Shown here piece by piece: positions 1 to 64,000 of a DNA stretch of 64,000 nt. The DNA comes from a phage, in NCBI GenBank assembly GCA_024686575.1, contig GCA_024686575.1_4863.1; one strand, 5' to 3'. The position numbers were made by a program, and so were the translations under genes. The notes beneath the pieces are model-generated. The model was not told the origin of the DNA. It saw only the letters and a list, made by a program, of their open reading frames with translations, and ran no database searches. Numbering within the stretch: position 1 is the first letter of the stretch; the number at the start of each line of letters is the position of its first letter.

Positions 1-176
1 TTACTCTTATTAGTCAGCAAAGCACTTACACGACCGTCTGGTTCCGGCGGACCATAACTCTCCACACGGATACGTTCTGTGGTCAGGGGCGTATAAACGG
101 TTTCAGCATTAAAAGCATTGACTAAATCGAGCAAGGTTTGACTGTGATGGTGGTTAAAGTCAATAACAAAAGACAT
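1..176 (-). CDS. hypothetical protein, 3-prime partial (runs off window start)
   Basis: ATG at 176-174 preceded by AGGAG Shine-Dalgarno; open frame continues to position 1 (MSFVIDFNHHHSQTLLDLVNAF...). Confidence 0.45.
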   Translation of the reverse strand, partial: MSFVIDFNHHHSQTLLDLVNAFNAETVYTPLTTERIRVESYGPPEPDGRVSALLTNKS

Positions 177-221
177 GCCTCGCTCCTGGTATTTGATTAA
201 GGGGGGTCATAATACTTCACA

Positions 222-259
222 GGAAAATAATAAACAGTATAGGGGCCGAAGCCCCTATA
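222..259 (-). terminator. rho-independent terminator (UUCG-loop hairpin plus U-run)
   Basis: Stem TATAGGGGC/GCCCCTATA with CGAA loop on plus (UUCG in minus-strand RNA), followed on the minus strand by a T-rich run. Confidence 0.6.
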
Positions 260-267
260 CGCTGTGT

Positions 268-657
268 TTAGTAATCGTACAAAGGATACCGCGCGGAAAT
301 TTCTTTACCTACCCAAAAAGTTAACCGTAGGTTATTAACTCTGCAGTGTGTTCGTACTGACGGGGCAATTGTCGCTTTAACATTCGACGAACACGTACCC
401 GCATCTATTGGCTGGTACGTCTTGCGCTTTGTGTTAACGAGATAAAAGCCACCACCTGGACACAGTTCAGAACGTCCGTAGTTAACCACAGCAAACTCAC
501 CATTTTCCACCGTCACGACTGGTTCATCTTTGTCGCTGAATTTCACAGGTGCGTCAGTTTCCCACATTGGTTTGTATTGCGGGAAGTCCTGAACAGTAAA
601 CGCGTATACTGACGTAGTAACGCAAATTATAAACACAGCTAATACAGCACGCATCAT
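268..657 (-). CDS. hypothetical secreted protein with N-terminal signal peptide
   Basis: 129 aa ORF; hydrophobic N-terminus MMRAVLAVFIICVTTSVYA resembles a cleavable signal peptide; hairpin terminator immediately downstream. Confidence 0.6.
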   Translation of the reverse strand: MMRAVLAVFIICVTTSVYAFTVQDFPQYKPMWETDAPVKFSDKDEPVVTVENGEFAVVNYGRSELCPGGGFYLVNTKRKTYQPIDAGTCSSNVKATIAPSVRTHCRVNNLRLTFWVGKEISARYPLYDY

Positions 658-659
658 AT

Positions 660-1136
660 CTAGTCCTCTTCCAGATAGGGTAGAAGCCAGTCCATTTTCT
701 CCAAACGGTGAATCATGTTGCGAGTGTTTGGCGATACCTGTAAGGCATCGTGGAACTGTTTTTTGAAGTGATGCCAGTGATAAGAGAAAGGTTTAGTTGG
801 ATAGCCCGCTTCCTTGAGAACCTCTTCCCATTCCAACTTCTGGATAAGGTGTTCGTCAACCAAAACCACAACTAAAGCCTTCCAGGCACTCCGACGAAAA
901 TGCCGGGACAACCGATGTTTTAAATCGGCATAACTTTTTCTTTTACTGGACCGTATTGCTGGTGAAGTCTTACTGTGATGAAAAGAACGTCTCGTAAGAT
1001 TCAGAATCTTAACAGGAGTACCCCTAAGCGAACTGTCTGCAATATTCAGTTCATGCTGAGGAACAAGCTCCACACGGCGGATGACGTTTATACGGGTTCC
1101 ATCCGTATCTCGTGTTTCGTAAGCAACACGTATCAT
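660..1136 (-). CDS. hypothetical basic protein
   Basis: 158 aa ORF tightly packed between neighbouring minus-strand genes; His/Lys/Arg rich; no recognisable motif. Confidence 0.55.
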   Translation of the reverse strand: MIRVAYETRDTDGTRINVIRRVELVPQHELNIADSSLRGTPVKILNLTRRSFHHSKTSPAIRSSKRKSYADLKHRLSRHFRRSAWKALVVVLVDEHLIQKLEWEEVLKEAGYPTKPFSYHWHHFKKQFHDALQVSPNTRNMIHRLEKMDWLLPYLEED

Positions 1137-1153
1137 TATACACTCTCGCTCGT

Positions 1154-1639
1154 TTAGACGAATTGACCTTCTGCCATCGAAAGAAAAATGGGAACGCTTT
1201 CAGCGTAATGAGTTAAAAGCTTTTCCTCCGGTGGCGTGTGTGACGAAATAACATTGTAGTTCGTCATACGAAAATACCGTTGGCCGTCAGCAGCAATATA
1301 CCATCGGTCAATCTGGAAGCCTTGTTGGTGAAAGAATCCCAGCGCGGGAATGTTGGTCGGGTGAACACGACAGCTGACGTGTTTACGATCGGAGTTCTGC
1401 TGAAGATACTTAAGCATAAATCTACCGACGCCGCCGCGTCGCGATTCCTCGGGCACAACCATATAGACCAAATGGCCAGGTTCCCATGCCATGATTCCCC
1501 GCACGATATCATCCTCAACAAACATCGTGAGTTTAATAGGCTCCTCACGAATACTGTTTAAGTCGCGTACCCATTCAACCAGTTCAGGATAAACGTTCGC
1601 AGGAATCTTATCCTCGACCACATTAATAACAAGCATCAC
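1154..1639 (-). CDS. putative GNAT-family N-acetyltransferase
   Basis: 161 aa; segment VVPEESRRGGVGRFMLKYL fits the acetyl-CoA binding motif (R/Q-x-x-G-x-G/A) and is followed by a GFF..GF segment typical of the GNAT fold. Confidence 0.5.
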   Translation of the reverse strand: MMLVINVVEDKIPANVYPELVEWVRDLNSIREEPIKLTMFVEDDIVRGIMAWEPGHLVYMVVPEESRRGGVGRFMLKYLQQNSDRKHVSCRVHPTNIPALGFFHQQGFQIDRWYIAADGQRYFRMTNYNVISSHTPPEEKLLTHYAESVPIFLSMAEGQFV

Positions 1640-2274
1640 TTCTCTCCACTAAGCAGGTATATGGCTTCTGCCAATGACAGGGACGGTTTTAACAGCATGT
1701 GTAGCGGCAGGATTGTTGAACGGTGAAACTGTGCCGGTGTTTTTGCCAGGTGTTCCAGATAGCGATTGACCGACATTTCTTGCCAATCGATAGTAGGACG
1801 AACCCAGCTTATCTGTAACCATTTCCCCAATGAGACGTCACGCTTACCGCGTGGCATAATTATACTTAACTTGTACCCGTGGTCGAACTGACGCGGTGAA
1901 TGACCTGGTTCCCAAGGAACTTCGGGACCTAGCGAGTCTGCAAGAAACCCTTCTTTAATTAACACATTTCTGACGGCAGCGAATATCCGTCCTCGTTGCG
2001 CGGTGATCTCTTTGACATGCGCCATGGCATTTAGTTTACGTTTGGTAATCGCAGCGGAAAGCGCGCTGACAAACTGCCCTTCAACATACGGGGCGTTTAA
2101 GCTGCTACGAAACGGCACTACGTAAAACGCCTCCCACAATACTTCTTCGACTGCCGCCAATAACAATGCTTCTTTCTCAGCTGCAGTAAAATCCACAGAC
2201 AGCATTTTGGTAAACGAACCTAATATAGCGCTAAACGGTAGTAGTACAGACCGTTGACGAAATTGTAATTGCAT
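1636..2274 (-). CDS. hypothetical protein
   Basis: 212 aa ORF; AAAGGAAT Shine-Dalgarno upstream of ATG at 2274; 4-nt overlap with downstream gene. Confidence 0.6.
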   Translation of the reverse strand: MQLQFRQRSVLLPFSAILGSFTKMLSVDFTAAEKEALLLAAVEEVLWEAFYVVPFRSSLNAPYVEGQFVSALSAAITKRKLNAMAHVKEITAQRGRIFAAVRNVLIKEGFLADSLGPEVPWEPGHSPRQFDHGYKLSIIMPRGKRDVSLGKWLQISWVRPTIDWQEMSVNRYLEHLAKTPAQFHRSTILPLHMLLKPSLSLAEAIYLLSGEK

Positions 2275-2314
2275 TTTTATATTCCTTTTGGGTCGTGCTT
2301 ACACAGTAATTTAC

Positions 2315-2365
2315 GTAGACGTAATAAAAAAATAAGAAGCCTCTTCTCCCGGAGGAGAAGAGGGC
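2315..2365 (-). terminator. rho-independent terminator
   Basis: 12-bp GC-rich stem GCCTCTTCTCC/GGAGAAGAGGGC followed on minus strand by TTATTTTTTTATT. Confidence 0.7.
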
Positions 2366-2369
2366 TTAA

Positions 2370-2942
2370 TTACACTTTAGGTGCGGTAGTCTGTTGCTTC
2401 GCGTTGCTCTTATTCAGCTTGTATTCAACAACTTTGGCACCAATGGCCATCGAGTTATAAGCAAGCGTCTTAATCGGCCATGTAAAGAACACGGCCTGAG
2501 CAAACAAAGGTAAGAGCGCCGCAATCAGCACATCCGTTAACTCTTGTGGATAATGCAGGTGTGTGTCCCAGGCCATCACGCCAGTAATCACCACAGTGGT
2601 CAGCACCAACAAAACGATAAGGACTTTCTGCGGACCTTTCAAATTTGGCCACAGAGTCAATAACGTTTCTTTGGCGAGCTTTTCATCCATGCTTTCTACT
2701 GCGGCTTTTGCTTGCGATTCAAACGTTTTCGCCATGTTCCCCACCTGCTCAAGGATGAGGGGGCGTAAAGAAGTAAGAATCACGTTAGCAGGTTTAGTGA
2801 CATCAATTTCAACATCACTTCCCAAAGCGGTCTGGGCGGCTGTTTTTAGTCGTTTACTCTCTTCCAGGCTTAATTTATTGGTGCCCGCCTGGATAAGAAC
2901 ATCCAACACATCCGTCGAGGCTTCTTGCAAAGACTGCGACAT
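2370..2942 (-). CDS. hypothetical membrane protein
   Basis: 190 aa; two hydrophobic helices near C-terminus (VLIVLLVLTTVVITGVMAW and LIAALLPLFAQAVFFTW); terminator hairpin downstream. Confidence 0.6.
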   Translation of the reverse strand: MSQSLQEASTDVLDVLIQAGTNKLSLEESKRLKTAAQTALGSDVEIDVTKPANVILTSLRPLILEQVGNMAKTFESQAKAAVESMDEKLAKETLLTLWPNLKGPQKVLIVLLVLTTVVITGVMAWDTHLHYPQELTDVLIAALLPLFAQAVFFTWPIKTLAYNSMAIGAKVVEYKLNKSNAKQQTTAPKV

Positions 2943-2944
2943 CG

Positions 2945-3595
2945 CTATTTCCTCCGGCGTCTTCCTTTCCGCTTACCGGCCTTAGCTTTAGGAACTTTAA
3001 CCTTGGGCGGAAGAAGACTATTTAGGTTTAATAAGTTGACCCTGACGAAGATATTGCCCACCGCCACGGCATCGATACTGTGTTCATCCAATACCGATAA
3101 GTCGCACCGGGTATGGTTAGCGTAGAGCTTGGTAACCGCTTGCTGCATATGCGATTTATCAGTACCCTTTGCTTCCACACCAACGTACGACTTCACAATA
3201 ATAGGATTAAACCCATGGAGATATTTTTCGGGAAACACGTCCCAAAGCGTTCGCCGCAACATCAGTTGCAACTCCACCCCAGACTCGTACGCTGAGAGCT
3301 TAGCTCTTCGCATGAATGGAGTTTCGGTAGCGACAAAAGTCGGCCTTGCCAGTTTTAAAAACTCGCGAAAGCGTTCTTCTAATTCCACCAAACGCGCATC
3401 ACGTTTCCCTACGCACTCGCCAAAGGCGCTATTGTGCGTAGGGTCCGCAACATGAGCCGTTCCCGCCCAGACAACTTCACCTTGAGGTTGGCCAAATTCC
3501 CAGTCGATAACCGCCATCCCAAGATGGGCGGTACCGGGGTCAACAGCCGCAATCCTCACCATACTGTCGGGTAACCTCGGCTCAGGAATCAGCAT
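2945..3595 (-). CDS. ruvC: RuvC-like Holliday junction resolvase
   Basis: IAAVDPGTAHLGMAVI, VATETPFM, KSYVGVEAKGTDKSHMQQAV and DAVAVG align with the four conserved RuvC segments including catalytic acidic residues; Lys/Arg-rich C-terminal tail. Confidence 0.75.
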   Translation of the reverse strand: MLIPEPRLPDSMVRIAAVDPGTAHLGMAVIDWEFGQPQGEVVWAGTAHVADPTHNSAFGECVGKRDARLVELEERFREFLKLARPTFVATETPFMRRAKLSAYESGVELQLMLRRTLWDVFPEKYLHGFNPIIVKSYVGVEAKGTDKSHMQQAVTKLYANHTRCDLSVLDEHSIDAVAVGNIFVRVNLLNLNSLLPPKVKVPKAKAGKRKGRRRRK

Positions 3596-4482
3596 CAGTT
3601 AGCTGTCCCTAAGAACCACGGTGCTGGCTGGCCGATACGGATGGTCAGTGACAGACGATCGTTGGTCTGTGCCAGGTTAGTGAACAGAGAGATGTAGTAC
3701 AACGCTTGCACACCGATAGCTTCGTCGTAGCTGAACTGTGAACCGGTAGCCGACTCACCCGTTTCAGGGGTATCAACGCCAGAGCACAGCGCAATTTCAG
3801 AGATAATCGAACTGCGCGGCGTGCCACGTAGAATCGCCGTCACGTTCATGTATTCCTGAACATCAAACTCAGTCCATGGAATCACCAGGTCTGCGCCCGA
3901 TTCAACATAACGACCGTCGGGGATCTCTACAGTGCCGTCATCGTCGTAATCGTAGTCTGGGAGTTCTTTCGGTACCGGGTTCAGTTCCGCATCGGTATAG
4001 ACGAAATCTTTGACGGTTTCAACACCGTTTTCGCGAGTGATATCCAGGTCAGTGGTCTTCACTGCGCGCATATCGATACGTTTCAGATAGTACGCCCAGT
4101 AATCCCGCGCGCCGATAGTTTCACGAGTACGGAAAGCGTACTGTTTACGTTGCTCATCAGATAAGTCATTATCCAATGTACGCAGTACCAATGGAACGCG
4201 CGAGAACATCCCTGACGTAATCGGGGATTTCGCGACAGGAACAACGTCTGCCACAACATCAGACTGATCAACAATGTGTCCGCGATTGCCTACGCACATG
4301 TATCCTAAATGCGGGCGTGTAGCGCCATCGGGCACTTTCGAGGTCATGAGTTTATAAAACTCGTTCATCGTGGATTTCTGTGGGTACTGCACGTCAGCGC
4401 CTGTCAATAACGCGGTCGTAAGTCGCATCGCGTTAAGAGTCACTGTTGACAGTTTACCATCGTAAACTTTGGTGTTAGCCAT
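3595..4482 (-). CDS. hypothetical protein
   Basis: 295 aa ORF; start overlaps stop of upstream gene; no recognisable motif. Confidence 0.65.
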   Translation of the reverse strand: MANTKVYDGKLSTVTLNAMRLTTALLTGADVQYPQKSTMNEFYKLMTSKVPDGATRPHLGYMCVGNRGHIVDQSDVVADVVPVAKSPITSGMFSRVPLVLRTLDNDLSDEQRKQYAFRTRETIGARDYWAYYLKRIDMRAVKTTDLDITRENGVETVKDFVYTDAELNPVPKELPDYDYDDDGTVEIPDGRYVESGADLVIPWTEFDVQEYMNVTAILRGTPRSSIISEIALCSGVDTPETGESATGSQFSYDEAIGVQALYYISLFTNLAQTNDRLSLTIRIGQPAPWFLGTAN

Positions 4483-5002
4483 TTAAAAATTCTCCTGGGC
4501 GAAACCCGTCGAGTGCCCGTTTAGTTACCAGCTGCGCCAGCTTACGGGGAGTTGGGTCAACAAAAGTAATCGCAATCGTGCCTTTGAAAGATAGATGGTG
4601 CGGGATTAAGCGCGCCTCATACGATTCCATTTCTGGGGTAATCGGTTCAACCATGATATCGTAGGTGTCGAGCTGGAGACCCAGCTCATCGACAATATAC
4701 GGAACTAATTCATGGCTCCATTCCACCGCACCTTTCGGGACTTCAACCGTTACGTCTTTAAGTAACTTGTTTAAGTCCGCACGAGTCAGGTAAAACTCTT
4801 GGGTGCCGTGTACTCCATTTACAAAGCGCGCCGCAACTTTAGACTCCACGCCTTTAGCGCGTCGCTCTGCTTGGGTCAGCGGCCACACCCCACGTGGGTT
4901 AAACTCGTAGTTATTTTCACTATACGATAACTTAAAAACGTAATTGATTCTCTCAACCAGAATCTGTTTCGGGGTTTTTGATAAATCTATACGGTATCCC
5001 AT
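4475..5002 (-). CDS. hypothetical protein
   Basis: 175 aa ORF in operon-like array with 8-nt overlap to downstream gene. Confidence 0.6.
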   Translation of the reverse strand: MGYRIDLSKTPKQILVERINYVFKLSYSENNYEFNPRGVWPLTQAERRAKGVESKVAARFVNGVHGTQEFYLTRADLNKLLKDVTVEVPKGAVEWSHELVPYIVDELGLQLDTYDIMVEPITPEMESYEARLIPHHLSFKGTIAITFVDPTPRKLAQLVTKRALDGFRPGEFLNG

Positions 5003-5009
5003 AAGTCTC

Positions 5010-7205
5010 TCACTTTGGTAATTGGTCTAGCCGGAAGCCATCCATGTCACGGTCGGCCACGCGCTCGGCAAGCGTCCACTCCTCAAATGACGTCCGCACA
5101 CGGACAACGTCGATAGGCGGCTGTACCATATCGACCACAACATCCTGCTCGACCTTCACACGGATACCAGGGTAGACATTCATCCGCAACTTAATACGTT
5201 GCGGGATTGCCATTTCCTTTATCACGGGAGCGACAGGGATGGGCTTATCCGTCGTCATGAATGAACTACGGCTCACACGCTGCACGTCTGTCAGAGGGTA
5301 AATGATATTTGTTGTATCGGCAGCCTCTGTGAGAATATCATCCAGAATCGGGATGACTGGGTCGGTGACATCGTAGGTGTCAGAACCCATACGTGCGGCA
5401 AAATGGACAGTATACGACGAGAGTTTCGTCATTAACCGCACCATCGCGCGTTGTATTTCAGCTTGTGAGACAGACGCACGTGTTTCCAGATTAGTGGCCA
5501 CGTTTAGAGCGTCGGTGGCGATGTCCTGCCAGGTTTCCGCGGAGACTAACTCGTAATCAAAACCAAACGTTTTAAAGAACTCGTCGTAATCGCGGTAAGG
5601 TAGGTCAAGATCGCACTTATAGTCACGGTAATGGTAGGTAAACAGCATTGTGCCGGCAGCACGGTCGGCTAGCTTGTGTCGATTATACGAGTAACGGTAA
5701 CGACGACGCTTCTGCACCATGATTTCGCTAATTTCATCGTACAACTCATCTGCAGACATCAAATTACCGATAACTTCATGATGCGTGTCCGTGTAATAGT
5801 TAATCAACGCATTAAAACGGCCGGGCCATGAGCTTGGCAGATGCTGTTCCATCTCATCAAAACCAACCCAGCGTTTGATTAGCACACCAAACACATTCCA
5901 CACCGGGATTTTATCCAGTGCTACGCCAGAATAACCTTTGAAGCTCGCATACAAGAACAGTGCCAGCAGCTCTTTTGAAGTGAGCTTTAGCGTGTCCCCG
6001 TTCGTTGGGTTAAGAATTTCGTGGTAAATGTTGTACTGTCCACGTGCCACGATATGCATCCACTCGTTGAACAAGCCATGCATAAATTCCCAACGTTCGA
6101 TGGCCTCTGGGTCAATCGCCGTTACCTCAACTAACTTCGTTGGTAGGTTCGGATACTGCGTCAAGCTCAAACGCCGATCGAGGTCTTCCTGATAGTCAGG
6201 TTCGTGCACTGGGTTATTGTACGCCAGATTGATTTCTTTCTGGATGATGTCAGTTGTGCTAACAATGTCCAGGTCACGGCCCGAGTCACGTTCAGTATAG
6301 TTAAGCGACGACTGGTAGCCGATCGGGAGTGGTGTCAGGTCATCGTCGCTGCCCGTCGTCGGGTCGTGAATCTGCTGGGCGACCTTATATCCAACAGCAG
6401 GCATACCCCAACCTGTCAGCAGGGTGTCAATCATCCAAGTAAAGATTTCTTCCTTACCAGAGTTACGTTCCCAGTAACGGATATTGCGATACAGTGTGAA
6501 TTTCTGCTTGAGGGTCAGGTACGGCATGAACTCGTGCAGTTCTTGGTGCGAAGCCAAGAACTCGGTCACGTAGTAGGAGTGCGTTTCGGTCGTAAACTGT
6601 AATCGTTTGCGGATGTACATGATAAGCCCCGGCCACACCGGGTACTGCTGCATGTAAAAGGCCAGTACGAAACAGTCGTTGTGAACTTTCCAGCCATCGG
6701 CCATGAAACGTACATGTGCCGCACGAATAAAGTTCTCAATATGTGTAATTAACGACGTCTCCTGCGGTTCAACTAAAGCAGGATCGTAATACAAAATTGA
6801 GCAGTCATCGACACGTATCGCGTATGCAACATCAATCGGATTGAAAGTACCGCGAATATATACTGCGTAGTCCGGATACTCGGCGATTAAGTCGTCGATA
6901 TACTCCGGGTTAGAACGATATACGTTTGAGGTCTTTTTATGACGGGAGAGGTTCTGCGTCGTTAACTCTATCTGCTCTTGCGTGTCGAGTGACGTAATGT
7001 ATATCGGCTTGTCGATTGCATGTCGTTTACCTGCTAAGTGTAGGTAATACCGCCACGTCTCACGGTTCTCGGAAACGAAACCGCCGTTTTTGGTTATTGC
7101 CAGGTTCATCTGTTGGGCGATGCTCTCTGATTTGACAATCAGGGATTTCGCTAACTGGATAGCCTGGTCACGAAAAATGTTAAATCTCTGCATCGGAGAC
7201 CCCAA
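5010..7205 (-). CDS. hypothetical large protein
   Basis: 731 aa ORF; track start at 7205 is a TTG, first ATG is 4 codons in at about 7193; divergent from the plus gene starting at 7205. Confidence 0.7.
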   Translation of the reverse strand: MGSPMQRFNIFRDQAIQLAKSLIVKSESIAQQMNLAITKNGGFVSENRETWRYYLHLAGKRHAIDKPIYITSLDTQEQIELTTQNLSRHKKTSNVYRSNPEYIDDLIAEYPDYAVYIRGTFNPIDVAYAIRVDDCSILYYDPALVEPQETSLITHIENFIRAAHVRFMADGWKVHNDCFVLAFYMQQYPVWPGLIMYIRKRLQFTTETHSYYVTEFLASHQELHEFMPYLTLKQKFTLYRNIRYWERNSGKEEIFTWMIDTLLTGWGMPAVGYKVAQQIHDPTTGSDDDLTPLPIGYQSSLNYTERDSGRDLDIVSTTDIIQKEINLAYNNPVHEPDYQEDLDRRLSLTQYPNLPTKLVEVTAIDPEAIERWEFMHGLFNEWMHIVARGQYNIYHEILNPTNGDTLKLTSKELLALFLYASFKGYSGVALDKIPVWNVFGVLIKRWVGFDEMEQHLPSSWPGRFNALINYYTDTHHEVIGNLMSADELYDEISEIMVQKRRRYRYSYNRHKLADRAAGTMLFTYHYRDYKCDLDLPYRDYDEFFKTFGFDYELVSAETWQDIATDALNVATNLETRASVSQAEIQRAMVRLMTKLSSYTVHFAARMGSDTYDVTDPVIPILDDILTEAADTTNIIYPLTDVQRVSRSSFMTTDKPIPVAPVIKEMAIPQRIKLRMNVYPGIRVKVEQDVVVDMVQPPIDVVRVRTSFEEWTLAERVADRDMDGFRLDQLPK

Positions 7206-9946
7206 TGGAAGATATTAGTAAATTAACGGGCGACCCCGCGGTAGCTGCCATACTGCGTAAGTCCACGAGCCCGTCGGCTCAGCAGCAACGCGGTAAGCGT
7301 GAAGATGGCGGTGTTACACCAACCCGTACAGAACTCACAGGTATCGCGAGTAGCCGCATTCGCACCGTTAAAAATGCCGAACGTATCTTTGATGCGCTCC
7401 CTGAGTTAGAGGTCATTGTTACCATCGCGACCTCCTCGCTCCTGTCCACAAAAGATTTGATTAACACCACGCTGATTTACGACAACGTGGCGGATATCCC
7501 GATCGACCTGCGTCAACAGTTGTTAGAACCCGTGCGTGATTTCCATGACCACACGCGCCAGTTGCCCAACAAACTGTATCAGTGGATTTACGATGCACTG
7601 AAATCCAAAGGTGCGAGCCCAGTGTTGCTGATTTCAGATACCGGATTCGATGAACTCTTCGGCTTAAAGCCGTCTGTTGCAACCGAATCACTGCGCCGGA
7701 GCCAATCTGACTTCTTTGAACGTCAGTTGGGTATTCTAGGCAAGATTGGCGGTGAGAACAAACCGAAGGTTGGTGTAGAAAGTATTCTGGGCCGTGCACG
7801 TGGCGCTGACAAGCCCACCAAGCCACAAACCATTAAACTTAACTTTGCATCAGCCCCTAACAGTCCGTTTAAAGCAGACGGTATGTTAGCTTCCCTGGAT
7901 ATCGTTATCACCGACAACCCGCGTATTACCCTGTTACCAGAGGCTTATCGCCGTGTGGCACAGGAGAATGCTCGTACCGGCCTGTTCGGGCAGTTAGAGC
8001 AGTACGCATATGAACAACCTTCTACACCGACAGGTGCGTCAGCGTATAACGCTGACCAGTTCACTGACAGCGAACAAGAGAAGGCAAAACTCGGTTTAAT
8101 CAACATTGGCGACCTCAACGAAGCGTACCAGAAAACGCCTGAGCAAAAGCTTTACGGCGAAGTACCGAAGATGAGTTTCTCCGATGCTAACAAAATCGAA
8201 TACACGGAACGATTACTGCCAGCAGAGTCCACACTCCCGCTCGTTATCGGCGACGATGTTCGTAACCCCATAGGTTATCTGGCCATCGTTGACGAAATGG
8301 GTAACTTCATTAACTCGCGCTCCACACTTTACGGTGATGCGAACTTCATGAACTACCTGAACAACGACGGTATGGTGGATTCAACAATCAACCGTGCAAA
8401 TCTGGGGATGGGCAACACAACCCGAATCACACCAGACATTGCTAACCGCTTAACAGCGCGTTATGGTGAGATTGCTGAAGATCAGCTGACAAAAGCGTTG
8501 GGTGAGGCGTTGGGGGGTGCTGAGATTAGCATGACGGTAACCGAAACGTTCAGCCGTATCATGTTAGCGCGCCATCTGGCAAAACGTCATACGCAGGTTA
8601 TTTATATTCCTGCGGAAAACCTTTGCTACTTCGCCACGGACTTTGATGAAGATGGCATCGGTGTATCTATTACCGAACGTTCGTTCGTTATCTCTACTGT
8701 CCGTATGGCACTGTTGTTCGCTACCATGAACTCTGCGGTGTTAAACTCTGCGCGTCACATGCAGTACGACATTGAGTTGGCACCAGATGACATGAACGGT
8801 CAGAAAACAATTGACCAGTTGAAAACAGACATCATGAACTCCTATAACCGTCGTCAACCGATGTGGGGGGACATGAACGACACCTGGGCAATGACGACAA
8901 ACGCAGGTATTGCGTTCAACGTTATCGGTAACGACTACTACGGTAGTACCAAAGTGTCTGTGTCGGATACCACGCCGGATTATAAATATCCGGATAAGGA
9001 TTTCGACGAAGGTCTGTTACGTCGTACTTGTCACATCGCTGGCGTTGACCCTGACCTGGTAATGACCCCAGAGAACATCGAATTCGCTTCACAGATTTTC
9101 TCTAAATCGTTGCTGGTCACGCAACAAGTTGTTAAGAAGCAAGAGATTCTCTCTAAGCCACTGACACGTTATGTAGTCAATGGGATGTTGGCCTCCCCGT
9201 CGTTACAATCGGCGATGATTAAAATCATTGCAGAGTATATCAATGCTAACGGCAAAGGGATGACTACTGACCAGATTACGAAAAAGGTCTCTGAGTATCT
9301 GGCTGCCTTCATCAACGGTATGAAAGTAACCTTACCACCGCCAGACACCTCAGCAGCAGCCTCGCAGATGGAGTTGTTCGATAAACGTACTGAGTTCTTT
9401 GAGAAGCTGGCTGATCTGGTTGTAACGGATGACATTGCTGCGCAACTTCAGCAGGAAGGCATCTCGATGGACCCGAACGATCTGAAGACGATGATCAAAT
9501 CCTTCTATACGCGCAACTGGCTGCGTAAACAAGGCATTGAAACCGACTTCTTCGATCTGGTTTACGACGATAAATCTCGTCAAGACAACATTACCATGAT
9601 GACTGATGAAGCGATGGCTGCTTCGAAGACGCTGATTCAACTGGCGAAACGCTTTACAGGTCGTCTGGAAACGTTGGCGAAAAATGCTGACCTTGATCCT
9701 AATGATGCTTCCGGCGGATTCAGTGGTGGTTTTGATGCGGGCGGTGACACCGGTGGCGGTGAAGGAGATCTCGGTGGTGGGGGTGACGATGATTTAGACC
9801 TCGATCTCGATACGGATGACGGAACCGACGGGGATAGTACAGGGGAAACGACTGAGTCGACCGAAACCACGGATACAACCACCGAGGGAACGGAAGGCAC
9901 AGAAGACGAAGGGACTACCGACGACAACCCAGACAACGCCCTCTAA
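7205..9946 (+). CDS. hypothetical large protein with acidic Gly/Asp/Thr-rich C-terminal tail
   Basis: 913 aa ORF; GGAG Shine-Dalgarno 5 nt before ATG; C-terminus is low complexity (GGFSGGFDAGGDTGGGEGDLGGGGDDDLDLDLD...); strong terminator after stop. Confidence 0.75.
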   Translation: MEDISKLTGDPAVAAILRKSTSPSAQQQRGKREDGGVTPTRTELTGIASSRIRTVKNAERIFDALPELEVIVTIATSSLLSTKDLINTTLIYDNVADIPIDLRQQLLEPVRDFHDHTRQLPNKLYQWIYDALKSKGASPVLLISDTGFDELFGLKPSVATESLRRSQSDFFERQLGILGKIGGENKPKVGVESILGRARGADKPTKPQTIKLNFASAPNSPFKADGMLASLDIVITDNPRITLLPEAYRRVAQENARTGLFGQLEQYAYEQPSTPTGASAYNADQFTDSEQEKAKLGLINIGDLNEAYQKTPEQKLYGEVPKMSFSDANKIEYTERLLPAESTLPLVIGDDVRNPIGYLAIVDEMGNFINSRSTLYGDANFMNYLNNDGMVDSTINRANLGMGNTTRITPDIANRLTARYGEIAEDQLTKALGEALGGAEISMTVTETFSRIMLARHLAKRHTQVIYIPAENLCYFATDFDEDGIGVSITERSFVISTVRMALLFATMNSAVLNSARHMQYDIELAPDDMNGQKTIDQLKTDIMNSYNRRQPMWGDMNDTWAMTTNAGIAFNVIGNDYYGSTKVSVSDTTPDYKYPDKDFDEGLLRRTCHIAGVDPDLVMTPENIEFASQIFSKSLLVTQQVVKKQEILSKPLTRYVVNGMLASPSLQSAMIKIIAEYINANGKGMTTDQITKKVSEYLAAFINGMKVTLPPPDTSAAASQMELFDKRTEFFEKLADLVVTDDIAAQLQQEGISMDPNDLKTMIKSFYTRNWLRKQGIETDFFDLVYDDKSRQDNITMMTDEAMAASKTLIQLAKRFTGRLETLAKNADLDPNDASGGFSGGFDAGGDTGGGEGDLGGGGDDDLDLDLDTDDGTDGDSTGETTESTETTDTTTEGTEGTEDEGTTDDNPDNAL

Positions 9947-10013
9947 ACAAAAAAAAAGAAAAAGAAATAAGGTTTACCTCTCCCTTCGGGGAGAGGTACC
10001 TTTTCTTTTTTAA
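9947..10013. terminator. bidirectional rho-independent terminator
   Basis: Stem TACCTCTCCC/GGGAGAGGTA with TTCG loop, A-run upstream and T-run downstream; sits between convergent genes. Confidence 0.8.
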
Positions 10014-10312
10014 TCTTCTGTAGCAGCTTTAGGTTTATTAACCAGTTCGTCGAGCATGATACCAATCGCCAGAGGGTCGTTCTGGAAAGGTTCTAGCTTT
10101 TCCAATACCTTTGTATCCTTTGCTGCTTTTAACGCCTTCAGGAGGCCTTTACGGGCGTTATAGAAGATTTGCCAGCGACGCCCATGACTGATCGCGGTTT
10201 TGGCTTTGTGGAAGTCGGCTAAGAAAGCTTCAGTCGCTTTGTTTTCAGGTAACTCAAAGCGAAAACGCACACTACGCTCAAAATCCATGTTGACAACAAT
10301 GAACTTTACCAT
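10010..10312 (-). CDS. hypothetical protein
   Basis: 100 aa ORF; GAGG upstream of ATG; perfect palindrome TATAGAG-CTA-CTCTATA lies just upstream. Confidence 0.6.
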   Translation of the reverse strand: MVKFIVVNMDFERSVRFRFELPENKATEAFLADFHKAKTAISHGRRWQIFYNARKGLLKALKAAKDTKVLEKLEPFQNDPLAIGIMLDELVNKPKAATED

Positions 10313-10325
10313 GCTCGAACCTCAT

Positions 10326-10342
10326 TATAGAGCTACTCTATA
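10326..10342. repeat. perfect palindrome TATAGAG-CTA-CTCTATA
   Basis: 17-bp element with 7-bp perfect inverted arms in the 34-bp spacer between two small minus-strand genes; operator-like. Confidence 0.5.
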
Positions 10343-10346
10343 ATAA

Positions 10347-10613
10347 TTACGCCAGTGTAATGTGGTACTTATCAATGTCAGGGAATCGCTCTTTGATCAT
10401 CCCGCAGAACATATCTAGCACCGGATCAGTTTTTGCGGCCTTCTCCATCTCAGGAAAAATACTACGCAGTGGCACGCCAGGGTACAGTCCTGCCGTTTTC
10501 TTAAGCTCTTCTTTATACTTTGCCAACAGAGATTTAACCCCAGCTGTCTTCGGGAAGCCGCACCCTGCGACCCCATCGTTTTCAAAATAGATTACTGCTT
10601 CAACACTAGACAT
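10347..10613 (-). CDS. hypothetical small protein
   Basis: Track ORF 10347-10631; the second in-frame ATG (at 10613) has an AAGGAG Shine-Dalgarno 8 nt upstream, so the shorter 88 aa form is preferred. Confidence 0.55.
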   Translation of the reverse strand: MSSVEAVIYFENDGVAGCGFPKTAGVKSLLAKYKEELKKTAGLYPGVPLRSIFPEMEKAAKTDPVLDMFCGMIKERFPDIDKYHITLA

Positions 10614-10631
10614 TTTAATACTCCTTTTCAT

Positions 10632-10671
10632 GATAAAATAAAAAATAATAATAGGAGACCCGAAGGTCTCC
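10632..10671 (-). terminator. rho-independent terminator
   Basis: Hairpin GGAGACC-CGAA-GGTCTCC followed on minus strand by a long T/A-rich run. Confidence 0.65.
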
Positions 10672-10678
10672 GTATTAC

Positions 10679-12355
10679 TTAGTACAACACTGGTGCAGTT
10701 TTCTCACCATTGCTCAGAAGCAAGTAAGTGTGCTGCGGCAGCTGCATCAATACAATTGCATGTGGCACGTTTTCCTGTACTGCTTCGTAGATAGACACAA
10801 CCGGGTCTGCGGTATTGCCCAGAGACGCTACCGTAACTACGTCGTGTTTATCAACAGAATGGTACATGCCTGGAATCACGATGGTGAACTGGCTCTGAAT
10901 CAGATTAACCACCTTGCCAGAATCGCTCAGCTTGATAGTCAGTTTGCGCAGAGAGTTTGCTACCATCAGGAACAGGTCACGGAACCAGTCTTCATATTCA
11001 CTTACGCCGTTGTCGCCAGCGGTTGCTGTGAACAGATCTTTTACGAAGAAATCAATATCGCTGATTTTCCGTTCGAAATCGATAGCTTTGAACTTCGGCA
11101 CATCTTTACCACGCTTAGTGCCCAGCGACAGCGCGTTGTGTACCAGGAAAGTGATATTCGCCAGGTACGCATTAGCAAAGCGAGAAATTTCACTGATAAC
11201 CACTTCTGCTTCGCTGCTGTTCGCAATCGCATATTCGTGCAGTTCTTTCGTGTTCTTACGCAGTTCATCGATCGTGCGTTTCACCTTAGCCATGATAGTT
11301 TCAACATCTTCTACCAACGCCAAGTTGTCGAGATCGGATTTCAGTGCGTCGTGCTTAGCAACGAATTGTTTCATGCGTTCGCACATGTCAGTGTTAACAC
11401 CGACCAGATACGCGCGATAGCTATCCCGTGCACGCACAATCAGGTCAGCCCCGTCGTAGAAAACAACCTCTTCATTACCGTTAAAGATATCTTGCAACGG
11501 TGTAGCCCAATCACGCGTTTCCGCGTAAACAGATTGCTTAATGCGACTGTTAGCTTCCTTCGCTGGAATCGACATTTTAAGCTCGGGGGTTTTCAGCTCG
11601 TGAAGTGCGTAGTCTTCCATCAAATCAATCTCCTGCAGAATGTTGTTAATTGGGCCATTGGTAGTGTCCTTCTCGGTTTCTTCTGTTGCGCCGAGTGGGG
11701 AAAGCACTGGGTTATTAACTGTAGCATTAGACACCGGCATTGGTTGTACAGGCACCTGTGCTGGTTCAGGCTGGGGCTGTTGTGCTGTGGCTGGGACTAC
11801 TTGCGCCGGTTGTGGGTTCAGGATAGGATCACTAACCAGGTTAAGACCTGCACCGCCAGCAATCACGGTTAGTGCCGCATCCGTGTTACCAATCTTAACA
11901 CCACCGGATGGCGCAGAAGACATGGTCAAGCCATCAGTAACACGCACACCGCCAGAACTGTTACCGCCCAGTAACCCGCCTGCGTTGCTACCACCACCTA
12001 AACCACCACTGCCACCCAAACCGCCGGACTGCTGAGAACGAATTTCGGCAAGAATCTTACCGACTTGTTCCCAAGCATTAACCAGTTTGGTGTGACGATC
12101 GTCGTTATACGCGTCGCCCGCGTTATGCACCTGCTGATAGGCAGCTGCTTTATACGCGTCGACCGCATATGCGATAACCTGTGCTTCACTACCCCCTTTG
12201 GATGCTGCCCATGCCGCAACATACGTCGCAATCTTTAACGCCTGATCTGGCGGAATGCTACGACTACGCATCACGTTATTCAACTGCGACAGTACCGCGT
12301 CCTGATCGAGGTGTTTAACGATGACGTTTTTGATTTGTTCAACAGTAATGCTCAT
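10679..12355 (-). CDS. hypothetical protein with central Gly-rich and Pro/Gln-rich linker
   Basis: 558 aa; AAGGAG Shine-Dalgarno; internal low-complexity stretch GGLGGSGGLGGGSNAGGLLGG followed by PQPAQVVPATAQQPQPEPAQVPVQP; terminator downstream. Confidence 0.7.
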   Translation of the reverse strand: MSITVEQIKNVIVKHLDQDAVLSQLNNVMRSRSIPPDQALKIATYVAAWAASKGGSEAQVIAYAVDAYKAAAYQQVHNAGDAYNDDRHTKLVNAWEQVGKILAEIRSQQSGGLGGSGGLGGGSNAGGLLGGNSSGGVRVTDGLTMSSAPSGGVKIGNTDAALTVIAGGAGLNLVSDPILNPQPAQVVPATAQQPQPEPAQVPVQPMPVSNATVNNPVLSPLGATEETEKDTTNGPINNILQEIDLMEDYALHELKTPELKMSIPAKEANSRIKQSVYAETRDWATPLQDIFNGNEEVVFYDGADLIVRARDSYRAYLVGVNTDMCERMKQFVAKHDALKSDLDNLALVEDVETIMAKVKRTIDELRKNTKELHEYAIANSSEAEVVISEISRFANAYLANITFLVHNALSLGTKRGKDVPKFKAIDFERKISDIDFFVKDLFTATAGDNGVSEYEDWFRDLFLMVANSLRKLTIKLSDSGKVVNLIQSQFTIVIPGMYHSVDKHDVVTVASLGNTADPVVSIYEAVQENVPHAIVLMQLPQHTYLLLSNGEKTAPVLY

Positions 12356-12386
12356 TGTAAATAATACTCCTTAAGAGATGTAATAA

Positions 12387-14165
12387 TTAGCGGCCGATTT
12401 TAGCAATGTCTTCTTCGGTCGGTCTGATGTACGGGTCCAGTTTAGGATTCCGCATCATTACCAAACTTGGGTTGGTCTTCATGTACGGGTTGAGGATGTT
12501 TGCCTTAAACGGTGCCGACTTAGGAATATAGTAGACGTTACCGCATTCCAGATGCGACGCGGATGCGTGCTTAGTACGGTCGTTCAAGTTAACGGTCTTG
12601 CCTCCTTTCTTCGAACGCTTAGCATCGGTTTCGGTTTGACCGATGGCGTGCGTAGACACTGCCAATACCATTGATTCTGTAGAGGCATTGAAGAAACTGA
12701 TACCGCCGTTGCTCGTAATGGTGCGCATCACCAGATTGAGCACGATCTGTTTGTTCAGTGCGTCTCGAATAGACTTCGCCGCTGTCTCTGGAGTCCGATG
12801 TTCCAACTGCCCCAGCTTCCAACGTATTTTCGAGATCGTTGTGGTAAAGCCACGTTGACCCAACAGTAGGTAATCGGTTACCGTGAGACGTTTTCCGTAC
12901 ATAGACGGAATATCATCTTGCTTGGTAAGTCGAGTGCGTACCATCAGCTGCGTGGTATACCAGAGGAAATCAAACATATCCAAATCATCAGGGATGGACG
13001 GATCGTTTGCCATCAGCTCACCACGGAAGGTGCTGTTGACATAGCGTTCACATTCCTGGAAGTGGCTGTCCATACTGCGACTCAGTTCGATATCCGAAGG
13101 CTTCAGTCCGCGAATACTGCGGCCCAACACTTCACGCCAAGACGCTGCAGAGTTGAGGTTTGCAATATCTTCGTCCATTGCCATTTCATTAATCTGTGTA
13201 AACAGCCCCGGTAATGTTGGCGCACGACCGTTCTTACTGTTCTGTTTACCTGCGTAGTAGTGCGCTGCTTTGAAGAATGCGGCAGTCGCTACCAGCAACA
13301 GATGTTCGTTTTGATCCCAACGCCCTGCATCGGTGTTAGGCATATCTTCACGTTTAACCAACAGCACGTACTGGATGGTCTTCGCGAGTTGTGGCTCACC
13401 GGATTGAATCACCACATACTTCGTTAAGTCCACATCACGTACTTTAATCGCTGGCCAAATCGCCACATCAACGCCCGCATAACGCTTCACGGCTTGTTTA
13501 AAGCCATAACGCCCAAAGAGCCAATACATCAGTGGCTTCTCATCTGTGTCGTGTCCAATCTGTCCAGTGGAGACAAACAGATTCGATGTACCCGGCAAGA
13601 ACAGCTGCTCAGGGCGACCATTCACCAGAATCTTCGTTGGTTTCTTACAGAACTTGATAGACACCTTGCGAGTGAAGTCAAAGTTAATAAAGATACCGCC
13701 GTGCTCACGACATATACCAGGTTGATGGATTACAGGTGCTACGTGGTACGTTGTACCATAGTAGTTCATTAAGCCGCCACGACGAATAAACGGCAGGCTC
13801 ATTGGTCGTTGCACCGGGCGAGGATCACCTGGAACTCGGAACGAGGCCATTACCATATACGTGTCAGTGGATGAGATGTTAATAATTGACCGGCCACGAT
13901 TATTTCGTGAATTGTTATCCGACTTCGATAACTTAAAGATAAAAGCTTCAAACGGCGACATTTGGCGACAACCTAATACCGTTAACCCTTCTGGTAATTT
14001 CGGGTTATCGATTTCATCATACGTCAACTCACGACGTAGAATGGTTGCCACACGATCATGTATCCCATCTTTAGCTTGTGTGTACCCAACTCCTTCTGCA
14101 ATTGCACGATTAAAAGGCACTATTTCGCCTGCCTCTTTAATCTTCCTAATCGCATCTTTAAACAC
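12387..14165 (-). CDS. hypothetical protein
   Basis: 592 aa ORF; no recognisable motif by eye. Confidence 0.7.
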   Translation of the reverse strand: MFKDAIRKIKEAGEIVPFNRAIAEGVGYTQAKDGIHDRVATILRRELTYDEIDNPKLPEGLTVLGCRQMSPFEAFIFKLSKSDNNSRNNRGRSIINISSTDTYMVMASFRVPGDPRPVQRPMSLPFIRRGGLMNYYGTTYHVAPVIHQPGICREHGGIFINFDFTRKVSIKFCKKPTKILVNGRPEQLFLPGTSNLFVSTGQIGHDTDEKPLMYWLFGRYGFKQAVKRYAGVDVAIWPAIKVRDVDLTKYVVIQSGEPQLAKTIQYVLLVKREDMPNTDAGRWDQNEHLLLVATAAFFKAAHYYAGKQNSKNGRAPTLPGLFTQINEMAMDEDIANLNSAASWREVLGRSIRGLKPSDIELSRSMDSHFQECERYVNSTFRGELMANDPSIPDDLDMFDFLWYTTQLMVRTRLTKQDDIPSMYGKRLTVTDYLLLGQRGFTTTISKIRWKLGQLEHRTPETAAKSIRDALNKQIVLNLVMRTITSNGGISFFNASTESMVLAVSTHAIGQTETDAKRSKKGGKTVNLNDRTKHASASHLECGNVYYIPKSAPFKANILNPYMKTNPSLVMMRNPKLDPYIRPTEEDIAKIGR

Positions 14166-14176
14166 ACCGGCCTCCC

Positions 14177-15181
14177 TCAGAGAATCATCCCAACGAGTGC
14201 TACCCCTGCAGCCAAATACGCGGGAATGGATTTCAAGAACTCCGAGCTATCTTTTCGCTGATAAGCTCGGGACTCGTATTGGTCTTTACGAACATCGGAA
14301 CGCAACTTAAGCTCATTCGTCTGGATTGCGTTAAGGGTGTTAATCCTCTCCTTCTCCAGCGCCAGATTATTAAGTTGCGTACGATAATCGAGGTCTTGCC
14401 GATTCTTTTTCTCATCGAGATCTTGCAACTTGGCCTGATACGTGGCTTCCAGCTTCGCACGAACATCTCGCAACTCTGGAATGTTATCGAGCCACCGATA
14501 ACGCCTCGCTTCATCTTCAGATGCAAACGCCCGGAACGGGGACATCGGGTCATCGAAAGCGTACATTATCATCTTACCCCCTTCGACACACTCCGCACCA
14601 CCGATTACCATGTAAATACCCTCGTCGTAATACTTCGATCGAATCGGTTCGACTTCCAACATCGTTGTATAGAACCTCAGCCACTTTAAAGGTGCTGGGT
14701 CTTCGTACTTCTGCACAACTACCACGCCCAAGGCAAATTCTTTACGATCCCCTCCTGGCTTACCAATAACCTCAGAATCGAGTTTTACTGGTTGAGTAGA
14801 GAAAGCCATTCCTAGCTTCTTCAACACCACCAAGTCGCCTCGCATTAACGCACCGATATCATCAACTACATACATCAGCGTTGTTTCGCCGTTCGTAGTT
14901 AATTCCTTACATATCTGCGCATACTGCTTTGGCGAATGTGCGTCGCGCAAACCAGATAGGTTAGCACCGTTCGCAAACACCGTATAGGTCACGTAAATCA
15001 CAATCCCAAATTCCGCCGCTGTGGTGGACGACGGGGCTAAAACAAAATGCCCGCCACTGAGTTCAGTGACGTAAATGGGAAACCCGGTATTATTTTCGTA
15101 CGTGATAGTCTTCGACACGGCACCACGGTGCATGGGCCGCTGGGTTAGCGTTGGCTGAACGTCTAAATCATAACGGTTCAT
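14177..15181 (-). CDS. hypothetical coiled-coil protein with C-terminal hydrophobic anchor
   Basis: Track ORF begins at a TTG (15205); first ATG at 15181 (MNRYDL...); C-terminal region rich in heptad-like K/E/L/Q repeats, ending in AAGVALVGMIL. Confidence 0.6.
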   Translation of the reverse strand: MNRYDLDVQPTLTQRPMHRGAVSKTITYENNTGFPIYVTELSGGHFVLAPSSTTAAEFGIVIYVTYTVFANGANLSGLRDAHSPKQYAQICKELTTNGETTLMYVVDDIGALMRGDLVVLKKLGMAFSTQPVKLDSEVIGKPGGDRKEFALGVVVVQKYEDPAPLKWLRFYTTMLEVEPIRSKYYDEGIYMVIGGAECVEGGKMIMYAFDDPMSPFRAFASEDEARRYRWLDNIPELRDVRAKLEATYQAKLQDLDEKKNRQDLDYRTQLNNLALEKERINTLNAIQTNELKLRSDVRKDQYESRAYQRKDSSEFLKSIPAYLAAGVALVGMIL

Positions 15182-15220
15182 TGAGCATCCCAGTAATAAT
15201 ACCAAAAGAATTATTCACGT

Positions 15221-15235
15221 AGATAATATCTATCT
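15221..15235 (-). promoter_or_regulatory. conserved motif 2 (plus AGATAATATCTATCT; inverted repeat AGATA-N5-TATCT)
   Basis: Exact 15-mer present four times in the window; here about 45 nt upstream of the ATG at 15181. Confidence 0.5.
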
Positions 15236-15286
15236 CAGATTACTTTGGGCACGGGTTCATACCCAGTGCCCGTAACGTAAAAAACT

Positions 15287-15985
15287 TTAGGGTATTAGGC
15301 GTTGGGCTATTTCGCGGAGTTGGTCGCGGGTTAAATCAGCCAACTTCTGGTCGCCGAAGCCCAACTTCAGACCCAGCTCGTACCCAGCTTGCGGATACGT
15401 GTTCGTGTTTGCTACTGAGAGGAGTGCATCGGCTATCTTTACCATCGTTAACTCGAGAGACGCATACGGGGCGGGGATCGGCTGATTCACGATTTGGTAA
15501 TTATAACGCACTGCGGCGTTATCGTAGTCAAACTCCATCCTTCTGCCGAGAACGTTAAACGACTCCGCAGAATAACTACCAAGTGGGTGATTGGCTTTTT
15601 CCCACAAATCTTTCCGTTCAGTAAACCCAGTCGCGAAGTTCTGACGTATGGTGTCGAATATTTGCGTTGCCTGGCTAGGGTGTATATTTTTCAGCTCATT
15701 GTAGTCGTAGTCGGCGATGGAATATAGAGTGAACACAACACCGTTTATATTTAACTGCGGATAATCCATCCGCAGACTGTCATCACCTTGTAAATGAAGT
15801 TCCCACATCCTTACCCACTGCAATATCGCGCTTACCGCATCGTGACTGAGATAAAAATTAGTAGGTTCTTCAGGATTTTCACGGAAGGGAACAGAGCATT
15901 CCGATACAAAAAAGCCGGCTGCCATAAATCCTCTGCCGTCGAACATAGGCGCAACTAATCTTGATTTTTCTAAATTGATTACCAT
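15287..15985 (-). CDS. hypothetical protein
   Basis: 232 aa; AAGGAG Shine-Dalgarno 8 nt upstream of ATG; preceded by the AGATAGATATTATCT motif and the terminator of the upstream gene. Confidence 0.7.
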   Translation of the reverse strand: MVINLEKSRLVAPMFDGRGFMAAGFFVSECSVPFRENPEEPTNFYLSHDAVSAILQWVRMWELHLQGDDSLRMDYPQLNINGVVFTLYSIADYDYNELKNIHPSQATQIFDTIRQNFATGFTERKDLWEKANHPLGSYSAESFNVLGRRMEFDYDNAAVRYNYQIVNQPIPAPYASLELTMVKIADALLSVANTNTYPQAGYELGLKLGFGDQKLADLTRDQLREIAQRLIP

Positions 15986-16025
15986 TACTGTCTCCTTAAG
16001 TTAAAACCGAACGACTCTCTCCCTA

Positions 16026-16040
16026 AGATAATATCTATCT
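16026..16040 (-). promoter_or_regulatory. conserved motif 2, copy downstream of the 766 aa gene terminator
   Basis: Exact 15-mer 41 nt upstream of the ATG at 15985, immediately after the terminator U-run. Confidence 0.5.
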
Positions 16041-16089
16041 ATAAATTTTTAGAAAAAAAGAAAAAGCTTACTCCCCGAAGGGAGTAAGC
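16041..16089 (-). terminator. rho-independent terminator after the highly expressed 766 aa gene
   Basis: Stem GCTTACTCC/GGAGTAAGC followed on minus strand by TTTTTCTTTTTTTC. Confidence 0.8.
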
Positions 16090-16120
16090 TAATCTTAGGC
16101 AACGTAATCCTTACGGATTA

Positions 16121-18421
16121 TTAGCCGCCAGCGCCTTCACCGCCAGTACCTGGCTGGGTAGCACCGCCGCCAACATCACCAGCATTACCACCGTCAGTAC
16201 CGCCGGTACCGTTGGAAGTAGTAGTGACGTTGAACGCCAGTTTCTCTTCCACGAACTTGGTGATACCTTTAATCCAGATCAGACCAGTGATCGGGCAGTG
16301 GCAGATGTGCGCGTTACGAGGCTGTACTGCCAGCTCTTTGCTGGTAGCGCCGTTACGCTGGATGTTGATGTTGGTTACCATGATCGGAGACCAGAAGTGG
16401 TTACCCCAGTTCAGAACACAGTAAGAACCATCATCAGCGGTTGGAACTTTCAGAACCCACTGCAGGCGGCGAGTCCAGCTGCCGTCAGCTTCGTTCTTCA
16501 CACGCCAGCGGTCATCGTTGGTGGTGATAACTTCGTACTCGTAGCGATCGCCCAGCAGACGCTGGTCACCCTGAACCAGCAGCAGCATTGCAGCAGTCGG
16601 TTCGTCAGTTGCGATAACAACTTTCGGCAGTGCGTTCGGGTCCGCAGTCAGCAGGCGCAGAGCCGGCATGAAGCGAGAGTCCTGGATAGCACGAGTTACC
16701 TGGTCACCGATACGCTGTACCAGACCCTGACGGGCGTTGATGAGCGCATCTTTGGTATCCAGAGACTGGATCACTTTGTCCACTTCGTAGTCGCTTTCGC
16801 TGTACCACGGAGCAACCCAGTGACGGCCCAGGCCGCGGATAGCAGGTTTGTCCCACGGAGTGATCATGGACGCAGCTGCGTTCTTAACCGCTTCGGTGTA
16901 AGACAGAGTCTGAGTGATAGCCAGCATTTCGTTACGGATGTTAACCGCAGAAACGAGGTCGTCCAGACGTTCGGTGTCGTCGTATTCAACGCCAACCGGA
17001 GATTTGGTCATGATCGGAGAACCGTACTGCAGTTTGTAGTTCTCTTGTTCCCAAATCGGGTCGAGCAGAAGGCCCTGGGTTCTCCGGTTCTCGTTGGTAC
17101 GAGTACCGTCGAAGCGCCAGCCCAGCAGCTCCAGTTTCAGGTTGTCGATGATGACTTTGCCGGTGCCGCTTTCGATATCAACAGCAGTACCAGTTGCGTC
17201 GTACAGACCTTCGATTTCCAGAGACGGTGCAGTCACGTCAACACGACCAGAGAACTGACCATTGGTGAACAGAGACATGCTGATGTTCATGGAATAACGA
17301 ATGGTGTAATCGTTCTGTGCCAGAGCGGCCAGTGCCGGGATTTCAGCACCTTTCCAGTCCAGAGACTTGGCGTTCAGGGAGAACACAGTGCGACGGAACT
17401 GCAGGACCAGCTCACGGCCATCACCTTCAGGAGGACGCTGGAAGGTAGCGAACTGCATGTCGCGTACGTTCAGTTTGATCAGCGCACCATCTTTCGCTTC
17501 TTCGGCCGGCTTACGCACAGACAGCAGCAGGCTACCCAGCGCTGCACCCGGTGCGATTTCGTCGGTTTCATCGTAACCTTCCTGCACGATACCCGGATGG
17601 GCAGACAGCTGGAACAGGTTCAGACGACGCTCAGAGAAGCTCAGGTAGTTGGTCGGATACGCCGGCACACGACCCAGCTGAACGTTTTCGTTTTCGATGA
17701 TGTCTTCGGATACGAAGAACTTCGCGTTCTCACCGGTTTCCATCACGTAAGGTACGATACGGATAGCATCGTCCTGCAGGACTTTGTGGTTAGACAGCGC
17801 GTTATGCAGCGGCTGACGGTTGTCTTCAACCACGTCTTTGGTCAGCAGGGCGTTCAGGATACCACGAGTTACAGTAGTAACTTTGGTACGAACGGTGATC
17901 CCGACGTCGTTGGTGTCCACAGTGATGGTCGGGAACAGGGTTTCTGCAAACTTGGATTGAGTTTCCAGAGCACGCACGTTCAGCGTCCAGGTCAGACCCA
18001 GGTTTTTGTCCAGGTCTTTGTTGGTGTAGTATTCGGTTGCGACCAGCGGAGTTTTACCGTAGTCAGCAGCCAGGGATGCTGCACCAGAAATAGCGATCGG
18101 CATATAGCTGGCGTATTCCGGCTTCGCGCTCTCAGCAGCAACACGGGTCATGAAGTCATCTTCGTGACCGGCAGCAGCCAGAATCATCGCAGAAGCAACC
18201 TGAGCAGCGTGGCTCATGGTTTTGCCAGGGTTTACAGCTTCGTAGTGCTGCTGAGCAGTGTCACGCAGGTTGGTGAAGCCGGCAGCATTTTTACGTACAG
18301 ATTCGCCAACGGCTACGGTTTGCCATACGTCATTAGCGGAAGAGCCTGCCTTGGCAGCAGCGACCAGAGCATTGCCCTGCTGAACCAGCTGGTCCAGACT
18401 AGCGATACGGGTATCTTTCAT
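16121..18421 (-). CDS. highly expressed structural protein, candidate major capsid protein
   Basis: 766 aa; strong preference for GGT/CTG/CGT/AAC/ACC codons unlike most neighbours; strong terminator directly downstream; Gly-rich C-terminal tail. Capsid role is a guess from size and expression. Confidence 0.75.
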   Translation of the reverse strand: MKDTRIASLDQLVQQGNALVAAAKAGSSANDVWQTVAVGESVRKNAAGFTNLRDTAQQHYEAVNPGKTMSHAAQVASAMILAAAGHEDDFMTRVAAESAKPEYASYMPIAISGAASLAADYGKTPLVATEYYTNKDLDKNLGLTWTLNVRALETQSKFAETLFPTITVDTNDVGITVRTKVTTVTRGILNALLTKDVVEDNRQPLHNALSNHKVLQDDAIRIVPYVMETGENAKFFVSEDIIENENVQLGRVPAYPTNYLSFSERRLNLFQLSAHPGIVQEGYDETDEIAPGAALGSLLLSVRKPAEEAKDGALIKLNVRDMQFATFQRPPEGDGRELVLQFRRTVFSLNAKSLDWKGAEIPALAALAQNDYTIRYSMNISMSLFTNGQFSGRVDVTAPSLEIEGLYDATGTAVDIESGTGKVIIDNLKLELLGWRFDGTRTNENRRTQGLLLDPIWEQENYKLQYGSPIMTKSPVGVEYDDTERLDDLVSAVNIRNEMLAITQTLSYTEAVKNAAASMITPWDKPAIRGLGRHWVAPWYSESDYEVDKVIQSLDTKDALINARQGLVQRIGDQVTRAIQDSRFMPALRLLTADPNALPKVVIATDEPTAAMLLLVQGDQRLLGDRYEYEVITTNDDRWRVKNEADGSWTRRLQWVLKVPTADDGSYCVLNWGNHFWSPIMVTNINIQRNGATSKELAVQPRNAHICHCPITGLIWIKGITKFVEEKLAFNVTTTSNGTGGTDGGNAGDVGGGATQPGTGGEGAGG

Positions 18422-18433
18422 TTCAAGTTTACC

Positions 18434-18958
18434 TTATTTAGATAAATGACATGCGTACAACTGCGTCAGCACTTCGTGCGCAGCAAACTGCGTCGACGTA
18501 CTGAACGTATCATCCACGACACGAGTCTTGGGACGCATATATTTAAAAAGTTCTGCGCAGAACATCTTTTTCGCAGCGTGGTCTTCACTTAAAGAAAAAC
18601 CCGGTCCGGATTTAGCTTCTGCAAAAGACGCCACAACAACATCGCCACGTTGTGAGAACACCCAACGTAAACGACCGTCGAATGATTCCCCATATAAATC
18701 AGCAAGGGTTTCATTCGTACCTTTCTCAACCAGGTTTAAGACCTGGTCATAATAAAGAGTCGGAAGTGCAGGTGGTGCCATAATCGATTTATAAATCGAA
18801 ATAGGGTCACTCACTGGCAGTATGATGGAACTAAAGCCCGACGAGCAGTCATATAACCAGTTAAAGAAGCTTGCTTGGAGTTCCTCCAACTTTTTAACGC
18901 CAGCCCCTTTATCTATGTTAGATTGAACTTCCCACGGTGGACTAAAACGAATTTGCAT
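18434..18958 (-). CDS. hypothetical protein
   Basis: Track ORF 18434-19012; internal ATG at 18958 avoids a 40-nt divergent overlap with the plus gene at 18973; stop lies 12 nt upstream of the 766 aa gene start. Confidence 0.5.
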   Translation of the reverse strand: MQIRFSPPWEVQSNIDKGAGVKKLEELQASFFNWLYDCSSGFSSIILPVSDPISIYKSIMAPPALPTLYYDQVLNLVEKGTNETLADLYGESFDGRLRWVFSQRGDVVVASFAEAKSGPGFSLSEDHAAKKMFCAELFKYMRPKTRVVDDTFSTSTQFAAHEVLTQLYACHLSK

Positions 18959-18972
18959 TTTAAGGATGCTCC

Positions 18973-20535
18973 ATGAATAGTAAAATGATGTTGATAACCG
19001 CCTTAGCCGCACTGTATACAGAATCTATGCTGACGGACCCTAGCAAGGATCATGATGTCATAAGAAAAGTTCTGATGCAGATCAAGCTTCCGGAATATGC
19101 GGAAGATGGCGAAGAGCGCTTTGCACTCATCGAGATCAAGGACATTATCACATCTATCATAGACGGCGGCATGGAATACGACCACGCGAGCGTTATGAAG
19201 CGCTTGAAGCTGGCCACCACTCAAGTACGTCCTCTATACGATACGATTACCAAATTCCTCGAAGACGATTTGCCCGAGGAAGAAGACAAACGTACCGAGC
19301 ATCTTAATCGACAACTGTCTCAATATTATTTCCAATTACGTCAATGTTTACAGAGCGTCGAACTCAAAACAAAAATGGGTCGCGCGTTCGGAGCATTGAA
19401 TGGAACTGAGACACGTGTTGATCTGAACACCGCAGTGCTCGAACTCAAAGAGGCGTTATCTACGTTCGGTGAACGCTCTCATAATAAGATTCCATCATTG
19501 GTCGGTGAGCTGGTTACAGATAATCGTGCTCCGTTTGTTAAAGTGTTCGACTCGATTAACAAGAAAGCTGCAGGTAATGGTTTGCAGACGGGCTGGAAAG
19601 CCATTAACCAAATGCTCGGTTGTAACAAAGGGATTACCGAAGAACTGTGGCTAATGCCAGCGTTACCTTTTAACTGTAAGTCTTTGTTCAGTCTCTTGCT
19701 GAGCCTATCGATTCCTATCTTCAACACGCCTGAGAAAGTAATGGCGGATGTGAAGGGCACACTGCAACCAATTATTCTTGACTTGAGTTTAGAAAACGAA
19801 CTCGACGTTAACTTAGCTTACGGCTATCAAGCTCTGTACGGTCATTTTGAAGGACAAGTTCCACAGATGACCATTTCACAGGATGCAACCGCTGAAGAGA
19901 AGTTAGCACACACAACAGCAATGTCTGATTACCTCTGTGGTAAGATTCGCGCAAACGGTTGGGACTACGTTTTCCAAAAGCACACCAACTCTGATTTTAA
20001 AGTGCACTACATCAACGACCTTATTCTCGACTTACGTCGTCGCGGTTATCATGTTGTTGGCATTCGCGCAGACTACTTAGGCACAATCAGCAAAGCAGGA
20101 CACGGCAACGGTATTGCCGGGAGTGATATCAAAGAAATTTATCGTATTGCTCGTAACATTCAAGTGGTGCGCAACCGTGGGTTCTTAATTGCCCCACACC
20201 AGATTTCCCCAGAAGGTAAGCGCTTAAAAGCGTTAGACCCGGTAGGCTTCTGTAAGAACTTACCTGGTCGTGGTCTTTACGATAGTTGTTCGAGCCTTGA
20301 TAACGAGGCCGATGGTGAAATGTATTTTAACAAGCGTGTGGTCAACGGCCATAGCTTCTTAGAAGTTCAACGCGGTAAACACCGCACCATTATCGATACT
20401 AAAGAATCTTATCACTACACAGTGATACCTTTCCAGGATGTAGGCATCCTGCCTTGGGATTGTGATAAAGAAGAAACCGTAACAGCGTCGTCTATCAACT
20501 TCTTCACCGGTGGAATGGGTGATGATTTGTTCTAA
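18973..20535 (+). CDS. hypothetical protein
   Basis: 520 aa ORF; AAGGA Shine-Dalgarno 7 nt before ATG; hairpin after stop. Confidence 0.7.
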   Translation: MNSKMMLITALAALYTESMLTDPSKDHDVIRKVLMQIKLPEYAEDGEERFALIEIKDIITSIIDGGMEYDHASVMKRLKLATTQVRPLYDTITKFLEDDLPEEEDKRTEHLNRQLSQYYFQLRQCLQSVELKTKMGRAFGALNGTETRVDLNTAVLELKEALSTFGERSHNKIPSLVGELVTDNRAPFVKVFDSINKKAAGNGLQTGWKAINQMLGCNKGITEELWLMPALPFNCKSLFSLLLSLSIPIFNTPEKVMADVKGTLQPIILDLSLENELDVNLAYGYQALYGHFEGQVPQMTISQDATAEEKLAHTTAMSDYLCGKIRANGWDYVFQKHTNSDFKVHYINDLILDLRRRGYHVVGIRADYLGTISKAGHGNGIAGSDIKEIYRIARNIQVVRNRGFLIAPHQISPEGKRLKALDPVGFCKNLPGRGLYDSCSSLDNEADGEMYFNKRVVNGHSFLEVQRGKHRTIIDTKESYHYTVIPFQDVGILPWDCDKEETVTASSINFFTGGMGDDLF

Positions 20536-20543
20536 CGAACACT

Positions 20544-20561
20544 GGGGAGCTTAGGCTCCCC
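20544..20561 (+). terminator. hairpin after plus gene (weak terminator candidate)
   Basis: Stem GGGGAGC/GCTCCCC with TTAG loop 9 nt after the stop of 18973-20535; no clear U-run. Confidence 0.3.
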
Positions 20562-20851
20562 TACGGGCAGTTTATGCGTCCTGCCGAGATCAAAAAAAAT
20601 ACGACGAACTATTTATATGCGTGGAATTACCCGAGTGCTAGAACACTCGGGTATAATTATTCCAGGCAAATATTCCTGTTATCTCTTGTTGAGTATTATC
20701 TCACCTCCTAGTCCTTTAATGGTACGGGTGGAAGTCTGCGGTTGGCGGGTAACCTCTTGCAGACGTTGTTGAAAAGCGACTTGTTTCAGCTGTTGCTGAC
20801 GCAGTTGTTGCATAAAGGTATTCATGTTAACCTCTAGGTGGATGTGAATAA

Positions 20852-20890
20852 GCTCTCTCCTTCGGGAGAGAGCACCTTTTATTTTCTTTT
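20852..20890 (+). terminator. rho-independent terminator (plus strand)
   Basis: Stem GCTCTCTCC/GGAGAGAGC with TTCG loop followed by CCTTTTATTTTCTTTT. Confidence 0.65.
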
Positions 20891-20932
20891 CGGAAAATAA
20901 ATATAAAGCCCTCTTACCCGAAGGTAAGAGGG
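20880..20932 (-). terminator. rho-independent terminator (minus strand)
   Basis: Stem CCCTCTTACC/GGTAAGAGGG, UUCG loop in minus-strand RNA, T-rich run on minus strand; directly downstream of gene 20939-21799. Confidence 0.7.
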
Positions 20933-20938
20933 GTACTA

Positions 20939-21799
20939 CTACGGTTTATAATCAACTTCGTTGATCTCACCGCAAGCCGGACAAGCAATGTTCATTGTCT
21001 GCGAAGTGTAGCGATGGGTTCTCGGTACTGTAGCGACATGGTTGCGGTTACAGCCGGAACACGTCCAACCGACCACTGGTGCCTTCGATTGTTTCGGGGC
21101 AGGAGTGTCTTCTTTTAACAATGCGACTACCGCGTGAAATTTACGAAGTTCTGCGTTAACATGCGCTTCCCAGTCGGCGTCCAAACGCGCCGTGAACCAA
21201 CGTTGAATCTTCTGGCCAAGGCCGTCTTGATTTTCTTCTTCATGGGACATCACAAACTTGAGATTTGCGCGACCCCACTGCACAACGTTCTCTACTTTAA
21301 TCCCGTCTACGGTGTCGCTGATTGGCGTATAGTTAAAAGTTGGATAGGTGAGATAACAAGCTTCAGCTGTTGCAAAGACCGTATTGCCTTCAAACAGCGC
21401 CATGGCCTCATCGCCCTTAGCATCCTTCTGTGCGGCTTCCAATCGTGGGCAATGGAAACCTTCAAGTTGCTGGATTTTGGTCGTTAGCGCATTGATACCC
21501 TGCAGCACAGCGATACGCTTTTTGCTGTCTGTAATGGTTGCCATTACCTTGCACAACGCGCGCGAGATAGCGCTATACATTGACGTTTTGCGGTTTTCAT
21601 CGAGGAAACGCTCTTGCTGCTCCAGGTCGTAAGAAGACAGGCCGTAGCTCTGCCCTTCGACCAACACGACGTAAGTACGACGTTTGTCGCGGTCCAGCTG
21701 GACAATGGCCGCATCGGTTAACGGATCGCTAGCCAATACTTCGTGGTCGGGAGGTAGGGGGAAATCTGAACTTTTGATGAAATCAGTAATGCTGTACAT
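20939..21799 (-). CDS. hypothetical protein with C-terminal Cys4 zinc ribbon
   Basis: 286 aa; C-terminus WTCSGCNRNH...NIACPACGEI (CxxC-N19-CxxC); terminator immediately downstream. Confidence 0.7.
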   Translation of the reverse strand: MYSITDFIKSSDFPLPPDHEVLASDPLTDAAIVQLDRDKRRTYVVLVEGQSYGLSSYDLEQQERFLDENRKTSMYSAISRALCKVMATITDSKKRIAVLQGINALTTKIQQLEGFHCPRLEAAQKDAKGDEAMALFEGNTVFATAEACYLTYPTFNYTPISDTVDGIKVENVVQWGRANLKFVMSHEEENQDGLGQKIQRWFTARLDADWEAHVNAELRKFHAVVALLKEDTPAPKQSKAPVVGWTCSGCNRNHVATVPRTHRYTSQTMNIACPACGEINEVDYKP

Positions 21800-21801
21800 T
21801 T

Positions 21802-22218
21802 TTAGTCCTTAAGAGAGTTAATAAAGTCATCTAAACTAATATCACGGAATGGGAAGTAAACACCTTCAAGCGGGATCGTGTAGTGTTCACTAATGGCACG
21901 TTGCCAATCCAGAACAGTTGCGGGGTAGTTCACAACCTCAAAGTTAGGATGCGTAATTGGCGGAATTGCGTTGTAAACATAGCCGTTGATATTTTTCGAT
22001 GGGAACGCTGCACGGAACTTCGGCTCCATGTAGAACATTTCCTCTTTTACTTCCTGGCCTTCCCAGAAACGATAACCGCCCTTACCGTCAGGAATATAAA
22101 TCGCCTTGTCACGGGGTATAGGGGAATCCTTGGATAGCGGAACAAATCGTCCGTACTGGTCAAGAACCATCCAGTCGGTGTCATTCTTTAAATACTTTTG
22201 GAGCTTCTCATTAATCAT
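21802..22218 (-). CDS. hypothetical protein
   Basis: 138 aa ORF; AAGGAA Shine-Dalgarno upstream of ATG at 22218. Confidence 0.65.
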   Translation of the reverse strand: MINEKLQKYLKNDTDWMVLDQYGRFVPLSKDSPIPRDKAIYIPDGKGGYRFWEGQEVKEEMFYMEPKFRAAFPSKNINGYVYNAIPPITHPNFEVVNYPATVLDWQRAISEHYTIPLEGVYFPFRDISLDDFINSLKD

Positions 22219-22228
22219 TTTTCACGTT

Positions 22229-22264
22229 CCTTAGGCAAAAAATAATACCACCCGTAGGTGGTAT
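22229..22264 (-). terminator. rho-independent terminator
   Basis: Stem ATACCACC/GGTGGTAT followed on minus strand by TATTTTTTG; ends the three-small-gene operon. Confidence 0.7.
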
Positions 22265-22277
22265 TAAATTATCTATA

Positions 22278-22466
22278 CTACTTCTTCCCGAGTTCCCCAC
22301 GGAACTTCGCCAGCTCTTCTTTCCAGTCCGGCTTCGGTAGTGCGCTTTTCGGCCCCACGATAAATGTGCGTTCTGAGGTTTGTGGATTCACCTCTACTGT
22401 TTCGTTATCTTCCACTTCACGAAGCATGATTCCGTTTTTACCATCGTAATTAACTAAAACGCCCAT
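22278..22466 (-). CDS. hypothetical small protein
   Basis: 62 aa; AGGAG Shine-Dalgarno 8 nt upstream; start overlaps the stop of the upstream small gene (TAATG); terminator downstream. Confidence 0.5.
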   Translation of the reverse strand: MGVLVNYDGKNGIMLREVEDNETVEVNPQTSERTFIVGPKSALPKPDWKEELAKFRGELGKK

Positions 22467-22648
22467 TAGTAAATCTCCTGCTGCATTGGAAATACATTAC
22501 CTGTCGGTGAGACAAGTAAAACTTGCGCGGTAACGTGAACGATTTCTTCTTCGTCCTGACGACGAACACCGTTAGTGAGATTATCCCACTCACGTTTAAA
22601 ACGCGGGTGAGATAAGAACTCGGCAAACTCCGTATCAGAAAAGTCCAT
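22466..22648 (-). CDS. hypothetical small acidic protein
   Basis: Track ORF 22466-22666; the ATG at 22648 (MDFSD...) overlaps the stop of the upstream 47 aa ORF as TAATG, suggesting translational coupling. Confidence 0.45.
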   Translation of the reverse strand: MDFSDTEFAEFLSHPRFKREWDNLTNGVRRQDEEEIVHVTAQVLLVSPTGNVFPMQQEIY

Positions 22649-22791
22649 TAGCCGCGACCTGTACACATGGCAACAGAGTTACCGTTATCGATGCACTTGT
22701 TGTAATCTTGAGTTACAGTGATGGACAGTACCGCGAAAGCAACAACAGCAACGATGGCAAAGATGGCACGTTTATGGTTACGAGTTAACAT
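22648..22791 (-). CDS. hypothetical small membrane protein (below ORF-track size cutoff)
   Basis: 47 aa hand-translated ORF MLTRNHKRAIFAIVAVVAFAVLSITVTQDYNKCIDNGNSVAMCTGRG; AAGGAG Shine-Dalgarno 8 nt upstream; conserved promoter-like motif about 55 nt upstream. Confidence 0.4.
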   Translation of the reverse strand: MLTRNHKRAIFAIVAVVAFAVLSITVTQDYNKCIDNGNSVAMCTGRG

Positions 22792-22842
22792 GGCAATACT
22801 CCTTTAGATTAATAGTCGATTGAGTTGATAGATTGTCTTCTA

Positions 22843-22868
22843 TCACCTAGGTAATATATATCTGAAAT
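22843..22868 (-). promoter_or_regulatory. conserved promoter-like motif 1 (minus-strand reading contains TATATATTACCTAGGTGA)
   Basis: 26-nt exact repeat TCACCTAGGTAATATATATCTGAAAT shared with 31344-31369; lies between a terminator and the first gene of a small-gene operon. Confidence 0.55.
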
Positions 22869-22984
22869 TATTTTTATTCAGAGTACACCCTCTATAACGC
22901 TCTCAAACGCGTTTTGAGAGCTTTTATCACTATAGAGGGCGTTCTACCGTTAGAGTGGCTTTAGAAGGTTGTGAGTGCGTTTAG
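22869..22984 (-). other. structured non-coding region with nested palindromes (regulatory element or small RNA candidate)
   Basis: CCCTCTATA...TATAGAGGG encloses the palindrome GCTCTCAAACGCGTTTTGAGAGC; followed by three TTAGAG-type repeats; sits between a terminator and promoter motif 1. Confidence 0.4.
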
Positions 22985-23025
22985 AGGGCTAAAATAAAGA
23001 GACCTGGTCTCACAAGGAGACCAGG
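22985..23025 (-). terminator. rho-independent terminator
   Basis: Stem CCTGGTCTC/GAGACCAGG followed on minus strand by TCTTTATTTTAG. Confidence 0.65.
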
Positions 23026-23032
23026 CACACAT

Positions 23033-23830
23033 TTACATCAAATCCAGGCTCTGTGAGACCGCAACTTCCGGTTCACTGATACCGCTGGTCACTGACAATG
23101 TAAAGCGACGATCGTTAATCACTTCAACTGCTTCGCTCGCACGCAGTGAATACTTGTCGGCGATTGGCAGTACACTGTTATCGTTCTGCGGCGGCAGAAT
23201 CTGTGCCGGGAACGGAATGTACGAGTTGAAAGTGATATACGGACCGACCTGCATCATCGGGAACACTTCGTTCACGTTATTTGACATCCCTTCATCCGAA
23301 GAGATAACGGAGTGACGCAGACAGGCACGCAGGCCAACGGTGTACTCCGGATCGCGCGATTCGCCGATCAGTGCGAAACGGAACACATTGAAATCGTAGT
23401 CGTCTGCAGCGAAGTGTTCTGGCAGGATACGCTGTACGTATTCAGGGTAAGTGGTCACGTCACCCGGAATAACATTCACGGCGAGTTTCTGTGCCAGGAA
23501 ATACGCATTCGCGAAACCATACTGACCCGCCAGCGCGGCTGAAATCGGTGCAGTGGTTACGCAGTGCAGGAACAAGTGATAACCCAGCCCGCCTTTATCT
23601 TCGATTGCCAGGTCCTTCTTACTCTGCACACCGTCAGCAGTATAAATAACTGCCACTGTCTTATCCAACGTCGACGCCATGACAAAATCCAACTGCACCT
23701 CACCGCTCTGCGGTAGTACCTTAACCAGACGATCCCAGAGCTTGGTCGGTTTGGTGAAGTTAGCGGCTTCGTACGCATCAATGTCGAGAACAGTTTGGCC
23801 GGTCATGCGAAAGGTGTGAATCGCTTTCAT
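23033..23830 (-). CDS. hypothetical protein
   Basis: 265 aa ORF; AAGGAA Shine-Dalgarno; terminator downstream. Confidence 0.7.
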   Translation of the reverse strand: MKAIHTFRMTGQTVLDIDAYEAANFTKPTKLWDRLVKVLPQSGEVQLDFVMASTLDKTVAVIYTADGVQSKKDLAIEDKGGLGYHLFLHCVTTAPISAALAGQYGFANAYFLAQKLAVNVIPGDVTTYPEYVQRILPEHFAADDYDFNVFRFALIGESRDPEYTVGLRACLRHSVISSDEGMSNNVNEVFPMMQVGPYITFNSYIPFPAQILPPQNDNSVLPIADKYSLRASEAVEVINDRRFTLSVTSGISEPEVAVSQSLDLM

Positions 23831-23873
23831 TGCAATATTTTCCTTAAGGTTACTTACGGGTCATACTAGATGA

Positions 23874-25187
23874 CTAAGCTGTAAATTTTTCATCTTTGAG
23901 CCAAAGACTCAGTTGTGATTGGGTGTTATAGCGTCCTGATGCCATCGTTTGACCATCGACAGCGGACTGGAACACTTCACCCACCAACGTGCCGTAGCGG
24001 GTATAGACCCCATACTCGTTGGCAAAAACGTATTTTACTGGCATACCGGGATATAGGATGCCGTGCGTTGAACGGTTCCAGGTTGTTTGCACAATCGTAC
24101 CCAGACCCATCTCCAGTTTAGACCGCTGCGGTTTATCGGTATCACTAAAGTGTTTATCAGGATCGATTGGTGCGTTAACCACGCCGCCTGGATACGCAGC
24201 AGGGTCGGCCTGCGCCACAAACTTATCAGGTGTGGTCATACTGATGTCGCCAGGCGTAAATGAACTACTACGCCCATCCAACACACGTACAGACCCTACC
24301 CTGTAACCCGTACCGTGGTTAAGCGCGGCCTGGTCACGGTATTCCAAACTACTGGTGTCGCCGCCACAAATCAGATAGATAACATTACCCGCGATATCGG
24401 TGGTGCGGTCAATGTGAGCAGCCTGTTCACGAGGCAGATTATAGATGACCAGTTTAGGCTTCGTTGTGTTATTAAACTTCAACGAGTCCCAGGGCCGATA
24501 CAGATACCAGCGCTGCAAGTATTGGAAGACCCCAATACCTTTGCTGTAAACACCGTAATGGTTCTGCAGATAATCAAACACGCTTAAGAAGTCTTCGGAG
24601 TCCGGTATAACGATATCACGATATGCCTGCTGTTCTTCCTCGTCGTATTCAATTCCTTTCAACTGCCCCTCTGCAGCCACCCCGTCCGGCAACGTATCCG
24701 CCAGTATCGAGCGTGCCACTGTTAACCCATCGGTTTCGTGGTAGATACCGCCCACTTGACGGTTACGCAGGAACCACATCGACTCATCCATCAGCTCCAA
24801 TGTTACCAAAGCGATAGATTTCTCATCAGACTGACTCAAGAACATCGTCGGTGTTTCCGCGTTGTGGTCGCGGTTATTTATCACGATGCCGCGGTAGTTA
24901 AAGACCCCCGCGATTTTCTGTCCACGACGCAATAACAGCTTTACCTTCAAATCCCCTTCTGCGGACGATGTGATCATTCGCATGTGGCTGTAGGGTATAG
25001 CCAAGGTGAGATGTGTCAATAAACAGATATCGCGCGTAAAGTGACCCGTGTGGATGATAGACAGCATCTTCAACACCGTCACTGGGGCACCGTGCACCGT
25101 GAGGAATATCCCGTAGTCGATAGCCGGTAACCCCCGAGCATTAGCGATGTGACCGTTCGCCATCTGTTGTAACCGACCAAACGACAT
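23874..25187 (-). CDS. hypothetical protein
   Basis: 437 aa ORF in tightly packed minus-strand array 23033-28561. Confidence 0.7.
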   Translation of the reverse strand: MSFGRLQQMANGHIANARGLPAIDYGIFLTVHGAPVTVLKMLSIIHTGHFTRDICLLTHLTLAIPYSHMRMITSSAEGDLKVKLLLRRGQKIAGVFNYRGIVINNRDHNAETPTMFLSQSDEKSIALVTLELMDESMWFLRNRQVGGIYHETDGLTVARSILADTLPDGVAAEGQLKGIEYDEEEQQAYRDIVIPDSEDFLSVFDYLQNHYGVYSKGIGVFQYLQRWYLYRPWDSLKFNNTTKPKLVIYNLPREQAAHIDRTTDIAGNVIYLICGGDTSSLEYRDQAALNHGTGYRVGSVRVLDGRSSSFTPGDISMTTPDKFVAQADPAAYPGGVVNAPIDPDKHFSDTDKPQRSKLEMGLGTIVQTTWNRSTHGILYPGMPVKYVFANEYGVYTRYGTLVGEVFQSAVDGQTMASGRYNTQSQLSLWLKDEKFTA

Positions 25188-25726
25188 TAGCGACCTCCTC
25201 GGGCTCTATAAGCGTACTCAATACGTTTCATAATCGTATCATTAAAACGGTGGAGTTTAGACTCCAGGCGGACCTGCCCAAATAACGACTGAACACAGTC
25301 CGCCATCGTTGCCGTGGGTTTCTTGAAATACCCGTAGCGGTTAGCCACAGGAAACAGTTTCGAAGCCAGCACATTGAACTGACGCAACCCTTCGATAGGG
25401 ACTTCCCGGTAAATCAGCGTCGGGTTCTCCAGATAGTTCAGCCAGTCCGCAAGGTGTTCCATAATCCACCCGTACACTTTAATCCCGTCATGCGGGTCGT
25501 GTACATCTAACGCACCACCGGTCGCTAAATACTCAGCAGCTTCTGAGGGGTGCAGATAGATAGGCTTCATGTTCAGTAACAACGCTTGTCGTTTCTTCGG
25601 GTCTTCTGGCAAGAACAATCCGTGTTCCTGACTGGCGTAGGTTGTGATGGTTGCGTATTCCGGTACCCGGAAGAACACCCACGCTTTAAACAGCATAAAT
25701 GCTGCACTGCGCTTCTTCTCCGACAT
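25187..25726 (-). CDS. hypothetical protein
   Basis: 179 aa ORF; start/stop overlap with neighbours. Confidence 0.65.
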   Translation of the reverse strand: MSEKKRSAAFMLFKAWVFFRVPEYATITTYASQEHGLFLPEDPKKRQALLLNMKPIYLHPSEAAEYLATGGALDVHDPHDGIKVYGWIMEHLADWLNYLENPTLIYREVPIEGLRQFNVLASKLFPVANRYGYFKKPTATMADCVQSLFGQVRLESKLHRFNDTIMKRIEYAYRARGGR

Positions 25727-25728
25727 TA

Positions 25729-27084
25729 CTACCTCGCGTATTTCAAAATCACGTAGACCATCGGGACGTAATAGAACTGACTGTCCTTCGGTAAAGCCAG
25801 CACCAATTCTGCTAAACGCGCAGCCACTTCACTAGGTACCGGTTGTTTGTTCAGATACAGGTACAAACAATGCTCCAGAACCGAGCTGTACGAGCCGCTA
25901 TAGAACGTTTCGCTTAACAGGTAGGGTTTATACGTCAACGGCAGAAAAGCCACCATATCCTCGCCTGCGTTGCCCTGATACTCAGGGAACATAACCGGTT
26001 CGAATGCTTCGAACTCTGGCCACTCCCCATCGTACGTTGCCAACTGACGAATCTGTGATGTAAAGAAGCGCGTTGAACTGAACTGTGACCACGCGATGGT
26101 GTTGCGGGTCTGCATCGTTCTGAAAGTGCGCGGGTTAACTGCGCTGCATTCTTTCTCGACGTACGGTAGTAGTCCTGGCTGTTGATTTAACAACACCGTG
26201 AACAGCGTTTCGATATCTTGCACAGGTTTCGGCGGGTGTGGGTAAATACGGATATCTTTACCAACGGTTCGAAGGCCGATAGCCTTCACAAACATCGCCA
26301 AGAAGACGTCGTAGTAGCCACCTGCCTTTAACCCGTCGAGTTTCCAGTCGCGTGGATAAGCAAGGGTTTCTAAACTGGTATCGTAGAAACGGCGAACAAA
26401 CGTCGTCTCAATGTCCTTAATGCGGTCTCCCAGCTCCAGGAACGTACGATACTCGTTGGGGGTCAGTAAGGTATCACCACCGGTCCACGCGCGCTCACGG
26501 ACGTAATGGAGCGTTCTCACAGTGCACAGACGAATCGTCTCTGCAATCTGCGGTGTAATCTCGTACAACATCGTGTAACGTATCTGGTACGTTGCAATTT
26601 TGTTGTTCGACATTCGGGTAACGGCAGTGATGTTAAACAGTCCGTGTCGATGGTCGCCTATCGGCGCAACAAAGAAGTCACCCTCGTTCGGTGTAATCGA
26701 TGCTACCAGGGTCGACGTCCCGGTCAGTTCGAAAGTCTTACGTTGTTCGTCCTGCGTACGGTCGAGCGGTGCGTTAACACGTAATGACAGATTAACAATC
26801 TTAAGCAGCTGTTGCGTAGGGCTGTCATTCTGAGTATCGAACATCGTCTTCGGATCGTTGCGACCCGACAACGCGTGATAAAAATCAACCGGCCATTCAG
26901 AACCTTCGTTGTATTGCAGGAGATACTGTTTCGGAATCCTGTCGAAGTCCGTTACCGTGGTGCGGGTTGGAATCGTTACCAAGTTGCTGGCTTCTTTTAC
27001 CCCGTCCTGCGGTTTATTGATAATCGGAATCTCAGGTTCAACAGGAACGAATTTAGTATCACCCCTCTTGTTCGCCTTGAGCAT
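25729..27084 (-). CDS. hypothetical protein
   Basis: 451 aa ORF; overlaps upstream gene by 26 nt. Confidence 0.7.
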   Translation of the reverse strand: MLKANKRGDTKFVPVEPEIPIINKPQDGVKEASNLVTIPTRTTVTDFDRIPKQYLLQYNEGSEWPVDFYHALSGRNDPKTMFDTQNDSPTQQLLKIVNLSLRVNAPLDRTQDEQRKTFELTGTSTLVASITPNEGDFFVAPIGDHRHGLFNITAVTRMSNNKIATYQIRYTMLYEITPQIAETIRLCTVRTLHYVRERAWTGGDTLLTPNEYRTFLELGDRIKDIETTFVRRFYDTSLETLAYPRDWKLDGLKAGGYYDVFLAMFVKAIGLRTVGKDIRIYPHPPKPVQDIETLFTVLLNQQPGLLPYVEKECSAVNPRTFRTMQTRNTIAWSQFSSTRFFTSQIRQLATYDGEWPEFEAFEPVMFPEYQGNAGEDMVAFLPLTYKPYLLSETFYSGSYSSVLEHCLYLYLNKQPVPSEVAARLAELVLALPKDSQFYYVPMVYVILKYAR

Positions 27085-28561
27085 TATCGGCTCCTCTGAT
27101 GGCTATAATCGTGGTATTAAATTGCGTCAACAGGACACGGCGATAGAACTTCGTGATTTCACCAATCACACTTGGTGGTAACACAGGTTTATCCCACCAC
27201 CAATCCGGGCAATCCCAATCTGGGAATAACCACTCAATAAGCACTTTTGCCGCTTTTGGATAAAGATGCAGTGGCCATAAGTCCATATTACGCCAGTCGT
27301 GTATTGCCGACTCTGTTAAGTAGTACGCTTTCTCGACATGAACTTCACGGTTACGTAGCGAGAAGACGCCGTTTTCCCAATGGTAGAAACGTGGTTCAAT
27401 GATTTGACCGTTCTCGAACAATTCCATACGGATAATGCCCGTCTGACCTGTCGGGTCTATCGTGCGACAGTGCTCGATATAAGGAACCACGTCGGCATTC
27501 CAGACATACGGTAAATCATCGATACTACAAACCTCAGGGTCGATCATGTTTTCTTCACCGAAGGCTACATCGGTGCCGAACACATGCAGAAGCTTTGCTT
27601 TTAGCGGCGAGTGTGTACGTTCGAACTGTTCTGTCGGTGACAGCAGATACGGTAGGCGTAAGAACTGGCGAGATTCATTAATCCACCAAGTGCCGTCGAG
27701 GTTCTTTTGCTGTTGGTGACGTTGCACACCCTCTTCATTACTCACAAACGGTGGGTCTATCTCAGGCCACCATTCATCGGGCAACGGTGTCTGGTTGATG
27801 ATGTACGGGTAGGTAATCACCACCTCTTCGGGTCGCTGATACGAGAAGCGTATAACGAAGCTGGTCTCGTAATGGTTTTCGTCGTTATCCCAGGTAGGAG
27901 AGATAACATCGTAAACCGTCTCGATACGGGTTGGTGCATAACGCACCGCTAAGACATTCTGGCCACCGGCGACATTGCCTGTGGTGAAAACGTCGGGTGT
28001 GAAATGTGCCTTTAGATAGGCTTTAAAGTCATCGTATTTCGGCACACGGGTCCCTGCGGCAATATAGCATTCGTTCAATAGCTTAAGCGCAGGCTTTGGA
28101 ATCAGGTAGTACGCTTCGGATTCCGTCATGGTCGAATAGCGACCCATGTCGATAAGTGAATCCAAGCGGTTTGCCCAACGTAACAATTCGTCACGCGATG
28201 GGCCGACACGCCGTAGCGTGATGGTCACGTTATACATTACGCGGACAGGAGCAGCGCGTACTTGGTCTTCGGGGTTATGGAAGAATGGAATCTCTGCCGC
28301 TAACCCAACTTGACGGTTAATGCGTGCACGTTCATCACGTTCTTCTTCCACTTCGACGTAGACACGGTTCGGTGCTGAATAGTCCACCGGTGTCTCATCG
28401 CCGAGCGTAGAGCCTGGCTGATGGGCGGTGTTGAAGCTATCCGTGAAAACAACACTGGCACGTTCAATACCAGATTCGTTTAGCACACGTTCTACGACGC
28501 CGTCGACCACAGCTTTGCGCATGGTCTTGTCCAACGATGGAATTTCAAAATACTGTTGCAT
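27059..28561 (-). CDS. hypothetical protein
   Basis: 500 aa ORF; GAGGGA Shine-Dalgarno upstream of ATG at 28561. Confidence 0.7.
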   Translation of the reverse strand: MQQYFEIPSLDKTMRKAVVDGVVERVLNESGIERASVVFTDSFNTAHQPGSTLGDETPVDYSAPNRVYVEVEEERDERARINRQVGLAAEIPFFHNPEDQVRAAPVRVMYNVTITLRRVGPSRDELLRWANRLDSLIDMGRYSTMTESEAYYLIPKPALKLLNECYIAAGTRVPKYDDFKAYLKAHFTPDVFTTGNVAGGQNVLAVRYAPTRIETVYDVISPTWDNDENHYETSFVIRFSYQRPEEVVITYPYIINQTPLPDEWWPEIDPPFVSNEEGVQRHQQQKNLDGTWWINESRQFLRLPYLLSPTEQFERTHSPLKAKLLHVFGTDVAFGEENMIDPEVCSIDDLPYVWNADVVPYIEHCRTIDPTGQTGIIRMELFENGQIIEPRFYHWENGVFSLRNREVHVEKAYYLTESAIHDWRNMDLWPLHLYPKAAKVLIEWLFPDWDCPDWWWDKPVLPPSVIGEITKFYRRVLLTQFNTTIIAIRGADNAQGEQEG

Positions 28562-28599
28562 TAGCTGTCCCTCGTTGTAGTCATATCACTGGCCTAAAA

Positions 28600-28630
28600 C
28601 GCAAAAAAAAGAAAGGGAGCCGAAACTCCC
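28600..28630 (-). terminator. rho-independent terminator
   Basis: Stem GGGAG/CTCCC with CCGAAA loop, followed on minus strand by TTTCTTTTTTTT. Confidence 0.65.
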
Positions 28631-28638
28631 TTCGTGTT

Positions 28639-28968
28639 TTAGTGGGCCAGCCAAGCCAGCTGCCACTTCTTACATTTTATTCCGCTGTGTCCAACCGGAT
28701 TGCGGATAATGTCCATCGTTTGCCCGACAACGAATTCAATCATCTTGTCTGATAACCTTTTACCCATCGCGATAGAGAGGGCTGTAATTTGATCAGGGTC
28801 ATCGATGTACGCATAGACCGGCTCATTACTGCCGAAGATAAGATAGAAGGAACCCTCGCACGCCACGATTGAGGTCAGTGGCACGATACACCCGGTATAC
28901 TCTCTCGCCAGTTCAGCCGCATTTGGGGTTACTTCCATTACGTAACCTTTAACAGATTTCTTTTCCAC
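28639..28968 (-). CDS. hypothetical protein
   Basis: 109 aa ORF immediately downstream of the DHFR gene; terminator after stop. Confidence 0.6.
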   Translation of the reverse strand: MEKKSVKGYVMEVTPNAAELAREYTGCIVPLTSIVACEGSFYLIFGSNEPVYAYIDDPDQITALSIAMGKRLSDKMIEFVVGQTMDIIRNPVGHSGIKCKKWQLAWLAH

Positions 28969-28969
28969 T

Positions 28970-29521
28970 TTAAACTCCAGCGATACGATTTAAAATTTGA
29001 TACGTCCAACGGTGCGTGTGTTTCTGGCCGTCGGGTAAATGAGTCATGGTGTAGTCGACTTGAAAAACATCTCTGTCGATTTCTGGGAAGAATGCATCTG
29101 CACCTTCAACAGCAATGTCAATACGCGATAGATAAATACGATCCGCACGAGCGAGGGTTTGTTGATAAACTGATGCGCCGCCAATAATCATCACCTCTTG
29201 CTCTTTTCCGGTATCTTTCTCGATACGTTCCAGAGCCTTGATGGCTAAATCAATACTCGTGTGAAACGTCACCAAACGCATGTCGGTGTGTTCTTCCCGG
29301 CCATTGATGTACCCTTCTGGGTTACGAGTAACAATTAAGTTACCGCGGTTAGGCAAAGGACGACAACCTAACGATTCCCAGGTCTTACTACCCATGATAA
29401 CGTTCTTCCCTGTGGTAATTGCCTTAAAGTTAGCCAGGTCGGCAGGCAGACGCCACGGCAGTTCATTGTTTTTACCGATGGCGTTGTTGCGGTCCATCGC
29501 GACGATAATAGAGAGTTTCAC
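28970..29521 (-). CDS. folA: dihydrofolate reductase
   Basis: 183 aa; aligns along full length with bacterial and T4 DHFR (IIVAMDRNNAIG, LPWRLPADLANFK, VIMGSKTWESLG, RPLPNRGN, MIIGGASVYQ, YLSRIDIAVEGADAFFP); GTG start. Confidence 0.85.
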   Translation of the reverse strand: MKLSIIVAMDRNNAIGKNNELPWRLPADLANFKAITTGKNVIMGSKTWESLGCRPLPNRGNLIVTRNPEGYINGREEHTDMRLVTFHTSIDLAIKALERIEKDTGKEQEVMIIGGASVYQQTLARADRIYLSRIDIAVEGADAFFPEIDRDVFQVDYTMTHLPDGQKHTHRWTYQILNRIAGV

Positions 29522-29892
29522 GGTTTGCTCCTACGGGCTTTAGATAATTCTTTCATTGCGTGGCGTAAATGGCGACTAAATTCAAGACGGCTATACGAGA
29601 ATGTCACCGGATAGTCCAGAATCACCGACAGTGATACCGTTCTGGCATCCACTTCGACCAACAGACTGTTCGTACAGCAACCTGCAAACATCCCACTACC
29701 AACCAACGGCCTCTTAAGCCTAATAGTTAGCGTACCAAGCCATTCCCTGTCGCCGAGCAGCAACAAGGCCTCTGCCAGGTCTTCTTCAACTACCGCTAGA
29801 CAGTATTCGTCATCTCGTACACGGAGGCGAATCTGCGGTTCTACGTTTGCGATTTCTGGCGTCATCTCAAATTTAAATTTATCGGTCATCAA
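29518..29892 (-). CDS. hypothetical protein
   Basis: 124 aa ORF; stop overlaps DHFR start; gene begins directly after a terminator hairpin. Confidence 0.6.
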   Translation of the reverse strand: MMTDKFKFEMTPEIANVEPQIRLRVRDDEYCLAVVEEDLAEALLLLGDREWLGTLTIRLKRPLVGSGMFAGCCTNSLLVEVDARTVSLSVILDYPVTFSYSRLEFSRHLRHAMKELSKARRSKP

Positions 29893-29928
29893 ACAATCCC
29901 AAAAAAGAAGGTGGCATGTTAGGCCACC
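29893..29928 (-). terminator. rho-independent terminator or attenuator
   Basis: Stem GGTGGC/GCCACC followed on minus strand by TTCTTTTTTGGG; next gene starts immediately after, so readthrough is likely needed. Confidence 0.6.
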
Positions 29929-29936
29929 TTATTAAA

Positions 29937-30482
29937 TCATTGAACCATACGCTGCGCGTCGTAAGACGGTGCGAGGTTCACAACACGACCATGTAGAGTT
30001 TGCTCTGCTTCGTCTAACAGGTCATCGCGTACGAGCGTCTGGCGAATGTAAAGCGTTGCACGTATCCCCTCAGCGCTGTAAGGCGCGGTGACCATTTTGG
30101 TCTGGTAACCATCAATCGTCACCGGAACACGCTCACCGTTACGACGAACAAAATGCTCCAACTTACCGTAATCGTGACTACAGACTTTAGACATGTCGGA
30201 CAATCCCGCATCGATTAAGTATTTCCAAAGACCGATGATGCTCTCCGAGCAATGTTTGTTAAGTTCACCTTCGACGACAAACTCGTACCCACCGTACGTT
30301 AGAATGTGCGTGCCTGCTGCACGACGATCACATTCTAAAATGAATACGCCCAGACCAATCATAACTGGACGCGGGATTGTCATGACACTGGTACTAAATT
30401 GCAGCGTAGTAACCTCATCCCAAAGGGGCGATGATTTATCGTTACTTACGCTAATAATATCTTTAAGATTGACACGTTTCAT
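29937..30482 (-). CDS. hypothetical protein
   Basis: 181 aa ORF; AAGGAG Shine-Dalgarno 9 nt upstream; terminator downstream. Confidence 0.65.
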   Translation of the reverse strand: MKRVNLKDIISVSNDKSSPLWDEVTTLQFSTSVMTIPRPVMIGLGVFILECDRRAAGTHILTYGGYEFVVEGELNKHCSESIIGLWKYLIDAGLSDMSKVCSHDYGKLEHFVRRNGERVPVTIDGYQTKMVTAPYSAEGIRATLYIRQTLVRDDLLDEAEQTLHGRVVNLAPSYDAQRMVQ

Positions 30483-30540
30483 TATAAATACTCCTTAAGA
30501 TTAATGGTCGATTACATACGGTTTCAGGCTAACGTAATAT

Positions 30541-31302
30541 TTACGCTGCTGGTTCTTCAGCGGTTTTCACTTCAACTGGTTTCATCAGCGAGTTCGCACA
30601 GTCGAAGATAGCATCCAGGAAACCACGGAACGGCTTCATGGCTTCACGCTGGGCGTTCTGACGTTCTTCTTCAATTGCTTCTTCTTGCGCCTGAATTTCT
30701 TCAGCAGTCAGCTCCGGGTGTTCCGTCATGCTTTCTGCCAGGGTCATCACTTTCGGCTGCGCATTCCGAATCGGAATACGGCGGATGACCTTGGTGATAT
30801 TCCCGAGCTTCATGCCACCCAGCGCGGTTTCGAACAGCGTACCGAAATCTTGCAGTGGGTCTTCGCTGATTTCCAGTACCGCCGGAGTCGCAACCAGACC
30901 AAAGGCAATGACCAATTCAACAGCAGTGTCGGTGACGTGCACAGCGAACGGGGTGTCTTCCATCTGCAGGTAATTGTTACCATTATAGGTCACCGGAATG
31001 AATTTGATTTCTTCCCCTTTCTTCAGGCGCAGTGTGTCGACTGCGGCTTTGTACTGAACTTCGTACAGTTCCGGTTTAACACCGTCAACGTTATCCAGTG
31101 TAAAGAGCAGGTCGCCAACCGCCATACGGCGCGGCAGTTTGCGTTTGTTGATTTCGCGCAGCCAGACTTGTAAGCCGGTGAATTGAATTGGGGACAGTAT
31201 AATTTTAAAGCCGTTGGTTGCTTGCAGGATAGCACCGTCGTCTTCGCTACGTTCGATAGAGCCATTAGCCAGAGTAAGCAGATTGATAGTTTTCATTTTC
31301 AT
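30541..31302 (-). CDS. hypothetical protein
   Basis: 253 aa ORF; AAGGAA Shine-Dalgarno; conserved promoter-like motif about 50 nt upstream of ATG. Confidence 0.7.
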   Translation of the reverse strand: MKMKTINLLTLANGSIERSEDDGAILQATNGFKIILSPIQFTGLQVWLREINKRKLPRRMAVGDLLFTLDNVDGVKPELYEVQYKAAVDTLRLKKGEEIKFIPVTYNGNNYLQMEDTPFAVHVTDTAVELVIAFGLVATPAVLEISEDPLQDFGTLFETALGGMKLGNITKVIRRIPIRNAQPKVMTLAESMTEHPELTAEEIQAQEEAIEEERQNAQREAMKPFRGFLDAIFDCANSLMKPVEVKTAEEPAA

Positions 31303-31343
31303 ATTCCTTAAGTGATAGTCGGTTAAAAGATTACCAATGCAAT

Positions 31344-31369
31344 CTCACCTAGGTAATATATATCTGAAA
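31344..31369 (-). promoter_or_regulatory. conserved promoter-like motif 1, second copy
   Basis: Identical 26-mer, with partial conservation of the next 15 nt; located after the paralog-1 terminator and about 50 nt upstream of the ATG at 31302. Confidence 0.55.
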
Positions 31370-31385
31370 TCTTTTCTAATCTGAG

Positions 31386-31426
31386 ACAAAAAAAGAAAGG
31401 GTAAATCCCCCACCGAAGTGGGGGAT
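31386..31426 (-). terminator. rho-independent terminator after paralog 1
   Basis: Stem ATCCCCCAC/GTGGGGGAT, UUCG loop in RNA, followed on minus strand by CTTTCTTTTTTT. Confidence 0.8.
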
Positions 31427-31438
31427 TCGCCAGTCTAA

Positions 31439-32698
31439 TTACTTAGACTTTTCGTACGCACCGATACCGGCGCTGATGTAGCCGTTAACGCCGGCGATCA
31501 GGTTTTTCTGGCCAGTTGCAACGCAACGTTCGGTCCAGGAGATGTACTGGTTCGCAACGGTGATTGCACGACGTGCAACACGGACGTTGGAAGTCAGTTC
31601 AGCGTTGTCGTCGATCTTCACGCCGTCGATACGTTTCAGCAGCGCCTCAATAGCCCGCTCGTACGATTCTTGAGCCTGGTTATTTTTGTGGTACGCTTTC
31701 ACGTTCTCTTCGACTGCTTTACCCAGCTGGTTGAAGAACGCAACCAGAGAAGACAGCGTCTGAGCAGACGGAGTAGAAACAGATTTTTCTACGCTGCCTT
31801 CAGCATCGATAACGGTGAAGGAAGCTTCCAGGTCATCCCCGTTCACTTTCACGTCAGCTTTACCGATCTGGTTACCCAGCAGTTGAACTTCGCCCGCTTT
31901 GCCTGCAGTGGCTTTGTTAACCGCTGCTGCGAAGCCGCTGTTCAGTTTCCCGCCTTCAACTGCGCTGACCATGCTGGTTGCAGCTTTGACCACTGCATCC
32001 TGCTCGCCGTAGATGCTGCCGATAGTAGACAGAACACCTTTCAGGACGTTGATGTCGTTACCGACGAACTTACCACCGGTGGTCAGGTTCTTAATGAACC
32101 CACCGCTAACGGTGTCTTTCTTCTGCTTGCCCAGACCACGCAGAGCCGCGTCATATTTCTTAGCGCGCGCCTGAATGGATTTACCCTGGTTGCTGAACTT
32201 GAGCCAGCGATCTTTGATTTTACGGCCTTGTTCTTTCAGCCAGTCGAAGATACGCTGCAGGAACGCTTTGATGTCGTCCCACAGTGATTCACGAGCAACC
32301 TGACGGCGTTTACGTGCGCCGTAAGATTCCTGCGCAACGCTTACGCGGTGATCGAATGCCCAACGTTTACGGATAGATTCCTGCGCAACGTCCAGCTGCT
32401 CAGCAGCTTCGTCAGGCATATCTTCTTCCACTTCCATTGGCTCTTCGCCATCTTCGCCTTCGCCGTCAGCAGCGGCTTCAGCAGCATCAACTGCATCCAG
32501 CTGTGCATCAGTTTCGTCACCGTCTTCTGCCAGCACGTCTGCTTCTGCGTCCAGCTGGTCGATCGGTTTGGTGTCGTGCTCGATGTCAGCCAGAGTACCT
32601 TCCACGGACTCAGCCGGCAGCTCGATGCCATCTGGAACGACAGTGCCTGCGCCTTCGACAGATTCACGAGCGAGTTTACTTTTTACAAAGTTAGCCAT
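31439..32698 (-). CDS. abundant protein, paralog 1 of tandem pair (candidate head or scaffold-like structural protein)
   Basis: 419 aa; strongly biased codon usage; N-terminus MANFVKSKLARESVE and C-terminus GAGIGAYEKSK shared with the adjacent gene; acidic N-terminal region; terminator downstream. Confidence 0.8.
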   Translation of the reverse strand: MANFVKSKLARESVEGAGTVVPDGIELPAESVEGTLADIEHDTKPIDQLDAEADVLAEDGDETDAQLDAVDAAEAAADGEGEDGEEPMEVEEDMPDEAAEQLDVAQESIRKRWAFDHRVSVAQESYGARKRRQVARESLWDDIKAFLQRIFDWLKEQGRKIKDRWLKFSNQGKSIQARAKKYDAALRGLGKQKKDTVSGGFIKNLTTGGKFVGNDINVLKGVLSTIGSIYGEQDAVVKAATSMVSAVEGGKLNSGFAAAVNKATAGKAGEVQLLGNQIGKADVKVNGDDLEASFTVIDAEGSVEKSVSTPSAQTLSSLVAFFNQLGKAVEENVKAYHKNNQAQESYERAIEALLKRIDGVKIDDNAELTSNVRVARRAITVANQYISWTERCVATGQKNLIAGVNGYISAGIGAYEKSK

Positions 32699-32714
32699 CT
32701 TTTTCTATCCTCTA

Positions 32715-32735
32715 GGCGGTACGCCGTGTACCGCC
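32715..32735 (-). other. intergenic hairpin between the tandem paralogs
   Basis: 8-bp stem GGCGGTAC/GTACCGCC with 5-nt loop and no U-run, between the stop of paralog 2 and the Shine-Dalgarno of paralog 1. Confidence 0.45.
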
Positions 32736-32775
32736 ATTAATGATTTGTCAACTGACGTTCAGTACGTAAAGCGGA

Positions 32776-34053
32776 TTATGCTTTAGACTTTTCGTACGCG
32801 CCAATACCAGCGCCGATGTAGCCGTTCAGGCCGCTGATAACAGTGTTACCAACGTGAGCCACAGCACGGTTCAGAGTCTGGTAGTTACGCACAGCCTGGT
32901 CAGCTGCAGTGCGTGCATTACGCAGCGCTTCCCACTCGCCTTCGTCGTTGGATTTTTTCAGAGCGGCAGCAGCTTTGGCAGCAGCCTCTTCCAGTTTCTC
33001 AACGTCAGCGTCGTAGCTGCGGAAGTCTTGCAGGACTTTCTCGAAGCCTTTACCGATAACGTCCAGGGCAGACGCAGCAGATGCCAGTGCAGAAATAGCC
33101 GGAGTAGCGATTTCTTTCGTTTCAGAAACGTCACCCGTCGACAGGAAGGCCACTGCGGTGAATTCCTGACCGCCTGCCAGAGTTTTGGTGCCGGTCTGTA
33201 CATAGGCGTTGCCTGGCAGTGCCAGAACTTTCTGACCGCCTTCGCCGTCTTCGAATTGCGGCAGTGCGCGCAGTTTCTTCGCAGCGGTACCAAACAGGGC
33301 AACGTCAACAGCGCCTTTAGCAGCGGTTGCGGTACCGTCTGAAGTTTTGGTGATCGCTACAGCAGAGTCAGCCGCCTGAGAGGACAGCTTGTTGATAGCA
33401 TCTTTCGCTTTACCGCCGGTCAGCTCTTTCGCGATAGCGATAGAGTTGGCCACATCGAATTCACCTTCGATAGACAGTTTGCTAATAAAGCCACCAGAAA
33501 TGTTTTCTTTCTTCTGTTTGCCGAGCTTACGCAGCATCTCCTGGTAAGCTTTCGCACGTTTCTGCGCGGACTTACCAACGTTGATGTACTTCAGTTTCAG
33601 CTCTTTCGCTTTCGCGATAACTGCTTTACACAGTTCAACGAAGCGTTCGAACAGATCTTTCAGGGTTTCTTTCCAGCCTTCCTGAGCTGCTTTGGTCATG
33701 CCACGGCCACGGCGATAAGATTCGCGTGCCAGTTTGGTACGATCGATAGCCCAACGCTTACGGATAGATTCCTGCGCCACCTCGGTGTGAGCGATGGCTT
33801 CTTCAGGCATCTCTTCACCGTTTTCGATTTTTTCGTCAGCAGCGTCGATAGCAGCTTCGGTACGCTCGGTATCAGCAGCCAGAGTTTCCTGGTCACCATC
33901 GAGCTGTTCCAGCTGACCGTCGATAGACGCAACTTCTGCCAGCTGAACGTCGATGTTCTCTTCTGCCGGTTCAACGTTGCTCAGACCGTCGATTACGTCG
34001 CCGGTAGCTTCAACGGACTCGCGGGCGAGTTTACTTTTTACAAAGTTTGCCAT
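32776..34053 (-). CDS. abundant protein, paralog 2 of tandem pair (candidate head or scaffold-like structural protein)
   Basis: 425 aa; same N-terminal 15 residues and C-terminal motif as paralog 1; biased codon usage; AAAGGAA Shine-Dalgarno. Confidence 0.8.
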   Translation of the reverse strand: MANFVKSKLARESVEATGDVIDGLSNVEPAEENIDVQLAEVASIDGQLEQLDGDQETLAADTERTEAAIDAADEKIENGEEMPEEAIAHTEVAQESIRKRWAIDRTKLARESYRRGRGMTKAAQEGWKETLKDLFERFVELCKAVIAKAKELKLKYINVGKSAQKRAKAYQEMLRKLGKQKKENISGGFISKLSIEGEFDVANSIAIAKELTGGKAKDAINKLSSQAADSAVAITKTSDGTATAAKGAVDVALFGTAAKKLRALPQFEDGEGGQKVLALPGNAYVQTGTKTLAGGQEFTAVAFLSTGDVSETKEIATPAISALASAASALDVIGKGFEKVLQDFRSYDADVEKLEEAAAKAAAALKKSNDEGEWEALRNARTAADQAVRNYQTLNRAVAHVGNTVISGLNGYIGAGIGAYEKSKA

Positions 34054-34109
34054 TTGTTTCGGTTCCTTTGGTTATAACCCAATTACACGCCCCTAGATAA
34101 GGGGCCCCC

Positions 34110-34667
34110 TTAGGGACGTGCGATTTTTAAAAACACTGCTAACGACGAGATCATATCGGATAACCCGTTCGGACGTGTCAACCAACGTGCCAGCAGTTCG
34201 TGGTCTGCATAAGATAATAGACGCCGGTCAGGCGTGTACGTCTGATGCGCAGTTCCCATTTGGCGAACTTGCCCACTACGGCCGTAAGCCGCAGCAAGAA
34301 GTCGTGAGCCCAGGGAACCGGTTCGCTCTACTTGCTTGGTAGAGTGGATATCGTTCATGTACGATACCAGAAGAACGGACCACTGTCCTGTTGACACTGT
34401 ACGGCGTTTACCGTCAAGTATGAACGATGCAGTTTCGTTATAGAACGTATTAAACGTAAAACCGACCTGCGGATATTCGTCATATAATACTTGTTGGACA
34501 GAGTCAGCGCCCATCATGCGGAAATACGGCAGCACGACGGCTGCAGCTTCCAGGGTTTCATGTATCAGTTCGTCGTCATGAACCAGCACGGGGTTTTGGG
34601 TCAGTTTCGCCATGTAGTTTTTAATCAACTTCTCGGCGAGGTTAAAATTCTGGTCATTGTCAAACAT
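34110..34667 (-). CDS. hypothetical protein
   Basis: 185 aa ORF upstream of the paralog pair; structured GC-rich hairpin just downstream of stop. Confidence 0.65.
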   Translation of the reverse strand: MFDNDQNFNLAEKLIKNYMAKLTQNPVLVHDDELIHETLEAAAVVLPYFRMMGADSVQQVLYDEYPQVGFTFNTFYNETASFILDGKRRTVSTGQWSVLLVSYMNDIHSTKQVERTGSLGSRLLAAAYGRSGQVRQMGTAHQTYTPDRRLLSYADHELLARWLTRPNGLSDMISSLAVFLKIARP

Positions 34668-34690
34668 GAGACTCTCCTGATAATACGGCC

Positions 34691-35668
34691 TTAAACCAGA
34701 CCGTATTTTTTCTCCAGACGTTCACGTTTGTACTTGAGTTCCATCAAGCGCTTTTCGTGCGCTTCGATGAGTTTCTCAATGTGCACGTCCCCTTCACCGG
34801 CAGCCAGTTGTTTCTTGTACAACAGAATACGCAGTTCAGTCGCTTTCGCGGCTTCCACGCACTCGTCATAACGATCCATTTGCCATTCTGCAATATTCAG
34901 ACGCACGCGGTAGACGATCGACAGCGGGAACGGGACGGAGGACATGCCCAGCGGGTCAGTGGTGTTCGAACCGAACTGCTGAACCAATTGGCTATATGTC
35001 TCTTCGTCAAACACCGCTTCGGGTATCTCAGCGTAGTCTGCTTTCAGTTTGGTAATGGGGGTTGCCAGGACGCGCACCGCAATACAGAAAGACGTCTTAC
35101 GAGTTTGCAGATACTGAAGGTCTTTCGGACCGATTCCCTTCACTGCAATGTTCGAGTCTTGTACAGCGGCAATCTCTTCGGCCGTGATGTAGTTAATCAG
35201 GGTGCTAGCGTAACCGACGAAGAATTCGATCATATCCAGCAACTGCAACACGGTTTGTTTGTTGAACGTTAGAGATGATGTCACCAACGTCTTCCCGATG
35301 TCACGGTCGATACACTGCTCCAGGAAAGGTCGCAGCGCCTGTACGTTCTGCATAGACGCGATGACGTACTCCAGCATACTTGCGTTACGTAACCCTTTAA
35401 CTTCCAAACCGGAGCTATGCAGGTACTTAACGATTTCAGTAGAAAGGTCTGCAACAGGCTTCGCTTTAAATGGCTTACCCTGGATACTTCCTACCAGTTC
35501 CTGGAGGTTCTGGAACTGTGGCTCTAACGCAGCAATCGAGTCGCAGTTAGATGACAGTTGATTTTTTAAGTTGGTGGCTTCGAAGCTCGGCAGCAACATC
35601 GCCAACATATTCGGAATCGGCATTCTTTTCCCCTTACAGTACCGGATTCGCGCCAGCGCGATAGGCAT
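34691..35668 (-). CDS. hypothetical protein
   Basis: 325 aa ORF; C-terminal coiled-coil-like region. Confidence 0.7.
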   Translation of the reverse strand: MPIALARIRYCKGKRMPIPNMLAMLLPSFEATNLKNQLSSNCDSIAALEPQFQNLQELVGSIQGKPFKAKPVADLSTEIVKYLHSSGLEVKGLRNASMLEYVIASMQNVQALRPFLEQCIDRDIGKTLVTSSLTFNKQTVLQLLDMIEFFVGYASTLINYITAEEIAAVQDSNIAVKGIGPKDLQYLQTRKTSFCIAVRVLATPITKLKADYAEIPEAVFDEETYSQLVQQFGSNTTDPLGMSSVPFPLSIVYRVRLNIAEWQMDRYDECVEAAKATELRILLYKKQLAAGEGDVHIEKLIEAHEKRLMELKYKRERLEKKYGLV

Positions 35669-36752
35669 CGATGATTTTGTTTACATCGCCGCTACCGGAC
35701 TTCGCCTTGCTAAAGTCTGATTTGTCGAGTTCTTGAGACCCGGTCTGACCACGCGTATAAATGGTTACACGGTTCCAGGTCTGGTCGACAACCACGTAGT
35801 AAACAGTCAGGGTGTCTTTGAACACACGCTGGCGGATATTGTAATCATCGAAGTCACCGCCCAGCTGAGCAGTCAGATCGTCGATAGTTTCTTGAGAAAC
35901 CACCATAACCGAAGACGCGTTGTTGATGGATGGGCTCAGTGTCAGCAGGCCAGACAGCCAGTTGGCGTTTTTCTTCTCCATCATCTTGCGGTAATAACCG
36001 GACTTATCACGGAAGCGGTTCTTACGGTATTCTTCGATAAGGTCATTACACAGCGCGATATCTTTCGCGTAGCTGAGAGAACCGACCTTCGCGCGCAGCA
36101 CACGTTCCCAGAAGGTTTTGGTTTGATCGCTGAACGCGATGAGCGTTTTCATTTCGTCGGTCGGCAGAGACTTCACATCAAGACGCAGACGCATCGGCAG
36201 CTCGACTTTATTACCGTCACGTTCGAAGGTAACAGAGAACACTTTACCGTTGGACAGACCTTCTTGATCATGCAGGAGCTTCAGCGTGTTGTTCGGCAGC
36301 ACAGAACCTGCGGACGATTCAGTCGCTACTTTGTTATCGGATTTCTGGCGACGGGATTCACCGACCGCAAGCCCGATTTTATCGTATGACGGCAGCGTGT
36401 GACGGGAGGACTCGCCGATTGCGAAAGACGCTAAGCGAGAACCCGAACGTGCAGCCGCGTCGAGGGCATTACGACGGGTGCTAACCTGGTCAAGCGTACC
36501 AAGGATATCAACCTCAGGAACACCTACCAGAATTGAGATGGCGGTAAGTTGGTTGCCCGCGAGCAGGATTTGGATTTTCTCCAGAATACCTGGCAGGTAA
36601 TCTAAGCCCAACAGACTTTGTTCAACCAGCGTGGTGTGCTCGTTGTACAGCACAGAGTTGAATTCTTCCGTCGATTCCGCCCGCTGGCGAAGCAGCATGG
36701 GAAACTTAGAAAGAAAGGAGACGAGCGATGTCTCAAATGTTTTTTCTGCCAT
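35634..36752 (-). CDS. hypothetical protein
   Basis: 372 aa ORF; divergent from plus gene 36775; 12-bp palindrome AACTCCGGAGTT between the two starts supplies GGAG on both strands. Confidence 0.7.
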   Translation of the reverse strand: MAEKTFETSLVSFLSKFPMLLRQRAESTEEFNSVLYNEHTTLVEQSLLGLDYLPGILEKIQILLAGNQLTAISILVGVPEVDILGTLDQVSTRRNALDAAARSGSRLASFAIGESSRHTLPSYDKIGLAVGESRRQKSDNKVATESSAGSVLPNNTLKLLHDQEGLSNGKVFSVTFERDGNKVELPMRLRLDVKSLPTDEMKTLIAFSDQTKTFWERVLRAKVGSLSYAKDIALCNDLIEEYRKNRFRDKSGYYRKMMEKKNANWLSGLLTLSPSINNASSVMVVSQETIDDLTAQLGGDFDDYNIRQRVFKDTLTVYYVVVDQTWNRVTIYTRGQTGSQELDKSDFSKAKSGSGDVNKIIDAYRAGANPVL

Positions 36753-36761
36753 TTTTAACTA

Positions 36762-36773
36762 AACTCCGGAGTT
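36762..36773. promoter_or_regulatory. palindromic shared ribosome-binding element AACTCCGGAGTT
   Basis: Perfect 12-bp palindrome centred between divergent start codons (36752 and 36775), giving GGAG on both strands. Confidence 0.45.
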
Positions 36774-36774
36774 A

Positions 36775-38037
36775 ATGATGAGTAACGAGACCGATAAGAA
36801 CGATCCGGGGTATGACCCGAATACCGACTACGACAATTCGTATCAAAACCCGAATAATATCGATGCAGTACCATCGGTCGCCGACTACTTTGACCGTCGA
36901 CTGTCCGATGCGAAACCCACCACGGCGTACAACGTTAATGATGAGTTATCGGGTTGGAATGACCGTATCCGTCTTACGTTAGGTTTGGGTCTGGCTGCGC
37001 AGCGTGTGACCAACCCCTACATGGGGTTCAACCATATGATGGCGTCGAACCCGACGCCTGTTAACCGTGAGTACGGTGGTCTAACCTTTATTACCCGCCC
37101 TGACTTCAACTTGTGCTTTGACAACATTGCCAACTCGCGCAAGATGTCGAACATGGCTTCTCAGCCGAAATCGTCACTCGACTATTCCATTCTGGCAGCG
37201 TTAGACCCAGATTTTGAATTGGGGTTCTCTGATTCACCGATGGAAGATGGGCGAAGAAAGAACCGTTTGGGCACGCCATTCATGAAGGACATTATGTTTG
37301 ACAATCTTCAGGCATTCATACCATTGCTGAGTACACAGATGCTGAGCCTCTCGGGGATGCCTGACCAGTCTGTCGATAACTGGATGTCTGAAGAAGGTTT
37401 GATGCGCGAACAGTGGGGTATGGTTGACTCCACACATGAAATCAATAACCAGTACAGCATGTCGATGTCGCTGAACAACCCATACGGCAACCCTATCATG
37501 CGAATGATGGGTGTGTGGCTGGAGTATATGTCCGGCATTAAAATGGGTAAGTTCAAACCGAAGATGCGTAACTCCATCCAACGTCGCATTGACTACCAGT
37601 CAAGGATGTACGGGTTTAAATACGACGCACTCGGAAACATTACCCGTTTCTGGACAGCGTGTGTTTGTTGGCCGATGAACGATAACGCCGGTCAAATGGC
37701 GAACGTCGATAACACCAAGCCTCAATTAAATGACGACACCACAATTAACCTCAACTGGCAATGCATCGGGGCGCGCTTCGATGACCCATTGTACATGGAG
37801 ATGTTCAACTTGACGGTGTCTATGTTTAACCCGGATATGATGCCGCAACCAGGGAGTGTTGCAGCGGGCAACTTTATCCCGATTGCCGAAGACCAGCTTG
37901 TGCCGATTGCACCACAGCTACTACCGCTGTTCAACTACTACGGCTATCCGCACATCGACTCCCTGCGTCGTAAGCTGACCTGGTATGTTTATCAGGCAGA
38001 TTACCAATTCATCCTTAAACGAGCGGGCTTACTGTAA
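36775..38037 (+). CDS. hypothetical protein
   Basis: 420 aa ORF; GGAG upstream; tandem ATG ATG start; stop overlaps start of next gene. Confidence 0.7.
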   Translation: MMSNETDKNDPGYDPNTDYDNSYQNPNNIDAVPSVADYFDRRLSDAKPTTAYNVNDELSGWNDRIRLTLGLGLAAQRVTNPYMGFNHMMASNPTPVNREYGGLTFITRPDFNLCFDNIANSRKMSNMASQPKSSLDYSILAALDPDFELGFSDSPMEDGRRKNRLGTPFMKDIMFDNLQAFIPLLSTQMLSLSGMPDQSVDNWMSEEGLMREQWGMVDSTHEINNQYSMSMSLNNPYGNPIMRMMGVWLEYMSGIKMGKFKPKMRNSIQRRIDYQSRMYGFKYDALGNITRFWTACVCWPMNDNAGQMANVDNTKPQLNDDTTINLNWQCIGARFDDPLYMEMFNLTVSMFNPDMMPQPGSVAAGNFIPIAEDQLVPIAPQLLPLFNYYGYPHIDSLRRKLTWYVYQADYQFILKRAGLL

Positions 38038-40997
38038 TGACTACGAAAACGTACGACGCATTATCGAAAGACTTGCTACTGATGGCACATAACCCATCAG
38101 CAATGCAGTCGTTAATGCTGAACCAGCTCCAAGACGTGCAGGACGCCGACGGGCAAATCCTGCTACGTGACCCGACCGACCCGGTGGTCTACATGACCGA
38201 AGTCGGAATTACGATGGGCCACACGATTATCCAGGGCGATCGGGACACCATTCCGAAAATGTTCCCCTCTATGGCACAAACTCACGATGATCTGTTCCGC
38301 CACATGTCTGACGTGGATTATGTCGATGTTTTTGCCCAGCCATCACAAGCGACCTTACTGCTGCTTCTAGATGTCGACTCTCTATTAGCGAAGGCGATGC
38401 CGTTAAACGTGGCAGGTATTCGTAAAGTAGTGATTCCGCGGGATACCGTCTTTACTGTTTCAGGTTACAACTTTGCCATTCAGTATCCCATCGAAATTCG
38501 AGTGCTGCCGTATGGTACTGTTGATAATCCAGCCTTCCAGGTCTTGTGGATTACCGAAACCCAGTCACCGATATCGCCCGTAACCACTAACGCGTTGGAC
38601 TGGGAACTGACAAGTGTTCCCAGCACACCGTCGCAGATACTGGCTATCCGTATTCCGGTGATGCAGTACAGTGTAAAGGACGAGAACGATACGTTGTTGG
38701 GGCAGAACACGTTTGTGATGACGCGCACGTTCACCAACAAGTTCTTCTACGCACGGGTGTGGAATAAACCGTCCAATTCAAACACCTGGACAGAAATCCA
38801 TCACACGCACAGTCGTGACGTTTACGATCCAAACACACCTACGGCGCTGATTCAAGTCGTTAACCAGTCCATTCGCTGTACGATACCGTCTATCTACATG
38901 GCGAAGAACCTGGTAAGTGGTGAAATCCGCATGGACGTATATACGACCATCGGGCCACTCGACCTCGACGTTTCTGCATTTCCGGCGGACGAGTACACCT
39001 TCTCATTGCGCGACTTGAACGGTGAATACGATGCGGGATACATCAACCCGTTGAAATCATTCTCCATCAAAATGCTGGTTGCTGAAGAAGGCAGTTACGC
39101 CACCGGGGGGCGTACACAACTTTCGTTTGATGAGTTGCGTGACCGTGTGGTAAATAACGCTGTGGGGATTCGCAAACTGCCTGTAACGGAAAAGCAGTTA
39201 GAAGCCACCGTATCGGATTACGGTCTAACGTTATCGAAGCCAAACGATTACGTAACTGGGCGTACTTACTTCCTGACTGCGCCGATGCCGGAGTCCACGT
39301 TATCTAAAGTGAGTTCCCCTATCGGAACCATCACCGCCCCGCTGTACTTTAGCTGGGATGAACTGGTGAAACTGCCGACGGTCCGTATTAACGGCAACCG
39401 TTTGACGATTGAGCCGGATACGCTGTATCGCTTTACGGATACCAGTCTGCAAATCGATGCGGAGATGACCATCCTTGCGAAGACCATGCGTAAAGAAGAT
39501 TTGGTTAACGCGGGTAACACTAACCGTTACCTGTTCACACCGTTCCATTACGTGGTGGACATTAACAACAAATCTTGCGATGTTCGTATTTACCAACTCG
39601 ATAAACCGCAGTTGAACTCAAAACGTTTCGTTAGCACCAACGTGACAACGGAGCTGAGTGTTGTCACTGCAGATTATCAGATTGAGAAAACGAGCGAAGG
39701 TTATATCCTGCGCACTGTGACTAAGTCAGAACCGCCATACCAGGCGTTAAGTGATGACCAAGTCTTTGCGCAGATTTCCTTCTCGCCACGCAACGCAGAC
39801 GGTAAGTTGGCGTACATCAACGGCACCTTAGTGGGTCGTCAAGGTTCGGAGCGTGTATGGGAATTCTTGTTGAAAACCAATCTCGATGTTGACCGTAACG
39901 ATGAGCTGATTATCAACAACACCCGAATCACCACCGAAGTGGATGTGGACACACCTGCACCGTTGTTAACCGAGTATAACGTGTTCTACGGCTGTACGGG
40001 TTACTACCCCGGTAATTACGAACGCGCTGAAATGGATACAATGATTGTACCGCCTGCGCGCGATGGTATTGGGATTACTCATGAGATTTTCAAAATCGAG
40101 CTGGGTAAAGCCATGTCCTATTACTGGCGAAAAGCACGTGCAGTAACGGACAGCATCAACTACGAATACTACCAGAAGGACGTTCTGGCGTATTGGGAAA
40201 AGGATGTTATTAAAACCAAAGAAGATGGTGTAACGCCTGAGTATACGTACGACCCTAATGCTGTTCCACCGTTGCAAATCACGTACCTGCATCGCAAAGG
40301 CGATCCGAAAATAGACCCGGTCACCGGTGAACAAGAAATCGCACACCACGTTGGGGAGCAAATCTTCGACGGGAACGGTCAGCCTATTATTGCGAAACCG
40401 CGCAGTATTAAGTTCCGTAGTGAAATGGCTGTCTTTGATGCCCGTTATAAGTTCGCAACCTCGAAAGCGGTTAAAACGTACCTTGATAGCGTAATTGACA
40501 ACATCATCAACTATGTTACGGTGGTACTGCCTAATCTGAAACCGCTGCTGTTGGAGCAAACTGAAGGCTTCTTTGTTCCTATCACCACGATGGGTTATAT
40601 CGACGTACGTACCGAAGACGGGGTTGTGTCACCGTTGCCTGCTGAAAACCAGTTCACTGTCAAATATTACCTCACGGCAGCGAACCGCGCAAACAGCGAG
40701 CTTCTGGCACAAATCCGGAAACGGACTTCGCAAGTCATTAACGATTATCTGTCAACACATCTGACCGTTTCAGCAACCGAGATTGGTAATGCGCTACGCA
40801 CCACGCTTAACGATGCCATTATCGGTGTTGAACTCGACGACATGGGGCCAGATAAAGACCTGCGACTGTTCACTGTCATTACCGAAGCGGCACGTGCCAC
40901 GATTGGTAAGAAGCTCGATATCGAAGCCAATGGCGACATCGGTTTGAAAGATGACATCGTACTGTCGTACAACCGTCACGATACCGAAAAAGAATAA
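38037..40997 (+). CDS. hypothetical large protein (possible virion component)
   Basis: 986 aa ORF; start overlaps upstream stop; strong bidirectional terminator after stop. Confidence 0.75.
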   Translation: MTTKTYDALSKDLLLMAHNPSAMQSLMLNQLQDVQDADGQILLRDPTDPVVYMTEVGITMGHTIIQGDRDTIPKMFPSMAQTHDDLFRHMSDVDYVDVFAQPSQATLLLLLDVDSLLAKAMPLNVAGIRKVVIPRDTVFTVSGYNFAIQYPIEIRVLPYGTVDNPAFQVLWITETQSPISPVTTNALDWELTSVPSTPSQILAIRIPVMQYSVKDENDTLLGQNTFVMTRTFTNKFFYARVWNKPSNSNTWTEIHHTHSRDVYDPNTPTALIQVVNQSIRCTIPSIYMAKNLVSGEIRMDVYTTIGPLDLDVSAFPADEYTFSLRDLNGEYDAGYINPLKSFSIKMLVAEEGSYATGGRTQLSFDELRDRVVNNAVGIRKLPVTEKQLEATVSDYGLTLSKPNDYVTGRTYFLTAPMPESTLSKVSSPIGTITAPLYFSWDELVKLPTVRINGNRLTIEPDTLYRFTDTSLQIDAEMTILAKTMRKEDLVNAGNTNRYLFTPFHYVVDINNKSCDVRIYQLDKPQLNSKRFVSTNVTTELSVVTADYQIEKTSEGYILRTVTKSEPPYQALSDDQVFAQISFSPRNADGKLAYINGTLVGRQGSERVWEFLLKTNLDVDRNDELIINNTRITTEVDVDTPAPLLTEYNVFYGCTGYYPGNYERAEMDTMIVPPARDGIGITHEIFKIELGKAMSYYWRKARAVTDSINYEYYQKDVLAYWEKDVIKTKEDGVTPEYTYDPNAVPPLQITYLHRKGDPKIDPVTGEQEIAHHVGEQIFDGNGQPIIAKPRSIKFRSEMAVFDARYKFATSKAVKTYLDSVIDNIINYVTVVLPNLKPLLLEQTEGFFVPITTMGYIDVRTEDGVVSPLPAENQFTVKYYLTAANRANSELLAQIRKRTSQVINDYLSTHLTVSATEIGNALRTTLNDAIIGVELDDMGPDKDLRLFTVITEAARATIGKKLDIEANGDIGLKDDIVLSYNRHDTEKE

Positions 40998-41043
40998 AAA
41001 GCACTACCCTCTCCCGAAGGAGAGGGTAGCCTTTTATTTTATT
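40985..41043. terminator. bidirectional rho-independent terminator
   Basis: 11-bp stem CTACCCTCTCC/GGAGAGGGTAG flanked by A-run upstream and TTTTATTTTATT downstream, between convergent genes. Confidence 0.8.
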
Positions 41044-42772
41044 CGCCGTCAAGCATATTTTTGCGATTATTGCCTTTCACCAACGGGTTACGTTTGGCCA
41101 GGTTCAGTATCGTCTGCAGTGTAGCGGCAGCACCGCAACAACGACGCACCAAAGACAGGTTACGTCGCAAGCCGACGAAGAGGTCTTCATCCCCGTCTGG
41201 GGAGAATAACACCATCGAGAGTTCACGACCGTCGGTACGCAGGCCAGAAGGCTGATTAAGCTCATTCATGATGACTTCGCTAATCAGGTTAACGTATTCA
41301 ACGTTATCCTTGGTTGCTTTCTGGAACTGCTCCAACACTTTAATCGTGTTGTTAACCGCCTTATCCAGTGCACTGTAACGATTCAGGTTAGTCGCAGCGG
41401 TGTCGTTGGTAAAGCCTTGTTTACCTAACGTTACCACTACAGCCAGCAACTCACGTTCGTCACCAACCGATAACGTGCCTGCCTGACGCATTTGCTCTAA
41501 ACACTCGCGTCCCAAGAACGCAGATGCTTGTGCGTTGACCAATACCTTACCAGGCACGAAGTCCACACCATCGTCATGACCCACCAAACCACGAACTTTG
41601 TTTTCTGGGATAACGACCAAAGGTGCAGTAGCGTATTCGAATCCTTTGCGGGAAACGTCGCTGATGATGAAGTTCATCGTGGTGTTCAGCTGCGCTAACG
41701 CCTGACCGAAAATAAGCGCGGTGTCGTGTGCTGCTTTGTTAACTTGCTTACCGTTGTGCGTGGTGGTTGAACCTTGCTGATTCTTAAAACCTTCGGCGAC
41801 GCTTGGGTCAATCATCGCTTTAAAGGCACTCTGGAGCGAGCCAAAGTAACCGATAAGTTCGCTGGCAACATTCGACATCTGATGGAAGTTCAACAGGTTC
41901 GGAATACGCACACCGGCTTCGCGAGCAGACTTCGGTAACGCCTGCCAGGCTTTCTTACCCACTTCAATCGGGTAGATACCGTACGTCACGTTGTGTTGTA
42001 ACAGGGTGTCTAACAGATCGTGAATAACCTGCTGGCTTGACTGACGTTTCTTAGTGTAGCCTTTGAACAACTCAGTGAACGGCGAACGACCCAGCGCGCT
42101 GCTCAAGTCGTTCAGATACTCTTCCGCGTTCATGTTCGTAAACACTTCGTCGGCCATCGCGATAGCCAAGTTCAGGTTTTCCAGATCACGACCTTTCAGA
42201 CCCTTAGAGGCTTCGATGTATGCATCTTTCACTGCGCTGATTTTCAACTGACCGATGATAGTGTTTTCGGTCTGGGAGAAACTCTCTGCTTTTTCGCCGA
42301 CTTTCTCAGCGTAACCTTCGCCGTCGAATTCGCCATTACCAGCAAACCCGTTACCGTTGCTGATAATCCAACCGATGATTTTGATAATCGCGGTCATGAT
42401 CAACACAACCAATCCCACTTTACCTGCATTTGCCCAGGATTCGAGCGCAACAATAGTCTCTTTCTGGTGCGTGCGGGTATAGTTCGAGGTCAGGATTTTG
42501 CGAACGGCTTCGGGAATTGTACCTGGGCGAGAAGATTCAACAGCGACAGCGACATCTTTCGACAGACCTGCGCGACGCACTTCGTCAAGAATCGCGTCAA
42601 TTTGCAGAATCAGTCGAGAGCCGTAGATTAAGTCAGCTTCGTTGCGTTGCATGTACAGATTGAGCTGGTTGACAGAATCAATACGCTCGGCCATACGTGA
42701 ACGCAGGACTTCACCGATCTCCCCCAAACGCCATTTGGGGTGGGTGGCGTTACCTGTCATTTCCATGCTCAT
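41039..42772 (-). CDS. hypothetical protein with one predicted transmembrane segment
   Basis: 577 aa; hydrophobic segment GKVGLVVLIMTAIIKIIGWII near residue 120-140. Confidence 0.7.
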   Translation of the reverse strand: MSMEMTGNATHPKWRLGEIGEVLRSRMAERIDSVNQLNLYMQRNEADLIYGSRLILQIDAILDEVRRAGLSKDVAVAVESSRPGTIPEAVRKILTSNYTRTHQKETIVALESWANAGKVGLVVLIMTAIIKIIGWIISNGNGFAGNGEFDGEGYAEKVGEKAESFSQTENTIIGQLKISAVKDAYIEASKGLKGRDLENLNLAIAMADEVFTNMNAEEYLNDLSSALGRSPFTELFKGYTKKRQSSQQVIHDLLDTLLQHNVTYGIYPIEVGKKAWQALPKSAREAGVRIPNLLNFHQMSNVASELIGYFGSLQSAFKAMIDPSVAEGFKNQQGSTTTHNGKQVNKAAHDTALIFGQALAQLNTTMNFIISDVSRKGFEYATAPLVVIPENKVRGLVGHDDGVDFVPGKVLVNAQASAFLGRECLEQMRQAGTLSVGDERELLAVVVTLGKQGFTNDTAATNLNRYSALDKAVNNTIKVLEQFQKATKDNVEYVNLISEVIMNELNQPSGLRTDGRELSMVLFSPDGDEDLFVGLRRNLSLVRRCCGAAATLQTILNLAKRNPLVKGNNRKNMLDGE

Positions 42773-43212
42773 GAAATTTGCCCTTTCAGTTCTGCCATGT
42801 AGAAACCAACCACTTCCATAAAGCGGCTAATCCACAGACCGACGGTTTCCCAGATATCTTCACCGAGCGCCTGGTTGAAGATTTCACGAACAGAGAAACT
42901 TTCCAGGGCTTTAGCGCCGCCATACACGTTGCAGTAACGATTGCAGTACAGACCCACGGTCATGTCCTCAATCACGCCCAAATCAACACAGTACAGCTCG
43001 TTAACGTCGGAGACGATATTACGCATTACCGGACGTAAAAACGTCCCAGCGGCCTCTGCAGCGCCATATTGGCCATTATCAGCCAGTACCGCGTTATACG
43101 CCAGTGAGAAAGCAACCAGACCAGTCAAAGCACGCTGGGCGTGTACGCCTTTCCCTTCGTTGGTACGTTTGAAATCCAGTACCAGGTTATTTAAAGAAAC
43201 TTTGTGCGTCAT
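42769..43212 (-). CDS. hypothetical protein
   Basis: 147 aa ORF; 4-nt overlap with downstream gene. Confidence 0.65.
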   Translation of the reverse strand: MTHKVSLNNLVLDFKRTNEGKGVHAQRALTGLVAFSLAYNAVLADNGQYGAAEAAGTFLRPVMRNIVSDVNELYCVDLGVIEDMTVGLYCNRYCNVYGGAKALESFSVREIFNQALGEDIWETVGLWISRFMEVVGFYMAELKGQIS

Positions 43213-43227
43213 GTTAAGTACCCTTAC

Positions 43228-44580
43228 TTAGGAAGAAGTCGCCTGACTAAGCTTCGCAGAAGCCACACGCAGGTCATTAGAAAGATAGCGCTCCATCGTA
43301 CGCTGATAATCCACCCCAGCACGCTCACGGCGACCGCCAGGGGTCAGCGTTTTCATGATGAAGCTAAAGACGTTGTCTTTGTCTTTCACGGTTTTCAGTA
43401 GTTCGTCGATAGACGCAATGCCCTGCAGAATACGTTTACGATGTTCGTTCGCTTCTTTCGTGGTGCTGCCTTTTAAGGTGTTCAGCTCCTCCACTAAGTT
43501 ACGGCGCATCGTCTCAAAACGTTCCTGCGGCGGATCGTAGATGGTGTTGCGTGGGTCGTTCACAATCAGGCCGAACGCGACTGAGATAGTCGTGAAGAAC
43601 AGACCAACTGGATTAGTCGAAGCCACAATCAGCAGCGAAACGTTAAGCATCTCCAGCATCAGATGCACACCGTAGTTCATGTACGACGCGTTCCGGCAGA
43701 GATAGAATTGGGACGTTTCGATTTTGTACAAGGCTGACGCCAGGTACGGGGCTGCACCAAAGCGAGCTGCGAAGTCATCTGCAGCACGTTCCCAGGTACG
43801 GTTAGCGAACCCTTCCGAACCGGTAACAAACGGACGCTCAAGCAGAATGTCTGTCACCAGATGCATGTAGATGTTCTCTTTAGACATCTCTTTGCAGATA
43901 GTTTCCGGCTGATTCACTTTGGTGTTCAGCATACGTTCAACGTCTTTTACGACTTTTAAACGCACTGTCGGGTCTTCTGTTTGCATCATGCGGTTCGCTG
44001 CAGCATCCGCAATCAGGTTCGTTACCACCGTACGCATCAAGGTACGGAAATAGTAATAGACGTGACCGACTTCATGTAGAATAATCGCCGCGACTTCTAA
44101 ATCCGTTAACTCGATACCTGTCAGTAGTTTCGGGGTCAGCCAAAGTGGGGACGGCACCTTGCTGAGTTCGCCTGAAAGCTTCGCATTTTTATCGTCGAAC
44201 TCGCCGTTCAGCTCGTTCTCTTTTAAGAACTTACTGTAGACATCCAGGTCGGTGTTACCCTGCACCATCTTGCGTTGCAGGTCGGCGATGATTGGGTTGT
44301 TCGCGTCGAGCTTCGGTGGCTCCACACCCGCAAACACAACGTCCGCCACACCTAAGTCGGACCCGTTACGAGGCAGGACTGTAATACCGTTGTTGTCAAA
44401 GACCCAGGCAGCAATACCAGAACTCTGATAACCCGCTGGCGAGAAGTCGCCCGCATCACGGAACTTACGTACCACTTCCGCCAAAGAGGCGAGTTTCTTT
44501 TTATCTTGGAATCCGATGGACTCCGAGGCCACGGCTTTCGCGTCGGCCAACGAGGTTATGTGCTTTTGCCAGTGTCCCAT
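43228..44580 (-). CDS. putative membrane-associated zinc metallopeptidase (HExxH, M48/M56-like)
   Basis: 450 aa; AAIILHEVGHVYY contains HExxH; downstream TWERAADDF resembles the E-x-x-A-D third-ligand motif; hydrophobic stretch LLIVASTNPVGLFFTTISVAFGLIV. Confidence 0.65.
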   Translation of the reverse strand: MGHWQKHITSLADAKAVASESIGFQDKKKLASLAEVVRKFRDAGDFSPAGYQSSGIAAWVFDNNGITVLPRNGSDLGVADVVFAGVEPPKLDANNPIIADLQRKMVQGNTDLDVYSKFLKENELNGEFDDKNAKLSGELSKVPSPLWLTPKLLTGIELTDLEVAAIILHEVGHVYYYFRTLMRTVVTNLIADAAANRMMQTEDPTVRLKVVKDVERMLNTKVNQPETICKEMSKENIYMHLVTDILLERPFVTGSEGFANRTWERAADDFAARFGAAPYLASALYKIETSQFYLCRNASYMNYGVHLMLEMLNVSLLIVASTNPVGLFFTTISVAFGLIVNDPRNTIYDPPQERFETMRRNLVEELNTLKGSTTKEANEHRKRILQGIASIDELLKTVKDKDNVFSFIMKTLTPGGRRERAGVDYQRTMERYLSNDLRVASAKLSQATSS

Positions 44581-44650
44581 TTAGACGTTCCTTTTAGAAA
44601 ATACGTTACCCACAAATCAGTATAGCAGACACCATATTTGAGAGTAGACC

Positions 44651-46435
44651 ATGGAAATCAATACCTATTACGCACCCGAGGATGTCATCGCTAAAGAGTG
44701 CAAGCACGTCGCTTATGCGACGGACGAAGAAAAAGAAAATGACTTTGTCCTCATCAAAGAGGTCATCCATACTAAGGATGGCAGGCTTATCCCGCGCTTG
44801 GTAATGCGTGAGAATTTAAAGCGTCCGGTGTACGTTACCCGTGAAGAATATCGTAACCACCAGGAGAAAAAGGAGTTCGAAGAAAAAGGAAAATGTCAAG
44901 AACTCTGGACTACTGATGCGCAGATGGCGAAGACGTTGCAGATGGGTTTAGGTGCACGTTTCCCTGACCCGAAAAAGAACCTGAGGCGTGTTTGTACTAG
45001 CCCGTACGTTTATTGGGCCGACTTACCGATTACCAGCTGGATTAAACAGAAATACTTAAAGCGTTGGCCAAACAACATCAGTCCTAACCGTCTTTGTGTA
45101 TACGACGTAGAGACCAACGAAATGGACGGCACGAAGGAACCGTGGATCGTGTCATTTATCTTAGACGACGAAATCCATTTCTTTGGTGCTAAGAACTACA
45201 TGGACCGCATCGGTAAAAACGCGGAAGAAGTCATTCTCAAAAAAGCGCAGGAACTCTTAAGCAAAATCGAATTCGATGAGAAAGACAAAAAGACTGGCGA
45301 AAAGGTGACAAAGACCAAAGACATTATCAGTGGTTATAAAATCTTCACCTATACCTGCGCTACAGCAGGGCAGTGCATCGTCAGGATGTTCGAAGAAATT
45401 CATCCGCGTCTTCCTGATTTGCTGGTCGCATGGAACCACCAGTTCGATATTTCACGCATGTTAGAAACCTTGCAGAAAGAAGGCATCGATCCACTGGGCG
45501 TCTTTAACCATCCGGATGTGCCGGAGAAATACCGTCGTCTGTGGTTTAAAGAAGACCAGGCGAACAAAAAGACAGAATCCAAGTCACTCACCAAAGCACC
45601 GTCACAACAGTGGCACGTACTCTACTGTACTGCGTCTTTCTACTGTGTGGATGCCATGGTGTTATTCCGTTCGTTGCGTGTCCACGAAGGCCAACGTCCT
45701 TCGTACAAGTTATCTGCCATACTGTACACCGAACTCGGTTTACACAAACTCGACATTCCTGGCCTGCCGTATGAAGATAACCTGCAATGGCACATAAAAG
45801 CACAACGGGACTACCCTGCCGAATACGCCGTATACAACATGATGGATAACTTGTTAATTGTGTTGTTGGATAAGAAGACGAACGACTTGTCTTCAGCAAT
45901 ATCCATTCTGGCAGGTTTCTCGATGTACGATATCTTCCCGTCGCTACCAAAACGTATCTGTGTGGCCTTTACCTATTATCTGTATGACAAAGGATACGTC
46001 ATCGGCTCCGTAGGATCTGCAATGCGTAACGATTACGATGAAGAGGTTATCGGTACAGACGGTTGGATTGTTACCCTGACAGCATGTATGAATGCTGAGA
46101 ACGGTCTGAATAACATTCTGGAGGAGATTGACGAATATTACTCTGCGTTCCGTGGTCAAACTGCGGATGCGGACTTAACCCAGGCCTACCCTTCGGCCAC
46201 AAACATGATGAACCAGTCTCGTGAGACCACACTCATTGAACTGCTGTCCATCAATGGGGTTAGTGAAGAGATTCGACGTCGCACGGGCGTCAACTTAACT
46301 GCTGGGCGAGTTAATGCCATGGAAATAGCGACAGACTTCTTCTGCTTACCGGACAAAGACACTGTCCTGTCTACGTTCTTACGTAAGCAAGGGGAAGTAG
46401 TGACAGAGCCTATGGAGTACATCTGCGGGTTCTAA
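44651..46435 (+). CDS. family-B DNA polymerase N-terminal fragment (3-5 exonuclease domain plus motif A)
   Basis: 594 aa; Exo I-like VYDVETNE, Exo II-like VAWNHQFD, Exo III-like YCVDAM, and polymerase motif A-like DLTQAYPS; motifs B and C (KxxxNSxYG, YGDTDS) not found, so the rest of the polymerase is encoded elsewhere. Confidence 0.65.
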   Translation: MEINTYYAPEDVIAKECKHVAYATDEEKENDFVLIKEVIHTKDGRLIPRLVMRENLKRPVYVTREEYRNHQEKKEFEEKGKCQELWTTDAQMAKTLQMGLGARFPDPKKNLRRVCTSPYVYWADLPITSWIKQKYLKRWPNNISPNRLCVYDVETNEMDGTKEPWIVSFILDDEIHFFGAKNYMDRIGKNAEEVILKKAQELLSKIEFDEKDKKTGEKVTKTKDIISGYKIFTYTCATAGQCIVRMFEEIHPRLPDLLVAWNHQFDISRMLETLQKEGIDPLGVFNHPDVPEKYRRLWFKEDQANKKTESKSLTKAPSQQWHVLYCTASFYCVDAMVLFRSLRVHEGQRPSYKLSAILYTELGLHKLDIPGLPYEDNLQWHIKAQRDYPAEYAVYNMMDNLLIVLLDKKTNDLSSAISILAGFSMYDIFPSLPKRICVAFTYYLYDKGYVIGSVGSAMRNDYDEEVIGTDGWIVTLTACMNAENGLNNILEEIDEYYSAFRGQTADADLTQAYPSATNMMNQSRETTLIELLSINGVSEEIRRRTGVNLTAGRVNAMEIATDFFCLPDKDTVLSTFLRKQGEVVTEPMEYICGF

Positions 46436-46490
46436 AACAAAAAAAGAAAGGCCTCTCTACCCTAGGGTAGAGAGGTACTTTTATTTAGCC
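46436..46490. terminator. bidirectional rho-independent terminator
   Basis: Palindromic stem CCTCTCTACCC/GGGTAGAGAGG flanked by A-run and T-run, between convergent genes. Confidence 0.8.
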
Positions 46491-46985
46491 GCCAAAGGCG
46501 TGCATAACCAGCGAACGGAGGTCCGGGTCGTTCAAGCGACGGGCCAGACGGTCAACATCGTTGGTATCACGGAAACGACCTTTATCGGCGCAGCGTGCGT
46601 AACGAATCAGCATGTTAATAAAGATAACGAAGACTTCACGCTCGTCACGATTCGGGAAGTTCTCACTGATACGGTTATTAGCAGCCGGTGCGTAGAAAAT
46701 ACCGTTACGGTGCTTATTAGCCGCTTCTACAAAGGCGTAGAAACCATCCAGGAAGGCCTGACCGCGCAGTTTAAACAGCTCACGGAAAGAGTGATGCAGC
46801 TTATTATACGCATCTTTCTCAGCCTGGGTACCAGATGCTTTACGTGGGCCGGCGTTGTTACCTGCTTCATCGAGCATCGTGGTGATCAGTTTAACACGAT
46901 ATTGGTCGTCGTTGCTGTAAGAAGCGCTATCACGGACCACGCCTTCTGTACGCGGGTCAAGGGTAGTAGTGTCTTTCTTAGTCAT
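46485..46985 (-). CDS. hypothetical protein
   Basis: Track ORF 46485-47060; internal ATG at 46985 has an AAGGA Shine-Dalgarno and avoids 62-nt overlap with the upstream gene. Confidence 0.55.
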   Translation of the reverse strand: MTKKDTTTLDPRTEGVVRDSASYSNDDQYRVKLITTMLDEAGNNAGPRKASGTQAEKDAYNKLHHSFRELFKLRGQAFLDGFYAFVEAANKHRNGIFYAPAANNRISENFPNRDEREVFVIFINMLIRYARCADKGRFRDTNDVDRLARRLNDPDLRSLVMHAFGG

Positions 46986-46998
46986 GAGGAAACAATCC

Positions 46999-48297
46999 TT
47001 AGGTGATGTGGAATTTAGGGATGTACTCTTTAACCACGGTTTCACGACCGTGCATCGCACCCATTGCAGTGGTCATAACGTTCGAGAAGCCGGATGAGAT
47101 ATCCGCAGCGATTGCCCGTGGCTCTTCTGCTTTGTGTGCAGAGGCGCACGCCGCACAACAGTCTACGTGACCTTGCTGACATAAGATGGGTCGGCGGAGT
47201 CGAACAACTTTACCGAATTGCGTTTTCAAATACTCTTCGGTGAGTTGGGTAACTTTACCGTTAATCATCGCGTTCATGCCAACATAACGCTTGTAGTTAT
47301 ACTGGTTAATTACAAGTGCATGAGTCAGTTTTGTCCCGCAATCTCCAGGCACGATTTTGTGGTTCTGGAAGATCATCTGGATGATACGTACCTGCTCACC
47401 ACCCTTAGCGGTTTCTGCACCACGCATGAAGGAACCTTCACGAGTGTCATTGAACTTCTCTACCAGGTACTTCATCCCGGTCTGATCAACTTCCATCAGA
47501 CTCGTTGGGATTAAGGTAAAATCTGCACCTTCTTTAAAAGCGGTCTGAATACCATACATCAGCATCAGCTTACGGCGACGCATACGCGCTTTAGGCGAGC
47601 TGTAGAACTCAACGGACTGGTCGCCACTCAACCACTCTTTATCAAGTTCGTCGAGAGCTTTTTCAATCATAACGATAACCGCAGGGTTATCCAGTTCGTC
47701 TTTGTGCTTCAACAGCAACGCATCACGTACCTTATACGCGTCAGGATGCGTTGTAAGGCTTCTAATTGTTCCTGTTGGGGCAATCCCACGACACAACGGA
47801 GCAAGCTCGTGTAGACCCCCTACAAAGCGTCCTATCATGTATGGCCGAATCGCGTCTTCGTTGTCTGGATCGGTGTCATCGTATTCCACACATCGTTCGT
47901 ACATCTCCTTACGGTAGGCTAGCGGGTCACGGGACTCTGCCAGATACGGGAGACGGGTACCGAATGCGTAATAGATAGCAATCCAGTTAAAGACATAGCG
48001 ACCCACGGTAGTCGGAATGGGACCAGCTAGACCTGGGTACATCTCAGGACGCAATTCAAACTGCTCTTCCGGCACGAACAGCTCTTCATCTTTTTTGCAC
48101 CCTTCAATCGGCACCCATTTAATTTCTTCGTTTTCCCAGTAGTGGGGCAAGCCGTCAATGTAGTTCAGGTCGTATTGCTCAGGTGGCTCACCTTTTTCAT
48201 TAAAGATTGCCACGTTGAAAACCGCAATACGCCACACCAGTCTACGCCAAGCTTCTGCTTTACACGCAGCGACCAGATAATCAATCTTGTTCATCAT
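46999..48297 (-). CDS. hypothetical protein with C-terminal cysteine cluster
   Basis: 432 aa ORF; C-terminal HVDCCAACASAH cluster; no confident family assignment. Confidence 0.7.
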   Translation of the reverse strand: MMNKIDYLVAACKAEAWRRLVWRIAVFNVAIFNEKGEPPEQYDLNYIDGLPHYWENEEIKWVPIEGCKKDEELFVPEEQFELRPEMYPGLAGPIPTTVGRYVFNWIAIYYAFGTRLPYLAESRDPLAYRKEMYERCVEYDDTDPDNEDAIRPYMIGRFVGGLHELAPLCRGIAPTGTIRSLTTHPDAYKVRDALLLKHKDELDNPAVIVMIEKALDELDKEWLSGDQSVEFYSSPKARMRRRKLMLMYGIQTAFKEGADFTLIPTSLMEVDQTGMKYLVEKFNDTREGSFMRGAETAKGGEQVRIIQMIFQNHKIVPGDCGTKLTHALVINQYNYKRYVGMNAMINGKVTQLTEEYLKTQFGKVVRLRRPILCQQGHVDCCAACASAHKAEEPRAIAADISSGFSNVMTTAMGAMHGRETVVKEYIPKFHIT

Positions 48298-49165
48298 CTA
48301 CCTCCGCGTCCCCACTAGCGTATATGACTTTCAACGCTTCCAATCCTTTCCGCAAGATTTCTCCAGGCGGGACGTTGTCGACGTTCAACAGGGCAAGGTT
48401 CTTTTCTAAGTCACCGTAAGCCCCATCAAACTCCGCATGAGGAATAATCGATAAGCCCACCGCATACATCGTCAGCAAATCAATTTCGCTAACATCTTCT
48501 ACGCGAAACTCTAACGACTGCTGCACCACCGTTAAGTCTGGCTCAGCAGGCAGATTCATAAAGACAAACGCTGACGGGTTCTCAGGGAACAACCGCAAGT
48601 AAGCGACGATACGCTCTTGGCGCTCATCGTCGCTGTTTCGTTTCTGGCTTTCCAACGACTCTGCTGCTAAGAAGTTTTCCATCACGGTAAGCACGCGTGG
48701 GCTGACAACAGTAATCAGGTCTTCGAAGTGCAGGTTTTCGTCACCGTAAACATAACGACACATGTTCTCCAGGATATACTCTGGTGTCTCACCAGAGGAG
48801 ACAATCCCGTAAAGGGCATCACTGTCTTCGAACTCCTCGAAGGCTTCCAACACACCGTGAAGGATACGTACGGTTTCTTTCGGTTTCTGGAAGACGATTT
48901 GTGGATTAAGTCCGATACCGAGGCGGTTGCCTAATCCAACCGCTACCTTCACGATAATGGATTCCAGACGGACAGTTTCGTCCGCGTGGTCAGACAACGG
49001 GTTGCTATAAACATCGGATAACGCCACATCGTAACCGTAATCCATACCGAGCGTCACTAAATCTAGCATCGGTGCTGCACGACCTTCGTGACGGTTGACT
49101 GTCAATACAGCCGCATAGTCGGTATAAATATCAATCATGGCTCTGTTCCATAGTGAAAAGGGCAT
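48281..49165 (-). CDS. hypothetical acidic protein
   Basis: 294 aa ORF; alternative ATG 9 codons in (about 49138). Confidence 0.6.
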   Translation of the reverse strand: MPFSLWNRAMIDIYTDYAAVLTVNRHEGRAAPMLDLVTLGMDYGYDVALSDVYSNPLSDHADETVRLESIIVKVAVGLGNRLGIGLNPQIVFQKPKETVRILHGVLEAFEEFEDSDALYGIVSSGETPEYILENMCRYVYGDENLHFEDLITVVSPRVLTVMENFLAAESLESQKRNSDDERQERIVAYLRLFPENPSAFVFMNLPAEPDLTVVQQSLEFRVEDVSEIDLLTMYAVGLSIIPHAEFDGAYGDLEKNLALLNVDNVPPGEILRKGLEALKVIYASGDAEVDDEQD

Positions 49166-49177
49166 TCATACCAAGGC

Positions 49178-49210
49178 GAATAAAAAAAAGAAAACGGGGC
49201 CGAAGCCCCG
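49178..49210 (-). terminator. rho-independent terminator
   Basis: Stem CGGGGC/GCCCCG with CGAA loop followed on minus strand by TTTTCTTTTTTTTATT. Confidence 0.7.
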
Positions 49211-49218
49211 AATTTCTA

Positions 49219-49590
49219 TTAATGTCCCGTCAGATCTTTCTCCAGCTCCTTTAACGCACGTTCACCTGCCACCTGCTCGCCGGCTTTGGCGATAATCGCT
49301 TTGCGACGACGGATATTGTCGAGCATCAGCAGTATCTGCCAGCGGGGGCGGTCGAGGAACTCGTCTATCGACATCCGGTAGTTTTCACCGACCTCTTCAC
49401 GTAAGTAAGTGGCGTACCAGATATCGTAAAGACTACCGTATACCGGGTTTTCAAAATCCGACAATCCTACCTGATGGTCGCCGGTATTAAGAGCCAGTGT
49501 ACGGTCATACGCTTCCAGAAGCTCGTTATGGGCTTCCTGATACGTAATAGGACGTGTGCTACGCTGCTTGAAGAGAGAGGTGGTATCCAT
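49219..49590 (-). CDS. hypothetical protein
   Basis: 123 aa ORF; terminator immediately downstream. Confidence 0.6.
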   Translation of the reverse strand: MDTTSLFKQRSTRPITYQEAHNELLEAYDRTLALNTGDHQVGLSDFENPVYGSLYDIWYATYLREEVGENYRMSIDEFLDRPRWQILLMLDNIRRRKAIIAKAGEQVAGERALKELEKDLTGH

Positions 49591-49634
49591 CTTGAGCGTT
49601 GTAATGATTTGCTCGGACGGAACGTCTTCCTGGT

Positions 49635-51605
49635 CTAGCCAATATCGGCGTATTGATCCAGCAAGAATTTCTGAATCTCGGACACCACTCGAGAGAGCAC
49701 GAAAAAAACCCTGTCCGGACTGATGGTAACAATACCGCGATACAGACCGTCTTTCTCGCCGTGTGTTTTACCACACGCCGGGCAGCGTTTACCCATGTAA
49801 CCGAATACCGCTAAACGTGTACGTTCGTTGTATTCAGCAATCGCGTTTTCAAACTGACCAACGTAGATACGGTCGGAAGACAGCTCTTCCAGCATCTCAA
49901 CGATTTTCGCTGTGTCGGTTTCAGTTTGTGGGATAACCTGCATTTCACCGTTTACTTCACGTTGCTCATTAACGGTGATAGATTTCACCATGTGAGCGTA
50001 ACGCGTTAAGCGACGGGCTTCTGCAGTTAAACGCATATGGGATTCACGTTCACGCTCGGTAGCAAATTCAGACAGCGCTGCCGTAGTTGACGCGTTAACG
50101 TCTTCAATCCACTTCTCGGTGGAGTCAAAGAAGCTACCCAGGGTAGAACGGCCAAATTCAACACGCACGTCGTGGTATTCAAATACCGAAGATGGGTCAA
50201 CCTGATGCGCTGCGATATATTCGCGCTGTTCTGCAATAGAAATCACTGGACGCTCAGTACCGCGTTGACGTGCCCACAGTTGTTTCTGCAGGTCGCTAAA
50301 CAGACCGGAACCGAAACGGATACAGCGTGCGATATTCAGCTTCACATCTTCCTGCTGGTTGCAGCCGTCTTCGCCACACATCAGCGTCCATGGAATACCA
50401 GACGGCCACTTCGCCTGCAACGGACCCAGAATAACCAGCCAGTAGTCAGCCAGATCAATGGTATCCAACAGCACCGTACGCAGATCGTTACCCGCACAAT
50501 CGATGGTTGCTTCGGTAACAAACTGAAGTGCGAATTCAACCATGTGGCGCATGTACACGCCAGAAGACGACGACAGCATCAAACCATAGGTCTGCATACC
50601 GATGGTCGCAGTTTCCAGCGTTAGACGCATGTCGAAGTCACAAAGGTCGCGTTCATGCGGTGCGCGGAAGCCCACGTAGATACCTGTGGCCGGCAACCAA
50701 ACCATGTTCGGAATACCCGACTTACGTACACGACGCAAAGCAGCCAGCGCGCCAGTGTGCATATTGTCACGCGGTGCAATAGCACCAGATGCCTTGCCGT
50801 CCGGCAACATCACGCGCTGTTCCCAAGCGGTATCACCACGATCCAGTGCACCAGCAAATGCCGGTACGCCGTCCTGTAGACGTGGCGGGGTCATGTTCAA
50901 AGCACGATAGATGTCGTCGTAAACCTGTTGCTGTTCAGGGCTTTCGAATAGCAGCCGACCGTCTTTCGGTGAACGTTTAATGTTACCGAGGAACTTTTGC
51001 AGGGAGTCTGCAATGATGTTAGGGTCTTGTTTCAGACCAATCAACATCTTCGACTGTGTCAGAATACGATCGGCTTCATCCTCACCCATTTCGGCGGTTT
51101 CAGCTAAATGGGTATTACCGAAGTCAATCTCACGCATCTGTTGTTGTTCCGGAACCTTCGGTGCAGCATCTTCCATTTCTTTTACAGCCGGCTGTGCCGG
51201 TGCAACCGCTTCCGGAGCTTTTGGCTGCGGAGCAGGTTCTACCACAGGCGCTTTCTCTACTACCGGTTCCGGGGCACGATGTAGGTGCTCCTGCACCTGT
51301 TCAGAGAAAGTCTGAGCTGCCGGTGGTACAGGCGCAGCAGGTTCAGGCAACGCCTCTTCTACAAACGTCGGACGCTCAAGCTTAGGCTCCGGACGATGAT
51401 AGTGTTGGTGATAAACTTCTTCTGCACGGGCAAAAGAAAAATCGGGATTGGCTTGTTTAATAGCCATGATGATTGCATCCGAGGTCGCGTCATCAGGCAC
51501 GGTCGGAAGAATCATCTCTTGTTGGGTAGCAGCCGCCACAGGGGCTGGCTGGTCGGGATTAGGGCGACGGGCATTACCCGGACGCTGATCTTGGATCTCA
51601 GACAT
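49635..51605 (-). CDS. hypothetical protein with Pro-rich N-terminal region and C-terminal CxxC pair
   Basis: 656 aa; residues about 60-140 are Pro/Ala/Glu/Val rich (PEPAAPVPPAAQ...PAPQPKAPEAVAPAQPA); C-terminal GKRCPACGKTHG. Confidence 0.7.
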   Translation of the reverse strand: MSEIQDQRPGNARRPNPDQPAPVAAATQQEMILPTVPDDATSDAIIMAIKQANPDFSFARAEEVYHQHYHRPEPKLERPTFVEEALPEPAAPVPPAAQTFSEQVQEHLHRAPEPVVEKAPVVEPAPQPKAPEAVAPAQPAVKEMEDAAPKVPEQQQMREIDFGNTHLAETAEMGEDEADRILTQSKMLIGLKQDPNIIADSLQKFLGNIKRSPKDGRLLFESPEQQQVYDDIYRALNMTPPRLQDGVPAFAGALDRGDTAWEQRVMLPDGKASGAIAPRDNMHTGALAALRRVRKSGIPNMVWLPATGIYVGFRAPHERDLCDFDMRLTLETATIGMQTYGLMLSSSSGVYMRHMVEFALQFVTEATIDCAGNDLRTVLLDTIDLADYWLVILGPLQAKWPSGIPWTLMCGEDGCNQQEDVKLNIARCIRFGSGLFSDLQKQLWARQRGTERPVISIAEQREYIAAHQVDPSSVFEYHDVRVEFGRSTLGSFFDSTEKWIEDVNASTTAALSEFATERERESHMRLTAEARRLTRYAHMVKSITVNEQREVNGEMQVIPQTETDTAKIVEMLEELSSDRIYVGQFENAIAEYNERTRLAVFGYMGKRCPACGKTHGEKDGLYRGIVTISPDRVFFVLSRVVSEIQKFLLDQYADIG

Positions 51606-52218
51606 TAGCCGCTTCCTCGGTTTCTACTACAACGTCATTGTGATCGACGATGGCGTTTTTAGGGAGTTCCTTCGAATTATTAGCCAGAGCTTCAGCCAAC
51701 AGAACTTCGGCTTGTTCCACGGTATGACCGTTATTCAGCGCCTGCTTCACGAACTTCACTTTCGCGTTATACGTGGAGAAGATTTCGATACTGGTGCCCT
51801 GAATATCCATCGCAAGCATGTTTGCCCGCTGGTCAATCAGGGACAGTTCGGTGTGGTCGACGTGGAACTGGTCTTTGATTTCTTTCCACGTTTTGCTGTT
51901 ATCGTTCAGCATGTCAAACACCGGCACAGCCTTAGCATCTGCCTCAACAATCAGTTTACCGAACAGCTCTTTGCCTTGCTGACACATGCCAAGGAAAGCC
52001 GCCTGTGCTTCATCCAGCGCTTTCAACGTAAAGGCTTTCAGCTCTTCGTGCGTAATGGCTTCAGTTACTTCACGCTCCCGATCAATTTTGCCTGACAGGA
52101 ATTCGGTACTTTCGATAAACACAGCTTGTTTTTTCAACACAGACTGCATCATCGCCTTGACGAAATCGCGGGCGTCTTTACGTGGGTTATAAGCGGGTTT
52201 CTTTTTGCGACGACTCAT
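51598..52218 (-). CDS. hypothetical protein with basic N-terminus
   Basis: Track ORF begins at a TTG (52260); ATG at 52218 (MSRRKKKPAYNPRK...) has an AAAGGA Shine-Dalgarno 9 nt upstream. Confidence 0.6.
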   Translation of the reverse strand: MSRRKKKPAYNPRKDARDFVKAMMQSVLKKQAVFIESTEFLSGKIDREREVTEAITHEELKAFTLKALDEAQAAFLGMCQQGKELFGKLIVEADAKAVPVFDMLNDNSKTWKEIKDQFHVDHTELSLIDQRANMLAMDIQGTSIEIFSTYNAKVKFVKQALNNGHTVEQAEVLLAEALANNSKELPKNAIVDHNDVVVETEEAANV

Positions 52219-52278
52219 CGTAATAATCCTTTTGAAATTAGGGGTTGGGTGTATACACAATATACACCCAAAACGTGA

Positions 52279-52662
52279 TTAACTTGCATCGTGTGGAACA
52301 GTCACCCAATCGTGCCATTTTTCAGAGTAAAGACGATAAGCCATCTTTGGATTCTGATCGACACTACCGGCCGGGTTCTCATTCCACAACACGTACGTAT
52401 ATAACTCGTACGACGAAGTGTTACGGATACTTGACGTGCGGGTGACGTAGTACGTCAACCCGCGTTGGTTAAGGAACAGGCCGCTGTAATGTTCAGTGAC
52501 CATGTAGTAGTGAAACGCCTGGTTGATAGTGGCGTCGGTACAGAGTTTCTTAGCGACGTCTTCTACGCCGGGATACGCCTTTAGAATGTTTTCGAGAAAA
52601 CTTGCTAAAGTCATTCCGATGTAGGGTGGCAGCGGCTCTGCTGGACGCGGCGGAGTGAGCAT
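52279..52662 (-). CDS. hypothetical protein
   Basis: 127 aa ORF with AAGGAA Shine-Dalgarno before ATG at 52662; overlaps the 3-prime end of the helicase ORF by about 113 nt in another frame. Confidence 0.5.
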   Translation of the reverse strand: MLTPPRPAEPLPPYIGMTLASFLENILKAYPGVEDVAKKLCTDATINQAFHYYMVTEHYSGLFLNQRGLTYYVTRTSSIRNTSSYELYTYVLWNENPAGSVDQNPKMAYRLYSEKWHDWVTVPHDAS

Positions 52663-55294
52663 GTGATTTCCTTACAACGTAGGGGGATGTCGCAATACGG
52701 AACGACAATACGACATCCTTGAGTGATTTCTGACGGGCATTCAGGTAATTGCAATGCTTCGGTACGTTATACGCATGGAATAACCACACCGTTGGGTCTA
52801 TTTCACCCCATTCGTTGTGGAGAATCTTACGTGGACGACCGGCCATCTGTTCGTTCAGTTGCTGGTCTTCTACCGGGGTTGAGATGTACATGTGTACCAA
52901 CCCAGGTTTATCGACCGCAGTCCCCGCTTTCCCCGGTGTGGAGATAGAGAAGTCTGCTTGGATAAAGTCGTCATACGAATCGCCTGCATTATATTTCGCC
53001 ACCATCAGTGGATGGAATACAGGGTCACGCGATAACTTATCTTTCACATACTCGGTAAAGAACTCACACATCGCTACCGTAGCAAAGAGTATCAAACATT
53101 TTTGGCCAGGCTGATACCGTTTAAGAAACGATTTCTCAACCACATCCCAGATCATGTTTGCGTATTCTAAATGCAAGTTCTCTTTAATCAGCTTCCCTTC
53201 GAAGAGCTTGTGGTTATACGGCGTCATCTTCGACGCCCACCACGCAAACTTCTTATCATCCAGTCGATAGTACAACGCCTTCACGTCAACCACCGGAATG
53301 ATTGGAATACTGATTCGGTACTCCATTGGGAAACGTTCTAAATACCGCTCCGCGATAAAGGCTTTACTGCTACCCGGCTTAAGAGTTGCAGACATCTCTA
53401 TCGATGCCGGCGGATTCAACATTATACCAGCCATGTAAACGAGGTGAAAATGCTCGTGCACCTCATCCATCGCCACCAGACCCACACCCAGAACATCATA
53501 AAACGTATCCAGGTCCACAGGGTTAGTCGCAGCAGTGTTAATGTACTCCTTCAGGAAACGCTGTAGAGAGACCGTGGGGAGGATTATTACCTTAATACCA
53601 CGACTATCTAGCTCTCCCGACTTACCCATCTCCAGTGCGTCGTAAATCGCCTGTACGCCTGTACAAACTAACACCTCGTCACGAAGTATACGAAGTCCTG
53701 TTTCATCATCACAGACGTCAAACAGCCATTTGGGAACGTACGACGGACGGTGAATCAATGCGGTACGGGTTCCCCGTTTAACCATCGACTTCATACAGGT
53801 CTTGGTGTTGTGCGTAACAATCCACTGTCCCAGAACGTACAGATGTTCATCGTTGTCGACAGTAATGCACGAACCATGACTCTTCCCAACATACACGATA
53901 GACTTAACACGGAGTTTCAGTGTATCGTTGTATTGACCGTTGTCGCGACACAGCGCTTTCTTACGCGGGAGGTTGAACAGCATTGAAGGTGTCTTGTGCC
54001 TAATGAACACCATATAAGCCAATTTACCTTCTCTACGTTCTCCTTTGTAAGTAAAGAACGGACGTTTTGTGGATATAGTTGCAATACCACCTAACGATCT
54101 CACCAACTCCTGGACGCCCAACGCCAGCGACTCGCTGGTGCTACAATACGACGGCTGCCCTCCATCTTTATTCACGGTTCCGTCCGTGTCCATTAAACCG
54201 CGCAGCAGCTCCCAGCGTTGCTCAATCGAGCCTTCAAAATATTCATCCGGAATATATTTTCTATCAGACCCTTTCCCTAGAAGACCGTGGTCCTGCAAAT
54301 AGAGCGGCCAGGACATCGGCACTTCACGTCTGCGACGACGCATTCTATACTGATAACGATCGGCGGGAACCATCTCGGTATCGTCAGGTAAATACTTCCT
54401 CACCAGCTCGACAGTTTCTGGATCGGCTGATGTGAAGCCTACCGCGCCATTTTCACAGGCGTGGCCGTTTCCCAAGAATGCCCCCATGAGATACGGATGT
54501 ATTTTAAAGCACTTTTCACTTGTCTCTTCCGGTTCAGGTAACGGAATGTAGACTCGCGGGTTCGGCATTGCAATCAGTCGCTGAATTTCTTCCGTACTTC
54601 TTACCTGCCACCGAGTGTTTGGTGTGGTATTGACGTAGTAGGATTGCCAGAGATGCTCTTTACCGACCACAGTCTTACGTCCGTCAGCAAAAGTTATCTC
54701 GTAAAAATCCCAATCTTCATGCGGGTACACCGCCGTCACATTCGTCGGCTTCCCATCCCTACCGATTACCACATCCCCGACTTCTAGCTCTCCATGTAAT
54801 TTCCACCCACCAGGAATCCTTACACGCTGATCCCATCTACAGACCTTTCCTCTTCCTGTTTGTATCGCGAAAACCGTTTGTGAACGCGATGGATCTGTTG
54901 CGGCGGCTACGACTTCATTCTGATAATAGAAACGCGACTCTGGGTCTGTTTCTTCCATCTTGAATCCGTAATTATCAAACGTGCACTTATAAGGTTCTGC
55001 ACGTTCAGGATGGTGCTCTGTTAGCTTGTACTGAAAAGCGTATTCAATTGCTGCTCGTTGGAGGATATGTTTAATCTTCTCAGCGAACACTTTATGGAAA
55101 ATGAACGTCCTTAAAGACGGAATGTGAGCGTAGTACGCGTCACCGCGTTCCGTAGTTATTCGTCCATGTTGCTTGCCCATCTTTGGGGCGTGCATATTCT
55201 CTTCGGCCCACGCGAGTATGGCCCTTTCAGCCTGGCGGATAGGGACTTCAACCCGTACCCCCATACTCGTGTAAGTCATTTGAATTTCTACCAT
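52550..55294 (-). CDS. DExH-box (SF2-type) helicase/ATPase interrupted by an intein
   Basis: 914 aa from ATG at 55294 (GAGG Shine-Dalgarno; track N-terminal extension rejected); Walker-A-like AIQTGRGKV, motif II AMDEVHEH, motif III SAT; about 345 aa intein inserted after GRGKV. Confidence 0.75.
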   Translation of the reverse strand: MVEIQMTYTSMGVRVEVPIRQAERAILAWAEENMHAPKMGKQHGRITTERGDAYYAHIPSLRTFIFHKVFAEKIKHILQRAAIEYAFQYKLTEHHPERAEPYKCTFDNYGFKMEETDPESRFYYQNEVVAAATDPSRSQTVFAIQTGRGKVCRWDQRVRIPGGWKLHGELEVGDVVIGRDGKPTNVTAVYPHEDWDFYEITFADGRKTVVGKEHLWQSYYVNTTPNTRWQVRSTEEIQRLIAMPNPRVYIPLPEPEETSEKCFKIHPYLMGAFLGNGHACENGAVGFTSADPETVELVRKYLPDDTEMVPADRYQYRMRRRRREVPMSWPLYLQDHGLLGKGSDRKYIPDEYFEGSIEQRWELLRGLMDTDGTVNKDGGQPSYCSTSESLALGVQELVRSLGGIATISTKRPFFTYKGERREGKLAYMVFIRHKTPSMLFNLPRKKALCRDNGQYNDTLKLRVKSIVYVGKSHGSCITVDNDEHLYVLGQWIVTHNTKTCMKSMVKRGTRTALIHRPSYVPKWLFDVCDDETGLRILRDEVLVCTGVQAIYDALEMGKSGELDSRGIKVIILPTVSLQRFLKEYINTAATNPVDLDTFYDVLGVGLVAMDEVHEHFHLVYMAGIMLNPPASIEMSATLKPGSSKAFIAERYLERFPMEYRISIPIIPVVDVKALYYRLDDKKFAWWASKMTPYNHKLFEGKLIKENLHLEYANMIWDVVEKSFLKRYQPGQKCLILFATVAMCEFFTEYVKDKLSRDPVFHPLMVAKYNAGDSYDDFIQADFSISTPGKAGTAVDKPGLVHMYISTPVEDQQLNEQMAGRPRKILHNEWGEIDPTVWLFHAYNVPKHCNYLNARQKSLKDVVLSFRIATSPYVVRKSHAHSAASSRAAATLHRNDFSKFSRKHSKGVSRRRRRR
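53807..54841 (-). mobile_element. intein with LAGLIDADG homing-endonuclease domain
   Basis: Starts with Cys after the P-loop and ends VLGQWIVTHN followed by Thr; LAGLIDADG-like motifs YLMGAFLGNGHA and LLRGLMDTDGTV; in frame within the helicase ORF. Confidence 0.7.
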
Positions 55295-55304
55295 GCTGCC
55301 CCTC

Positions 55305-55337
55305 TTCGCACAAAAAAAGAGGGGCGCAAGGCCCCTC
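55305..55337 (-). terminator. rho-independent terminator or attenuator between RNAP genes and helicase gene
   Basis: Stem GAGGGGC/GCCCCTC followed on minus strand by TTTTTTTGTG; helicase Shine-Dalgarno and ATG follow within about 12 nt. Confidence 0.65.
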
Positions 55338-55340
55338 GGT

Positions 55341-57446
55341 TTACAACTCAATTACCACAGCGGCTCCTAGGTCATCGTACAACGATGCCGGGATTTTGTA
55401 CTCGGTATAAAAACCAACGCGATCGATATTCCCCTGCTGTCCTTCAAACAACAACATCGGAATTGCCGAGCGCAAACTAATGAGCGTGTTGTGATCGACA
55501 AACCGTTTCCCTGTAGCGTTAGTAGAATCCTCACTGTCAAATCCTACTGCCGGGAACGGATTGGTTGGCGACTCTACACGAGATATCGCCAACATAATCG
55601 CAATGTGCGTCATCGGTATACCACTCAGCTTACGCTGGATATACTTAAACGTGTCCATCAACGCATAAGTACACTGTTTCTCTGTAGCACCACCCATTTC
55701 AACCAACGTCACCGGTTTCACACGACCTTGTTTCTTGTTCAGCTTCACAGTCGAGGCTGTGTTGATGATTTCCACAATGTCTTCGTTCTTATCGGCAGCA
55801 ATCGAACGGAGCTTGGTTTCTAAGCCGGCTACGAACTCCGCCATCGATTCAGAACGGTTGGTGTAGACCAGGACCGGGTGTTTCGGGTTCCATCCTTTTA
55901 AGGGGATTTCTACCGTCTTCTTCTCGATACGAATGTTCGCTCGTTGTTTCAAGAAGTAGTGCAGGAACGGTTTAGAGAAGTTCCCACAAACACCCATTCG
56001 CACATCGATAGAATCCGCAGCGATTATCTGCCCATCTTCTAAACGACGTTGGAAAGTTAAGTCGGTGATTTCTGGTAATGCCGTTTCATCAATTGCATCG
56101 AGATCTTCATGATACGCAATCTGGCTCAGCTCCGAATAAACTTTGTCGGTAACAACCAACTCGTATTCTGACCAATTCCCACGCTGTGGTTTTGGCAGCA
56201 AGCACAACCCTTTCAGAGAGTTATGTTTGTATTCGGTCATATACTCACGCATACGTGGGGTGAGTACCAGGTTGAGCAGATAACGCAAGAAGTCAAGGTG
56301 CTTGGTAGAGAGAATTCCCTGTGTACCCTTTTCCGAGATGGACGTGGATGCCAGGTGACCTGGTGACGTACCTTCAGAGAGGTTATAAATCAAATCCCCC
56401 ATACAGGTCGCACAGATGGACTGATTCGCCATCTCTTTACAGGTCATGGCACTACGGAAGACCAGCGGTTTGCCAACCAGGTCTGCGTATCCGCCTTTCT
56501 CAAATCGCAACCACGGACCATTATCGCCTTCTAAACGATAACGCATCCCCACCATCGCTTTATAGGCACGCTCATCCAGCTGCGTATCCTTAAACGTGTA
56601 GCGGTGTGCGTGTGTTGTACCGCAGTCGTCGTACGTGAAATACATCAGTACGTTTGCTGCCAGCTGCAGTTTACGTGAGGCGTATTCTGCTTCGGCAATC
56701 TTGTCAGTGTTGTACAGGTGGGAACGTGAAGTTGCACCAGATTCTTTCAAACGCGAAATAACCGAATGCATTCCGGTAAAGAAGCCTTCCCACACCTGAT
56801 TGGTGTATACACGTGAGTCAATTTCTGACGTTTTGCCGCGCACGAACGCTTGCAGTACCTGGTTCATCTTCACGGTACCGTCCAGTACCGACATTACGAC
56901 TGGGTTATACCGCAGCGCAGGGTCTTTGAAGATTTTCTCGATAAGCTTATACGCTTCTTCAACCATATCCTGACCATCTTCATCGTAGCCAGTAGGATAC
57001 TGCACTTCCCACTGACGGATGAGTTCGAAGTTCGGGTGGTCGTAGATCTCCATCATCGTATCAAAGTCGATTGTCGTACAATAGGACAGCAAGTTCTTCA
57101 CTGTCATGTTGAACGCATCGGCGTAGACATGTTGACTCAGGATATAACGCGTTTCAGCAAGGTCGACACCTGCTTTACGGGCCAGTACCGCTGCTTCCGA
57201 CATAAAGTCCAGATGCAGGTCATCTGTTGCTACCTGACCTGGACGATACGCCATGGTCGATGGAGTGGGCACCTGCGGATACAGACGCGACACACCCCAA
57301 TACGGCCAGCTGAGTTTGATGTGGCGACTAGACATTTCCAACGACTTACCATCGTCGAAAGTCACGTAATAACGCCCGCGTAGTTTCCACACCTGATCAG
57401 AGTTAAGCATACGCAAATCACGTACGTGTACAGAACGACCCGCCAT
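55341..57446 (-). CDS. multisubunit RNA polymerase beta-prime-like subunit, C-terminal part
   Basis: 701 aa; ASTSISEKGTQGILSTKH matches the beta-prime trigger-loop signature AAQSIGEPGTQLTMRTFH; preceded by a Cys cluster (C-x8-C-x2-C) as in the C-terminal Zn site of beta-prime. Confidence 0.7.
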   Translation of the reverse strand: MAGRSVHVRDLRMLNSDQVWKLRGRYYVTFDDGKSLEMSSRHIKLSWPYWGVSRLYPQVPTPSTMAYRPGQVATDDLHLDFMSEAAVLARKAGVDLAETRYILSQHVYADAFNMTVKNLLSYCTTIDFDTMMEIYDHPNFELIRQWEVQYPTGYDEDGQDMVEEAYKLIEKIFKDPALRYNPVVMSVLDGTVKMNQVLQAFVRGKTSEIDSRVYTNQVWEGFFTGMHSVISRLKESGATSRSHLYNTDKIAEAEYASRKLQLAANVLMYFTYDDCGTTHAHRYTFKDTQLDERAYKAMVGMRYRLEGDNGPWLRFEKGGYADLVGKPLVFRSAMTCKEMANQSICATCMGDLIYNLSEGTSPGHLASTSISEKGTQGILSTKHLDFLRYLLNLVLTPRMREYMTEYKHNSLKGLCLLPKPQRGNWSEYELVVTDKVYSELSQIAYHEDLDAIDETALPEITDLTFQRRLEDGQIIAADSIDVRMGVCGNFSKPFLHYFLKQRANIRIEKKTVEIPLKGWNPKHPVLVYTNRSESMAEFVAGLETKLRSIAADKNEDIVEIINTASTVKLNKKQGRVKPVTLVEMGGATEKQCTYALMDTFKYIQRKLSGIPMTHIAIMLAISRVESPTNPFPAVGFDSEDSTNATGKRFVDHNTLISLRSAIPMLLFEGQQGNIDRVGFYTEYKIPASLYDDLGAAVVIEL

Positions 57447-59683
57447 TATTTATCCTCCCGAATTGGACGCACTAATTCAAAACCTTCACAGCGATGGATG
57501 TTACGTATCATCCTGTCAATCTGCGAATCACCCATTGGCAGTTTCTTACGATCGACCAGCACCCCTGGATTGGTTGGTGTTGGCGAGTTATACAGCCCCG
57601 TTACGATCGCACGGTGTACCGCAGGGTTATTAGCGCGGTCATGAGTTTCGGGGAAGTTGCCCGGACCAAAGCCGTCGGTAAGACGCTGCTCGGAAGGACC
57701 ACCCCACTTCAACCCTTTCAGGTTAATCGGATATGAACCACGTCCTTGGTTGGATGCATCAATACAACCCAAATAGTTCGTGTACATCGACGAGATACTG
57801 GAGAACTCACGACCGGTTTTATCCAGGCGCAGAGTCTCTACCATGCCGACGTAAAACTGGTTCTTCGTCCACTCTTTCTCACCCTGATAGTTAGTAATCA
57901 GTAGCTTAGACTTGCGTGGTGCATACTCGCCTAGAGCACGGCAGATTTCTACCTGGGTAGCATTCAATTCGTGGGGAAGCCAGATACGAATCGTGAAGTC
58001 GTAAATCTCTTTAAAGAGTTCCAGACGTGACCCAGTATCCGGGTGACTGGCATTGAGATAGAATGTCCAGCGTGGGTTATAGCGATCGATATAGTCCATC
58101 AGGATTTCCCAGGCTTCATCAACCTGGTTGGCGGCAAGTAAAGGTTTCAACCGCATCTTCAACTGCTCGGATGCAGCAGACCAATACATGTGGAACAGCG
58201 CAGCATAAGTCGAACGACGAATTACGGCGTTCATGGAACGAATGACATGCACACGTTCTCCGAACTCGTTAATCGGCATTTCTTCATCAGGCCGCACTGC
58301 GCCCACGATACCTTTTGTACCTGAACGGTCGGTGATTTTCGATGAGACGGTAACTGGGATTGGATAACGTACCACGATGCGTATCGTGTAACTACCAATT
58401 GGGTCCCAGAGACCACGCTGAACCGGCTGCGCCAGTTTGTTTAACACGTTCTTATCAGCAGAACGGTTATACTCGCCTTTACGCATGGCTTCATCGTATT
58501 CACGACCAATCTCTTCACGGAAGTCGTTATAGACTTCATACGTCTCAGAACAGAACGCCTTGTCAAGAATCTCAAACGCTTTCGGTGACCAGACGATATT
58601 CTTGTCCTTGGACATCGCAAAATAGAACCGTACGATATCATTGTAAAAACGTTTCAAAGCGTTCGCGTAGTGATCTAACTCGCGTTTGTTCTCTTCGGTA
58701 CATGCGATATTGTTAACACCACGATCGCATTTGGTTTCGTCCCGCCATACCTGAATATCAACGACACGAGAACCGGTACGTTCCATCTTTTCAAAGTCGC
58801 CAGCCAGTCGCGCTTTGTAATGCTCAGGGTCGGCATCAACATACTCACAACGGTCGAAGTGCGGAGAGACATGTTGTGTTTCACCTACGTGCGAGTCAAT
58901 GGCTGCCCATAGCTTATCGAAACGGCGCGCGGCAATAACCAACCCATCATCACGAATTGCCTGTCCTTTATTGGGCAGGTACTGTGGTCGACGAACGCCA
59001 TCAATACCCGTTGTCCCATACGTATCAAGCAGGTACTCGTCGTCGCGCAAGGTAAAGTCGATTGCACGCAAACCATAAGCGTGCATCGCTTTCGCTGCAG
59101 TTTCGGAGATGGTGTACGAGTCCTCGATAATGTCCGGGTGCGACATCGTCACGGTGTGCAGGTTGACCCCATCGACAAACTCACCGTCTTTCTGTGCCGG
59201 CAGCACGGTAAGCATTTCATCTTTTTCCAGGTGCTGCGTCTGCCCGCGCAGCAACGCCTGAAGTTTCCCAGTAGCCTCTTTCTTAGACGAGAAAATGTTA
59301 TCGTGGTTGGTGTAATACTTAATATCGATTACATCAATCATCACTTTGCGCTGGTTGGTTAAATCTGCGCGCGTGAAGAAGATAACATGTTGGAGCGGTT
59401 CGTGATCCCCTTCACGACCATAGCGTGCAAAAACAGCTGCACGAGTAACACCTTCTTTGGTTGTGTAACTGCACACGGTACCACTGTCTTCCACGATATC
59501 GTTAAAACAATAATCGTGGTAGTTCACATCAGCGCCGGTAAAATGGATAGTCGGATCTGGATTGTCCAGTGGTACCGCCGACTTCATATGTCCACCCACC
59601 ATTGAGGCACGTGCCCCAGATACGCCAGTGATATTCACCTCACGGTCAGCAACGCTTGACATGAGTTCGACTGGTGTTTTCAT
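57446..59683 (-). CDS. multisubunit RNA polymerase beta-like subunit, C-terminal part
   Basis: 745 aa; ITDRSGTKGIVGAVRPDEEMP matches the beta signature [20 protein letters not shown]; C-terminal GGPSEQRLTDGFG resembles GGQRFGEMEVWA; stop overlaps the start of the beta-prime-like gene. Confidence 0.7.
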   Translation of the reverse strand: MKTPVELMSSVADREVNITGVSGARASMVGGHMKSAVPLDNPDPTIHFTGADVNYHDYCFNDIVEDSGTVCSYTTKEGVTRAAVFARYGREGDHEPLQHVIFFTRADLTNQRKVMIDVIDIKYYTNHDNIFSSKKEATGKLQALLRGQTQHLEKDEMLTVLPAQKDGEFVDGVNLHTVTMSHPDIIEDSYTISETAAKAMHAYGLRAIDFTLRDDEYLLDTYGTTGIDGVRRPQYLPNKGQAIRDDGLVIAARRFDKLWAAIDSHVGETQHVSPHFDRCEYVDADPEHYKARLAGDFEKMERTGSRVVDIQVWRDETKCDRGVNNIACTEENKRELDHYANALKRFYNDIVRFYFAMSKDKNIVWSPKAFEILDKAFCSETYEVYNDFREEIGREYDEAMRKGEYNRSADKNVLNKLAQPVQRGLWDPIGSYTIRIVVRYPIPVTVSSKITDRSGTKGIVGAVRPDEEMPINEFGERVHVIRSMNAVIRRSTYAALFHMYWSAASEQLKMRLKPLLAANQVDEAWEILMDYIDRYNPRWTFYLNASHPDTGSRLELFKEIYDFTIRIWLPHELNATQVEICRALGEYAPRKSKLLITNYQGEKEWTKNQFYVGMVETLRLDKTGREFSSISSMYTNYLGCIDASNQGRGSYPINLKGLKWGGPSEQRLTDGFGPGNFPETHDRANNPAVHRAIVTGLYNSPTPTNPGVLVDRKKLPMGDSQIDRMIRNIHRCEGFELVRPIREDK

Positions 59684-59713
59684 TCGTAAATGCTCCTTTT
59701 GGTTACCTCGGTA

Positions 59714-59728
59714 AGATAATATCTATCT
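59714..59728. promoter_or_regulatory. conserved motif 2 in divergent intergenic region
   Basis: Exact 15-mer between the RNAP beta-like gene start (59683) and the plus gene start (59750); could serve either or both. Confidence 0.5.
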
Positions 59729-59749
59729 GTTTTATTTTAAGGAGAGACG

Positions 59750-60073
59750 ATGCTAGATAAATTTGCTACCTTATCCGAAATAATACCTTCGCCTGATTCG
59801 ACCAAGTATAAGGTGTTGCATGACTATACAGACTTCCTTCGCAAACACCCAGATACTACAGAAGAAGTTGTTGACCCAAAATATGCCTACCCAGAGGTAC
59901 ACAGTTTCTACGCGTACTGTCGTCTCAAACAGTACGATAATAGTATTATTTATCCGATGATGTTAATGAACGGAATTTCTACTCCGTTCGATTTCACGCC
60001 AGAGATAAGAACCTTATTGGTTCCTAGTGTCGGTGTGGTAAGTAACATCTTATCGACTATCGTAGAATCTTGA
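59750..60073 (+). CDS. hypothetical protein
   Basis: 107 aa ORF; AAGGAGAG Shine-Dalgarno; the AGATAATATCTATCT motif lies 21 nt upstream; bidirectional terminator after stop. Confidence 0.65.
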   Translation: MLDKFATLSEIIPSPDSTKYKVLHDYTDFLRKHPDTTEEVVDPKYAYPEVHSFYAYCRLKQYDNSIIYPMMLMNGISTPFDFTPEIRTLLVPSVGVVSNILSTIVES

Positions 60074-60105
60074 AAAAAAGAAGGGACGCCCAGTCCCTTC
60101 TTTCT
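60072..60105. terminator. bidirectional terminator
   Basis: Stem GAAGGGAC/GTCCCTTC with A-run upstream and short T-run downstream, between convergent genes. Confidence 0.65.
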
Positions 60106-60110
60106 AACGC

Positions 60111-61478
60111 TTAACGTAAATTAGCTGATGAGAATGGTAGGTTGCCTAAACTGCTGCTACTTCCGCCACCTAAACCACCCAGACCACCTAACACGTCACT
60201 ACTCCCTCCTAAGAGGTTGGTGCTACCGCCGCCCAACTGCGTGCTACCCCCCAAGAGATTATTACTACTTCCCAGCAAACCAGAACCCAGACCACTTTCT
60301 TTCGTCACCGCATTACCACGCAGCGCTTCACCGAGAGACAGTTCTTTAATTGTCCCTTTCGGTAAATGGCCGTTGTTCTCACGCAGCGCTTCCTGAATCT
60401 TCGGTGCTAACGCATTGAAGCTATTAGCCGAAGACGCCTGTTGCGCTTTCTTCGCACGGAAATAGTTTACCGGATCATTGAGATCAAGATTTTCCTGCGG
60501 AGCTTGTTGAGAAGCTAAAGCAACGACCGGCTTTGTGCCGGCAGGTGTACGCCCGATACGGAAATCTGTTGCGGTGGTGTCTGTTGCCTGATCGTTACGT
60601 GGGCCGGTATTATACGGCAGAGTTTGGATAACGTTATCATAAACGCTCATGTTATCCAGTTGGCCAATCCATTCTTCTTCTAACGGACGCAGTGGAGTGT
60701 GGTCACGCAGACCACGAACCACTTGATTGTAGTTGGTCACGTATTGTGCCCAACCGCGTGCCAAAGAACCGAAGTACGGACGCGGATCGTTAGAACCAGT
60801 AACCGAAGGATACCAACCAAACACTGCAGTTAGCAGGTTAAAGATAATGACCTTATCCTGCTTACGCTGGAGCTTGGCACCGAAGAATGTTGCCGTACCA
60901 TCCAGTGACTCTTCTTCAAACATGTGTTTGTAGTTCGCCACGCGGATATATTTGATACCCTCAATGGTCATATCGCTGGAGATGAAGATACTGGTGATCT
61001 TTGTCTTTTTATCTTCTTCCAGCAAACCGTAAACATAGTTCTTCACCGCTTGCCAGCTCTGAACCAGTTTCTTATCCATCGTCGGATCTTTCAGGTCAGC
61101 ACAAACCACATCGCTTAAAAACTTCTTGTAAGCTGCCAGACGGATATTCTTTCCTTCGGCTGCTGTTTCCAAAATAGCATCGATTAGCTCGAAGCTTTTC
61201 AGGAAGAGGTTCGCGTTGATGGCTTTCTTCAGGAAGCGAATCGTTCCAGATTCGCCAGCCAGTACCGATTCACACAGTGGGTGGAACGCATGACACTCAC
61301 TACCTTCATCGTCTTCCAACCCACGCTTAATCATCGCTGCAGTTGGAAGCACCAAGCGGCGCTTCACTTTGTTGTAGGTGAACATTGCTGGATGACCATC
61401 ATCGATAGTCAGCATGTCACCTTCGAATCCGTATCCGAGAGAGGTCAGAAACGAACGGTAGAATTCAATCAATTTCAT
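60111..61478 (-). CDS. hypothetical protein with Gly/Leu/Ser-rich C-terminal tail
   Basis: 455 aa; C-terminus LGSGLLGSSNNLLGGSTQLGGGSTNLLGGSSDVLGGLGGLGGGSSSSLG; terminator downstream. Confidence 0.7.
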   Translation of the reverse strand: MKLIEFYRSFLTSLGYGFEGDMLTIDDGHPAMFTYNKVKRRLVLPTAAMIKRGLEDDEGSECHAFHPLCESVLAGESGTIRFLKKAINANLFLKSFELIDAILETAAEGKNIRLAAYKKFLSDVVCADLKDPTMDKKLVQSWQAVKNYVYGLLEEDKKTKITSIFISSDMTIEGIKYIRVANYKHMFEEESLDGTATFFGAKLQRKQDKVIIFNLLTAVFGWYPSVTGSNDPRPYFGSLARGWAQYVTNYNQVVRGLRDHTPLRPLEEEWIGQLDNMSVYDNVIQTLPYNTGPRNDQATDTTATDFRIGRTPAGTKPVVALASQQAPQENLDLNDPVNYFRAKKAQQASSANSFNALAPKIQEALRENNGHLPKGTIKELSLGEALRGNAVTKESGLGSGLLGSSNNLLGGSTQLGGGSTNLLGGSSDVLGGLGGLGGGSSSSLGNLPFSSANLR

Positions 61479-61490
61479 GGTTAATAATCC

Positions 61491-63191
61491 TTAATCAATG
61501 AGACCGTTGCCGAGTCCGTTTCCGCCTATACCGCCTAAGCCACCACCCAGGTCAAGACCTCCAAGAGGATCTAAGCCACCTGTGTTAGTTGGAATGTTAG
61601 ATAGCATTCGACCCCGGCCTTGGCCTTTCTCGAATTCTGTATAACCTTCTTCCACGGCTTTCAGCAGCGTTGCAGTGTTCTGTGCCAGCTCACCAACGTA
61701 TTTGAGATCGGTGGTGTTGCCGGTATGGAGACGGAATTGCATAAACGACGCGTAGGTGTAATATTCCAGCGGTTCGTCGTCGACACGGATTTCAATACGA
61801 GTAACGGTCCCCAACAATGCGGTGACCAGCATGTGACAGCGAATATGGTTATGTTTAGTAACCTGAACCATCGCTTCTTTCATGTTCTGCAAGAAACGAC
61901 GACCTAATGCAGCAGGTAACTGATGATGTGTGATGCTGCTGACTGAGTTAGGAATAACTTCCAACGTAGGCTCTATCATGATATCCGTGTTACGGTTATC
62001 AAAGACAAAGCTCACTTCGCCAATCAGGTTACGTGACATAATCGGCCCGATAGACATAGCCAGATCATACGCAACTAGACTACCCTGAGTAGAAAAGCCG
62101 TTACGTCCAATCCAGTGGTCGGTTTGGTTAACCAGCCCTGCACCCAACCCACGGCGACTTGCCAGCGCCAGCGATTCACGGATACATTCATCCAACCGCA
62201 TTGGGTTGACAATCGCATTACGCAAATCAGCCAAACGGAACGTCGCCTTACTGGTTGCTTTCCAACCGCCAGATACATCAGACATCCCGTTCTGGAGTGC
62301 TTGACGCATCGCAGCAATCAGTTCGTGGTTGCTGTAGTTACGGATAACACCACGCTGCTTCAATTCAGATTCAACGCCGATGGAGTTATTACCTGCAAAG
62401 AAGCTTTCCACGCTACCGAGTTCGGTATCTACCCCAGAGCTTGCCAGATACGCATTACTGATTGCAGATACGTAGTTTTCCGGACGCTGGAGTTGGGATA
62501 CCATCAACTGTGGTGCAGAGCTACTGGTTGCGGATAGCACAGAGTCGCTCGTTGGAACGAACTTCTCACCGCTATTCATTTCAATACGTTTTACCATATC
62601 CGCTGCTTTCGCGATCGAAATGATATCTACCGTACTTTCTGTTTGACCTTCAACAGACAGCGCTTTCGATAAAACGTAGTTATCCAGTAGACGGAATGAG
62701 TCTGGGTTCAATGTTTTGCCGCCCAGGGCATCGTGTGTATACGTTGCCTGTAAGCCGTAGATGTCGTTAATGTACAACACCATATCGTCCGGCAGCAGGC
62801 TACCCAGGCTGGTTTCTGCCTGACTGGTATAACCGGAGACGATGTATTGCGTTTCCTGAGTGCGTGTTGCATTCAGAGGTTTAGCAATAAACACCGCCAC
62901 GAAGTTAAAGATACCGGTATCACGTGATTCCCATTGGAACTGTACAGGACGATTGTCATCATCGGACACGTTGATGAATGGACGCTCAAAACCGTTCTGG
63001 GTGCCATCGAAGCCCACGATGGCAGATAATGCTTCTTGATACTGCTGTGTTCCCACAGCTTTTTCCCCGCCCAGTTCAACCGCTGCTGCTAAGTCATCCA
63101 GTGCACCCGTCGATGCGTTAAAGCCGATGCGGCGACGAACTTGCTCTGGAACATCGTAGACCGGATACATCAGTAGATTTACAAGCTGCAT
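61491..63191 (-). CDS. hypothetical protein with Gly/Leu-rich C-terminal tail
   Basis: 566 aa; AAGGAG Shine-Dalgarno 9 nt upstream; C-terminus GGLDPLGGLDLGGGLGGIGGNGLGNGLID. Confidence 0.7.
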   Translation of the reverse strand: MQLVNLLMYPVYDVPEQVRRRIGFNASTGALDDLAAAVELGGEKAVGTQQYQEALSAIVGFDGTQNGFERPFINVSDDDNRPVQFQWESRDTGIFNFVAVFIAKPLNATRTQETQYIVSGYTSQAETSLGSLLPDDMVLYINDIYGLQATYTHDALGGKTLNPDSFRLLDNYVLSKALSVEGQTESTVDIISIAKAADMVKRIEMNSGEKFVPTSDSVLSATSSSAPQLMVSQLQRPENYVSAISNAYLASSGVDTELGSVESFFAGNNSIGVESELKQRGVIRNYSNHELIAAMRQALQNGMSDVSGGWKATSKATFRLADLRNAIVNPMRLDECIRESLALASRRGLGAGLVNQTDHWIGRNGFSTQGSLVAYDLAMSIGPIMSRNLIGEVSFVFDNRNTDIMIEPTLEVIPNSVSSITHHQLPAALGRRFLQNMKEAMVQVTKHNHIRCHMLVTALLGTVTRIEIRVDDEPLEYYTYASFMQFRLHTGNTTDLKYVGELAQNTATLLKAVEEGYTEFEKGQGRGRMLSNIPTNTGGLDPLGGLDLGGGLGGIGGNGLGNGLID

Positions 63192-63203
63192 TTTAAATAC
63201 TCC

Positions 63204-64000
63204 TTAAGAATTAAACCATTCAACTTCTTCTAACTTGCGACGTGCATTCAACACCATAAACTCCGCCAGGCTATTGTGCAGTGACAAGTGAGGTATATAG
63301 TTTGGCTGATCCGTCTCACACTTCAGCAGCGCAGCTGCTTCTGGTGTAGCCCTGAGATGGAACAGATACGGGTTGATGTGATCCTTGTGTAACAAGGTCA
63401 GTGATTCCCGTGGTGTAGATTGCGGTTCGAGATTACGCGGGTTGCGATACTCCTGAAGATAATATCTATCTAAATCTGCTTTGAGTTCAGATCGAATTGG
63501 GTCGGCTGCATAACCGGCAGACATCTCAGAACGCACCATATTGCAACTTAACAGTTGCGCAACGTCATACATTCCATAATTGAGATAAGTTGCCTGTGCT
63601 AACGCCATGCCGTAGCGAAACGCTTCTGGTCCACATTCGGTATACGTCTTATAATGCGCGCTACGATGGAGTGCTAATGCGACTAACCATTCGTGGAGCG
63701 TATAGACAGGACCGTCGTGTGTTGCCAGTTGCGAATCAATCAATAACTTAACATCTGCTGGAGCGGCATTATCCAGGCGCATTGTTTTCAAGAAAGAGCG
63801 GTATTCTTTAAATACGTACTCGGTACGGACGTATTCTTTCATCTGGGCAGGAGAACGTGCCTGCACCAAATCCATGGCGTTTATCTTACCCTTTTCGCCA
63901 TTGAATATCACACTTTCTGGATGCGCTTTTAACAGCACCGGCTGGTTAGAGATTTTGTTTGCAAAACCTGTTTCAATCTCTTGTTTAACCAGAAAATACA
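63204..64000 (-). CDS. hypothetical protein, 5-prime partial (continues beyond window end)
   Basis: Track ORF starts at a GTG at 63938, but the frame stays open to the window end; contains an internal copy of the AGATAGATATTATCT motif. Confidence 0.55.
   Translation of the reverse strand, partial: YFLVKQEIETGFANKISNQPVLLKAHPESVIFNGEKGKINAMDLVQARSPAQMKEYVRTEYVFKEYRSFLKTMRLDNAAPADVKLLIDSQLATHDGPVYTLHEWLVALALHRSAHYKTYTECGPEAFRYGMALAQATYLNYGMYDVAQLLSCNMVRSEMSAGYAADPIRSELKADLDRYYLQEYRNPRNLEPQSTPRESLTLLHKDHINPYLFHLRATPEAAALLKCETDQPNYIPHLSLHNSLAEFMVLNARRKLEEVEWFNS
63457..63471 (-). promoter_or_regulatory. conserved motif 2, intragenic copy
   Basis: Exact 15-mer inside the coding sequence of 63204-64000 (encodes DRYYL), about 270 nt upstream of the next gene start at 63191. 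Confidence 0.35.

Follow-up and report, generated by a model that had tools for sequence, protein, structure and literature searches.

The 64,000-nucleotide stretch of phage DNA analysed here (the window) carries on its minus strand an open reading frame of 914 codons plus stop (positions 52550..55294, ATG start, MVEIQ...) in which the Walker A P-loop of a helicase is interrupted by a long in-frame block, and the question is what this block is, where its edges lie, and whether it is likely to splice and to move. With considerable confidence, we identify the block as a class 3 (WCT-type) intein that contains a two-motif LAGLIDADG domain and lies between Lys150 and the Walker A Thr (GRGK|T, the bar marking the insertion point) of an SF2 DExH helicase from an SPN3US-like jumbo phage. 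The annotations of Salmonella phage JN03, Escherichia phage Lh1B and Erwinia phage Kwan give the precursor ORF an identical start and stop. The features from which the first-pass annotation had deduced an intein are all present in the sequence, namely, the 914-aa ORF, AIQTGRGKV, AMDEVHEH, SAT, two LAGLIDADG-like motifs, and an in-frame block that ends in DNDEHLYVLGQWIVTHN and is followed by Thr.

The N-extein (54845..55294, minus strand; residues 1-150, ending ...AIQTGRGK), as delimited by alignment with the intein-free helicases of phages SEGD1 and SPN3US, contains the first part of Walker A, or motif I (codons G147-R-G-K150, located on the ORF at 54845..54856, minus strand), with G147, G149 and K150 invariant among 23 intein-free orthologs. 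The C-extein (52550..53806, minus strand; 418 aa plus stop), which has an SF2 fold, bears motif II, DEVH (residues 610-613, 53456-53467, minus strand) and motif III, SAT (residues 635-637, 53384-53392, minus strand). After in silico splicing, the SF2 motif set is complete (GRGK|T, DEVH, SAT), and these positions are invariant in the intein-free orthologs. The joined exteins match the PHROG profile phrog_16 'DNA helicase' (E = 6.8e-57); searches of Pfam and NCBIfam with the spliced extein or an intein-free ortholog gave no match, and neither did a 23-sequence extein profile compared to PDB sequences. The fold search was run with a model of P0011 (pLDDT 79.6), an ortholog that lacks the intein: the model has the pair of RecA-like domains and the topology of SF2, and it matches T4 UvsW (E = 8e-13), as well as XPB/Ssl2, Rad54 and UvrB, with the UvsW and XPB matches ranging from 1e-12 to 1e-11. 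Thus, with the sequence profiles of Pfam, NCBIfam and PDB silent, the assignment as a helicase is based on the PHROG match, the motifs and the fold search. The interrupted gene encodes an SF2 DExH helicase, and the phage is a jumbo phage of the Salmonella type, SPN3US-like (Seoulvirus), in agreement with the helicase type proposed in the first-pass annotation and with the jumbo-phage origin that it had assumed, the latter borne out by related phage records.

Compared to SEGD1 and SPN3US, the window contains a 1038-nt insertion (53807..54844, minus strand; 346 codons, VCRWDQ...WIVTHN). In these two phages, the orthologs are shorter by exactly 346 codons and run QTGRGK|TKS across this point; the intein-less site of the SEGD1 type is ...GGTCGTGGGAAG|ACGAAGTCG..., or, in letters around the insertion point in SEGD1, CAGACAGGTCGTGGGAAG|ACGAAGTCGTGTATG. 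The insertion is absent from 75 of the 120 best ortholog clusters, where the proteins are about 565-569 aa long. That the insertion splits the Walker A P-loop, as claimed earlier, is thus confirmed by the intein-free orthologs.

The insertion is recognised as an intein at the levels of sequence and fold. Pfam LAGLIDADG_3 matches intein residues 210-259 well above its threshold (E = 1.7e-10; 41.4 bits, cut-off 22.5) and Pfam Hom_end matches with E = 2.7e-4, whereas Hom_end_hint stays under threshold (15.4 bits vs. a cut-off of 32.1) and no further Pfam HINT family was reported; we attribute this to the limited sensitivity of the models, the PDB and fold searches both being positive. The best PHROG matches are intein-bearing terminase families (E down to 4.8e-32), and both termini match DnaB inteins among PDB sequences (E = 2.4e-9), so that the similarity of the insert is far above the chance level. 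For the AF2 model of the intein (pLDDT 91.4), the fold search gave PI-SceI and TliVMA (E = 1e-17) as well as the class 3 MsmDnaB1 intein at a TM score of 0.81; further matches are I-DmoI, I-Tsp061I and the endonuclease domain of PI-SceI. The element is accordingly modelled as a HINT fold with an inserted two-helix LAGLIDADG fold of the alpha-beta-beta-alpha-beta-beta-alpha type. Pfam, PHROG, PDB, fold and presence/absence data thus converge on the intein with a two-motif LAGLIDADG domain that had been proposed from the sequence.

The distribution of the element is patchy. Of the 50 related phage records that the 4-kb region matched, no more than 5 retain its full length and thus have an insert; Erwinia phage Kwan is a sixth phage with an intein at the helicase site. 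Between the window and JN03/P0002, the exteins are 99% identical whereas the inteins are 58% identical, and nine more such pairs were found; for JN03 and Lh1B together, the respective values are 98-99% and only about 59%. The closest intein is that of Kwan gp48 (69.7% amino acid identity), which has Val1 and the motif GNG in common with the intein of the window, and the allele of the window itself is represented by a cluster of 56 sequences. Mismatches to SEGD1 crowd around the insertion point, at −160 to −4 and then at +2, +6 and +8: the N-extein tract adjoining the intein (54848..55004, minus strand) has 51 mismatches in 157 nt, and on the C-extein side a short tract (53798..53806, minus strand) reads ACC AAG ACC vs. 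ACG AAG TCG in intein-free SEGD1, the former being common to all three intein-bearing Seoulvirus alleles examined. This flanking tract, dense over about 160 nt, resembles a co-conversion tract, and could instead stem from ordinary mosaic recombination. From the patchy occurrence among near-identical phages and the flanking extein sequence that appears to be carried along, we infer that, at the DNA level, the intein acts like a homing element. The base composition carries no signal of foreign origin (49.2% GC in the intein vs. 48.9% in the window, and likewise for GC3), and tblastn found no second intein of the same family in the window.

The endonuclease domain is where mobility comes into doubt. 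The second LAGLIDADG motif, LLRGLMDTDG (54179..54208, minus strand; within the Pfam LAGLIDADG_3 match), is intact, with D219, D221 and G222 invariant in 43 aligned sequences. The first motif, LMGAFLGNG (54464..54490, minus strand), has Asn126 (54467-54469) where a catalytic Asp is usual, so that an acidic residue closes motif 2 (Asp221) and not motif 1 (GNG). Motif 1 ends in GNG in the window, in Kwan and in about 11 of 46 inteins, and in GDG in JN03 and most relatives. GNG in place of GDG makes double-strand cleavage doubtful, and classical double-strand-break homing may therefore fail for the allele of the window. Moreover, the P0070 and P0099 orthologs have lost most of the endonuclease domain, which indicates that decay occurs in this intein family. 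An intein that splices but is immobile, with a dead LAGLIDADG domain, kept by vertical descent and ordinary recombination, would account for these observations, and this is the strongest of the alternatives, although we consider it unlikely on balance. The endonuclease core of the GNG lineage has pN of 0.17 vs. a saturated pS of 0.83, and, compared to Kwan, pN is 0.15-0.28 and pS about 0.8 (saturated) in the splicing and endonuclease parts alike; because synonymous sites are saturated in comparisons with the Kwan or JN03 inteins (pS about 0.8), no dN/dS ratio is given. These values indicate purifying selection on both domains. The intact and invariant motif 2, the identical allele in the 56-sequence cluster and the co-conversion-like tracts beside the insertion likewise speak against immobility. 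Nicking endonucleases, too, can support homing in phages.

A more speculative reading, to which we assign a low probability, is that the lineage with Val1 and GNG, to which the window, Kwan and their relatives belong, is a functionally specialised class 3 intein. Its LAGLIDADG domain, which purifying selection has kept although the first catalytic position is Asn, could conceivably be a natural nicking enzyme or another non-canonical homing enzyme; another possibility is that Cys2 (54839-54841, minus strand), the second intein residue, near the scissile bond, pairs with Cys326, making splicing redox-gated; if so, it would depend on infection conditions whether the ATP site of the helicase is activated.

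The first-pass annotation had placed the element at 53807-54841, with Cys as its first residue, Val left in the extein and a spliced P-loop reading GRGKVT, implying the standard Cys1 mechanism. The end at 53807 holds, and comparison with intein-free orthologs shows clean presence/absence, but the other edge lies one residue further, at 54844: given the 346-codon polymorphism and the GRGK|T junction in the orthologs, the Val codon belongs to the intein, and Val1 (GTC, 54842..54844, minus strand), a non-nucleophilic residue, is its first. A class 1 intein with Cys as first residue and nucleophile is very improbable. It has in its favour the Cys directly after Val and the 9 of 46 orthologous inteins that do start with Cys at the true position 1 (e.g. 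CCAHGT in Lh1B). Against it, Thr or Ser comes directly after GK in every intein-free ortholog, and the length gap is 346 codons; an extra Val would break the invariant GK[ST]; the Cys is missing in the closest intein relatives, which start with VARHD, VAKHD, VVSEE and VVRHD; block A (Pro11) is in register only with Val as residue 1; and the WCT triplet is complete. The Cys-first boundary was therefore rejected on the ortholog junction, the unconserved Cys and the block A register, and with it the GRGKVT loop: splicing would leave a canonical GRGKT Walker A in a 568-aa helicase.

The residues expected of a class 3 intein, which is defined by the WCT triplet (Trp at B:12, Cys at F:4, Thr at G:5; PMC2807308, PMC5050341), are all in place. 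Block B has His64-Leu65-Trp66 (B:10 to B:12; 54647..54655, minus strand), with His and Trp invariant in 43 aligned sequences; Cys326 (block F:4; 53867..53869, minus strand), the predicted initiating nucleophile, is invariant in the same set; block G consists of Thr344-His345-Asn346 (53807..53815, minus strand), identified from sequence and alignment; and Thr+1 (53804..53806, minus strand), the first C-extein residue, is at once the Walker A Thr and the predicted second nucleophile, invariant in 43 sequences. Among the 46 orthologous inteins, Trp66, Cys326, Asn346 and Thr+1 are invariant and Thr344 is at least 90% conserved (43 aligned). [quoted passage not shown] The roles of the class 3 DnaB-type catalytic residues have been established experimentally (PMC2807308, PMC5222942, PMC7664689), in particular, those of His65 and Trp67 of MchDnaB1/MsmDnaB1 (PMC5222942) and of the block F Cys124/Cys118 (PMC7664689, PMC5222942). 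With Val, rather than the Cys, Ser or Thr of class 1, at position 1, the WCT triplet Trp66/Cys326/Thr344 and Thr at +1, the window carries the class 3 (WCT) signature, and the element is an ordinary member of this known class. Residue 1 varies across the 46 orthologous inteins at this site (A21/C9/V7/S6/M1/G1/Q1). The ortholog set is thus a natural experiment, one insertion site with seven first residues and an invariant block F Cys, and lends support to the rule that, in class 3 inteins, the nucleophile is a residue other than the first.

By homology to characterised class 3 inteins, we infer that the element splices and homes. The 914-aa precursor would fold with its ATP site split; Cys326, helped by His64, Trp66 and Thr344, would attack the Lys150-Val1 bond to give a branched thioester; the N-extein would then pass to Thr+1, Asn346 would cyclise and free the 346-aa intein, and an O-to-N shift would yield the helicase of 568 aa, its P-loop now the canonical GRGKT. 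A non-splicing insertion, that is, a defective intein in a pseudogene or in a helicase whose P-loop remains permanently split, is highly unlikely: Val1 is an uncommon first residue, but the reading frame is intact, H64, W66, C326, T344, H345, N346 and T+1 are all present and conserved across 43 sequences, the splicing domain is under purifying selection (pN 0.15 vs. pS 0.8, compared to Kwan), and the helicase, both extein halves included, is conserved across jumbo phages.

The finding leaves the current understanding of inteins unchanged. Intein annotation is missing in the related records of Kwan, JN03 and Lh1B, and wrong product names in related records ('terminase large subunit', 'DarB-like antirestriction') trace to the intein, whereas the corrected boundaries yield the true 568-aa helicase. 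In the literature, of which coverage was incomplete, no specific report was found that describes an intein in the helicases of SPN3US-like or phiKZ-like phages. Given the several deeply diverged intein lineages in near-identical backbones, jumbo phages may suit the study of intein turnover.

Among known systems, the best full-length structural matches are PI-SceI (VMA1), TliVMA, PhoVMA and PI-PfuI (E = 1e-17 to 6e-12, TM 0.6-0.7), which have the same architecture of HINT plus double-motif LAGLIDADG but, unlike the intein of the window, are class 1 with Cys1, and are only 14-17% identical to it. PI-SceI has the catalytic Asp in both motifs, where motif 1 of the window has Asn. In the splicing domain, the likeness is to the class 3 DnaB inteins (mycobacteriophage Bethlehem DnaB, the prototype; M. 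smegmatis DnaB-1, PDB 6bs8; M. chimaera DnaB1, PDB 6rix), with about 25-29% identity. The solved DnaB inteins start with Ala, compared to Val in the window, and residue 1 is non-nucleophilic in both; the solved DnaB1 are mini-inteins without an endonuclease domain, whereas the intein of the window keeps a full LAGLIDADG domain. Common to both are a helicase host with P-loop insertion, gapless block B (EHLW in the window vs. HQW) and block F (SCITVDNDEHLY vs. RCVEVDNPEHLY), WCT at B:12, F:4 and G:5, and Ser/Thr at +1 (PMC2807308, PMC5222942, PMC7664689). However, the DnaB inteins sit in a replicative hexameric helicase, and that of the window in a UvsW/XPB-like SF2 helicase from a jumbo phage. 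The mycobacteriophage terminase intein TerL1-a (Kelley et al. 2016, PMC5050341) has the identical Walker A insertion point GK|T, the 'classic' P-loop site between the invariant Lys and Thr (PMC5050341), and likewise combines a phage host with LAGLIDADG endonuclease blocks, although its host gene is a terminase of an actinobacteriophage rather than a helicase of an enterobacterial jumbo phage. Kwan gp48 and its counterparts in Salmonella phage JN03 and Escherichia phage Lh1B share with the intein of the window the host gene, the insertion site and the WCT residues.

The precursor ORF (52550–55294, minus strand; 914 aa counted from ATG, with an upstream TTG that would lengthen it to 55351) contains all the features listed in the first-pass annotation, namely, AIQTGRGKV, AMDEVHEH, SAT, and a block that carries the two LAGLIDADG-like motifs (YLMGAFLGNGHA and LLRGLMDTDGTV) and ends with DNDEHLYVLGQWIVTHN followed by Thr. 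The 4-kb region is 93–98% identical to Seoulvirus (SPN3US-like jumbo phages of Salmonella and E. coli), where the helicase gene, named putative ATP-dependent DNA helicase, adjoins those for virion RNA polymerase beta-type subunits. Once the intein is taken out in silico, the protein matches the PHROG family phrog_16 'DNA helicase' (E = 6.8e-57). No match to the spliced extein or an intein-free ortholog was found in Pfam or NCBIfam, nor with a 23-sequence profile against PDB sequences; therefore, the structure of a natural intein-free ortholog, P0011, was modelled (pLDDT 79.6). In a Foldseek search, the model falls among SF2 enzymes, i.e. T4 UvsW (E = 8e-13), archaeal and TFIIH XPB, Rad54 and UvrB, and the helicase motifs GxGKT, DEVH and SAT were located. 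Thus, the predicted fold and the motifs, along with the phrog_16 match, support the original reading of the host protein as a DExH helicase.

The final 113 nt of the helicase gene (52550–52662, minus strand) overlap the start of the next ORF in a different frame (52279–52662, minus strand; 127 aa), and the same overlap is annotated in Salmonella phage JN03, SPN3US, Escherichia phage Lh1B and Erwinia phage Kwan. Read in the helicase frame, the overlap yields an Arg-rich tail (...KGVSRRRRRR) that is kept in distant orthologs and is modelled as disordered (pLDDT <50, residues 533–568).

The intein-free relatives SEGD1 and SPN3US encode helicases of 568 aa (...AIQTGRGK/TKSCMK... and ...QTGAGK/SKSFMK..., respectively), and the window gene exceeds theirs by 1038 nt, i.e. 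346 codons. DNA-level comparison with these orthologs places the insert at 53807–54844 (minus strand), so that Val is residue 1 of the intein and Cys is residue 2. The insert indeed splits the P-loop, at GK/T; the annotated length of ~345 aa, with Val left in the extein, and the aberrant spliced loop GRGKVT do not hold. Instead, judging from the intein-free alleles, splicing would restore the same canonical Walker A motif, GRGKT. Because GK/T is split, the unspliced precursor is very likely ATPase-inactive.

The insert matches LAGLIDADG_3 (Pfam; E = 1.7e-10, 41.4 bits, cut-off 22.5) and Hom_end (Pfam; E = 2.7e-4); nearly its whole length is matched by PHROG families with intein-bearing members (terminase, primase, helicase loader; down to E = 4.8e-32), and there are weak, far sub-threshold matches to NCBIfam models of intein-containing proteins (replicative DNA helicase, E = 1.5e-7; GyrA; RecA). 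At the level of sequence profiles, this resemblance to intein and LAGLIDADG families is not a chance one. In a structure model built with 42 orthologs (pLDDT 91.4, pTM 0.90), the full-length matches are endonuclease-bearing inteins (TliVMA, E = 1.9e-17; PI-SceI, E = 6.5e-17; PI-PfuI), the predicted splicing domain matches class 3 DnaB inteins (TM 0.81 to 6bs8, the M. smegmatis DnaB-1 structure), and the inserted domain matches I-DmoI and I-Tsp061I. Profiles and modelled folds accordingly bear out the kind of element first proposed, an intein with a LAGLIDADG domain, whereas its N-terminal boundary, nucleophile and spliced P-loop had to be revised.

Class 3 inteins are defined by a non-nucleophilic residue 1, Trp at B:12, Cys at F:4, Thr at G:5 and Ser or Thr at +1 (PMC2807308; PMC5050341). 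The window intein has the complete set: Val1, Trp66 at block B:12 (EHLW), Cys326 at F:4 (GSCITV), Thr344 at G:5 (THN) and Thr at +1. Among the best 120 clusters of the precursor search, the insert is located exactly at GxGK/T in 45 and is missing in 75. Counting the window (n = 46), the inteins start with A (21), C (9), V (7), S (6), M (1), G (1) or Q (1). They do not vary at the block B Trp, the block F Cys, the terminal His-Asn or Thr+1, and at least 90% of them have Thr at G:5. The class 3 mechanism predicts precisely this combination, with position 1 free to vary and an internal Cys that never changes. The Cys initially taken for the first residue and nucleophile is not conserved even within the Val1 clade (VARHD, VAKHD, VVSEE, VVRHD). 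We consider it highly probable that the helicase P-loop is interrupted by a LAGLIDADG intein of class 3. Several unrelated lineages have a Cys at position 2 or 3, beside the N-terminal scissile bond (VC, CC, CIC, AVC, GVC; residue 2 in the window, residues 1–2 in Lh1B, residue 3 in P0052, P0064 and P0072); a redox role of this Cys is a speculative possibility.

The endonuclease domain has the two LAGLIDADG motifs. The first terminates in GNG (Asn126), compared to GDG in most relatives; the second, MDTDG, is intact and shows no variation in the aligned orthologs. The Asn variant is common to Kwan and ~11/46 inteins. The domain is subject to purifying selection (core pN 0.17 vs. pS 0.83, saturated) and is thus not merely in decay; it may cut both DNA strands, nick one, or just bind. 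Shortened inteins at the same helicase site (P0070, 264 aa; P0099, 260 aa) have lost the first motif and retain a degenerate second one, an apparent step toward mini-inteins.

The distribution of the intein is sporadic. The 4-kb region matches 50 related phage records, only 5 of which keep its full length, i.e. contain the insert; Kwan is a sixth record with an intein at the helicase site. The phage collection search yielded no close match to the window's intein, the best being that of Kwan (69.7% aa); an identical intein is present in the public protein cluster P0001 of 56 sequences. In JN03 and Lh1B, the nearest relatives of the window, the inteins are ~59% identical to that of the window, vs. 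about 98–98.6% (DNA) for the flanks. In 10 protein pairs, the exteins are at least 95% identical but the inteins are <70% identical; between distant helicases, the inteins are more alike than the exteins (e.g. 0.60 vs. 0.29). Synonymous sites are saturated between intein lineages. The history of the intein is decoupled from that of the exteins. Compared to the intein-free SEGD1, mismatches are concentrated around the insertion point, with 51 in the 160 nt immediately upstream and 3 in the first 9 nt downstream, against a background of ~1 per 150 nt; the Lh1B tract is shorter (−10 to +8). This is the pattern that co-conversion during homing would leave, with ordinary mosaic recombination as the alternative source of the tract. 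The Lh1B and JN03 inteins are near-identical save for the first four residues (CCAH vs. ALAQ), and their N-exteins, the helicase parts preceding the intein, are different variants, suggestive of a recombination breakpoint exactly at the splice junction.

Public records carry no annotation of the intein, and some misname the gene. Intein-bearing helicase genes are labelled 'terminase large subunit', 'DarB-like antirestriction', 'RNA polymerase beta subunit' or 'gyrA' (records include OR413581 SPLA3, NC_028999 PhiPA3, NC_007623 EL and OM810292 ZPAH34), names probably transferred via similarity of the intein, not of the host protein. EL-like genomes match this intein family in three places. ORF039 of phage EL (L007, 1745–4855) is homologous (BLASTP E = 2e-13) to the window neighbour gene for a virion RNA polymerase beta'-like subunit (55341–57446, minus strand) and carries a related WCT-type intein (AGVLSS...DHLW...QCITID...VTHN/S) at a non-P-loop site.

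The Walker A K/T position is known as the 'classic' P-loop intein site (PMC5050341), and the original definition of class 3 rests on inteins of phage and helicase-type ATPases, most of them inserted at P-loops (PMC5050341; PMC2807308); thus, the window intein is of a known type. In a literature search of partial coverage, no paper turned up on inteins of SPN3US-like or phiKZ-like helicases. Points of interest are Val as residue 1, the variety of starting residues at a single site, deeply diverged intein lineages that coexist in near-identical phages, and the conserved GNG variant. By analogy with characterized relatives, Cys326 would attack the Lys150-Val1 bond, the N-extein would pass to Thr+1, Asn346 would cyclise and the K-T bond would be re-formed, with homing presumably driven by the endonuclease. 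The roles of the catalytic residues in the M. chimaera DnaB1 and M. smegmatis DnaB-1 inteins come from mutagenesis and crystallography (PMC5222942; PMC7664689). When compared to these class 3 DnaB inteins using HMMER, Cys326 lies opposite Cys118 of the M. smegmatis intein, and His64, Trp66, Cys326 and Thr344-His-Asn match the catalytic residues of M. chimaera DnaB1 (His65, Trp67, Cys124 and Thr143-His-Asn, respectively).

Follow-up and report, generated by a model that had tools for sequence, protein, structure and literature searches.

Probable intrinsic terminators, many with UUCG loops and of two strength classes, in an SPN3US-like jumbo phage

Tuerk et al. are said to have described, in 1988, C(UUCG)G hairpins of phage T4 that lie between cistrons and in terminators. 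It was in T4 mRNA that hairpins with a UUCG loop first attracted attention (PMC4371310). In the phages phiKZ and 201phi2-1, 133 and 132 termination sites have been mapped, respectively, many of them intrinsic and built on a uniform stem-loop motif (PMC10914365, PMC11512511). The phiKZ motif, BCCYCCCCHWWDGGGRRGGBYTTATKYYGT, accounts for 61 of the 133 sites, and its 201phi2-1 counterpart is known as motif A (PMC10914365, PMC11512511). Since a drop of 20% or more in reads was the criterion for a phiKZ site, partial termination is documented there (PMC10914365), and longer stems terminated better in vivo (PMC10914365, PMC11512511). The activity of terminators of 201phi2-1 was measured with the host polymerase (PMC11512511). 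A further known case is the terminator T-phi of phage T7, a native hairpin which is described as adapted to be inefficient (PMC9157156).

The stretch of DNA analysed here (the window; 64,000 nucleotides of contig GCA_024686575.1_4863.1) is about 96-99% identical to SPN3US, SEGD1 and JN03, i.e., it derives from an SPN3US-like (Seoulvirus) jumbo phage of Salmonella. Its non-coding share is 3.4% (2193 nt of intergenic DNA), and all hairpins with a GC stem that we considered lie in this share; an independent recount arrived at 18, the number given in a preliminary description of the same DNA. Their stems have 6-13 bp with 4-7 G-C pairs, their loops 4-7 nt, and a U-rich sequence occurs within 15 nt past the stem on the sense strand in 17 of the 18 (the exception is T6; in T12 and T6b the U run starts 3-4 nt past the stem). 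The GC stem with a short loop, the U-rich tract on its 3' side and the position past a stop codon or between convergent genes are those of canonical factor-independent (intrinsic) transcription terminators, and it is very likely that the hairpins terminate transcription as such. Scans for Rfam families and for tRNAs gave no match, and no transcriptome data for SPN3US-like phages or the SPN3US-Erwinia jumbo clade were found in the literature searched. The hairpins are:

237-260, minus strand: T1, terminator, 10 bp, UUCG; TATG at 208-211
2340-2363, minus strand: T2, terminator, 10 bp, UCCG loop
9975-9998, plus strand: T3, terminator between convergent genes, 10 bp, UUCG on the plus strand
10654-10671, minus strand: T4, terminator, GGAGACC-UUCG-GGUCUCC and a U/A-rich tail
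16065-16090, minus strand: T5, strong terminator after the major capsid gene, 11 bp, cUUCGg, U4CU7
20544-20561, plus strand: T6, hairpin after a DnaB-like gene, UUAG loop, without U tract
20852-20873, plus strand: T6b, terminator, 9 bp, UUCG on the plus strand, back-to-back with T7
20909-20932, minus strand: T7, terminator, 10 bp, UUCG
22243-22266, minus strand: T8, terminator, UAAUACCACC-UACG-GGUGGUAUUA and U6, 24 nt to the next ATG (22218)
23002-23026, minus strand: T9, terminator, 10 bp, CUUGU loop
28612-28633, minus strand: T10, terminator, GAAGGGAG-U(UUCG)G-CUCCCUUU and CU8; TATG at 28582-28585
29908-29930, minus strand: T11, terminator, AAGGUGGC-CUAACAU-GCCACCUU and CU6, 18 nt to the next ATG (29889)
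31403-31428, minus strand: T12, terminator, 11 bp, UUCG, followed by a promoter-like motif at 31351-31365
41003-41030, minus strand: T13, bidirectional terminator between convergent genes, 12 bp, UUCG on the minus strand
46451-46476, no single strand: T14, bidirectional terminator between convergent genes, CUAG palindromic loop
49195-49210, minus strand: T15, terminator, CGGGGC-UUCG-GCCCCG and U4CU8
55319-55337, minus strand: T16, terminator between the beta'-like gene and the helicase gene (the site flagged in the preliminary description), 7 bp, CUUGC loop
60075-60105, minus strand: T17, terminator between convergent genes, 13 bp, UGGGC loop

Nearly all of these loops had been described as UUCG, which holds for 10 of the 18, with two more carrying another UNCG loop (UCCG, UACG), but not for the remaining six, among them the flagged hairpin itself (UUAG, CUUGU, CUAACAU, CUAG, CUUGC and UGGGC). 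Perfect-stem TTCG tetraloop hairpins number nine, plus one with a U.G closing pair (T10), all within the 2193 nt of intergenic DNA, whereas 100 dinucleotide shuffles averaged 0.12 such hairpins and never exceeded two. The loop is closed by a C-G pair, c(UUCG)g, in nine hairpins, and not in T10 (U.G), T16 or seven others. That the loop reads UUCG in the RNA of the preceding gene, as previously proposed, was found at all seven clear co-directional UUCG sites, and across the whole SPN3US genome a same-strand open reading frame lies upstream of 21 of 23 UUCG terminators. Among 60 strand-specific hairpins of terminator type in the whole of SPN3US, about 23 carry UUCG. At the capsid-gene terminator (orthologues of T5), c(UUCG)g is invariant in 18/18 loci (14 distinct sequences), with compensatory double changes at 8 of 9 stem pairs; 100% of the alignment cells are paired, which none of 500 shuffles matched, a percentage that is inflated by the selection of the alignment for at least 8/9 pairs around TTCG, although all 18 loci passed. 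At T4 (four genera), T12 and T15 (five genera), UUCG is likewise conserved while the stems covary across 4-5 genera. The UUCG loop itself is thus under selection at the RNA level.

The inverted repeats could instead act as DNA, as protein-binding palindromes or recombination hotspots, and the T16 sequence, which is invariant without structural covariation and holds one 7-mer in three copies, would be in line with this. However, UUCG is strand-specific (CGAA is never enriched on the sense strand), the U tails lie on the sense strand, the stem changes are compensatory, and a GAGGGGC hairpin with a T tract stands at terminator positions in many unrelated phages, which makes a role at the DNA level highly improbable. 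An alternative at the RNA level is that the hairpins are stabilisers or processing stops at 3' ends, where exonucleases would trim transcripts 3'-to-5' up to the UUCG hairpin and the resulting half-life would set expression ratios. The exceptional stability of the UUCG tetraloop (PMC4371310), the strong selection for UUCG over any other loop, the 3'-5' exoribonuclease and the ribonuclease annotated in SPN3US, and the conservation of T6 and of the X1/X2 hairpins despite their lack of U tracts all speak for such a role. On the other hand, a pure stabiliser would not need the immediate 3' U-rich tail that 17 of the 18 hairpins have, nor do the bidirectional hairpins at convergent gene pairs, with tails on both strands, agree with it. 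We therefore regard stabilisation in place of termination as unlikely, but the two roles are not mutually exclusive.

In comparison with T4, the hairpins in the window share the extra-stable UUCG loop with a C-G closing pair, the intergenic position on the sense strand, often within intrinsic terminators, and the setting of a large virulent phage. The two systems differ in that T4 is transcribed by the host RNA polymerase, whereas the SPN3US-like family has its own non-canonical multisubunit RNA polymerases and a phage nucleus; moreover, UUCG makes up approximately 40-55% of the terminators here and GNRA loops are absent. With phiKZ and 201phi2-1 the window shares the virus family lifestyle, the short GC stem, often of pyrimidine and purine runs, the A-interrupted U tract (TTAT-like tails occur here too) and bidirectional terminators at convergent gene pairs; those two phages are documented to show partial read-through. 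Nevertheless, the phiKZ consensus had no match in the window at up to 3 mismatches, the loop here is UUCG or another UNCG instead of the A/U-rich HWWD, and the polarity of the arms is mixed. About ten of the window hairpins are pyrimidine-first and seven purine-first, and a uniform arm polarity was dropped as a design feature for this reason. Hairpins of this kind are, overall, already known from the CUUCGG hairpins of T4 and the uniform terminators of phiKZ and 201phi2-1.

The uniform design that had been proposed was not borne out, since the hairpins fall into two strength classes, with T16 being atypical. Where the next start is no more than 56 nt away, the hairpins have a mean folding free energy of -12.5 kcal/mol, versus -17.9 kcal/mol for those at convergent ends or before promoter-like motifs (Mann-Whitney p=6e-4), values that come from a nearest-neighbour model for general RNA, to which phage RNA polymerases may respond otherwise. 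The strong class (10-13 bp, -17 to -23 kcal/mol) is found at convergent gene ends, before conserved promoter motifs and after the capsid gene. The weak class (6-8 GC-rich bp, in T8 10 AU-rich bp; about -12 to -14 kcal/mol) adjoins the next Shine-Dalgarno sequence inside strings of genes; strength is judged here from free energies and tail sequences only, and limited space alone could account for the shorter stems. We envisage that the nascent RNA would fold into a GC-rich stem, mostly with a c(UUCG)g or UNCG cap, and that the U-rich tract would weaken the RNA-DNA hybrid such that the polymerase, presumably one of the phage's own multisubunit virion and non-virion RNA polymerases, releases the transcript. 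The hairpin would afterwards cap the 3' end of the released mRNA. Long stable hairpins would close transcription units, also behind strongly expressed genes, the major capsid gene among them, while the weak ones would most likely stop only a fraction of the polymerases, leaving downstream genes such as the helicase gene to lower expression through read-through.

The recurrence of hairpins that abut the next gene, a main element of the preliminary description, was only partly recovered. The four sites cited besides T16 are real and all on the minus strand (T4, T8, T11 and T15). The arrangement holds for T4, T8, T11 and T16 (gap of 18-40 nt without a promoter-like motif), but not for T15 (cited as 49178-49210), which lies 56 nt from the annotated start with a conserved TATG in the gap. 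At T4 the next ATG (10613) is 40 nt away. Between terminator and Shine-Dalgarno sequence at T4, T8, T11 and T16 no promoter motif was found, and the gap is too short for one; the promoter-less abutting layout of T4, T11 and T16 is conserved across genera. Given that there is neither room nor motif for a promoter before the next Shine-Dalgarno sequence, the genes after T4, T11 and T16 would be reached by read-through. Terminators directly abutting a Shine-Dalgarno sequence are also common in unrelated phage contigs.

The promoter-like features near other hairpins are:

16026-16040, minus strand: promoter-like motif AGATAGATATTATCT, 25 nt downstream of T5
15221-15235, 22849-22863, 31351-31365, 59714-59728 and 63457-63471: other copies of the promoter-like motif
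49167-49170, minus strand: TATG motif between T15 and the next gene start (49138); (G)TATG(A/T)A conserved in five genera

The promoter-like motif represented by AGATAGATATTATCT has seven matches against 0.89 expected and is conserved in relatives; in the form AGATA[G/T]ATATTA[T/C]CT it lies downstream of T5, T9 and T12, where it is conserved as well. A TATG motif follows T1, T10 and T15, and the one at 49167-49170 is a candidate late-type promoter of the nvRNAP by analogy with phiKZ, which has a TATG promoter (PMC4666361). Upstream of gene starts, TATG has 13 matches against about 7-10 expected, a count that is not significant, and consequently it is the conservation across genera (T1, T15) and the phiKZ analogy that carry its reading as a promoter. 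A generic sigma70 promoter scan gave 22 matches compared to 23.2 in shuffles and hence no sign of host-type promoters after the terminators. A terminator followed by a conserved promoter-like motif, the arrangement which the preliminary description had itself set against its proposal of partial terminators, is thus present at several sites. That proposal fits T4, T8, T11 and T16, which lack a promoter and, near the next start, have weaker hairpins, but not T1, T5, T9, T10, T12 and T15, which precede promoter-like motifs. Overall, the earlier observation is partly confirmed and its interpretation partly supported; the weak terminators before the next gene probably leak. In this they resemble T-phi of T7, which lies among co-directional genes and reduces the expression of the distal ones without shutting it off; there, the polymerase is single-subunit and the efficiency was measured, while here we infer it.

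At the flagged site (minus strand, 55295-55340, TAA-ACC-GAGGGGC-CUUGC-GCCCCUC-U7-GUGCGAA-GAGGGGC-AGC-AUG), a terminator indeed stands between the beta'-like gene and the helicase Shine-Dalgarno sequence, with the hairpin ending 14 nt and the U tract 7 nt before the latter. The hairpin, of 7 bp with six G-C pairs and followed by U7, starts 3 nt past the stop of the beta'-like gene (55341-57446). The helicase start at 55294 agrees with the conservation of the N-terminal protein sequence from this ATG. The junction comprises:

55331-55337, minus strand: segment 1, 5' arm GAGGGGC, equal to the helicase Shine-Dalgarno sequence, invariant in 15 distinct relatives
55326-55330, minus strand: loop CUUGC, 13 different loops in 15 distinct relatives
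55319-55325, minus strand: segment 2, 3' arm GCCCCUC, able to pair with segment 1 (terminator) or segment 3 (Shine-Dalgarno)
55312-55318, minus strand: U7 tract
55298-55304, minus strand: segment 3, helicase Shine-Dalgarno sequence GAGGGGC, 6 nt before the ATG at 55294

The attenuation implied in the preliminary description would, in its classical sense, mean that a translating ribosome, a ligand or a protein decides whether a terminator or an antiterminator forms ahead of the helicase gene and other genes. A terminator does precede these genes without an intervening promoter, the upstream stop lies 3-7 nt before the T16 hairpin such that a terminating ribosome could mask the 5' arm, and for 201phi2-1 an antitermination mechanism was suggested by the authors of its study as one that may exist (PMC11512511). 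However, no upstream helix competes with the hairpin, and the sole alternative, between segments 2 and 3, uses sequence transcribed past the U tract; the 3-7 nt between stop and hairpin leave no room for a leader open reading frame, neither a leader peptide nor an Rfam family of known riboregulators was found, and transcription and translation are spatially apart once the nucleus forms, SPN3US and Asesino being known to build a phage nucleus that parts the two (PMC13282480). We thus consider classical attenuation very unlikely; the weaker hairpins near gene starts fit leaky internal terminators and not ribosome-coupled attenuation. The likeness of T16, and of T16 only, to the trp and pyrBI attenuators and to riboswitch platforms is that one segment enters two exclusive helices, one a terminator and the other hiding the Shine-Dalgarno sequence. 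The differences are the lack of a sensor (leader peptide or aptamer), an alternative helix that lies downstream of the terminator and cannot prevent termination, and the lack of transcription-translation coupling in the phage nucleus.

What T16 might be, tentatively and with less than even probability, is a two-state RNA in which segment 2 takes one of two partners, either segment 1, which gives the terminator, or, once the polymerase has read through, segment 3, which hides the Shine-Dalgarno sequence; A/G residues beside segment 3 would pair with the U tract, and the AUG would also be hidden in some lineages. Two settings would in that case determine how much helicase is made, namely the share of transcripts that read through and the equilibrium of one helix with the other. 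Across 15 distinct sequences, which come from 22 loci with a beta' C-terminus that is 51-100% identical, neither arm changes (14 nt together), while the loop occurs in 13 versions and the spacers vary; every other orthologous terminator in the same genomes has a fixed loop and stem covariation. Segment 2 is complementary to the helicase Shine-Dalgarno sequence in 15/15 distinct relatives, and these invariant pairs permit no covariation test and supply no covariation support. Segment 3 reads GAGGGG in 14 of 15 relatives, the predicted ensemble prefers the 2:3 helix in 12 of 15 (P of at least 0.78; probability of an unpaired Shine-Dalgarno sequence 0-0.16), and a UUCG loop occurs in a single relative of the 15, in the lineage with a degenerate segment 3. 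Terminators with this stem are frequent in unrelated phages as well (at least 120 matches), with GAGGGG within 30 nt downstream of it in only 1 of 81, which is itself a member of the SPN3US-like clade. Transcription in the phage nucleus would moreover let the read-through RNA equilibrate before meeting ribosomes.

Against a two-state T16, the isolated helices are only 0.1-3.5 kcal/mol apart in most lineages, mostly within the error of the model, one lineage (L023) favours the terminator helix by 6 kcal/mol, and three sequences of the Kwan/Wellington clade have a 12-bp terminator stem that is the predicted winner. In addition, a purine-rich Shine-Dalgarno sequence is by nature complementary to any CCUC-type arm, and the apparent pairing of the loop with the AUG region does not hold consistently from lineage to lineage. 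Covariation of the T16 loop with the helicase AUG region gave long helices in some lineages (loop CAUGU versus CAUG) and inconsistent results elsewhere, and is not claimed. Searches for more distant beta'-helicase junctions returned the same clade only, both by tblastn (62 records, at least 52% identity) and in an IMG/VR scan (18 loci). If true, the two-state RNA would explain the frozen stem, the drifting loop and the avoidance of the otherwise favoured UUCG.

None of these results overturns the current understanding. Together they provide a sequence-based map of transcription-unit boundaries for the clade of SPN3US and Erwinia jumbo phages, which tells apart strong terminators, leaky internal terminators and two classes of promoter-like motifs. 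Being compact, conserved and of graded strength, the terminators offer parts that engineering can use directly. The family as a whole shows selection for the c(UUCG)g cap, including phages that use their own non-canonical RNA polymerases, which suggests that these enzymes follow the same hairpin-plus-U-tract rule as the bacterial enzyme. The frozen three-segment T16 is a candidate element for controlling dosage after transcription in a phage that forms a nucleus; if the two-state reading is true, the helicase dosage would be fixed by an RNA folding equilibrium, and not by coupled translation, in a ribosome-free nucleus-like shell.

By megablast, the window is from a jumbo Salmonella phage of the SPN3US group (genus Seoulvirus), with ~96–99% identity to SPN3US, SEGD1, JN03 and others and an orientation reversed relative to the deposited records. 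The SPN3US annotation corresponds to it gene for gene, mostly on the minus strand. An exhaustive hairpin scan and the folding of every intergenic gap detected 18 intergenic GC-stem hairpins (T1–T17 and T6b), among them the four sites that the preliminary description had listed besides T16, the hairpin between the beta'-like and helicase genes. The coding fraction is 96.6%, and all 18 are confined to 2193 nt. A TTCG tetraloop on a perfect stem was found in 9 of the 18, compared to a mean of 0.12 and a maximum of 2 in dinucleotide-preserving shuffles (n=100), while in T10 a U.G pair closes a tenth UUCG loop. T2 (UCCG) and T8 (UACG) have further UNCG loops, and the remaining six read UUAG, CUUGU, CUAACAU, CUAG, CUUGC and UGGGC. 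The enrichment proposed earlier is thus strong and real relative to the shuffles, but "nearly all" is an overstatement (10/18 UUCG, 12/18 UNCG), and T16 itself is an exception. The placement of UUCG in the RNA of the preceding gene was confirmed, as loop and T-rich tail lie on that gene's strand at 7/7 unambiguous co-directional UUCG sites. In the complete SPN3US genome, assembled from six fetched pieces for a genome-wide count, 60 strand-specific terminator-like intergenic hairpins were detected at ~49 sites (23 UUCG, 26 UNCG, no GNRA loops), and a same-strand ORF precedes 21 of the 23 UUCG hairpins. Rfam and tRNA scans found no family or tRNA overlapping the hairpins.

Based on the stem, the short loop, the U-rich tail, the position after stop codons and the presence of two tails where genes converge (T3, T13, T14, T17), we conclude that the 18 hairpins are intrinsic terminators of an ordinary, known type. 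The sequence 3' of each orthologous stop codon was compared in the syntenic regions of STsAS (a divergent Seoulvirus), Asesino (Erskinevirus), Kwan (Wellingtonvirus) and CR5 (Derbicusvirus). T4, T5, T12 and T15 retain the UUCG loop in four to five genera, on stems with compensatory substitutions. For T5, which follows the major capsid gene, c(UUCG)g occurs in 18/18 added IMG/VR loci, the hairpins being located by a TTCG enclosed by at least 8/9 pairs, a threshold that all loci met. Among 14 distinct T5 sequences, both partners have changed in 8 of the 9 stem pairs, all cells are standard pairs, and no shuffle or slid register approached the observed pairing. As judged from these alignments, the RNA structure of the hairpins is under selection.

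The CUUCGG hairpin pattern of T4 mRNA was reportedly described in an original paper of 1988. The hairpins of the window show the same pattern as these extra-stable T4 hairpins (PMC4371310). ONT-cappable-seq identified 133 termination sites in phiKZ, 61 of them with a common stem-loop-TTAT motif, and 132 in 201phi2-1, where longer stems terminate better (PMC10914365, PMC11512511). The uniform terminators of both phages parallel those described here, although the phiKZ consensus was not found in the window. A single A or C interrupts most U tracts of T1, T2, T4, T6b, T7, T9, T13 and T14 after 3–5 U (YUUUUAUUUU or UUUCUUUU), resembling the TTAT element behind the phiKZ stem; the weak, abutting T8, T10, T11 and T16 have uninterrupted U6–U8 tracts. 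SPN3US has its own annotated 3'-5' exoribonuclease and ribonuclease (L169 39064-41297), which may bear on the preference for extra-stable 3' hairpins. T6b (20852-20873, plus strand) and T7 (20909-20932, minus strand) form a back-to-back pair of UUCG terminators with opposite polarity; the 35 nt between them hold an A/T-rich palindrome. No plus-strand gene lies immediately upstream of T6b; the end of a DnaB-like gene is ~300 nt off, beyond a small minus-strand ORF.

Conserved promoter-like motifs occur behind several terminators. The 15-nt motif AGATA[G/T]ATATTA[T/C]CT, usually followed by GGTGA, gave seven hits (one an overlapping plus-strand match at 15217) against 0.89 expected, with six minus-strand copies:

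15221-15235, minus strand, motif copy
16026-16040, minus strand, motif copy
22849-22863, minus strand, motif copy
31351-31365, minus strand, motif copy
59714-59728, minus strand, motif copy
63457-63471, minus strand, motif copy

It lies 25–140 nt past T5, T9 and T12, and copies also precede gp190, small-gene clusters and the RNAP beta gene. Most relatives keep it past the capsid terminator, and it is also conserved in Erwinia and Cronobacter relatives. It likely represents a promoter class and, by analogy with the long, well-conserved AT-rich early motif of phiKZ (PMC4666361), possibly an early one used by the vRNAP. A second motif, TATG(A/T), occurs 21–35 nt 5' of several start codons and past T1, T10 and T15, and its copies at T1 and T15 persist across genera amid drifting flanks. 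In phiKZ, TATG is the late promoter, with the start site at its G (PMC4666361). Since the count alone shows no enrichment (13 against ~7–10 expected), the TATG sites remain candidate promoters. At 49178-49210, one of the abutting arrangements proposed earlier, a terminator (T15) is indeed present, but with the TATG motif behind it the order is better read as terminator, promoter and gene.

The major capsid gene and the gp190 homologue are separated by an additional ORF of 232 aa (15287-15985, within 15206-16120, minus strand), which SPN3US lacks and which has no Pfam match. The promoter-like motif AGATAGATATTATCT flanks it at 15221-15235 and 16026-16040, as if duplicated by the insertion, and Asesino and Kwan also have extra ORFs at this locus. 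SPN3US gp206 (591 nt; L002 1048-1638) is absent from the window, where ~28562-28638 holds T10 and then the TATG motif, and gp194 is seemingly missing near 20540-20680. Two conserved hairpins without U tracts, X1 (32715-32735, minus strand) and X2 (34089-34105, minus strand), lie directly upstream of the SDs of two internal-head-protein genes. X1 abuts AGAGGA and covaries across genera (GGCGGUAC.., GGGGGUGG.., GAGGGGCC..), and X2 (GGGGGCCCC/GCCCCU...AGGGGC) hardly varies; both may serve to stabilise the 5' UTR or act as processing sites.

T16 lies between two genes whose earlier labels (beta'-like, helicase) proved correct, based on Rpb2_6 and Rpb1_5 matches and the SPN3US helicase annotation:

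57446-59683, ORF with an Rpb2_6 (beta) match
55341-57446, ORF with a weak Rpb1_5 (beta') match
52550-55294, minus strand, annotated DNA helicase ORF

The helicase ORF encodes 914 aa, compared to 568 aa in SPN3US, and residues 151–496 form a 346-aa insertion directly behind the Walker A GRGK. The insertion keeps the reading frame and, given the homing-endonuclease domain of LAGLIDADG type within it (Pfam E=9e-10), is intein-like. The Kwan helicase is similarly long, and JN03 and EC001 match a larger share of the 52000-58000 query than SPN3US, which would fit their having the insertion too.

On the minus strand the T16 interval reads TAA ACC GAGGGGC CUUGC GCCCCUC UUUUUUU GUGCGAA GAGGGGC AGC AUG, i.e., a 7-bp hairpin (6 G-C pairs) starting 3 nt past the beta' stop, with a U7 tract and a CUUGC loop outside the UUCG/UNCG set. 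As first described, it is close to the helicase SD, which follows 14 nt past the hairpin and 7 nt past the U tract. In 15 distinct sequences from 22 loci, with 51–100% identity at the beta' C-terminus, the arms GAGGGGC and GCCCCUC are invariant, while the loop takes 13 different sequences among the 15 (UUCG in only one) and the spacers vary. All other terminators examined in these genomes show the opposite pattern. In 14/15 the SD of the helicase reads GAGGGG, with C or U next in most, so that it repeats the 5' arm and is complementary to the 3' arm over its full length. The alternative helix of 3' arm and SD, extended by pairs between neighbouring A/G residues and the U tract, has 7–10 bp and is predicted by ViennaRNA at -13.6 to -16.7 kcal/mol versus -12.9 to -15.1 for the terminator helix. 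It dominates the predicted ensemble of the read-through RNA in 12/15, with the SD almost fully paired; in three sequences of the Kwan/Wellington clade the terminator stem is extended to 12 bp and predicted to be favoured. GAGGGGC-N4-5-GCCCCUCU(U/C)UUUU is widely used as a terminator by unrelated phages, with at least 120 hits in IMG/VR and TTCG as the most frequent loop, but GAGGGG followed within 30 nt downstream in only 1 of 81 inspected instances, and that one belonged to this clade. Our preferred account of the invariance, tentative, at less than even confidence and based on conservation and thermodynamic prediction, is that the 3' arm may be obliged to pair with two partners, one of them fixed by ribosome binding, which would freeze all three segments. 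Against this, invariant pairs permit no covariation test, and the energy differences between the helices lie mostly inside model error.

The hairpins had also been taken to imply attenuation. Many unrelated phage contigs have a terminator leading straight into an SD. SPN3US and Asesino form a phage nucleus that keeps transcription apart from translation (PMC13282480), and no upstream antiterminator, leader ORF or sensor was found, making attenuation in its classical form unlikely. The terminating polymerase would, by analogy with phiKZ, be the phage enzymes. Partial termination is plausible for a weak subclass of the hairpins, and wrong where a hairpin is followed by its own promoter motif. 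T4, T8, T11 and T16 lie 18–40 nt from the next start with neither promoter-like motif between, so the downstream genes would be reachable by read-through only; other genera share this layout at T4, T11 and T16. The six hairpins at most 56 nt from the next start are weaker (-11.6 to -14.4 kcal/mol, mean -12.5) than the other twelve (-14.3 to -22.8 kcal/mol, mean -17.9; one-sided Mann-Whitney p=6e-4). Such leaky terminators are known from other phages, for example T-phi of T7 (PMC9157156). Together, the promoter-less abutting sites and the weaker hairpins near starts support what the earlier interpretation had at its core, leaky terminators inside the operons that lower expression stepwise.

Follow-up and report, generated by a model that had tools for sequence, protein, structure and literature searches.

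Two adjacent genes in the window (the whole 64,000-nt stretch of phage DNA analyzed here) almost certainly encode the beta-C and beta′-C subunits of the multisubunit non-virion RNA polymerase (nvRNAP) of a Salmonella jumbo phage that resembles SPN3US and is related to phiKZ, as a co-transcribed pair coupled by a TAATG junction. No evidence contradicts this identification, which is specifically that of the non-virion enzyme. A preliminary description of this DNA had taken the two open reading frames (ORFs) for split C-terminal halves of beta and beta′ on the basis of short motifs, and both ORFs were found, with the motifs cited, where it had placed them:

57446..59683, minus strand: nvRNAP beta-C gene, an ORF of 745 aa; SPN3US gp34 orthologue, phiKZ gp71-73 type
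55341..57446, minus strand: nvRNAP beta′-C gene, an ORF of 701 aa; SPN3US gp35 orthologue, phiKZ gp74 type

Across both genes, the window DNA is 98.5-98.7% identical to SPN3US-like Salmonella jumbo phages (Seoulvirus), whose annotations name the two genes RNAP beta and beta′. The 745 aa protein differs from SPN3US gp34 by 2 substitutions and the 701 aa protein from SPN3US gp35 by 1. Both genes are already known: their annotation in SPN3US goes back to 2011, and the nvRNAP assignment dates from 2016, when Thomas et al. described gp35 as the nvRNAP beta′ subunit of SPN3US, its C terminus spanning beta′ regions a17-a20 (PMC5105663). The structure of the orthologous phiKZ-type enzyme was solved in 2021-2025.

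Profile searches, proposed earlier as a check, support the assignment to RNAP. Both proteins matched a PHROG family over their full length, PHROG 3295 for the 745 aa protein (E 3.6e-268) and PHROG 3015 for the 701 aa protein (E 5.8e-241), and both families carry the annotation 'RNA polymerase beta subunit'. Pfam Rpb2 domain 6 (Rpb2_6) scored 24.3 bits on the 745 aa protein, above its gathering score of 23.4, and Rpb1 domain 5 (Rpb1_5) scored 17 bits, below its gathering score of 28.5; the latter result confirms the strong divergence from bacterial enzymes that had been claimed. Using phmmer, the 745 aa protein found the phiKZ nvRNAP gp71-73 chain 7ogp_C (E 2.4e-29; stretches 22-354 and 427-737) and the nvRNAP chain 7s00_C of Bacillus phage AR9 (E 1.9e-8), while the 701 aa protein found the phiKZ gp74 chain 7ogp_D (E 8.8e-39; residues 8-548). 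The phiKZ-like split polymerase anticipated by the preliminary description was thus matched by solved nvRNAP proteins of the type it had named. Bacterial beta′ was not found directly by phmmer with the 701 aa protein; with Rpb1_5 sub-threshold as well, it is the phiKZ and AR9 structures, the family profile and the fold search that connect the protein to cellular beta′. The family profile maps beta-C to E. coli RpoB 657-843 and 1033-1241 and beta′-C to E. coli RpoC 715-936. These are C-terminal halves, as supposed: the beta piece covers about RpoB 657-1342 (RpoB length 1342), and the beta′ piece, which covers RpoC from at least 715 onward, contains the bridge helix, zinc site and trigger loop.

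In beta-C, the lysines of the double-psi beta-barrel (DPBB) are K449 and K457, located in SKITDRSGTKG; the stretch ITDRSGTKGIVGAVRPDEEMP occupies residues 450-470. Both lysines are invariant in 36 homologue sequences and align with the phiKZ lysines K386 and K394 in 'fKmtdfhggKg'. In beta′-C, the trigger loop ASTSISEKGTQGILSTKH (residues 366-383, with H383) is preceded, as had been noticed, by the C-x8-C-x2-C cluster CKEMANQSICATC (residues 336-348). The zinc cysteines C275, C336, C345 and C348, together with Q376 and H383, are invariant among homologues, where invariance of the beta lysines, zinc cysteines and H383 was scored down to 21% identity. These cysteines align with C288, C341, C350 and C353 of phiKZ gp74 and with C814 (DCGT), C888, C895 and C898 of E. 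coli RpoC, and the trigger loop aligns up to RpoC H936. Alignment with gp74, for which element positions were taken from PMC8287921, places the bridge helix at about residues 229-266, and beta′-C also includes the C-terminal clamp region. The motifs are not coincidental, because they align column for column with those of phiKZ gp71-73 and gp74, AR9 nvRNAP beta, and E. coli RpoB and RpoC.

AlphaFold2 models of beta-C (pLDDT 82.1) and beta′-C (pLDDT 76.7) were compared to known structures with Foldseek. Both matched phiKZ nvRNAP first, followed by AR9 nvRNAP and then bacterial beta/beta′, and neither had matches other than RNAP beta and beta′ chains, so that the structural comparison suggested beforehand also came out in favor of RNAP. 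The top match of beta-C was phiKZ 8que_C (E 3.5e-42, TM 0.64-0.68; over the gp71-73 matches, TM 0.64-0.79) and that of beta′-C was phiKZ 8que_D (E 9.9e-32). TM-scores of the beta′-C model are low (0.3-0.5), as expected for an elongated multidomain chain modeled without its partners. The model contains a long helix at 362-393; its bridge-helix region (200-246) has low pLDDT, yet aligns in sequence.

Identities of 11-15% to bacterial enzymes in the fold alignments and the marginal Pfam scores could also be read as signs that the ORFs are decayed, catalytically dead RNAP relics, or that short motifs were matched by chance. Such a reading is countered by the intact, full-length ORFs, which are conserved in >40 clusters of homologues with identities as low as 21-24%, by the invariance of the two catalytic lysines, the four zinc cysteines and H383, and by the translational coupling of the genes; in addition, in vitro activity is on record for the homologous enzyme of phiKZ (PMC8287921). 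To the extent that sequence and fold can tell, relics and chance matches are refuted by the homology, the invariant residues, the fold matches and the RpoB/RpoC profile mapping, leaving them a vanishingly small probability next to a conserved nvRNAP.

The surroundings of the two genes contain further polymerase genes, both of the nvRNAP, for which four of the five genes can be named within the window, and of the virion-packaged RNA polymerase (vRNAP):

12387..14165, minus strand: nvRNAP beta-N gene, 592 aa; SPN3US gp77 orthologue, phiKZ gp123 type; the missing N-terminal beta half
46999-48297: vRNAP beta′ piece (PHROG 2962, E 4.4e-175)
59750-60073, plus strand: small opposite-strand gene between the gp70-like gene and beta-C
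63204..64000, minus strand: C-terminal 264 aa of the sigma-like fifth nvRNAP subunit; SPN3US gp30 orthologue, phiKZ gp68 type; gene cut by the window end

The beta-N assignment is based on matches to 7ogp_E (PHIKZ123; E 3e-20) and PHROG 2943 (E 7.9e-188), and SPN3US gp77 was described as the N-terminal fragment of nvRNAP beta by Thomas et al. 2016 (PMC5105663). For the sigma-like subunit, PHROG 3209 matches phiKZ gp68 (E 5e-183), SPN3US gp30 (E 4.5e-158) and the partial ORF (E 1.3e-73, profile 254-508); direct BLASTP of the partial ORF to gp68 gave only E 0.16, so this assignment rests on profile and gene order. A search of the 64 kb window in all six reading frames found no D.DGD motif, which agrees with the reported lack of NADFDGD and means that the beta′ N-terminal half bearing it is not encoded there. 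By collinearity, the beta′-N gene (SPN3US gp23, with DFDGD) is predicted ~5.4 kb past the right end of the window; gp23 and phiKZ gp55 (beta′-N) both belong to PHROG 2987. Of the N-terminal fragments that were to be located elsewhere in the genome, beta-N therefore lies in the window, and beta′-N outside it.

The presence of a vRNAP piece raises the question of whether the two genes might themselves encode subunits of the virion-packaged enzyme, which serves early genes. Both polymerases consist of split beta/beta′ homologues, and there is weak cross-matching between them: the vRNAP beta′ piece at 46999-48297 matches the family of the 701 aa protein, PHROG 3015, with E 3.3e-7. However, the matches to phiKZ nvRNAP chains and their PHROGs are many orders of magnitude better than any others, and the gene order agrees with phiKZ gp68-gp75. 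Virion proteomics of SPN3US assigned gp42, gp218, gp240, gp241 and gp244 to the vRNAP and gp35 to nvRNAP beta′ (PMC5105663), which implies that purified virions would lack gp34 and gp35 peptides. Furthermore, vRNAP beta′ is divided into three pieces, and regions a17-a20, which the 701 aa protein retains, form a separate vRNAP protein, gp244 (PMC5105663). Membership in the jumbo-phage vRNAP (phiKZ gp178/gp149/gp180/gp80) was rejected, as the 701 aa protein matches PHROG 2962 with only E 1.7e-6. We consider a virion-packaged identity very improbable and retain the nvRNAP assignment.

Translation signals of the nvRNAP pair can be read directly from the DNA, and a promoter-like motif recurs in it:

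57446..57458, minus strand: translational-coupling junction
57458-57453, minus strand: GGAGGA Shine-Dalgarno for the beta′-C junction
59693..59698, minus strand: AAGGAG Shine-Dalgarno of beta-C, 9 nt before its ATG (59683)
59714..59728, minus strand: promoter-like 15-mer AGATAGATATTATCT, whose end lies 30 nt before the start codon of beta-C
15221..15235, minus strand: the same 15-mer, upstream of the gp76-homologue/beta-N operon

At the junction, the beta-C stop TAA (57448-57446) shares one base with the beta′-C start ATG (57446-57444). The 15-mer at 59714..59728 sits within a 66-bp AT-rich divergent intergenic region. The window contains four exact copies of it and two with 2 mismatches, all on the minus strand, and five of these six lie 30-70 nt upstream of start codons. 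A scan yielded 7 matches vs. 0.89 expected, a number reached in 0 of 100 shuffles; the seventh match has 3 mismatches, is on the plus strand and overlaps the copy at 15221. One exact copy (63457-63471) lies within the coding sequence for the sigma-like subunit, and might allow the gp69-like and gp70-like genes downstream to be expressed separately. In SPN3US, the 15-mer is likewise found ahead of gp30, gp22-gp23 and gp76-gp77, as an exact copy or with 1-2 mismatches, and appears to mark every nvRNAP operon. We tentatively put forward AGATAGATATTATCT, with its 2-mismatch variant AGATATATATTACCT, as a candidate virion-RNAP early promoter of Seoulvirus phages, a role that is possible but far from assured; no earlier description of it was found.

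Homology, fold, conserved catalytic residues, gene order and the distribution of the motif come from the sequences analyzed here; the timing of expression, the role of the 15-mer, the assembly of the subunits and the specificity for late genes can be pictured by analogy to phiKZ, for which the structure and roles of the nvRNAP have been described (PMC8287921) and the nvRNAP genes are early genes transcribed by the vRNAP (PMC13282480). Early on, the injected virion RNAP would transcribe both window genes, with the transcript probably starting at the putative promoter 30 nt upstream. Beta-C and beta′-C would then join beta-N, beta′-N and the sigma-like subunit in a five-subunit enzyme without alpha or omega. 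Here, beta-C would contribute one DPBB with two lysines of the catalytic cleft, beta′-C the bridge helix, four-cysteine zinc site, trigger loop and C-terminal clamp region, and beta′-N the DFDGD magnesium site. The assembled enzyme may transcribe late (possibly middle) phage genes inside the phage nucleus, with no need for host RNAP. Such split, host-independent multisubunit RNAPs are characteristic of the nucleus-forming jumbo phages related to phiKZ and account for their rifampicin-insensitive transcription. Both genes thus place the window in a phiKZ-related jumbo phage and add nothing new to biology; their main value is as a positive control, in that highly divergent RNAP subunits are recognizable by short catalytic motifs.

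The closest known counterparts are found at the same position in SPN3US (gp34/gp35), SEGD1, SaP7, JN03, Proteus phage 7 and others. Lengths, one-base overlap and upstream motif are identical in SPN3US, which differs within the two genes by point substitutions only. The downstream helicase gene here carries an intein-like insertion of ~346 aa that SPN3US lacks, and the rest of the window differs from SPN3US by one extra gene and two small deletions. The phiKZ nvRNAP subunits gp71-73 and gp74 (PDB 7OGP, 7OGR, 8QUE, 9RJS) are orthologous and have the same split architecture, with DPBB lysines, bridge helix, four-cysteine zinc site and trigger helix in common, despite only ~20-25% identity. The neighborhood is also alike: upstream lie gp68-, gp69- and gp70-like genes, and downstream a helicase, whereas the opposite-strand gene at 59750-60073 is a feature of the window, unlike phiKZ. 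The phiKZ beta-C gene is interrupted, with gp71 and gp73 as separate CDSs around gp72 (introns and a homing nuclease are marked in the phiKZ beta-C genes by Thomas et al., PMC5105663), while here it is one uninterrupted ORF of 745 aa. The AR9 nvRNAP beta-C/beta′-C (PDB 7S00, 7S01, 7UM0, 7UM1) are of the same split type, with a fifth, promoter-specificity subunit; they match in fold (Foldseek E 4.6e-32 and 3.4e-16) at 12-16% identity. AR9 has uracil-containing DNA, recognizes template-strand uracils in its late promoters and forms no nucleus (PMC7598289). Bacterial RpoB/RpoC share the GxxGxKG beta lysine motif and the beta′ bridge helix, zinc cysteines and trigger loop, with the position of E. 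coli trigger-loop R933 taken by Ser380 in the 701 aa protein. The phiKZ-type nvRNAP has no alpha or omega and includes the sigma-like protein as an integral subunit (PMC8287921), and whereas the bacterial subunits are unsplit, the window phage divides each over two genes.

The preliminary description had assigned the split C-terminal halves of the RNA polymerase β and β′ subunits to two adjacent minus-strand genes, and its coordinates and strand are exact:

57446-59683, minus strand: beta-C, 745 aa, orthologue of SPN3US gp34
55341-57446, minus strand: beta'-C, 701 aa, orthologue of SPN3US gp35

The peptides on which this assignment was based are likewise in place: the β motif ITDRSGTKGIVGAVRPDEEMP at residues 450-470 of the 745 aa protein, and the cysteine cluster CKEMANQSICATC and trigger-loop peptide ASTSISEKGTQGILSTKH at residues 336-348 and 366-383 of the 701 aa protein, respectively. 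One base is shared by the beta-C stop codon and the beta'-C start codon (TAATG), with a GGAGGA ribosome-binding site 6 nt upstream of the overlap, which is a typical arrangement for translational coupling. Plus-strand ORFs of 80-177 aa within both genes were taken as antisense artefacts of the long minus-strand genes.

Both proteins match a PHROG 'RNA polymerase beta subunit' family from end to end (E 3.6e-268 for beta-C, E 5.8e-241 for beta'-C). Their Pfam scores are marginal (24.3 bits for Rpb2 domain 6, with a cut-off of 23.4 bits; 17 bits for Rpb1 domain 5, below its cut-off of 28.5), indicating that both are very divergent from cellular enzymes. A search of solved structures with the 745 aa protein returned phiKZ gp71-73 (7OGP chain C, E 2.4e-29), beta-C of the AR9 non-virion RNA polymerase (nvRNAP; 7S00 chain C, E 1.9e-8) and, over the GxxGxKG...MP region, many bacterial β subunits (E ~0.01), while with the 701 aa protein it returned phiKZ gp74 alone (7OGP chain D, E 8.8e-39, residues 8-548). 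These matches point to the non-virion enzyme of phiKZ. AlphaFold2 models (mean pLDDT 82.1 for beta-C and 76.7 for beta'-C) retrieved only RNA polymerase chains when compared with the PDB by Foldseek. For beta-C, these were 8QUE_C (E 3.5e-42, TM 0.64-0.68) and AR9 7S00_C (E 4.6e-32), followed by Escherichia coli and Pseudomonas β (~1e-23); for beta'-C, 8QUE_D (E 9.9e-32) and AR9 7S01_D (E 3.4e-16), followed by Thermus and E. coli β′ (~1e-9). The low TM-scores of beta'-C (0.3-0.5) are unsurprising, as an elongated chain was modelled here without partner subunits.

For the two proteins, 48 and 42 homologue clusters were collected, and 32 and 36 sequences (for beta'-C and beta-C, respectively; from 100% down to 21% identity) were aligned. 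To map the proteins onto the cellular subunits of E. coli, HMMs made from the two alignments were searched against RpoB and RpoC. In RpoB, the segments 657-843 (E 1e-6) and 1033-1241 (E 3e-19) match the profile of beta-C, which thus starts just ahead of the conserved 'DDANRALMGANMQRQAVP' region and spans the C-terminal half of β. For beta'-C, the profile match spans RpoC 715-936 (E 3e-12). In it, DCGT falls on C814, and C888, C895 and C898 are the counterparts of the C-x8-C-x2-C cluster; the trigger-loop signature of the preliminary description falls on RpoC AAQSIGEPGTQLTMRTFH, the last residue of which is H936. Active-site elements are conserved: K449 and K457 of beta-C are invariant in the alignment, as are C275, C336, C345, C348, Q376 and H383 of beta'-C. 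The corresponding literature on phiKZ lists lysines K386 and K394 in gp71-73 and, in gp74, a bridge helix (242-279), a zinc site (C288/C341/C350/C353) and a trigger helix (365-383) (PMC8287921). Also invariant is S380 of beta'-C, which aligns to E. coli R933 and is a serine in phiKZ too.

Further polymerase genes and neighbours of the pair lie in the same window:

12387-14165, minus strand: beta-N (gp77 homologue), 592 aa, matching phiKZ gp123 (7OGP chain E, E 3e-20)
46999-48297, minus strand: β′ C-terminal piece of the virion-packaged RNA polymerase (vRNAP), homologue of SPN3US gp42 (PHROG 2962, E 4.4e-175)
52550-55294, minus strand: helicase-like gene (SPN3US gp36/phiKZ gp75 homologue; PHROG 16), directly downstream of beta'-C
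60111-61478, minus strand: gp70-like ORF (PHROG 3520, common to phiKZ gp70; BLASTP E 5e-13)
61491-63191, minus strand: gp69-like ORF (PHROG 3141, common to phiKZ gp69)
63204-64000: partial ORF of the sigma-like fifth subunit (PHROG 3209, common to phiKZ gp68)

In SPN3US, gp77 is the N-terminal fragment of nvRNAP β, and gp35 is nvRNAP β′, with regions a17-a20 kept at its C terminus (PMC5105663). The gp77 homologue therefore places the 'missing' N-terminal half of β elsewhere in the window, at a distance of 43 kb; a Pfam search with it gave nothing. The N-terminal half of β′ (SPN3US gp23; PHROG 2987, common to phiKZ gp55) lies, by collinearity, ~5.4 kb past the right end of the window, and a D.DGD motif is absent from all frames of the 64 kb. 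The SPN3US vRNAP consists of gp42, gp218, gp240, gp241 and gp244 according to virion proteomics (Thomas et al. 2016, PMC5105663), and with its gp42 homologue the window thus contains parts of both phage RNA polymerases. This vRNAP piece and the 701 aa protein are only distant relatives; the piece gave no meaningful match in a PDB sequence search and nothing in Pfam.

The gene order around the pair parallels phiKZ gp68-gp69-gp70-gp71/73-gp74-gp75. The gp68 and gp69 relationships are established only via shared PHROG profiles, as pairwise BLASTP gave E 0.16 for the partial sigma-like ORF against gp68 and no similarity for gp69 (E 2.4). The gp69-like and gp70-like ORFs had no meaningful match in a PDB sequence search; their proteins carry glycine-rich C-terminal tails with GGL/GGS repeats. 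If phiKZ gp69 corresponds to Imp1/PicA, the nuclear import factor, then the polymerase genes here adjoin a gene for import into the phage nucleus, just as they do in phiKZ. A likely bidirectional intrinsic terminator, made up of a GC-rich hairpin and a trailing T-run (GAAAGAAGGGACTGGGCGTCCCTTCTTTTTTT, 60072-60100), lies between the convergent gp32-like gene and the small plus-strand gene.

The 66-bp AT-rich stretch between beta-C and a divergent small gene (59750-60073) contains a promoter-like 15-mer, AGATAGATATTATCT (59714-59728), whose end lies 30 nt ahead of the beta-C ATG. The window holds four exact copies and two variants with 2 mismatches (AGATATATATTACCT), all six on the minus strand, five of them 30-70 nt upstream of start codons and often directly after a hairpin and T-run. 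A seventh match (3 mismatches, plus strand) overlaps the copy at 15221; including it, the scan found 7 matches where chance predicts 0.89, and none of 100 shuffles reached 7. In SPN3US, the 15-mer, either exact or carrying 1-2 mismatches, likewise stands ahead of gp30 (sigma-like), gp22-gp23 (beta'-N) and gp76-gp77 (beta-N), so that every nvRNAP gene lies in an operon behind the motif. A literature search for TATATTAC, a putative early-promoter core of phiKZ, brought up nothing relevant, and we draw no connection between the 15-mer and the phiKZ promoter consensus. The early promoters of jumbo phages with RNA polymerases have a conserved AT-rich motif of ~10 nt near position -10 (PMC7598289), and the nvRNAP genes belong to the early class, which the injected vRNAP transcribes (PMC8287921; PMC13282480); we therefore infer that the 15-mer is most likely the early promoter of Seoulvirus. 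One exact copy (63457-63471, minus strand) lies inside the gene of the sigma-like subunit, in coding sequence, where it encodes ..DRYYL... It is ~265 nt upstream of the start of the gp69-like gene (63191), is conserved in SPN3US (L001 28117-28131) and may serve as an internal promoter from which the gp69-like and gp70-like genes are transcribed.

Elsewhere, the window differs from SPN3US at several places. The helicase-like gene carries an intein-like insertion of ~346 aa (about 53668-54912) that SPN3US lacks, with matches to Pfam LAGLIDADG_3 (E 1e-9) and, weakly, to Hom_end and Hint. It sits within helicase motif I (TGRGK/VCRW...VTHN/TKT), and its apparent N-terminal junction is V-C, not a clean Cys start. 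No record covers at least 80% of the query, and related insertions (JN03, SPLA3, SPLA5c, EC001, Lh1B) share only 81-84% DNA identity. A 232 aa ORF (15287-15985, minus strand; PHROG 15414, unknown function; no Pfam match) is absent from SPN3US. It is flanked by 15-mer copies at 15221-15235 and 16026-16040, which in SPN3US are only 198 bp apart. Lying downstream of the major capsid gene, the ORF resembles a small gene cassette that has been placed between duplicated promoters. Missing relative to SPN3US are ~270 bp of the small-gene gp71/gp72 region (window about 20653-20677) and ~630 bp including gp60 (about 28624-28638).

The analysis itself shows the homology and fold of the two proteins, their conserved active-site elements and split points, the partner genes and the coupling of the two ORFs. 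By analogy with phiKZ and AR9, the five nvRNAP polypeptides would assemble without α or ω, with promoter recognition conferred by the sigma-like subunit, and the enzyme would transcribe late genes within the phage nucleus, independently of the host RNA polymerase.

At the DNA level, 31 phage records cover at least 80% of 55341-59683 (megablast). The best matches are Salmonella phage SaP7 (98.7%), SEGD1, Proteus phage 7, JN03 and SPN3US (98.5%), all of them Seoulvirus jumbo phages of ~240 kb. Several 'hypothetical proteins' of SPFM phages (P0040-P0045, P0085-P0087) score very highly in HMMER against these RNA polymerase proteins, with BLASTP alignments limited to 3-9% of the query, which suggests that gene models in the deposited genomes of these Salmonella phages are frameshifted or corrupted in some other way. 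The preliminary assignment is correct and already known: SPN3US_0034 is annotated as 'putative DNA-directed RNA polymerase beta subunit 2' and SPN3US_0035 as 'beta' subunit'. The SPN3US pair gp34 and gp35 is the same gene pair as beta-C and beta'-C, with two residues differing between gp34 and beta-C (I272V, Q293L) and one between gp35 and beta'-C (R159Q). In phiKZ, gp71-73 and gp74 are the orthologous genes; there, beta-C is interrupted between gp71 and gp73, whereas in the window it is a single uninterrupted ORF.
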